A stretch of 24,325 bases of DNA from a virus (taxonomy: Duplodnaviria > Caudoviricetes), in IMG/VR virus record IMGVR_UViG_3300012352_000383, positions 1 to 24,325 of that record; one strand, 5' to 3'. Below the pieces are notes generated by a model. It saw only the letters and a list, made by a program, of their open reading frames with translations, searched no databases and was not told where the DNA came from. How positions within the stretch are numbered: position 1 is the first letter of the stretch; every line of letters begins with the position of its first letter. A program made the position numbers and the translations under genes. Positions 1 through 24,325 of the stretch are shown here, piece by piece.

Positions 1-1191
1 GAAAACCAAGAACGCGAAATGCGCAAGCAACAAGAAGCTCTTTTCGAAGCAGCTCCTACTAACGCAGTTGGTTCTTATGGTGACACTGGTGGTATGGCTA
101 AGTTTGATCCAGTATTGATCAGCCTAGTTCGCCGTGCTATGCCTCAACTAATCGCTTATGACATCGCTGGTGTTCAGCCAATGACTCAACCTACTGGTTT
201 GATCTTCGCAATGAAGTCACGCTATGGTTCAATGGGTGGTAACGAAGCATTGTTCAATGAAGCTGATACTGATTTCTCTGGTACTGGTACTCACTCTACT
301 ACTTTAGATGGTGATACTCTAGCATCTCAAACTAACGGTACTGGTTTAGCAACTTCTGCTGCTGAACGTCTTGGCCAAGGTGGTTCTGGTGATGGTTCTT
401 TCGGTCAAATGGCATTCTCTATCGAGAAGGCAAGCGTTACTGCTAAGACTCGTGCTCTAAAAGCTGAGTACTCAATTGAATTAGCTCAAGATATGAAATC
501 TGTTCACGGTCTTGACGCTGAAGGCGAATTGAGCAACATCCTTTCTGCAGAAATCCTAACTGAAATCAACCGTGAAGTTGTTCGTACAGTTTACCGTACT
601 GCTAAAGTTGGTGCTCAAGTTGGTACTGCTACTGCTGGTACTTTTGACCTAGACGTTGACTCTAACGGTCGTTGGTCTGTTGAAAAGTTCAAGGGTCTAT
701 TGTTCCAAATCGAACGCGAAGCGAACGCTGTTGGTCAATTAACTCGTAGAGGTCGTGGTAACTTCATCATCACTTCAGCTGACGTTGCTTCAGCTCTAGC
801 GATGGCTGGTGTTCTAGACTACGCTCCTGCATTGAACACTTCTCTAAACGTTGATGACACAAGCACTACTTTCGCTGGTGTTCTAAACGGCAAGTACAAA
901 GTATATGTTGATCCATATGCTGCTAACATCTCTGCTAACCAGTATTTCGTTGTTGGTTACAAAGGTACTTCTGCATTCGATGCAGGTCTTTTCTACTGCC
1001 CATACGTTCCTCTACAAATGGTTCGCGCAGTTGATCCTAACAGCTTCCAGCCAAAAATTGGCTTCAAGACTCGTTACGGTCTAGTTGCTAACCCATTCGT
1101 TAACTTGGATGATGGTACTGATGGTCAAGACAACTTGACTTCTGATGCAAACTACTACTATCGTAAAGTTAAAGTTACTAACCTAATGTAA
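1..1191 (+). CDS. gp23: Major capsid protein (T4 gp23-like), 5'-truncated by the window edge
   Basis: The frame is open from base 1 (ENQEREMRKQ...). It has gp23 motifs DPVLISLVRR, GVQPMTQPTGLIFAM, KTRALKAEYSIELAQD, FYCPYVPL and FQPKIGFKTRYG. Confidence 0.98.
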   Translation, partial: ENQEREMRKQQEALFEAAPTNAVGSYGDTGGMAKFDPVLISLVRRAMPQLIAYDIAGVQPMTQPTGLIFAMKSRYGSMGGNEALFNEADTDFSGTGTHSTTLDGDTLASQTNGTGLATSAAERLGQGGSGDGSFGQMAFSIEKASVTAKTRALKAEYSIELAQDMKSVHGLDAEGELSNILSAEILTEINREVVRTVYRTAKVGAQVGTATAGTFDLDVDSNGRWSVEKFKGLLFQIEREANAVGQLTRRGRGNFIITSADVASALAMAGVLDYAPALNTSLNVDDTSTTFAGVLNGKYKVYVDPYAANISANQYFVVGYKGTSAFDAGLFYCPYVPLQMVRAVDPNSFQPKIGFKTRYGLVANPFVNLDDGTDGQDNLTSDANYYYRKVKVTNLM

Positions 1192-1238
1192 TCCATTGGG
1201 TTGGTTTCTAAGAAACTGACGATAAGAAGCAGTAATTC

Positions 1239-1265
1239 AAGGGGATCTTAGGATCCCCTTTTTTT
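1239..1265 (+). terminator. Rho-independent terminator after gp23
   Basis: aaggggatc-ttag-gatcccctt followed by a T run. Confidence 0.9.
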
Positions 1266-1271
1266 ATGGAG

Positions 1272-1279
1272 TATAAATA
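1272..1279 (+). promoter_or_regulatory. T4-type late (gp55) promoter TATAAATA
   Basis: Exact TATAAATA immediately after the terminator and 5 nt before the ATG at 1285. A second copy lies at 1383-1390. Confidence 0.8.
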
Positions 1280-1284
1280 CTACT

Positions 1285-1512
1285 ATGTCAAGACTATTAT
1301 TCTTTTATAGAATAAAACAATTTTTATTGTTTTTTCCTTTTCCTGTTTTTCTAGTTATGGGATTTTATAGTCTTATAGCAGATATAAATATTTGTGGTAG
1401 TTATTCTAATGAAATGTCTATAATGTGGTTCTTAATGAGTATAGCACACTGTAGACCTTGGGTTGAATATTACGAAATAAAAAGATGTCCTAACGGTTGC
1501 GGGTGTAAATAA
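1285..1512 (+). CDS. Small membrane protein, Met/Cys/His-rich, unknown function
   Basis: 75-aa ORF with two hydrophobic stretches. It is AT-rich and its stop overlaps the gp3 start (TAATG). Confidence 0.7.
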   Translation: MSRLLFFYRIKQFLLFFPFPVFLVMGFYSLIADINICGSYSNEMSIMWFLMSIAHCRPWVEYYEIKRCPNGCGCK

Positions 1513-2045
1513 TGTCTATTTCAGATTCACTTTTTCCAAACAATATTAATGCGTTGTCACCCAACGGATTTACGTTCAGCATTTCAAAATTGCCGAATGT
1601 TTCGTTCTTCTGTCAACGTGTAATGATTCCATCAATGTCGTTGGCTTCTATTGATAGACCGACACCTTTCGTTAATACACCAATCCCAGGTGAAATCATG
1701 TCGTTCACCGAATTGTCAATTCAATTCCTTATTGACGATAAGTTAGAAAATTATAAAGCTATATACAATTGGATGGTTGCTTTAGGTTTCCCAGAAGACC
1801 ATAGACAATATTCTAATTTTGTAAATAGCCAAGGTGCTACTGTATATTCAGAACTAGCAAGAAACTATTCTGACGCAACAGTTGGTATTCTTGATGCTCA
1901 AAACAACCCTACGAACTTTTTTAAGTTTTACGATTTATTCCCAATTTCATTAGACCCTATTCAGTTAGAATCTACTGCAATGGACGTTAACTATGTAATT
2001 GGTTCTGCAACTTTTAAATATTCATACTTTACAATAGATACTTAA
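1512..2045 (+). CDS. gp3: Tail completion/tail-tube terminator protein (T4 gp3-like)
   Basis: LSPNGFTFSISKLPNVSFFCQ, FLIDDKLENYKAIYNWM and YSDAT..FYDLFPISL motifs; position between gp23 and uvsY. Confidence 0.85.
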   Translation: MSISDSLFPNNINALSPNGFTFSISKLPNVSFFCQRVMIPSMSLASIDRPTPFVNTPIPGEIMSFTELSIQFLIDDKLENYKAIYNWMVALGFPEDHRQYSNFVNSQGATVYSELARNYSDATVGILDAQNNPTNFFKFYDLFPISLDPIQLESTAMDVNYVIGSATFKYSYFTIDT

Positions 2046-2073
2046 TTTCGCTGAAAGCGTGTTGGAGATTATT

Positions 2074-2511
2074 ATGACCCTTGATGAAATACAAAATGAG
2101 TGGGAAAAAGATGCTGAGATTGACGATAACTATCTTGGCGAAAACGCAGTCCTAACTCCCAAACTACATTCCAAATATCTTAAATTGCTTATTGGTGTTA
2201 AACTTAAACACACCAAACTCCAAGCAGACTACAATCAACTCCGTAAAAATAAATTTAGATACTATCGAGGTGAACTTGGTAGAGAAGAGCTACAAGCATT
2301 GGAGTGGGATCAATGGCAAGGTGTTAAACCCTTAAAGAACGAAATGGATGAGTTCTTACAAGGTGATACTGAACTCAATACTTTAAAAGTTCGTATTGAA
2401 TACCTTGAAACAATGATATACCTTTTAGAATCAATCTTAGGACAGCTTAAAGCCAGAGACTGGCAAATCAAATCTGCAATTGAGTGGAAGAGATTCTTAG
2501 CTGGAATGTAA
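2074..2511 (+). CDS. uvsY: Recombination mediator UvsY
   Basis: WEKDAEID, PKLHSKYL and RDWQIKSAIEWKRFLAG motifs. Start moved to ATG 2074, which follows a GGAG SD. Confidence 0.92.
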   Translation: MTLDEIQNEWEKDAEIDDNYLGENAVLTPKLHSKYLKLLIGVKLKHTKLQADYNQLRKNKFRYYRGELGREELQALEWDQWQGVKPLKNEMDEFLQGDTELNTLKVRIEYLETMIYLLESILGQLKARDWQIKSAIEWKRFLAGM

Positions 2512-4019
2512 TGGAAATCGAACAAAATACTTTATACGCAGAAAAGCTAGACGAAGTTTATATTAGAGTTTTTGGAGATGCCTCTTTAGAAAGAGAGCTC
2601 GCTGACTTCTTTACATATGAATATCCTGGCGCAAGGTTTACTCCGCAATACAAAGCACGTTTGTGGGACGGTAAGGTACGTCTGTATGACCAAGTAAGAA
2701 AAACCCTATACGTTGGTTTGTACCAATACTTAGAAAAGTTTTGCGAACGCAACGGTTATGTTTTAAAAAATAAAAACGATATTGTTAATAGCGAACCAGT
2801 CGCTTTAGAAACAGTACAAGAGTTTACTCAATGGTTGAATTTAAGAGGTCGTGGACAGCCTATTGAAATTCGCGACTATCAATTAGAAGCAGTACATACT
2901 GCGTTGAGTAAAGAAAGAACATTACTATTATCGCCAACTGCTTCTGGTAAGTCACTTATTATTTACAGTACGATGCGTTGGCATCTAAATAATAATCGTA
3001 AGTGTGTGTTGATTGTTCCTACTACTTCTTTAGTTGAACAAATGTATGCTGACTTTGAAGACTATTCGTCAGCTAATGACTTTGATGTTAAAGCCCATTG
3101 TCAAAAACTATACAGCGGATTTCCTAAGGAGTTTACTAAAGATGTTCTTATCACCACATGGCAGTCAATTTACTTGCAACCAAAATCTTGGTTCAGACAA
3201 TTTGATGTAATCTTCGGCGATGAAGCACACCAATTCAAAGCGAAATCGCTTACCACTGTTATGGAGAAACTTGATACTGTTAGGTATCGTGTTGGAACTA
3301 CTGGTACACTGGATAATAAAAAAGTTCACCAGCTAGTTCTTGAAGGTATCTTTGGTCCAGTCCACCGTGTAACCACTACTAAAGCACTGATGGATTCTGG
3401 AAGGTTGTCAAACCTAAATATTACTTGTCTGATACTGAAATATAGTGAAGAGATTCGTAAAGAACGTAATAAGAACACGTACCAAGATGAGATGGATTTT
3501 CTTGTAAGCAATGAAAAGCGTAACAAGTTTATTCGGAATCTGGCAGTAAATTCTAAAGGCAATACGCTGGTTCTTTTTCAATACGTTGAAAAGCACGGCA
3601 AAGTTCTATACGATCTTATAAGTAATAAAGTACACGATAAACGACACGTGTTCTTTGTGCACGGAGGCACTGACGTTGCCGATAGAGAATCTATTCGCCA
3701 TATCACAGAAAAAGAAAGCGATGCTATTATTGTTGCTAGTTTTGGTACATTCTCAACTGGGATCAATATACCGTCTATCGAGAATGTCATTTTCGCATCG
3801 CCGAGTAAATCCAAGATTCGTAACCTGCAAAGTATTGGTCGCGGACTAAGATTAAAAGATGGAAAAGAGTCTTGCAACTTATATGATATCGCAGATGACT
3901 TACATTGGAAGTCTTGGAAAAACCATACGTTGAATCATGCAGCTGAACGCTACAAAACGTATGTTGAAGAAGAATTTAAATTAAAAATGGTAGAGGTTAA
4001 TTTATATGATGCAGGATGA
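2511..4019 (+). CDS. uvsW: SF2 DNA helicase UvsW
   Basis: WDGKVRL, RDYQ, SPTASGKS, DEAH, GTTGT and QSIGRGLR motifs. Start set at ATG 2511, overlapping the uvsY stop. Confidence 0.96.
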   Translation: MEIEQNTLYAEKLDEVYIRVFGDASLERELADFFTYEYPGARFTPQYKARLWDGKVRLYDQVRKTLYVGLYQYLEKFCERNGYVLKNKNDIVNSEPVALETVQEFTQWLNLRGRGQPIEIRDYQLEAVHTALSKERTLLLSPTASGKSLIIYSTMRWHLNNNRKCVLIVPTTSLVEQMYADFEDYSSANDFDVKAHCQKLYSGFPKEFTKDVLITTWQSIYLQPKSWFRQFDVIFGDEAHQFKAKSLTTVMEKLDTVRYRVGTTGTLDNKKVHQLVLEGIFGPVHRVTTTKALMDSGRLSNLNITCLILKYSEEIRKERNKNTYQDEMDFLVSNEKRNKFIRNLAVNSKGNTLVLFQYVEKHGKVLYDLISNKVHDKRHVFFVHGGTDVADRESIRHITEKESDAIIVASFGTFSTGINIPSIENVIFASPSKSKIRNLQSIGRGLRLKDGKESCNLYDIADDLHWKSWKNHTLNHAAERYKTYVEEEFKLKMVEVNLYDAG

Positions 4020-4500
4020 GGATTACATAGTTTTAAAACTTATCACTGGTGAAACAGTTATGGCTATGTTCCATGGAGAAGATGAAAGATTTGTTAAGGT
4101 TGAATACCCTATACAAATAAAAACAATGATTGTTCCTGGGATTAATCGTGAATCTGTTCATGCATCACCATATTGTCAATTCAGCGACTCTACAGCTTTT
4201 GTATTAGAAAAAAGTCATATCGTTTACATCAAACGACTTCACCAACAGTTTGTTCCCCACTATAAAAACTTCTTGAAATCTTATGATGAAGCGTTAATAC
4301 CTGCAACAAGGCAATCTTCAGAAGAGATAAAACATCAGCTTGAGGAAATCTTTGGAGACGAGGAAGACACGTTGACAATAGAAGAAGTCAACAGAAGATT
4401 GGATATACTTGAGGCTATTGCAGGAACAACATCATCTCACGAAGAACCAGAGCAAGACGATATCATAAACTTTGTTCCTGGTAACGATACTAAACATTAA
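4006..4500 (+). CDS. Conserved T4-like hypothetical protein (possible Sm-like fold, acidic tail)
   Basis: 164-aa ORF overlapping the uvsW end; N-terminal LKLITGETV motif; position between uvsW and gp55. Confidence 0.75.
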   Translation: MMQDEDYIVLKLITGETVMAMFHGEDERFVKVEYPIQIKTMIVPGINRESVHASPYCQFSDSTAFVLEKSHIVYIKRLHQQFVPHYKNFLKSYDEALIPATRQSSEEIKHQLEEIFGDEEDTLTIEEVNRRLDILEAIAGTTSSHEEPEQDDIINFVPGNDTKH

Positions 4501-4528
4501 TCTTATCAGCATCAACCCCAACACCGTT

Positions 4529-4557
4529 ATTATGCCTCAAAGTCAAATAAAAAGCAA
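4529..4557 (-). promoter_or_regulatory. Minus-strand sigma70-like promoter pointing back into the upstream genes
   Basis: The reverse complement reads TTGCTT-tttatttgactttgagg(17 nt)-CATAAT, matching the phage promoter pattern. Confidence 0.65.
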
Positions 4558-4592
4558 ATAAATCTTACAACTTTGCATACTGTAAATTAAAT

Positions 4593-4621
4593 TTGCTTTT
4601 TTATACCTTTTCAACTATACT
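4593..4621 (+). promoter_or_regulatory. Sigma70-like promoter for gp55-gp47-gp46
   Basis: TTGCTT-N17-TATACT upstream of the GAGG SD of gp55. Confidence 0.7.
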
Positions 4622-4659
4622 ATGACTTATGCCTCTATATTAAAAGAGGAAATATATAA

Positions 4660-5193
4660 ATGGCACACTATGTAAACAACGCTGAGTTTTTGGCAGCACT
4701 TATTGAACACAAAAAGAAAGTTAAGGAAGCAGAAGAAAGCGGATTGCCTAAACCGCAGATTCCTAACTATGTTGGTGAGTGTATTTTAAAAATTGCTAAT
4801 CACTTAGCATACAAACCTAACTTTATCAACTACTCCTATCGTGATGATATGGTTCTTGATGGTATTGAAAATTGCATCCAATATTTGGACAACTTCAACC
4901 CTGATAAATCGAGCAACCCATTCGCATACTTCACCCAAATCATCTACTATGCTTTCCTTCGTAGAATTACAAAGGAAAAGAAACAGTCATACATCAAAGG
5001 TAAGATGATTCAAGATATGCCCTTTGAAGCATTTGAATTACAAGACCAAGATGATTCTGGAGAATTCCATAATCAATATTTGGAGTTTATGCAACAGCAC
5101 GGTACATTCGATGACTCTTTTATTCAACGTAAAGAGAAAAAGAAAAAATCCAAGCAAACAACTTTGGATCAGTTCATTGAGGGCGAAGAATGA
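4660..5193 (+). CDS. gp55: Late-transcription sigma factor gp55
   Basis: HYVNNAEF, KIANHLAYKPNFINYSY and NPFAYFTQIIYYAFLRRI motifs; C-terminal TLDQF resembles the clamp-binding motif. Confidence 0.96.
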   Translation: MAHYVNNAEFLAALIEHKKKVKEAEESGLPKPQIPNYVGECILKIANHLAYKPNFINYSYRDDMVLDGIENCIQYLDNFNPDKSSNPFAYFTQIIYYAFLRRITKEKKQSYIKGKMIQDMPFEAFELQDQDDSGEFHNQYLEFMQQHGTFDDSFIQRKEKKKKSKQTTLDQFIEGEE

Positions 5194-6245
5194 AAGTAGC
5201 GATTATTACTGACCAACACTTCGGTGCTAGAAATGATAGTATCGCATTTCTTGACTTCTTTCAAAAGTTCTATGACAACATCTTCTTTCCAAAATTAGAA
5301 GAAGAAGGAATTGATACAGTTCTAATTCTTGGAGACACTTTTGATAGAAGAAAATATGTAAACTTCTATGCACTACAACGTTCCAAAGAAATGTTCTTTG
5401 ATAAGTTAGCCAATCGTAACATTAAAGTTCATATGCTTGCTGGTAACCACGACACGTATTTTAAAAATACTAATGACGTGAATTCCCCTGACTTACTTTT
5501 AAGAGAGTATGAAAATATCAACGTCATTGATCACCCTGCGACAATCTACGTTGATGAAACCCCAATCTGTATGATGCCTTGGATTTGTCCAGAGAACTAT
5601 CAAGATTCTCTAGACACTATTAAAGATACTAAAGCTGAAATTTGTATGGGTCATTTTGAAATCGCTGGGTTTGCTATGTATAGGGGTATGGAGTCACATG
5701 AAGGACTTTCTAAAGAAACATTCGACAAGTTTGATATGGTTTTCTCTGGGCATTACCATCACCGTTCTGATGATGGACATATTTACTACCTCGGAAACCC
5801 GTATGAACTTACTTGGCAAGACTACAACGATCCCCGAGGATTTCACCTGTTTGATCTTGGAAGTAGGAAACTTGAGTTCATCAGAAATCCTTATAGTATG
5901 TTCGAAAGACTTGAGTATAACGACAAAGAGCAAGAGCCTGTCGATCTAGATGAACTAGACCTTGCAAGTAAGTATGTTAAATTAGTCGTTGCAAATAAAA
6001 CTGACTATTATAAATTTGATAAATTCATACAAAAGTTATATAATAAAGGTTGCTACGATATTAAAATCGTGGAAGATATGTCTGAGTTCCAAGAAGGTGA
6101 GATTGATGAGTCAATCAACCTTGAGGATACTTTGTCTGTTCTTGGTCACTATGTTGACTCGATTGAAACTGACTTAGATAAAGAAAAGATTAAAAATTAT
6201 ATGCGCAGTTTATATACTGAAGCAGTGAACGTTGAGGTTGTATGA
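5190..6245 (+). CDS. gp47: Mre11/SbcD-like recombination nuclease gp47
   Basis: Metallophosphoesterase motifs DQHFG, GDTFD, GNHD, GHF and SGHYH. Confidence 0.96.
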   Translation: MKVAIITDQHFGARNDSIAFLDFFQKFYDNIFFPKLEEEGIDTVLILGDTFDRRKYVNFYALQRSKEMFFDKLANRNIKVHMLAGNHDTYFKNTNDVNSPDLLLREYENINVIDHPATIYVDETPICMMPWICPENYQDSLDTIKDTKAEICMGHFEIAGFAMYRGMESHEGLSKETFDKFDMVFSGHYHHRSDDGHIYYLGNPYELTWQDYNDPRGFHLFDLGSRKLEFIRNPYSMFERLEYNDKEQEPVDLDELDLASKYVKLVVANKTDYYKFDKFIQKLYNKGCYDIKIVEDMSEFQEGEIDESINLEDTLSVLGHYVDSIETDLDKEKIKNYMRSLYTEAVNVEVV

Positions 6246-7960
6246 TTATATTTGAATCTATTGAATGGAAAAACTTTCTATCAACTGGCAATTCATCAAA
6301 CAAAGTTCTACTAACTAAATCACCAACTACTCTTATCATTGGTAAGAATGGTGAAGGTAAATCAACCATCCTTGATGCGTTGTGCTTTGCTCTGTTTGGT
6401 AAACCATTTCGTAACATTAATAAGGGTCAGTTGGTAAACTCAATCAATCAGAAAAACTGCTTGGTTGAAATTAACTTCACTGTTAATAGTAAGTCATATA
6501 AAGTAATTCGTGGCATCAAACCTAATAAGTTTGAAATCTGGTGCGATGATGAGTTACTAAACCAAGACGCAGCTGCAAAAGACTATCAAAAGGTTCTTGA
6601 GCAGCAAATCTTAAAGCTGAATTATAAAACATTCACACAGGTAGTTATTCTTGGTTCAGCTTCTTTTGTTCCATTTATGCAGCTATCGTCTGCTCAACGT
6701 CGTGAAGTTATTGAAGACATCTTAGACATCCGTATCTTCTCGACAATGAATCAATTGTTGAAGGATAAAGCCAATGATACCAAGGCAGAAATCGTACGCA
6801 TCGAAACCGAGATTGCGAATGCGAAGACACAAGTCGAAGCACAAAATGCAATTATTAAAACTATCTCGGATGCGAGGGCAGATAATATTAGATCCATCCA
6901 AGAGAAAATCGCAACAAGCACTGAAGAAGTTAGCCGAACACAACTTGAGGTTGATGACCTTATCGGACAAATTACAAATCTTAAAGATAAGATTAAAGAC
7001 AAGACAAAGGTACAAGAAGACCTCGACAAAGCTAAATCAATCAGAAGTAAACTTCACTCCAAAATTGAAACGTGTGAACATCATAAAGAATTTTTTACTT
7101 CACATGATGTATGCCCCTCTTGTTCTCAGTCTATCCCAGAAGAACACAAACACTCAATCCTCAGCGACCTTAACGAAAAGGTTGCAGACCAAAATTCTAA
7201 AGTTACTGAACTCGAGACCGTTCTTGGGACTCTCAATGAAAGACTATCGAACATTAATTTGGTCTTGGACCAGATTACAGAAAAGAACATTGAGTTATCA
7301 ACAAAGAACTCTGCTATCACCCTTATTAATAAACAAATCTCTACCCTCGAAAGAGAGATTGAAACTCATCAAACGGACACGACAAATATTGATGAGGAGA
7401 AAGCTAAGTTAAAATCTCTTGCGCAAGACGCAATGGAAAAGATTAAATCTAAGACTGCTCTACAAGAACATCGTAATCTTGAAGAGGTTGCTTCCATCTT
7501 ATTAAAAGATACTGGAATTAAGACAGCTATCATTCGTGAATACCTACCAATCATGAATAAGTTAATTAACAAGTATCTAAACCAAATGGATGCTTACATT
7601 CACTTTGAACTTGATGAGGCATTTAACGAAGTGGTGAAGAGTCGTTTCCGTGATGAGTTTACTTATGCAAGTTTCTCTGAAGGTGAGAAGATGCGTATTG
7701 ACTTGGCTATCCTTTTCACTTGGCGTCAAATTGCAAAGATGAAGAACTCAGTTAATACTAACTTACTATTACTAGATGAAATCTTTGATTCAAGTTTAGA
7801 TACAGCTGGTACTGATTATTTCTTGAATCTTATGAACAGCTTTGGTGAAAACACCAACATTTTTGTTATTAGTCATAAAGGTGATCAACTGTTCGATAAG
7901 TTTCGTTCTGTAATTAAGTTTGAAAAACGCAACGATTTTTCAGTTATTGCGCAGGGGTAA
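6242..7960 (+). CDS. gp46: Rad50/SbcC-like ATPase gp46
   Basis: Walker A GKNGEGKS, coiled coil with CPSC zinc hook, FSEGEK signature and LLDEIFD Walker B. Confidence 0.97.
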   Translation: MIIFESIEWKNFLSTGNSSNKVLLTKSPTTLIIGKNGEGKSTILDALCFALFGKPFRNINKGQLVNSINQKNCLVEINFTVNSKSYKVIRGIKPNKFEIWCDDELLNQDAAAKDYQKVLEQQILKLNYKTFTQVVILGSASFVPFMQLSSAQRREVIEDILDIRIFSTMNQLLKDKANDTKAEIVRIETEIANAKTQVEAQNAIIKTISDARADNIRSIQEKIATSTEEVSRTQLEVDDLIGQITNLKDKIKDKTKVQEDLDKAKSIRSKLHSKIETCEHHKEFFTSHDVCPSCSQSIPEEHKHSILSDLNEKVADQNSKVTELETVLGTLNERLSNINLVLDQITEKNIELSTKNSAITLINKQISTLEREIETHQTDTTNIDEEKAKLKSLAQDAMEKIKSKTALQEHRNLEEVASILLKDTGIKTAIIREYLPIMNKLINKYLNQMDAYIHFELDEAFNEVVKSRFRDEFTYASFSEGEKMRIDLAILFTWRQIAKMKNSVNTNLLLLDEIFDSSLDTAGTDYFLNLMNSFGENTNIFVISHKGDQLFDKFRSVIKFEKRNDFSVIAQG

Positions 7961-8001
7961 CACCCTGCAAACCCTTGCAGACACAGGGTCTAAAAAAGTG
8001 C

Positions 8002-8030
8002 TTGCCTTTTATTCAGAAATCCCGTATAAT
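8002..8030 (+). promoter_or_regulatory. Early sigma70-like promoter
   Basis: gtgc-TTGCCT-N17-TATAAT with an upstream A tract; member of a repeated promoter family. Confidence 0.85.
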
Positions 8031-8059
8031 ACTCTTATAGATTGATAGGAGTGTATATT

Positions 8060-8218
8060 ATGTGGGACGATTTTTCCGACTTTGAACTAGCCGAACTCGT
8101 AGGACGCCATGGTATGGCTGATATGATTGAGTTCAACGAAGACCTTCGGTTAACCAACCGTGCTCGTCTTGAACAATATATGACTGAACTTGAACATGAT
8201 TTGGCTTTCGGAGAATAA
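8060..8218 (+). CDS. Small acidic early protein (52 aa), not in ORF track
   Basis: AGGAG SD, then MWDDFSDFELAELVGRHGMADMIEFNEDLRLTNRARLEQYMTELEHDLAFGE*. It fills the gap between the promoter and the next gene. Confidence 0.8.
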   Translation: MWDDFSDFELAELVGRHGMADMIEFNEDLRLTNRARLEQYMTELEHDLAFGE

Positions 8219-8220
8219 AT

Positions 8221-10362
8221 ATGGAAATGCAAGCAACTGACCTTTCAGCTCGTCTGCTAGCAACTGAGAACTTAACAGTTGTTCGTTCAAACGTTCCTAC
8301 TGCATCGTTTGACATTAAATCACGTGTACTTACTCTTCCAATGTGGAAAGAGATGACCCCAGAAATCGAAGATATGCTCGTGGGTCACGAAGTTGGTCAC
8401 GCTCTTTATACCTTGGATAAGTACATCAAACCAATCCAAGATAATCCAAAACTTAAATCTTATATGAACATTCTCGAAGATGTTCGTATTGAGAAACTTA
8501 TCAAACGCAAGTATCCTGGTCTGCGTAAACGCATGAATGAGGGATACAAACAACTAAACGATAAAGACTTCTTTGGTATTTCCAAAGTTCCTTCGCTTCA
8601 AGCACTTAACTTGATTGACCGCATCAACTTGTATTTCAAAGCAGGTTTTCAATGTGGTGTTACTTTCTCGGCTGATGAAAAAGAATTCGTCAACCGTGCT
8701 GAACGCACTGAAACTATCGATGAGGTTATTACCCTTGCCCAAGATATCTACACTTATGCTAAAGAGCAAGCAGAGAAACGCAAGCAACAGCGTATTGATG
8801 CAGGTGAAGATGTTAGTGACGAAGAAGATGAAGATCCTATTTACACTGACTTAGACCTTGACCTTGACGGTGATGAATGGGAAGAACAAGACGCAGAAGA
8901 AACTGATGAATCAGAAAAATCTGCAACTGGTAAAGGTGCAGGCTCTGAAGAAACTGAAGATGAACTTGAGTCTGTTACTGAACGTGCATTCCAACAACGT
9001 CTTGAAGATTTGGCTGATCAAACTACTGTATATCAGTATCATAAAATCGAATCACTTCCTTACGATGTTATTGTTGGATACAAAAAAGTTTTGCAAGACT
9101 TGAGTTTTGACTTCAATGATCACCTTAGCACTTACTACACCAGTCGTGTTTATGGTACTTTGTCTGAAGACGAATATAATCGTTCTGTTCTAGAAAAAGT
9201 TTCTAAATTCAAATCTGACTCTTTGAGTTCAGTTAACTACTTGATCAAAGAATTTGAAATGAAGAAGTCTGCTCAACTGTATAAGCGTGCTCAGGTTTCT
9301 AAGATTGGTTCTTTAGATATGCGTAAAGTATATGCTTACCAATTACAAGACGATTTGTTTAAGCGTGTAACTACTATTCCACAGGGTAAAAACCATGGAA
9401 TGGTTATGTTGATCGATTGGTCAGGTTCTATGTCTGATGTTATCATGGACACAATTAAACAGGTTATCAACCTTGCTATGTTCTGTAACAAGGCTCAGAT
9501 TCCTTATCGTGTGTTTGCTTTCACTAGTCAATACAACGATCGTCCAGACGAGTATGAAGCCTTGCGTGAGAAACGCAATGGTTATATGCGTCAACTTCGT
9601 GACCGTATTGCTGCGAACCCTCAAGATTCTGTTGTTGATGGTAGTGGTTTTAATCTGCTTGAATTGTTCAGCAACAAAATGTCAACTACTGAATTCAACA
9701 GTATGATTAAGAAGTTGCTTGACCCACGTGTATTCTGGCACAAAGGTTACGACCTTGGCGGTACACCATTGAATGAAGCATTGATTTGGGTTTACAATAA
9801 CATCGGCGATTATATGAAGAATAATCGTATTGAGAAAATGAACCTGATTACCCTTTCTGATGGTGCAGGTGGTAGCGTTGGTGCTTCTGGTGGTATCAGT
9901 CGTTATAGTTATGGTAACAAAATCAAACACTTAGTTCGTGACACTGTTACTAAGAAGACATATCCTTTTGATTATGACTCTACTCAACAATCTGAAACTC
10001 TGTTGAAGATGATTAAAGACCGTTACAATATTCGCACGATTGGTTTCTATATTTGCCCAAATCGTCGTCGCACTTTGGAATGTGCTTTGCGTGATAACTT
10101 GTATGATTACAAAGGTAATTCTAATTTGGTTATTGATGAAATGCGCAAGTCATTCCGTGATAATGGTTTCTATTCTATGCGTGGTACTGGTCGTGATGAT
10201 TTGTTTATTGTACCAGCTGAGAAGACTGCAATTAATGAAGGTGAGTTGGAAGTTTCCAGCGATATGTCTTCTCGTAAACTTGCCAACAGCCTTGGTAAGT
10301 TCTTGAATACGAAGAAAACTTCTCGTGTTTTATTGAGCCGTTTCATCAACTATGTGGCTTAA
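8221..10362 (+). CDS. Metallopeptidase-like (HExxH) plus VWA domain protein (CobT-like partner of MoxR ATPase)
   Basis: HEVGH, NILEDVRIE, an acidic linker, MIDAS motif DWSGS, GGTPL and LSDG. Confidence 0.85.
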   Translation: MEMQATDLSARLLATENLTVVRSNVPTASFDIKSRVLTLPMWKEMTPEIEDMLVGHEVGHALYTLDKYIKPIQDNPKLKSYMNILEDVRIEKLIKRKYPGLRKRMNEGYKQLNDKDFFGISKVPSLQALNLIDRINLYFKAGFQCGVTFSADEKEFVNRAERTETIDEVITLAQDIYTYAKEQAEKRKQQRIDAGEDVSDEEDEDPIYTDLDLDLDGDEWEEQDAEETDESEKSATGKGAGSEETEDELESVTERAFQQRLEDLADQTTVYQYHKIESLPYDVIVGYKKVLQDLSFDFNDHLSTYYTSRVYGTLSEDEYNRSVLEKVSKFKSDSLSSVNYLIKEFEMKKSAQLYKRAQVSKIGSLDMRKVYAYQLQDDLFKRVTTIPQGKNHGMVMLIDWSGSMSDVIMDTIKQVINLAMFCNKAQIPYRVFAFTSQYNDRPDEYEALREKRNGYMRQLRDRIAANPQDSVVDGSGFNLLELFSNKMSTTEFNSMIKKLLDPRVFWHKGYDLGGTPLNEALIWVYNNIGDYMKNNRIEKMNLITLSDGAGGSVGASGGISRYSYGNKIKHLVRDTVTKKTYPFDYDSTQQSETLLKMIKDRYNIRTIGFYICPNRRRTLECALRDNLYDYKGNSNLVIDEMRKSFRDNGFYSMRGTGRDDLFIVPAEKTAINEGELEVSSDMSSRKLANSLGKFLNTKKTSRVLLSRFINYVA

Positions 10363-10402
10363 ACCCTGTGGGAGCCTTGCTCCCAGGGCTGAAAAATAAT
10401 GC

Positions 10403-10431
10403 TTGACTTTTATTGGAAATTCAGGCATAAT
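10403..10431 (+). promoter_or_regulatory. Early sigma70-like promoter
   Basis: atgc-TTGACT-N17-CATAAT, followed by the same ttatagattgat as the 8002 promoter. Confidence 0.85.
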
Positions 10432-10476
10432 TCTATTATAGATTGATGATGTTGTACTTTTATTATGGAGAATGTG

Positions 10477-11619
10477 ATGAGTAAAAAAGCCGAGTTCCGT
10501 GAACAGTTCGATGCCAAACTGCAAGAAATGTTCCCCGATACCTTTACTGATGGTGTCGTATCACGTAAACAAATTGACGAAGTCCGTGCTGCCCTAGCCA
10601 CTAAATCGTACCCTGTGTGGCATATGGAGAACCGTGTAGGTCGTGGTTTGTATGCTATTTCTGGTGGTCAAAAATCTAATGCTGTTTTGAAGGAAGAACC
10701 TGTGCAATCGTTTGAAGTTGATTATACAAACACTGAATCTCTTATCCCTAAGAAAGATTCCAACTTTGTTCCATTCGGTAACTTTACCGATCTTGAGAAC
10801 ATTATCAAATCTCAAATCTTTTACCCTGCTTACATCAGTGGTCCAACTGGTAATGGTAAGTCAACTATGGTAGAACAGATTTGTGCCAAACATAAACGTC
10901 CTTTGATTCGTGTTAACCTTAACATGATGACTGACGAAGAACAACTTATCGGCTCTAAGACTTTGGAGAATGGTAACGTTGAAATTATTGAAGGACCAGT
11001 CCTTATCGCTATGCGCACTGGTACGACTCTATTGCTTGACGAGATTGATGCAGGTGCCGCAAACACTTTGCTTTGCTTGCAACCAATCCTTGAAGGTAAA
11101 CCTTACTATTTCAAGTTGAAGAACGAAATGATTATTCCTGCTAAGGGTTTCAACGTTATCGCAACTGCAAACACCAAAGGTAAAGGTTCAGACGATGGTC
11201 GTTATATTGGTACCAACATTCTGAACGAAGCATTCCTTGAGCGTTTTGCAGTGACGTTCAACCAAGAATATCCTTCAGCTAAGATTGAATCTAAGATCGT
11301 TCAAAACCTTATGACTTCATACGACTGCCTTGACGTTGATTTCGCTGAGAACCTAGTCAAGTGGGCTGATGCAATTCGTAAGACTTTTGACGATGGTGGT
11401 GTTGACGAAACGATTACAACTCGTCGTATGACCCATATCGTTCGTGCATATGCAATCTTCAAGAATCAGACTAAAGCAATTGAACTTTGCTGCAACCGAT
11501 TCGATACTGCAACGAAGACTGCATTTATCGACTTGTACGATAAGATTGCAAATCCGCAACCTGAAGTTGCAGTAGAACAGCCTGTAGAACCTAATCCTAC
11601 AGACGAAGTTCCGTTCTAA
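10477..11619 (+). CDS. MoxR/CobS-like AAA+ ATPase
   Basis: GPTGNGKS, LLLDEID, ATANTKGKGSDDGRY and NEAFLERF motifs. The start is likely ATG 10477 after GGAG. Confidence 0.9.
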   Translation: MSKKAEFREQFDAKLQEMFPDTFTDGVVSRKQIDEVRAALATKSYPVWHMENRVGRGLYAISGGQKSNAVLKEEPVQSFEVDYTNTESLIPKKDSNFVPFGNFTDLENIIKSQIFYPAYISGPTGNGKSTMVEQICAKHKRPLIRVNLNMMTDEEQLIGSKTLENGNVEIIEGPVLIAMRTGTTLLLDEIDAGAANTLLCLQPILEGKPYYFKLKNEMIIPAKGFNVIATANTKGKGSDDGRYIGTNILNEAFLERFAVTFNQEYPSAKIESKIVQNLMTSYDCLDVDFAENLVKWADAIRKTFDDGGVDETITTRRMTHIVRAYAIFKNQTKAIELCCNRFDTATKTAFIDLYDKIANPQPEVAVEQPVEPNPTDEVPF

Positions 11620-11627
11620 AATAATGC

Positions 11628-11656
11628 TTGACTTTAATTCCATATTAGGGTATAAT
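11628..11656 (+). promoter_or_regulatory. Early sigma70-like promoter
   Basis: ataatgc-TTGACT-N17-TATAAT. Confidence 0.88.
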
Positions 11657-11710
11657 TCTAGTATGGAATTGGAAGTTCCATCTTTGTGAAACTACTGAAA
11701 GGTATATATT

Positions 11711-12217
11711 ATGTTGAAGTTCTCTACTCTTACTCTCGCTCAGAAGCGTTTTGTTGTCGCAGCTATTGAATCCAATGCTGCTTATAAGAAAAATCCTCAG
11801 ATTACTCTGAAGGAATGTTCAGCCTTGTACGATGCCATCCGTGCAACTCGTTCAGGTTCTAAAGGTGAAAAGATCGGTTATCCTAACTGGTTGTTCGCTA
11901 ACAACAAAATTGAGCGTGGTGTTTATCAATTGCCGATCCCTACTGACGCAGAATTGTCTAAGTATCAGCAAGATCTAGATGCCAAACTTAACCCTGTTAA
12001 GAAAGCCAAAGCCAAAGTTGCCAAACTGCAGCAAGCCAAGGTTATTAAGACTAAGCCTGTGAAGGCTCAGAAGGTTGCCCCTGTTGTAACCGAGGACGAA
12101 AGTGAAGTTGAAATCAGTGGTTCACGTTTGAACCGTATTATTGCCGAATCTGAACCCTTTGACACTGACGTTGAAGACTTCAATCAGATTCTTCGCGAAA
12201 ACGGCATCGAAGTTTAA
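11711..12217 (+). CDS. Hypothetical early protein, Lys/Ala-rich middle and acidic tail (possible DNA-binding)
   Basis: 168-aa ORF with an AAGG SD downstream of a promoter. Confidence 0.8.
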   Translation: MLKFSTLTLAQKRFVVAAIESNAAYKKNPQITLKECSALYDAIRATRSGSKGEKIGYPNWLFANNKIERGVYQLPIPTDAELSKYQQDLDAKLNPVKKAKAKVAKLQQAKVIKTKPVKAQKVAPVVTEDESEVEISGSRLNRIIAESEPFDTDVEDFNQILRENGIEV

Positions 12218-12223
12218 TTCAAC

Positions 12224-12274
12224 AACCGTGTAGGTAACACCATCGCCTACACGGTTTCATTTCGTCATGATGGT
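12224..12274 (+). ncRNA. Predicted cis-regulatory H-type pseudoknot
   Basis: 11-bp stem aaccgtgtagg/cctacacggtt. Loop accatc (12239-44) is complementary to gatggt (12269-74). Confidence 0.6.
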
Positions 12275-12292
12275 ATATTATGGAGGACATTT

Positions 12293-12550
12293 ATGTCAAA
12301 GCATGCTAAACTACTAAACCACCTCAACGCAGGTAATGAAGTTACAGCAAAGCAAATTGAGGGTTACTTTGGTTTGAAGAGCCCATCACGTGCTATCAAC
12401 TATCTCCGTGAGCAAGGCAATTGCGTTTATGCAAATAAAGCAACCTTGTCTGACGGCACTCAAACTACTAAGTATCGCATTGGTCGTCCAAGCAAGCGTA
12501 TGGTTGCTGCTGCTAATGCAATTCTTGGTGCTCAAGCGTTCAGTGGTTAA
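12293..12550 (+). CDS. Small winged-HTH-like protein
   Basis: GGAGG SD; LLNHLNAGNEVTAKQI...SPSRAINYLREQGNCVY...TKYRIG pattern. Confidence 0.75.
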   Translation: MSKHAKLLNHLNAGNEVTAKQIEGYFGLKSPSRAINYLREQGNCVYANKATLSDGTQTTKYRIGRPSKRMVAAANAILGAQAFSG

Positions 12551-12607
12551 TTGAACTGCTAATGGGTATTCCTAGAGTACCCATTGTTGGTTTTGTTAGG
12601 AGATATT

Positions 12608-12907
12608 ATGACCGCTGATGGTAGAAAGTTTGATGGTGGTAAACTAGAATATGGATTGGTTCCACCTTTAGCATTAAAAGAAATGGTCAAAGTTCTCACG
12701 TTTGGTGCTCAAAAGTACGATCGTGATAACTGGCAAAAAGTTCCTGAATCCAAGCGTAGATATTTTGATGCAATGCAACGTCATGTATGGGCATGGAAAG
12801 AGGGAGAAGAAGTTGACCCCGAGTCTGGTATTCATCATCTAGCACACGCAATGTGTTGTTTGTTCTTTTTATATGAACATGATGTAAAATATTCTAAGGA
12901 TGTATAA
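12608..12907 (+). CDS. dATP/dGTP diphosphohydrolase-domain protein (DUF5664-like)
   Basis: GRKFDGGKLEYGLVP, TFGAQKYDRDNW and DPESGIHHLAHA motifs. Start at ATG 12608 after AGGAG. Confidence 0.85.
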   Translation: MTADGRKFDGGKLEYGLVPPLALKEMVKVLTFGAQKYDRDNWQKVPESKRRYFDAMQRHVWAWKEGEEVDPESGIHHLAHAMCCLFFLYEHDVKYSKDV

Positions 12908-13083
12908 TGTTTAAAATGAGTTTATCTTTTATTTTCTTGTTTGTCATCTTTTACACTGGCATTGAAATTGTTCGTAAGATGACTGGACAAGAAAGATGGG
13001 AAGCTGCTAAAACATTCTCATATAGTTTAGCTCTTTCGATATTCGTTATTGCTTGTTTGGTTTCCCTCGTTGTTTTATTTTAA
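12907..13083 (+). CDS. Small two-TM membrane protein (58 aa), not in ORF track
   Basis: TAATG overlap with the upstream gene; MFKMSLSFIFLFVIFYTGIEIVRKMTGQERWEAAKTFSYSLALSIFVIACLVSLVVLF*. Confidence 0.8.
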   Translation: MFKMSLSFIFLFVIFYTGIEIVRKMTGQERWEAAKTFSYSLALSIFVIACLVSLVVLF

Positions 13084-13092
13084 GGATTAATT

Positions 13093-13890
13093 ATGAAATC
13101 ATTTTTGAAAATCTCTGCTCTGGTTGCAGCAGTTACTCTGGCTACTGGTTGTACTCGCATTGAGACTGGTGAAGTTGGTGTACGTGTTGGATTTGACAAA
13201 CAGGTTAAACCAGGAGAACTGCTTCCTGGATCATTTAACCAAGTATTGATTGGTGATGTTTTGACATTCCCTGTTAAAGATGTTAATGTCAAATTGGAAG
13301 ACATGACACCTGTTGCCAAAGATAACAGCACAATGAAAGACTTTGACGCAGTTGTTATCTATAATATTAATCAAGCCCAAGTTGCTGAGTTGTATAGTCA
13401 AAAAAGCCAAGCGTTTCACGCTAAACATAATGGCGACATCTACCTGATGTACAACTACATTGTACAAGCAGCCCGCAATGCTATCTACAAAGAAGCACGC
13501 AAGTATGAAGCGTTGGATATGGCAGACAACCGTCAACAAATGGAGCAGGCTATTCGAGAGCAGATTCAAAAGAGTCTAGCTGAAGAAAAACTAGATGGTA
13601 GTTTGGTCGTTGGACAAGTCTTAATTCGTAACATTGTACCAGCCGATTCTGTTGTTGAAAGTGCCAATGCTTTAGTTCGTGCTAAGAATGAATTCAAACA
13701 GAAAGAAGTAGAAGTGCAGACTGCCAAGAAAGAAGCAGAACGTATGGCAGCACTGGCAAATAACTCTGCAAGTTCTATTGCGTTTATGAACGCTCAAGCT
13801 GCACTAAACATCTCTGAAGGTATTAAGAATGGTAAGGTTCAAACTATTGTTGTCCCTGCTAACTTTAATGCACTGATGATGCAGAAATAA
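13093..13890 (+). CDS. SPFH/band 7 (prohibitin-like) protein, possible lipoprotein
   Basis: Signal-like N-terminus ending LATGC, followed by RIETGEVGV, and a C-terminal coiled coil (EVQTAKKEAERM). Confidence 0.85.
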   Translation: MKSFLKISALVAAVTLATGCTRIETGEVGVRVGFDKQVKPGELLPGSFNQVLIGDVLTFPVKDVNVKLEDMTPVAKDNSTMKDFDAVVIYNINQAQVAELYSQKSQAFHAKHNGDIYLMYNYIVQAARNAIYKEARKYEALDMADNRQQMEQAIREQIQKSLAEEKLDGSLVVGQVLIRNIVPADSVVESANALVRAKNEFKQKEVEVQTAKKEAERMAALANNSASSIAFMNAQAALNISEGIKNGKVQTIVVPANFNALMMQK

Positions 13891-13892
13891 AT

Positions 13893-13921
13893 TTGATATT
13901 TAATCAAAAACACGCTATAAT
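13893..13921 (+). promoter_or_regulatory. Sigma70-like promoter for gp45
   Basis: TTGATA-N17-TATAAT. Confidence 0.75.
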
Positions 13922-13960
13922 TGCGATATATATTAATGAACCTTTTGACTAGGAGAAACA

Positions 13961-14626
13961 ATGAAACTAAGTAAAGACACCCTTGCACTTTTTAAAAACT
14001 ATGCTGGTATTAATAGCAACTTGCTTTTGAAACAAGGTAATAAATTGGCTACAATCAGTTCACAAAAGAATGTTATGTCTGATGTAACTGTGAATGAGTC
14101 ATTCCCTGTAGACTTTGGTATCTACGACCTTAATGAATTCCTTGGCGCAATGTCGATCTTTGAAGATCCTGAATTGACCTTTGAAGATAAAGTTTGTAAG
14201 ATTACTCAAGGTAACATGAGCATCAAATACTTTGCAGCTGATGCATCTGTTTTGACTGCACCCTCTAAGAGCATTACATTCCCTGAAGCTGAGATTAACT
14301 TTGAGTTGTCTAATCAGATGCTCACTATGATCCAACGTACAGCCTCTGTATTGAAATCATCTGACGTATCTATCGTTGGTGCTGATGGTAAGATTACTGT
14401 CTTGGTTGGTGATAAGAAAAACTCTACTGGTAACTCTTTCAGTGAACCTGTTGGTACAACTGATAAGTCATTCAAGGTAAACTTGAAGGTTGAAAACCTT
14501 AAGATGATTCCTGGCGATTATACCGTCAGTGTATCTAGCAAGAAAATCTCTCGCTTCAAGTCTTCAACGACTGGCGATTTAGTTTATTATGTAGCAGTAG
14601 AAGCTGACTCCACCTTCGACTTCTAA
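13961..14626 (+). CDS. gp45: DNA polymerase sliding clamp gp45
   Basis: MKLSKDTLALFKNYAGIN, FGIYDLNEFL, ENLKMIPGDY and YYVAVEADS motifs. Confidence 0.96.
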   Translation: MKLSKDTLALFKNYAGINSNLLLKQGNKLATISSQKNVMSDVTVNESFPVDFGIYDLNEFLGAMSIFEDPELTFEDKVCKITQGNMSIKYFAADASVLTAPSKSITFPEAEINFELSNQMLTMIQRTASVLKSSDVSIVGADGKITVLVGDKKNSTGNSFSEPVGTTDKSFKVNLKVENLKMIPGDYTVSVSSKKISRFKSSTTGDLVYYVAVEADSTFDF

Positions 14627-14641
14627 ATTGTTGTGATGTTT

Positions 14642-14670
14642 GGGGAGTTGGGTAACCACTCCCCTTTTTT
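14642..14670 (+). terminator. Terminator/attenuator between gp45 and gp44
   Basis: ggggagt-tgggtaacc-actcccc followed by T6. Confidence 0.8.
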
Positions 14671-14688
14671 CTTTATTATGGAGTTATT

Positions 14689-15642
14689 ATGATTGATGCG
14701 CAAAAAGACCAATTTCTTTGGGTAGAAAAATATCGCCCACAAACTATCGATGAGTGTATTCTTCCAGAGTCTATGAAGACTACATTCAAGCAATATATTG
14801 AGCAGGGTGAACTCCCTACTTTCCTATTCAGCGGTTCAGCTGGTGTAGGTAAAACAACAGTCGCTAAAGCACTATGTCAAGAAGTTGGTGCTGACTGGAT
14901 TATGATTAACGGTTCTGACGAGGGTCGTCAGATTGATGTTCTTCGTAACAAGATTAAGAACTTTGCTTCTACAGTTTCTCTAACTGATGCCAAGAAAGTT
15001 GTTATTATTGACGAAGCAGATTATATGAACGCTGACTCCGTTCAACCTGCCCTTCGTTCTTTCATTGAAGAGTTCTCTAATAACTGCCGTTTTATCTTTA
15101 CATGTAACTTCAAACATCGTATTATTGAGCCACTTCGTTCACGTTGTGCTAATATCGAGTTCAAAGTTGATTCATCTGAGAAGCAACAAATCGCTGCAGC
15201 TTTCTTCAAACGTGTAAACCAAATTCTTAAAAACGAACAGGTTGAGTTTGATCCAAAAGTTGTTTCTGAACTTATCATTAAACACTTCCCAGACTACCGT
15301 CGTGTTCTAAACGAACTACAACGTTACTCTGTTACAGGTAAAATTGATACAGGTATCTTCGTAAACCTAGCTGAAGAATCTTACAGAGAACTTTATAAGC
15401 ACCTCAAAGATCGTAACTTCACTGAAGTCCGTAAGTGGGTCGCTAAAAACTCTGATGCCGACACACCTGTATTGTTTAAAGAACTTTACGATAACGCAGG
15501 TACATTCCTTGACCAATCTACGATTCATAATCTAATTCTTATCCTTGCTGACTATCAATATAAGGCAGCATTCGTAGCCGATCATGAATTAAACATCATG
15601 GCTGCTCTTACAGAGATTATGATTCAATGTAAATTCAAGTGA
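14689..15642 (+). CDS. gp44: Clamp loader large subunit gp44
   Basis: LWVEKYRPQTIDECILP, GSAGVGKT, IIDEAD, LRSRC and FPDYRR motifs. Confidence 0.97.
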   Translation: MIDAQKDQFLWVEKYRPQTIDECILPESMKTTFKQYIEQGELPTFLFSGSAGVGKTTVAKALCQEVGADWIMINGSDEGRQIDVLRNKIKNFASTVSLTDAKKVVIIDEADYMNADSVQPALRSFIEEFSNNCRFIFTCNFKHRIIEPLRSRCANIEFKVDSSEKQQIAAAFFKRVNQILKNEQVEFDPKVVSELIIKHFPDYRRVLNELQRYSVTGKIDTGIFVNLAEESYRELYKHLKDRNFTEVRKWVAKNSDADTPVLFKELYDNAGTFLDQSTIHNLILILADYQYKAAFVADHELNIMAALTEIMIQCKFK

Positions 15643-15649
15643 GGGTAAA

Positions 15650-15988
15650 ATGGAATTCGTTATTCTATTCGGCGCAGTGATTGTTGGTGCATTTGCTGGA
15701 TGGCACCTTCGAGAACTTCACGCTATGCATAAAATTAAAGAACTCATTGCTCAAGCTGAAGAGATGGAAAATCTGGTTGAAGAACCAGAAGTTCAAAGAA
15801 CAAAGATGCGTCTAGAAAGATTCGGTGAAACTATCTATGCATATGAAGAGGATGGAACTTTTATTGCTCAGGGTAAAGACTTGAGTGAGTTGGATGATGC
15901 AATCCGTAAAAGATTCCCAGAGAAAAAGTTCTCGGTACAAGAGGATAATTTAAAAGAGATTGGTGCAAAATATCATGAGTCCGTTTGA
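15650..15988 (+). CDS. Hypothetical protein with N-terminal membrane anchor
   Basis: GAGG SD and hydrophobic residues 1-18; inserted between gp44 and gp62. Confidence 0.75.
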   Translation: MEFVILFGAVIVGAFAGWHLRELHAMHKIKELIAQAEEMENLVEEPEVQRTKMRLERFGETIYAYEEDGTFIAQGKDLSELDDAIRKRFPEKKFSVQEDNLKEIGAKYHESV

Positions 15989-16352
15989 TTTTATTAATGC
16001 CATCAATCAGACAAAAGAAAACCTATTTGTCGATCCGCAAGCAGCAAAGGATTATTCCCCTTTCCTAGTAAATAGGGGACTGTCGTATTTCCACGACACA
16101 GTTGTTCAAGCGAATACTATGAATCAGTATGCTTCTATTCCAAAAGAGTGGCAGTTTACATTTTTACTAAATAGTATTGCCAAGAAGAAAAGATTCAGCA
16201 AGTGGGCAAAAGCCGACAAAGCTACAGACTCTTTGCTTCTGGTTCAGGAATATTTCGGGTATTCCAGTGAAAAAGCTAAGGAAGCATTACGCATCCTTAC
16301 AGATGAACAATTGAAATGTATAGAACAAAAATTAAATAAAGGTGGAAAATAA
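15975..16352 (+). CDS. gp62: Clamp loader small subunit gp62
   Basis: MSPFDFINAINQTK, YSPFLVNRGLS, KKRFSKW and YFGYSSEKA motifs. Start at ATG 15975. Confidence 0.93.
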   Translation: MSPFDFINAINQTKENLFVDPQAAKDYSPFLVNRGLSYFHDTVVQANTMNQYASIPKEWQFTFLLNSIAKKKRFSKWAKADKATDSLLLVQEYFGYSSEKAKEALRILTDEQLKCIEQKLNKGGK

Positions 16353-16786
16353 TGACAGTAGAAATGATTTACTATGATTGGACACCCGATTCTATGCTAG
16401 AGGTTACTCTTGCTGAACCAGACAACTTCTTGAAGGTTCGTGAGACTCTAACACGTATCGGCATCGCATCTAAAAAAGATAATACGTTGTACCAATCTTG
16501 CCATATCCTACATAAACAGGGTAGGTATTTTATCGTTCATTTCAAAGAACTCTTTGCATTGGATGGTAAAGACTCGAATATCACTTCAGGTGATATTGAG
16601 CGTCGTAATGCTATCGCTGGTTTGCTTCAGGACTGGGATCTATTAAAAATAGTGAACGCCAGTAAAGCAGAACAGAAAGCATCATTGAGCCAGATTAAAG
16701 TTGTTTCTTTCAAAGAAAAGAATGACTGGAATTTGGTTGCAAAATATAATATTGGTAAAAAAGTTCGTCCAAGCGAGCAAAACTGA
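16352..16786 (+). CDS. regA: Translational repressor RegA
   Basis: FLKVRETLTRIGIAS, LYQSCHILHKQGRYFIVHFKELF and KYNIG motifs. Confidence 0.97.
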   Translation: MTVEMIYYDWTPDSMLEVTLAEPDNFLKVRETLTRIGIASKKDNTLYQSCHILHKQGRYFIVHFKELFALDGKDSNITSGDIERRNAIAGLLQDWDLLKIVNASKAEQKASLSQIKVVSFKEKNDWNLVAKYNIGKKVRPSEQN

Positions 16787-16794
16787 TATAAATA
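16787..16794 (+). promoter_or_regulatory. T4-type late promoter upstream of pqqA/hsp20
   Basis: Exact TATAAATA starting at the base after the regA stop. Confidence 0.75.
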
Positions 16795-16893
16795 AAAATA
16801 GAATTATATACAATTAATAATTTCCCTTAGATGCTTTTTCGCCATATGGGACTAAGTAATATACCCGAATCGGGTTTTCTTAAGGAGATTATT

Positions 16894-16965
16894 ATGTGGA
16901 CTAAACCAACTGCTACTGAAATGCGTTTTGGCTTTGAAGTTACAATGTATGTAATGAACAAATAG
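16894..16965 (+). CDS. pqqA: Pyrroloquinoline quinone precursor peptide PqqA (23 aa), not in ORF track
   Basis: TAAGGAG SD at 16881-87. Translation is MWTKPTATEMRFGFEVTMYVMNK*, with the MWxKP start and RFGFEVTMY including the Glu15-x3-Tyr19 pair. Confidence 0.95.
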   Translation: MWTKPTATEMRFGFEVTMYVMNK

Positions 16966-17160
16966 CATCCCTCGGGATGGGAACCGTGATGGTGGTGATA
17001 ACGGTATATAAAACCACCAACTAATTTAAGAATTCACCTTAGGACCGCTAAGTACGAATCGCATAAAGCTGGTAGTGCGTTAAGCTACCGCTGGAACCAG
17101 TAACCAGCATTTTAAATATGGCTCCCTTTGTTCGCTTCGGGTTCACTTGGGAGTTTTTCG
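16966..17160 (+). ncRNA. Candidate structured RNA between pqqA and hsp20
   Basis: Successive stems: catcc/ggatg; accgt/acggt with pseudoknot tggtggt/accacca; cttag/ctaag; ggtag/ctacc; gctgg/ccagc; ctccc/gggag. Confidence 0.55.
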
Positions 17161-17179
17161 CTTAATAAAGGAGAAACAC

Positions 17180-17692
17180 ATGACAAGCAAACAATTCATC
17201 CCTTCATTTTTTAGTCAAGATGTATTCAAGGACTTTGACAAGTTCTTCGTTGGTTTCGATGATCAATTCACAAAGATGCAGAAACTACACGATGACATCA
17301 CTAAAAACATCCCTAACTATCCTCCATACAATATCCGTAAGATTGATGACACTCACTATGTTATCGAGATGGCAGTTGCTGGCTTTGGTCAGAACGAAAT
17401 TGACATCGAGATCGATGGTGGTAAGTTAGTCGTTAAGGGTAATGTTCAGTCTACTGAGCAAGAGGAAGACTTCTTGTTTAAGGGTATTGCTGCACGTGCT
17501 TTCACTCGTACTTTCGCACTTAACGACCAAGTGGAAGTTAAAGATGCTGAGATTTTCAATGGTATGTTAAAGATCGCTCTTGAGCGTCTTATCCCAGAAG
17601 AAAAGAAAGCAAAGAAAGTTCCTGTGAAGTCAGGTAAAGGAAAGCAATTACTTCAGGAGAATGAATATGACAAAGCTGCTGAAAGGTTGTAA
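17180..17692 (+). CDS. hsp20: Small heat shock protein Hsp20 (IbpA-like)
   Basis: NYPPYNI, IEMAVAGF, GIAARAFTRTFAL and NGMLKIALERLIPEEKK motifs. Start at ATG 17180 after AAGGAG. Confidence 0.95.
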   Translation: MTSKQFIPSFFSQDVFKDFDKFFVGFDDQFTKMQKLHDDITKNIPNYPPYNIRKIDDTHYVIEMAVAGFGQNEIDIEIDGGKLVVKGNVQSTEQEEDFLFKGIAARAFTRTFALNDQVEVKDAEIFNGMLKIALERLIPEEKKAKKVPVKSGKGKQLLQENEYDKAAERL

Positions 17693-17762
17693 AGACTTTT
17701 TCCTTGCACTTCTGGAAGGAATCCATGAAATGAAAGCTCACCGTAGAGGAGAGCGCAAATGA
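17667..17762 (+). CDS. Micro-protein (31 aa), not in ORF track
   Basis: AGGAG SD 7 nt upstream; MTKLLKGCKDFFLALLEGIHEMKAHRRGERK*. Confidence 0.6.
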   Translation: MTKLLKGCKDFFLALLEGIHEMKAHRRGERK

Positions 17763-17839
17763 ATAACTGGGTTCCAATGACAGATGAAGATTGGGATTGG
17801 GTAAACGGTAAAGTACCACCAACACCAAAAGGCAAGTAA
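17759..17839 (+). CDS. Micro-protein (26 aa), not in ORF track
   Basis: GAGGAG SD 7 nt upstream and ATGA overlap; MNNWVPMTDEDWDWVNGKVPPTPKGK*. Confidence 0.6.
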   Translation: MNNWVPMTDEDWDWVNGKVPPTPKGK

Positions 17840-17848
17840 TCATACAAC

Positions 17849-17866
17849 GGGGATCTTCGGATCCCC
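17849..17866 (+). terminator. GC-rich UUCG hairpin (terminator-like, no U tract)
   Basis: ggggatc-ttcg-gatcccc, the same stem as the gp23 terminator. Confidence 0.55.
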
Positions 17867-17877
17867 TAAATATTTGT

Positions 17878-18084
17878 ATGATGAGAGCAAAAGTATCACC
17901 TAATCTAATATCCTTCGTCACAGTAAGACGAGGAGATTGGGTCATGAAAATTTCTGTGTTTAAAACTAAACATGTTTTGTTAGTTGCTCAAAACTATTAT
18001 GCCACTGAACAAATAATTGTTAAACACTTTGACCATCATGATGAAGCAGCAAAATTTATAGACCAATTAGCAATTGAGGAATAA
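17878..18084 (+). CDS. Hypothetical protein
   Basis: 68-aa ORF preceded by the late-promoter-like CTAAATA. Confidence 0.7.
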   Translation: MMRAKVSPNLISFVTVRRGDWVMKISVFKTKHVLLVAQNYYATEQIIVKHFDHHDEAAKFIDQLAIEE

Positions 18085-18085
18085 T

Positions 18086-18391
18086 ATGAATAAAGTAAAA
18101 GTGTTTAAAATGATCAATGGCGAAGAGATTATCTCTGAAGTATTTAATGTATTTGCTGATCACTTTGAATTAAAGAATCCAGCAACTATTATGTTACAAC
18201 CAACGCAAAGTGGGCAGATGGGTGTTGGTATCGCACCATACATGCCATACGTTGAGGGTAATGTAAACCTTTACAAGAATGCAATTGCATCAGAGGGAGA
18301 ACCAGACCAGAAAATGGTTAATGAATATAACCGAATCTTCGGCTCTGGAATTGAAGTAGTATCCGCAGGTGTGCTTGCGGGACTAAAATAA
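18086..18391 (+). CDS. Conserved T4-like hypothetical protein (possible Sm-like fold)
   Basis: VKVFKMINGEEIISE...EYNRIFGSGI. Start at ATG 18086 after GAGG. Confidence 0.8.
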   Translation: MNKVKVFKMINGEEIISEVFNVFADHFELKNPATIMLQPTQSGQMGVGIAPYMPYVEGNVNLYKNAIASEGEPDQKMVNEYNRIFGSGIEVVSAGVLAGLK

Positions 18392-18410
18392 CCCTGCAAA
18401 CCCCCTCTAG

Positions 18411-18433
18411 ACCAGCCTTCGGGCTGGTTTTTT
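18411..18433 (+). terminator. Rho-independent terminator
   Basis: accagcc-ttcg-ggctggt followed by a T run. Confidence 0.9.
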
Positions 18434-18448
18434 CATGGAAGAAAGTGC

Positions 18449-18477
18449 TTGACTTTTATTGTAAAATCACGTATAAT
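18449..18477 (+). promoter_or_regulatory. Early sigma70-like promoter
   Basis: aagtgc-TTGACT-N17-TATAAT. Confidence 0.88.
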
Positions 18478-18508
18478 ATTCTTATACAGTAAAGAAAGGT
18501 GATTGATT

Positions 18509-18835
18509 ATGATGATTGTGATTGCTACTCAAGACTATGAGAACTATGCTGCCCACCAAGGTTTTGATGGGACTTTCTATTGGAAAGCCAAGGGTGGTTC
18601 AGAATACAAAATCACCAACGTTCCGTCAAACGTTGATCACCAAGTTGTTGTTGATATGGTTCGTGACCAGATTGAATGTAACAACGAATATTTCCAAACT
18701 AGCATTATCGGTTACAACGTTGAGGGTGACGATTATCTTAGCTGGTTTGAAAAAAGCCAACTAGATTACGAGGGTGAAATTACTCATCGTGAGCCAGAAA
18801 TTGATTACTCAGATTTGAATGCGGAGTTCGCATGA
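18509..18835 (+). CDS. Hypothetical acidic early protein
   Basis: AAGGTG SD; TQDYENYAAH...YWKAKGGSEY. Confidence 0.8.
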   Translation: MMIVIATQDYENYAAHQGFDGTFYWKAKGGSEYKITNVPSNVDHQVVVDMVRDQIECNNEYFQTSIIGYNVEGDDYLSWFEKSQLDYEGEITHREPEIDYSDLNAEFA

Positions 18836-19041
18836 TTCTAGCAAGAGAAACTACTGTTTGGAAAGAGGTAGCCAAACAACCAAATCATACCTATTTGATG
18901 TCAGATAGTAAAAGTAAGATTTATGGTTACTTCAAATTTAATAATCCAAAAGATTTTATGATGTTTAAGAAACCGATCCGTATTGATACACGTTATCGTA
19001 AGTTTGAAGTGATGCAAAAGAATATTAAGGATATAGAATGA
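18832..19041 (+). CDS. Hypothetical basic protein
   Basis: 69-aa ORF with ATGA overlaps at both ends. Confidence 0.75.
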   Translation: MILARETTVWKEVAKQPNHTYLMSDSKSKIYGYFKFNNPKDFMMFKKPIRIDTRYRKFEVMQKNIKDIE

Positions 19042-20357
19042 ATTTGAATAAGTTTTTTGAGAGTCTTGCTGCGAACAGTTCTCGTAATTTTAAAATTGAA
19101 CAGCTTGAAGCAAACCGTGATAACGAACTTCTTCGTGAAGTTGTCCGTCTAGCACTCGATCCATTCACTCAATTCTATATTCGTAAAATTCCAGAATACG
19201 AATTTGTTGGTGAAGATTCTGAACATCAAACCAGCCTACCAATGGCACTGCAGAATCTTTATTATTTGTCTCACCGTGAAGTAACTGGCAACGCAGCCAT
19301 TGCTCACTTACGTGCTATCTTGTCTGGTCTTCAACCAGATGACGCTAAAGTAATTGAACGTATTATTGAAAAGGATTTAAAATGTGGGGTAGCAGTATCT
19401 ACGGCAAACGCAGTATGGACTGGCTTGCTGAAAGAATATCCAGTAATGTTGTGCAGCCAGTTCGAGCAGAAACTCGTGGACAAGGTAAAGTTCCCAGCAC
19501 TGGTTCAAACCAAAATGGATGGCATGCGGTTCAACGCAATCGTTCGGGATGGCAAGGTGGAGTATCGCTCTCGCAATGGCAAAGAAATTCAACTGCTAGG
19601 AAACCTTGACGCTGACTTTGTAAAGTTGGCAGGTGATGTTGATTGTGTGTTCGATGGCGAGTTGCTCGTTAAGCAAGATGGTAAGATTCTCGATCGTCAA
19701 ACTGGTAATGGTATTTTGAATAAAGCAAACAAGGGTACAATCTCTCAAGCTGAAGCTGAAAAGGTTTGTGCAACTGTTTGGGATGTAATTCCGTATTTGT
19801 ATTTTGTAGATGGTGAATGCCCTGTTAACTATGGCAAGCGTTGGGCTTCTCTCTGCACTCTGGTTGACAAACATCAACCAGCTAAGGTGGGTCTAGTTGA
19901 TTCATGGGAAGTTGAGACATACGAAGAAGCCAAGACCTTGTTTGAAGGATTGCTTGCCGATGGTCAAGAAGGTATTATTCTGAAAGATAAGAATGGTATC
20001 TGGGAGGACAAACGTGCGAAACATCAAATCAAATTCAAAGGTGAGTTGGAGTGTGACCTCGAAATTATCGCAGTGGAAGAGGGCACTGGTAAATACGCTG
20101 GAAAACTCGGTGCTGTGGTATGCCGTTCAAGACCCGAAGACGGGAAGTTTCTTACCGTCAATGTTGGTAGTGGTTTTAATGACGCTCATAGAGATAGCCT
20201 TTGGAATACTCGTGATAGTCTTATTGGTAAAATTGTTGCAGTAAAGTATAACATGCGCAGTAAAAATAAAGCTGGTGAAGAAAGTTTATTCCTTCCTATC
20301 TTTATTGAAGTTCGTGATGATAAAGATGTGGCTGATTCTATTGGAGATATTAAATAA
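19038..20357 (+). CDS. gp30: ATP-dependent DNA ligase (T4 gp30-like)
   Basis: KMDGMR adenylation motif, FDGEL, EGIILK, NVGSGF and SLFLPIFIEVRDDK. Confidence 0.96.
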   Translation: MNLNKFFESLAANSSRNFKIEQLEANRDNELLREVVRLALDPFTQFYIRKIPEYEFVGEDSEHQTSLPMALQNLYYLSHREVTGNAAIAHLRAILSGLQPDDAKVIERIIEKDLKCGVAVSTANAVWTGLLKEYPVMLCSQFEQKLVDKVKFPALVQTKMDGMRFNAIVRDGKVEYRSRNGKEIQLLGNLDADFVKLAGDVDCVFDGELLVKQDGKILDRQTGNGILNKANKGTISQAEAEKVCATVWDVIPYLYFVDGECPVNYGKRWASLCTLVDKHQPAKVGLVDSWEVETYEEAKTLFEGLLADGQEGIILKDKNGIWEDKRAKHQIKFKGELECDLEIIAVEEGTGKYAGKLGAVVCRSRPEDGKFLTVNVGSGFNDAHRDSLWNTRDSLIGKIVAVKYNMRSKNKAGEESLFLPIFIEVRDDKDVADSIGDIK

Positions 20358-20575
20358 TGGTTCTCGATACAATTATAAAACCTAAAAGGTTTTTCGATGT
20401 CAAAAATAAAAAAGACATCGACATGTATAAAAACTTTTTACAAACTCATTCTTGGGGACATTCAGGTTGTCCGTTTACTTTAGAGTATCCATACCTGTCA
20501 GTTCCTGATATGATCAAAGATAAACTAATTCATAAATTTTTAAAAGTTGAAAGAGTAGAATGGCTAAAGTCGTAA
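20357..20575 (+). CDS. Hypothetical protein
   Basis: 72-aa ORF coupled to the ligase stop. Confidence 0.75.
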   Translation: MVLDTIIKPKRFFDVKNKKDIDMYKNFLQTHSWGHSGCPFTLEYPYLSVPDMIKDKLIHKFLKVERVEWLKS

Positions 20576-20916
20576 TTAATCGTTGTCATGGTGGGTTTGG
20601 ATTATCTCATGAGGCTGTTGTTCGATACCATGAGTTGAAAGGTAACACTCTTATTGTTGTCACTAATGCCGATAAATTTCGTGGAGAACACGACTATTAT
20701 ATCGGTGAACAAACTGAATCTATGTTTTGGTATGATGGTATGATTGGCGACCGCAACGACCCTGCTCTTGTTCAAGTTGTTGAAGAACTTGGTTCACAAG
20801 CAAATAGTTGGGCAGCAGAACTTGCTATTATAGAAATCCCAGATGATGTTAAATGGCATATTGAAGAGTATGACGGTTTAGAATGGGTGGCTGAAGACCA
20901 CCGCACGTGGAGTTAA
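20560..20916 (+). CDS. Conserved phage hypothetical protein
   Basis: KVVINRCHGGFGLS...RNDPALVQVVEELG...EYDGLEWV. Confidence 0.8.
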   Translation: MAKVVINRCHGGFGLSHEAVVRYHELKGNTLIVVTNADKFRGEHDYYIGEQTESMFWYDGMIGDRNDPALVQVVEELGSQANSWAAELAIIEIPDDVKWHIEEYDGLEWVAEDHRTWS

Positions 20917-20917
20917 A

Positions 20918-21433
20918 ATGAAAAAAGAAGTCGAAGATATAATCAGAGTTTTTGCTAAAAGAATATATGACCTTCAATTTGTCGATGTTCCAGAAGGAAC
21001 TAGGAATTCGGCAGTTGATAGAGATTGTAGGATTATATCAGATTTCATTGGTTGTGAAAAAGTAAAGGTTACTCATAGCACATACTTTGTTTTAAAAAAC
21101 TGTAAGCGTTGGAGTAAGAAAGCAGTCAAGTTATATAATACATTAGAGGGGACACATTCCACTCGTTGCTCTTCAGCTAAGAGTGGTGCTTTGTTTACAA
21201 TTGAACACGAGTATCCTCTTGGTATTGTAAAGAAGATGGTGCAAGATAAAAAGTTTAAAAGTGTTGACAGTGTTATAAAGTATATGATGAAATATGCTGT
21301 ACCTGTTATTGTTACGTTAGAAGAAGATGCTAAATTGCGAACTTCTTGCCGTACAGCATCTTCTTTAGCTGAAGCAAAAGATCGCTACAAAAGAGTTGGT
21401 ATTCAAGTGCAAAGTTTTACTGATTGGAAATGA
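20918..21433 (+). CDS. Hypothetical basic protein (EHxxP motif)
   Basis: 171-aa ORF in the operon. Confidence 0.7.
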   Translation: MKKEVEDIIRVFAKRIYDLQFVDVPEGTRNSAVDRDCRIISDFIGCEKVKVTHSTYFVLKNCKRWSKKAVKLYNTLEGTHSTRCSSAKSGALFTIEHEYPLGIVKKMVQDKKFKSVDSVIKYMMKYAVPVIVTLEEDAKLRTSCRTASSLAEAKDRYKRVGIQVQSFTDWK

Positions 21434-22008
21434 ATATGAATGAACTTGAGGCTCATGATAACTTTCACGCCAAAATGGCTGAGAAGTTCCCTCGTTACTT
21501 TGGTGAAGGTAAACGCTATGGTGGCTTCGCTATTGGTGAAGGATGGTATCCTGTTATTGACGCATTGGTTGGTCAGATTGATCACTATACTAAGTGGCGT
21601 CGCAATATGCGTGCTTATGATTTGCGTAAACAACGAGCAAAACATAAAGGTATTGAAACACTAACTCAATTTATGACTGGTAAGAAGCATGAACCAACTC
21701 CATGGGATATTGAACGAGCCGAACAAGCCATGGAAGAAAATCTACGCATTACTCCAAAGGTAGAGTGGATTGTTATTGAACAAATAAAAGAGAAGTTTGG
21801 TGGTCTGCGTTTCTATTATCAAGGTGGCGATGACCATATTGATGGTATGGTAAGAATGGCTGAAGTTTGGGCAGGGCAAACTTGTGAAACTTGCGGTGAC
21901 AAAGGTGAACGAAGAAGTGGTGGTTGGATTCGCACACTCTGTGACAAACACGAAGCTGAGTATCAAGCTAAGTGGGCAAAGAGGAAAAGTGAGGATGATG
22001 ATGCGTGA
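21430..22008 (+). CDS. Conserved phage protein with putative C-terminal zinc-binding motif
   Basis: QIKEKFGGLRFY, CETCG and WIRTLCDKH motifs. Confidence 0.8.
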   Translation: MNMNELEAHDNFHAKMAEKFPRYFGEGKRYGGFAIGEGWYPVIDALVGQIDHYTKWRRNMRAYDLRKQRAKHKGIETLTQFMTGKKHEPTPWDIERAEQAMEENLRITPKVEWIVIEQIKEKFGGLRFYYQGGDDHIDGMVRMAEVWAGQTCETCGDKGERRSGGWIRTLCDKHEAEYQAKWAKRKSEDDDA

Positions 22009-22339
22009 ATATACACCTGACAAATGGGTTATGTTAAAGTTCGTTAGTGAAAAAGATACAACTGTTTATAAAGTTTTGGCTGGTTGGTACGGAAGTTATA
22101 CAACTGGTGACAGCTGGAAATTAAACAGTGGTGTTACCAAAATTGAAGAAGATGGTGACTGGTATTTGTTTCATGGATATAGTGGTAGTGTTTATCGTTG
22201 CCATAAAAAATCTTACGGTTTATCCGTTTACACTGCTAGTATTTTAGAATCGTTCTACAAAGATTTAGAAGGTCAACCTGTTAAACTTGAATGTATGAAT
22301 GAAGATAAAACAAATTTTATGGAGTTAAATTATGTCTAA
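22001..22339 (+). CDS. Conserved phage hypothetical protein
   Basis: YTPDKWV...YKVLAGWYGSY...SWKLNSG...SGSVYRC. The start is likely ATG 22001 after GAGG. Confidence 0.8.
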   Translation: MREYTPDKWVMLKFVSEKDTTVYKVLAGWYGSYTTGDSWKLNSGVTKIEEDGDWYLFHGYSGSVYRCHKKSYGLSVYTASILESFYKDLEGQPVKLECMNEDKTNFMELNYV

Positions 22340-22790
22340 AACTTGGACGCTTGAAGTTGAACAGGCACCTGATGGCGAATACTTTATCCAATTGAACGAC
22401 GAGATTCTAGAGGAATCTGGGTTTGCTATTGGTGATGAAATTGAGTGGGTTGATCAAGGTGATGGTTCATGGATGTTAAAGAAAGTTAAACCTGAAACTG
22501 AATGGGTTATGGTTGAAACTGTTTCTCAATTCCGTATGCGATATATGGTTGAAGTACCAAAGGGTAAAAAAGAATGGGCTCTTGATACAGTAACATGCCA
22601 AGAAGCTAAAGAGTTTTCTCAAGAACATATCGGTGAAAGTATTGTTAGTCATCGAGTTGTTTCTGAAGAAGAAGGAATTAAAATTTGCGACGAAGATAAT
22701 AATTATTGTGCAGTTTGGAATGAGGCTCAAAAGAAAAATGCTTTCTTTACAACTTGGCAAGAACAGCTTGATAAAACTTCAAAGGACTAA
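22332..22790 (+). CDS. AbrB/MazE-like N-terminal domain fused to an unknown domain
   Basis: GEYFIQLNDEILEESGFAIGDEIEWVDQGDGSWMLKK pattern. Confidence 0.6.
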   Translation: MSKTWTLEVEQAPDGEYFIQLNDEILEESGFAIGDEIEWVDQGDGSWMLKKVKPETEWVMVETVSQFRMRYMVEVPKGKKEWALDTVTCQEAKEFSQEHIGESIVSHRVVSEEEGIKICDEDNNYCAVWNEAQKKNAFFTTWQEQLDKTSKD

Positions 22791-22792
22791 TT

Positions 22793-23362
22793 ATGTTTAT
22801 GTTTGATGTAGAAACTCTGGGTGTTGATTCTAATTCAGTCGTTTTGTCGGCTGGGTTGATTCACTTTGACCCAGAGAAACGACCAAGTTACCAAGACTTA
22901 TTGGATAATGCTTGCTTTGTTAAATTCAAAGCTAAAGAGCAGATTGAAATGAAGCGACAAGTTGACCTTGGTACTTTAGAGTGGTGGAAAAACCAACACG
23001 AGTATATTCGTGGTTGTGCTATGGAACCCAGTTCAGAAGACGTAACAATCTCTGAGGGTTTTGCAATTATGCATAACTATATGAATAAGTTTCCAAATGC
23101 ACAGAAACAAACTATGTGGGCACGAGGTTCTCTCGACCAGATGGTTATTGATAACCTAGCAAGAAAAGTTGACTCCCAACCATTAACAGGGTATAATATG
23201 TGGAGAGACGTAAGAACAGCGATTGATATTCTGTACGGTACAATTAATGGGTATGTTGAAATTGACTATCCTAATTTTGAACGTGCAGCAGTTATTAAAC
23301 ATCATCCTGTTCATGATTGCGCTCTAGATATTATGCAATTAATGTATGGAAAGTCATCTTAA
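22793..23362 (+). CDS. dexA: DEDDh 3'-5' exonuclease (T4 DexA-like)
   Basis: FDVETLG, TLEWW, WARG, RDVRT and HHPVHDCALD motifs. Confidence 0.82.
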   Translation: MFMFDVETLGVDSNSVVLSAGLIHFDPEKRPSYQDLLDNACFVKFKAKEQIEMKRQVDLGTLEWWKNQHEYIRGCAMEPSSEDVTISEGFAIMHNYMNKFPNAQKQTMWARGSLDQMVIDNLARKVDSQPLTGYNMWRDVRTAIDILYGTINGYVEIDYPNFERAAVIKHHPVHDCALDIMQLMYGKSS

Positions 23363-24325
23363 TGGAATTTTACACAAACGTACAAGTCGCTGGCGATAAG
23401 GTTTTAGTTCGTGGTTATGAGCACGGAAGACCTTACCAGCGACGCATTGATTTTATGCCAACCCTTTTTGTAAATGCAAAGGGTAAAAGTAAATGGCAGA
23501 CTCTCGATGGTGCTTACGTTGATGAGGTTCAACCTGGCACTATCCGTGAAACACGTGACTTCCTGAAACGATATGATGGCGTTCAGGGATTCAGCGTTTA
23601 TGGTCAAACAAACTATGCTCTTCAATATCTCAGTGATACTTATGATTATGATATCAACTGGGATATGGAACAGATTAAAGTATTTACAATCGACATTGAA
23701 ACTGCAACTGAAGGTGGTTTCCCTGATATCCGTTCAGCCAGCGAAGAAATTCTGTTGATCACTATCAAAGACCTTACAACTAAAAAGGTTGTCACTTTTG
23801 GCTATTCTCCAACTGGAGATAGTTACACTAACAATCGTTCTGACGTTACATTCCAATCCTATACTAACGAGCAACACATGCTCAAAGATTTTATTATTTG
23901 GTGGCAGTCTAACTATCCTGACGTCATCACTGGTTGGAACACTGACTTCTTCGATATCCCCTATTTGATCAAACGTCTTGAACGTGAACTTGGCGAATCA
24001 CTTGCCAAGAAAATGTCACCATGGGGTATGTTGACTGAACGTAATACATTTATTAAAGGTAATGAAGAGCTTCACTTTGATATTTCTGGCATCGCTCAGC
24101 TTGATTATCTCGAGTTGTACAAAAAGTATACTTACTCCAAGCAAGAGTCCTACAAACTGGACTACATTGCAGAGCAGGAGCTAGGCGACAAGAAGAAGGA
24201 AAACCCAGGAGACACATTCCGTGACTTCTATACTTTCCACTGGCAACAATTCGTAGAGTACAACATCCACGACGTTGAACTTGTTGACCGTCTCGAAGAT
24301 AAGATGCGTCTGATCGAACTTCACT
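23362..24325 (+). CDS. gp43: Family B DNA polymerase gp43, N-terminal and exonuclease domains; runs off the window; not in ORF track
   Basis: Open frame from ATG 23362: MEFYTNVQ..., DIETATEGGFPD (ExoI), TGWNTDFFDIPYL (ExoII), SYKLDYIAEQELG and YNIHDVELV (ExoIII). Confidence 0.97.
   Translation, partial: MEFYTNVQVAGDKVLVRGYEHGRPYQRRIDFMPTLFVNAKGKSKWQTLDGAYVDEVQPGTIRETRDFLKRYDGVQGFSVYGQTNYALQYLSDTYDYDINWDMEQIKVFTIDIETATEGGFPDIRSASEEILLITIKDLTTKKVVTFGYSPTGDSYTNNRSDVTFQSYTNEQHMLKDFIIWWQSNYPDVITGWNTDFFDIPYLIKRLERELGESLAKKMSPWGMLTERNTFIKGNEELHFDISGIAQLDYLELYKKYTYSKQESYKLDYIAEQELGDKKKENPGDTFRDFYTFHWQQFVEYNIHDVELVDRLEDKMRLIELH

What the first reader, a model, noticed from the sequence alone, without database searches (positions are those of the whole stretch)
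16787..16965. Phage-encoded PQQ precursor gene pqqA under a T4 late promoter, hidden between regA and hsp20
Seen: a strong SD (TAAGGAG) and a 23-codon ORF, MWTKPTATEMRFGFEVTMYVMNK, too short for the ORF track. It lies 100 nt after an exact TATAAATA. Known: PqqA is the ribosomal peptide whose Glu and Tyr (ExxxY, here E15/Y19) are cross-linked by PqqE/PqqD and matured by PqqB/C into PQQ, the cofactor of methanol dehydrogenases MxaF/XoxF. One peptide is consumed per PQQ. No pqqB-E genes are in this window. Inference: the phage supplies only the stoichiometric substrate to the host pathway, sustaining methanol oxidation or redox protection late in infection. It could alternatively act as a decoy. 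I cannot establish how far phage pqqA has already been described.
Basis: partly seen in the sequence, partly recalled or inferred. Interest (0 to 1): 0.92.

Follow-up and report, generated by a model that had tools for sequence, protein, structure and literature searches.

The report
Phage pqqA with host control box
A T4-like freshwater phage carries a real 23-codon copy of pqqA, the small peptide that methanol-eating bacteria use up to make the cofactor PQQ; such phage copies were reported in 2020 and are common, but this one sits in a small inserted cassette with the host's own pqqA control palindrome placed at a fixed distance from a likely phage late promoter, so a host regulator may switch it on.

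Summary
Confirmed: ORF 16894-16965 is PqqA (TIGR02107 39.3 bits, cut-off 20; PF08042 40.7, cut-off 21.1), between regA and hsp20 of a T4-like phage; independent assemblies support both junctions. Phage pqqA is not new: Coutinho 2020 reported it in a T4-like Methylophilaceae virus, and this scan noted it before in at least 41 other genomes. It is in 9 GenBank methylotroph-phage records (unannotated where opened) and an estimated 2,300 IMG/VR stretches, with no pqqB beside it (0 of 80).

The TATAAATA is real but belongs to the backbone: the closest relative has it without pqqA. The ~170-bp inserted cassette brings its own control: a 17-bp palindrome that precedes 21 of 24 pqqA copies in five host genomes, plus pqqB and a PqqU-like importer in Methylopumilus. 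In phages it lies 22 nt before a TAA(A/G)TA late-type element (16 of 64 box-bearing clusters) or 21-22 nt before a sigma70-type -10, matching the hosts' promoter-proximal site. Best reading: the phage supplies only the consumed substrate, likely under host-regulator control. Expression and function are untested. Earlier scan notes also saw the box.

The parts
16352..16786 (+). regA translational repressor (backbone gene on the left)
   Evidence: phrog_242 E 6.5e-61; PF01818
16787..16794 (+). exact T4 late-promoter consensus TATAAATA; part of the backbone, not specific to pqqA
   Evidence: same place in pqqA-less L051
16795..16967 (+). approximate limits of the inserted pqqA cassette (~170 bp)
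   Evidence: alignment with L051 and L008, which run from the regA end into the shared downstream element
16814..16830 (.). degenerate copy of the host pqq palindrome (host consensus CTMATGA-WWW-TCATKAG); predicted binding site of an unidentified host regulator
   Evidence: top-scoring site of the whole window under a matrix trained on host DNA only, 7.7-8.3 bits, weak; next best 6.3; identical 17 of 17 in close relative L622 while the following 22-nt spacer differs
16851..16858 (+). second late-type element ACTAAGTA (TAAGTA 22 nt after the box); predicted start of transcription about 16864
   Evidence: TAAGTA invariant in 9 of 9 aligned leaders; offset 22 in an independent set; start site inferred, not mapped
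16863..16875 (+). 5-bp hairpin at the predicted 5' end of the mRNA (likely stabilising; flagged terminator-like, but the U-run is not kept in relatives)
   Evidence: 16 of 20 clusters have a stem starting at the predicted 5' end with unrelated sequences, z <= -2 in only 8 of 20
16881..16887 (+). Shine-Dalgarno TAAGGAG
   Evidence: SD-like motif in 15 of 15 regA-locus, 7 of 7 GenBank and 113 of 119 IMG/VR copies
16894..16965 (+). pqqA, 23-aa PQQ precursor peptide with E15 and Y19
   Evidence: TIGR02107 and PF08042 above cut-off; pN/pS 0.19
16968..17179 (+). non-coding backbone region and hsp20 leader, conserved in relatives with or without pqqA; no U-tailed terminator on the + strand, so pqqA is probably co-transcribed with hsp20
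   Evidence: no Rfam match; fold z -1.04
17180..17692 (+). hsp20 small heat-shock protein (backbone gene on the right)
   Evidence: phrog_432; PF00011
4660..5193 (+). gp55 late sigma factor that would read the late-type elements
   Evidence: phrog_234 E 3e-63

Best explanation
The gene is a genuine, stand-alone pqqA in a small cassette inserted between regA and hsp20 of a T4-like phage, and it likely serves as an auxiliary metabolic gene that supplies extra precursor peptide to the PQQ pathway of a probable Methylophilaceae host. Shown: family membership, phage context, purifying selection, absence of maturation genes nearby, and a host-type palindrome at a fixed spacing from a late-type element. 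Inferred: during infection the peptide is made from a transcript starting near 16864, with added read-through from TATAAATA and regA. Host PqqD/E/B/C and proteases, which are catalytic and already present, turn one peptide into one PQQ, and this keeps XoxF/MxaF methanol oxidation supplied with cofactor after host transcription falls. Inferred with less confidence: an unidentified host regulator of pqqA, pqqB and pqqU binds the box at about -42 and activates the phage promoter, so that output follows the host's PQQ demand.
For: HMM hits. 15 of 80 RegA-related loci carry pqqA just after regA, and all 22 tblastn hits in related and GenBank loci keep Glu-X3-Tyr. pN/pS is 0.19 over 13 distinct regA-locus sequences and 0.20 over 7 GenBank ones. 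9 records of cultured methylotroph phages of different groups carry it. PqqB is beside 0 of 80 viral loci but 20 of 80 host loci. PqqB, PqqC and XoxF are absent from all methylotroph phage records in GenBank. No PqqE above cut-off, PqqC or XoxF-type gene was found in 5 large pqqA-bearing contigs, 1 of them complete. Hosts themselves amplify pqqA alone: 3-12 copies against one pqqB-G set (PMC4109929); 24 copies in 5 genomes. The VMNK tail is carried by 67 host loci, 59 labelled Methylophilaceae or one of its genera. The nearest host genes differ at 4 of 66 nt. Box: 95 of 119 host upstreams; 9 of 14 pqqA-bearing against 0 of 32 pqqA-less regA-hsp20 intervals; 103 of 135 new viral upstreams picked without regard to the box, with TAARTA at offset 22 in 46, and further groups at 33, 44-45 and 55. 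Hosts have their -10 at offset 44-45 (50 of 92 clusters) and a second weak site 23 bp downstream of the first.
Against: No RNA evidence for this copy: two RNA runs cover hsp20 pieces or other organisms' pqqA only, and a third laid nothing. Most close relatives lack pqqA at this slot (32 of 46 intervals), so it is dispensable or their hosts differ. The window's own box is weak (7.7 bits, below the 8-bit line used). The box was not found before xoxF in Methylopumilus, nor before pqqA in MEP401 and MEP402. TAAGTA as a late promoter is only moderately supported: sense to antisense 46:14, against 153:11 for TAAATA; no genome-wide enrichment; an SD+ATG follows 24% of sites, against 2-19% for control heptamers. 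The viral set was selected for TAARTA, and relatives are not independent. That pqqA limits PQQ flux within a short infection is not shown.
Confidence: 0.65

Rival explanations
1. The extra PQQ matters less as a dehydrogenase cofactor than as a small molecule. It may close a PqqU-like outer-membrane receptor against superinfection or loss of progeny, or act as a redox protectant.
For: PQQ blocks a PqqU-targeting E. coli phage (PMC12124388 passages). Methylopumilus encodes a PqqU-like receptor just after pqqBCDE (NF041535 487 bits, below its 1200 cut-off; PDB YncD/PqqU E 5e-114) with a 14.5-bit box upstream. Relatives put AhpC- and rubredoxin-like ORFs in the same slot (phrog_2281; rubredoxin label recalled).
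Against: pqqA occurs in unrelated myo-, sipho- and podo-type phages, which would all have to use the same receptor. No receptor is known for these phages from my calls.
Confidence: 0.12
2. Expression in this genome is plain late read-through from TATAAATA and regA; the box is a decaying relic of capture from the host.
For: The exact consensus lies 99 nt upstream and gp55 is encoded. The window's box scores only 7.7 bits, against 14-23 in relatives.
Against: The box is still the best site in 24 kb. It is identical in L622 while the spacer has changed. Its spacing to TAAGTA is exactly the conserved 22 nt, which hosts do not have (1 of 95 at offsets 21-23).
Confidence: 0.1
3. Decoy: the peptide ties up host PqqD/PqqE, or the many replicated boxes titrate the host regulator, which lowers or redirects PQQ synthesis.
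For: A replicating phage makes many operator copies (inference). A few phage copies are divergent around the core (L531, L660).
Against: This peptide differs from a common host peptide at 1 residue and keeps Glu and Tyr, as expected of a substrate. Only one box occurs in the window. A sponge would not need a fixed spacing to a promoter element.
Confidence: 0.08
4. Near-neutral passenger, picked up repeatedly by recombination with the multi-copy host gene.
For: Patchy on the RegA tree: 9 changes, at least 2 forced by strong branches. The window's gene is closer to host genes (4 differences) than to regA-locus phage genes (8 or more).
Against: pN/pS about 0.2, intact SD, a re-spaced promoter, and presence in all 9 methylotroph phage records hit. 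No other host pqqA neighbour comes along, bar 2 of 80 loci with generic matches.
Confidence: 0.05

Closest known systems
Viral PqqA of Lake Baikal population VP_266 (Coutinho et al. 2020, PMC7678222; passages read)
   Same: PqqA in a T4-like freshwater virus assigned to Methylophilaceae, read as an auxiliary gene boosting methanol oxidation.
   Different: In the passages read, that paper reports one population, also claims a viral methanol dehydrogenase, and links viral radical-SAM proteins to PQQ synthesis. I found no XoxF-type gene or above-cut-off PqqE in the pqqA phages tested. The passages say nothing on spread, selection or promoter.
Virus-encoded pqqA/pqqD/pqqE in reservoir sediments (PMC13188868; passages read)
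   Same: pqqA listed as a viral auxiliary gene.
   Different: Read there as phosphate solubilisation; pqqA was not among the genes shown active; supplementary tables not seen.
Orphan chromosomal pqqA copies of Methylophilaceae (PMC4109929)
   Same: Near-identical peptide, stand-alone gene, same upstream palindrome.
   Different: Hosts have a strong distal site near -65 plus a weak proximal site and a sigma70-type -10. Phages mostly put the strong site in the proximal position, and T4-like ones pair it with a late-type element.
Cyanomyovirus psbA with sigma70 and gp55 elements (PMC5931967 passages); host-regulator boxes on cyanophage phosphate and nitrogen genes (Pho and NtcA boxes, recalled)
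   Same: Repeatedly acquired host metabolic gene in a T4-like phage whose upstream region ties it to host or late transcription; supplies a rapidly used-up component.
   Different: The product here is a peptide substrate, not an enzyme subunit. The regulator is unidentified. The box appears phased to a late-type element rather than only to a host promoter.

Membership tests
PqqA (TIGR02107 / PF08042) | Score above curated cut-offs | tested here: met
   39.3 against 20; 40.7 against 21.1
PqqA (TIGR02107 / PF08042) | Glu-X3-Tyr core in a 23-24-aa ribosomal peptide with SD | tested here: met
   E15 and Y19, SD 16881-16887
PqqA (TIGR02107 / PF08042) | Cross-linked by PqqD/PqqE and matured to PQQ | not testable with these tools
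   needs an assay; the peptide is 1 residue from a common host peptide
Complete pqq biosynthetic cluster | pqqB-E next to pqqA | tested here: not met
   none in the window; 0 of 80 viral flanks have pqqB; the rest of this genome is not held
Phage auxiliary metabolic gene | Host metabolic homolog flanked by viral genes on both sides, not an assembly chimera | tested here: met
   regA and hsp20 within T4 core genes; junctions supported by other samples; synteny in 15 relatives
Phage auxiliary metabolic gene | Purifying selection | tested here: met
   pN/pS 0.19-0.20, uncorrected proportions
Phage auxiliary metabolic gene | Expressed during infection | tested here: inconclusive
   only assembled RNA contigs available; none carries this copy
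Phage auxiliary metabolic gene | Alters host flux or burst size | not testable with these tools
   experiment needed
T4 late promoter (gp55) | TATAAATA on the coding strand, and gp55 encoded | tested here: met
T4 late promoter (gp55) | TATAAATA is the promoter specific to pqqA | tested here: not met
   present without pqqA in L051; 1 of 15 related pqqA loci has it within 150 nt
T4 late promoter (gp55) | TAAGTA variant works as a late promoter | tested here: inconclusive
   strand bias 46:14; no genome-wide enrichment; weak link to gene starts
Fur box | Best Fur-consensus matches coincide with the palindrome sites | tested here: not met
   9 sites within 3 mismatches of the recalled consensus in 5 host genomes, none at a pqqA position
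LysR-type operator | T-N11-A core with strong distal and weak proximal sites (recalled) | tested here: inconclusive
   two-site layout is present in hosts, but the invariant pair is T-N13-A; binding protein unknown

The most novel reading that the evidence does not exclude
T4-like methylotroph phages have built a hybrid promoter in which a host PQQ-homeostasis regulator, bound at about -42, controls the phage's own gp55 late polymerase. The unnamed palindrome marks an undescribed regulon (pqqA, pqqB-E, a pqqU-like importer). pqqA with this box would then be a near-universal, overlooked marker gene of methylotroph phages that tunes cofactor supply to the host's metabolic state.
Probability: 0.3. 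Interest if true: 0.75.

Novelty: new member of a known kind. Interest (0 to 1): 0.42.

Why it matters
If the reading holds, a 72-bp gene lets unrelated phages support the first step of methanol oxidation by topping up the one component of the PQQ pathway that is consumed. It is missed by gene callers: none of the 7 GenBank regions opened annotates it, and the papers on Melnitz, MEP301 and MEP401/402 do not mention it in their main text. It also offers a host-prediction marker for methylotroph phages. The palindrome gives a direct handle on how PQQ synthesis is regulated in Methylophilaceae, for which my searches found no described site. Its fixed spacing makes host-factor control of a T4-type late promoter testable in cultured phage-host pairs such as Melnitz.

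Tried and rejected
Whole-genome scan for pqqB-E, xoxF and mxaF: not possible, since the held genome is the window; proxies were used instead. (PqqB against 5 viral contigs, 0 hits) is weak, because 4 are fragments and 2 are not known pqqA carriers. (PqqC, 0 of 5) had no positive control. PHROGs has no PqqA family hit. Rfam: 0 matches in the window. Reverse search for box plus TAARTA across IMG/VR: 0 of 120 sampled matches had pqqA downstream and the spacer was flat; the pattern is too loose for AT-rich viral DNA, so it is no support and shows the box is not diagnostic alone. Loose box pattern in 5 hosts: 106 sites against 33 control, but 11 of the 16 extra Methylopumilus sites lay inside ORFs, so a broad regulon is not shown. 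Genome-wide counts of MTAAGTA were not enriched. Fur reading rejected. The 44-aa start was rejected (no SD there; relatives are 23-25 aa). Terminator reading of the 16863-16875 hairpin was judged unlikely (U-run not conserved). RNA runs X13, X15 and X17 gave no piece of this pqqA; contigs cannot show absence. Exact-sequence look-up gave no names. One search (an arbitrary 60-base stretch of L583) gave nothing and bears on nothing. Papers: two searches for a described pqq operator or regulator site returned 0 papers; PMC7736144 is not held; PMC12361551, PMC7029224, PMC11118758 and PMC5120137 passages added nothing on phage pqqA. No structure or complex prediction was run: the peptide is under 30 residues. 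Core-residue conservation in the pattern-selected sets is circular and was not used as evidence.

Full report
1. Observation. The window is a 24,325-nt fragment of a T4-like phage: gp23, tail tube, uvsY, a helicase, gp55, SbcD- and SbcC-like nuclease subunits, sliding clamp, clamp loaders, regA, hsp20 and ligase. No more of the genome is held. TATAAATA lies at 16787-16794, TAAGGAG at 16881-16887, and the ORF at 16894-16965 gives MWTKPTATEMRFGFEVTMYVMNK. It passes TIGR02107 (39.3 bits, cut-off 20) and PF08042 (40.7, cut-off 21.1). TATAAATA occurs 3 times in the window against 1.63 expected. Contigs of three runs from one study span regA to 16939 and about 16930 into hsp20, and a run from a second study spans 16920-17338 without differences, so the gene is not an assembly chimera. 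No single contig spans the whole stretch; they break inside pqqA, where summed depth rises to 845 against 15 for the phage.

2. Spread. tblastn against 50,697 GenBank phage records gave 12 records: Venkman, MEP301, P19250A, MEP401, MEP402, four Melnitz records, one Manatee Spring podovirus, and two 'Acinetobacter phage MD-2021a' contigs. Those two also carry pqqB and pqqC, and sister contigs carry gcd, so they are probably host DNA. Of 7 regions opened, none annotates pqqA: 5 have no feature there and 2 have an opposite-strand hypothetical. Other methylotroph phage names exist in the taxonomy, and I do not know whether they are in the collection, so universality is not shown. A pattern for residues 10-19 matched an estimated 2,300 IMG/VR stretches (120 sampled) and 1,700 GTDB stretches (126 sampled). 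Of the 80 viral loci with flanks, 77 have a PHROG hit among the 150 ORFs scanned, none has pqqB (against 20 of 80 host loci), and 2 have a generic match to a host neighbour. Their flanks range from T4 core genes to RecE/Sak modules, terminases and capsids of small phages.

3. This locus. Of the 80 best RegA relatives, 15 have pqqA just downstream. Of 46 intervals with both regA and hsp20, window included, 14 have it. On a RegA tree of 72 rows (rows with short matches or under 700 nt downstream left out) the trait needs 9 changes, 2 forced by strong branches. The slot holds other small ORFs in relatives. The nearest relatives, L051 (97%, partial) and L008 (93%), lack pqqA. L051 has TATAAATA at the same place and runs straight into the element that follows pqqA in the window, so the cassette is an insertion of about 170 bp and TATAAATA is backbone. 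pN/pS is 0.127/0.669 = 0.19 for 13 distinct regA-locus sequences and 0.20 for 7 GenBank ones; these are uncorrected proportions with pS near saturation. The window gene differs at 4 of 66 nt from three host genes (two Methylophilus, one Methylotenera) and at 8 or more from regA-locus phage genes, in line with repeated capture or exchange. Its VMNK tail is shared by 67 host loci: 59 labelled Methylophilaceae or a member genus, 6 unresolved and 2 from one Acidovorax MAG. The host is therefore likely a member of Methylophilaceae.

4. The control box. Leaders of related phage genes share a 17-bp palindrome. Rebuilt de novo from host DNA alone, it has the consensus CTMATGA-WWW-TCATKAG and scores 10 bits or more in 95 of 119 host upstreams, 48 of 112 IMG/VR, 5 of 7 GenBank and 9 of 14 regA-locus upstreams; shuffles reach that in under 0.5% (4% for the GenBank set). 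It is absent from all 32 pqqA-less intervals (best 4.8 bits); relatedness inflates the Fisher p of 2e-6. In the window the best site in 24 kb is 16814-16830, but it is weak at 7.7 bits (next 6.3). L622 keeps it letter for letter while the spacer changes. In five Methylophilaceae genomes a strict pattern found 14 sites and 0 control sites: 10 before pqqA, 1 before pqqB, 2 at a YHS-pentapeptide/glycine-zipper locus and 1 inside a coding region. Of their 24 pqqA copies, 21 have the box (some of these copies were in the training set). In Methylopumilus it also precedes a PqqU-like receptor after pqqBCDE, but not xoxF. Fur-consensus matches fall elsewhere. The binding protein is unknown, and two literature searches found no description.

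5. Spacing. In hosts a sigma70-type -10 lies 44-45 nt after the box (50 of 92 clusters), with a weak second copy of the palindrome at offsets 6-22. In phages the strong box sits one period closer: a sigma70-type -10 at 21-22 (23 of 64 box-bearing clusters) or TAA(A/G)TA at 22 (16 of 64). The test set was picked by TAARTA, SD and gene start, not by the box. Of 242 matches 226 were pqqA; of 135 new distinct upstreams 103 had the box, with TAARTA at offset 22 in 46, 33 in 13, 44-45 in 8 and 55 in 8. After clustering only the peak at 22 is strong (16 clusters; 3, 6 and 1 for the others), and offsets 9 and 13 come from one small-phage family that has a -10 at 21. With T at -7 in both promoter types (recalled geometry), the start is near 16864 and the box centre near -42, the position of class II activators such as CRP and FNR (recalled). 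A stem begins at that predicted 5' end in 16 of 20 clusters with unrelated sequences, though only 8 reach z of -2. That TAAGTA is read by gp55 is inferred and only moderately supported. A protein at -42 could also block the late promoter, so the sign is open.

6. Mechanism. Established knowledge (recalled; partly in passages of PMC7678222, PMC9851590 and PMC12124388): PqqE with PqqD cross-links Glu and Tyr of PqqA, and further enzymes release PQQ, one peptide per cofactor. Methylophilaceae carry 3-12 pqqA copies but one pqqB-G set (PMC4109929), and xoxF was often the top transcript in an OM43 strain (PMC5120137). The phage copies the host's own solution: add substrate, reuse enzymes. Proxies found no maturation or dehydrogenase genes in pqqA phages: none for PqqB, PqqC or XoxF in GenBank methylotroph phage records, no XoxF-type gene in Melnitz, and only below-cut-off radical-SAM matches in 2 of 5 large contigs. 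I give substrate supply 0.65, receptor masking or redox use 0.12, box irrelevant here 0.10, decoy 0.08 and passenger 0.05. Expression is unshown: RNA contigs cover hsp20 pieces or other organisms' pqqA only.

7. Prior art. Coutinho et al. 2020 (PMC7678222; passages) report PqqA in T4-like population VP_266 assigned to Methylophilaceae, with the same metabolic reading. PMC13188868 (passages) lists viral pqqA. The Melnitz paper mentions PQQ only in its medium, and the MEP301 and MEP401/402 papers have no 'pqq' in their main text. Supplements were not opened and may list further cases. This scan's notes hold 43 such findings in at least 41 genomes, and some mention the control box; I had found the box before reading them.

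8. Verdict. Real gene and correct family, with a plausible but untested role; a new member of a known kind. The remaining interest lies in the host operator and its fixed spacing to a late-type element, which can be tested in cultured phage-host pairs. Interest 0.42.

Noticed in passing
window 16968-17179; L051, L008, L020, L028, L030, L040: Conserved non-coding hsp20 leader with several hairpin blocks, shared by relatives with or without pqqA; no Rfam match.
   Followed up: partly
L051:547-768 and many regA-hsp20 intervals: A recurrent ~74-aa viral ORF with no Pfam hit; the nearest named Atlas clusters are phasin- or PHB-related at 0.86-0.87, a lead only.
   Followed up: partly
L348:4620-6866 (G001): PqqU/YncD-like TonB-dependent receptor after pqqBCDE and an MFS transporter in Methylopumilus, with its own box.
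   Followed up: partly
L385 and L392 (G001): Intergenic 14-bit boxes before a rhodopsin gene and a cytochrome b561 gene; these may extend the regulon or be chance.
   Followed up: partly
L334, L346: A perfect box between a YHS-pentapeptide-repeat gene and a glycine-zipper gene in two Methylophilaceae genomes; role unknown.
   Followed up: partly
L531, L660, L664, L671, L712: Divergent phage PqqA variants: changes beside the Glu and Tyr, a changed leader, and a box-less group that seems to follow a coding region; candidates for other hosts or altered function.
   Followed up: no
GenBank CAKLQF020000010.1, CAKLQH020000055.1: Records named 'Acinetobacter phage MD-2021a' carry pqqA, pqqB and pqqC, and sister contigs carry gcd; probably bacterial DNA filed as phage.
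   Followed up: partly
window 16890-16965 in runs X1-X3, X6: Summed depth over pqqA is far above the phage's (845 against 15 in X1), and contigs break inside the gene, so assemblies may undercount pqqA contexts.
   Followed up: partly
window 12584-12907; 8221-11619; 13093-13890: A dATP/dGTP pyrophosphohydrolase-like gene (phrog_801), a peptidase/porphyrin-biosynthesis (CobT/CobS-like, recalled) pair and a lipoprotein (phrog_200) in the replication region.
   Followed up: no
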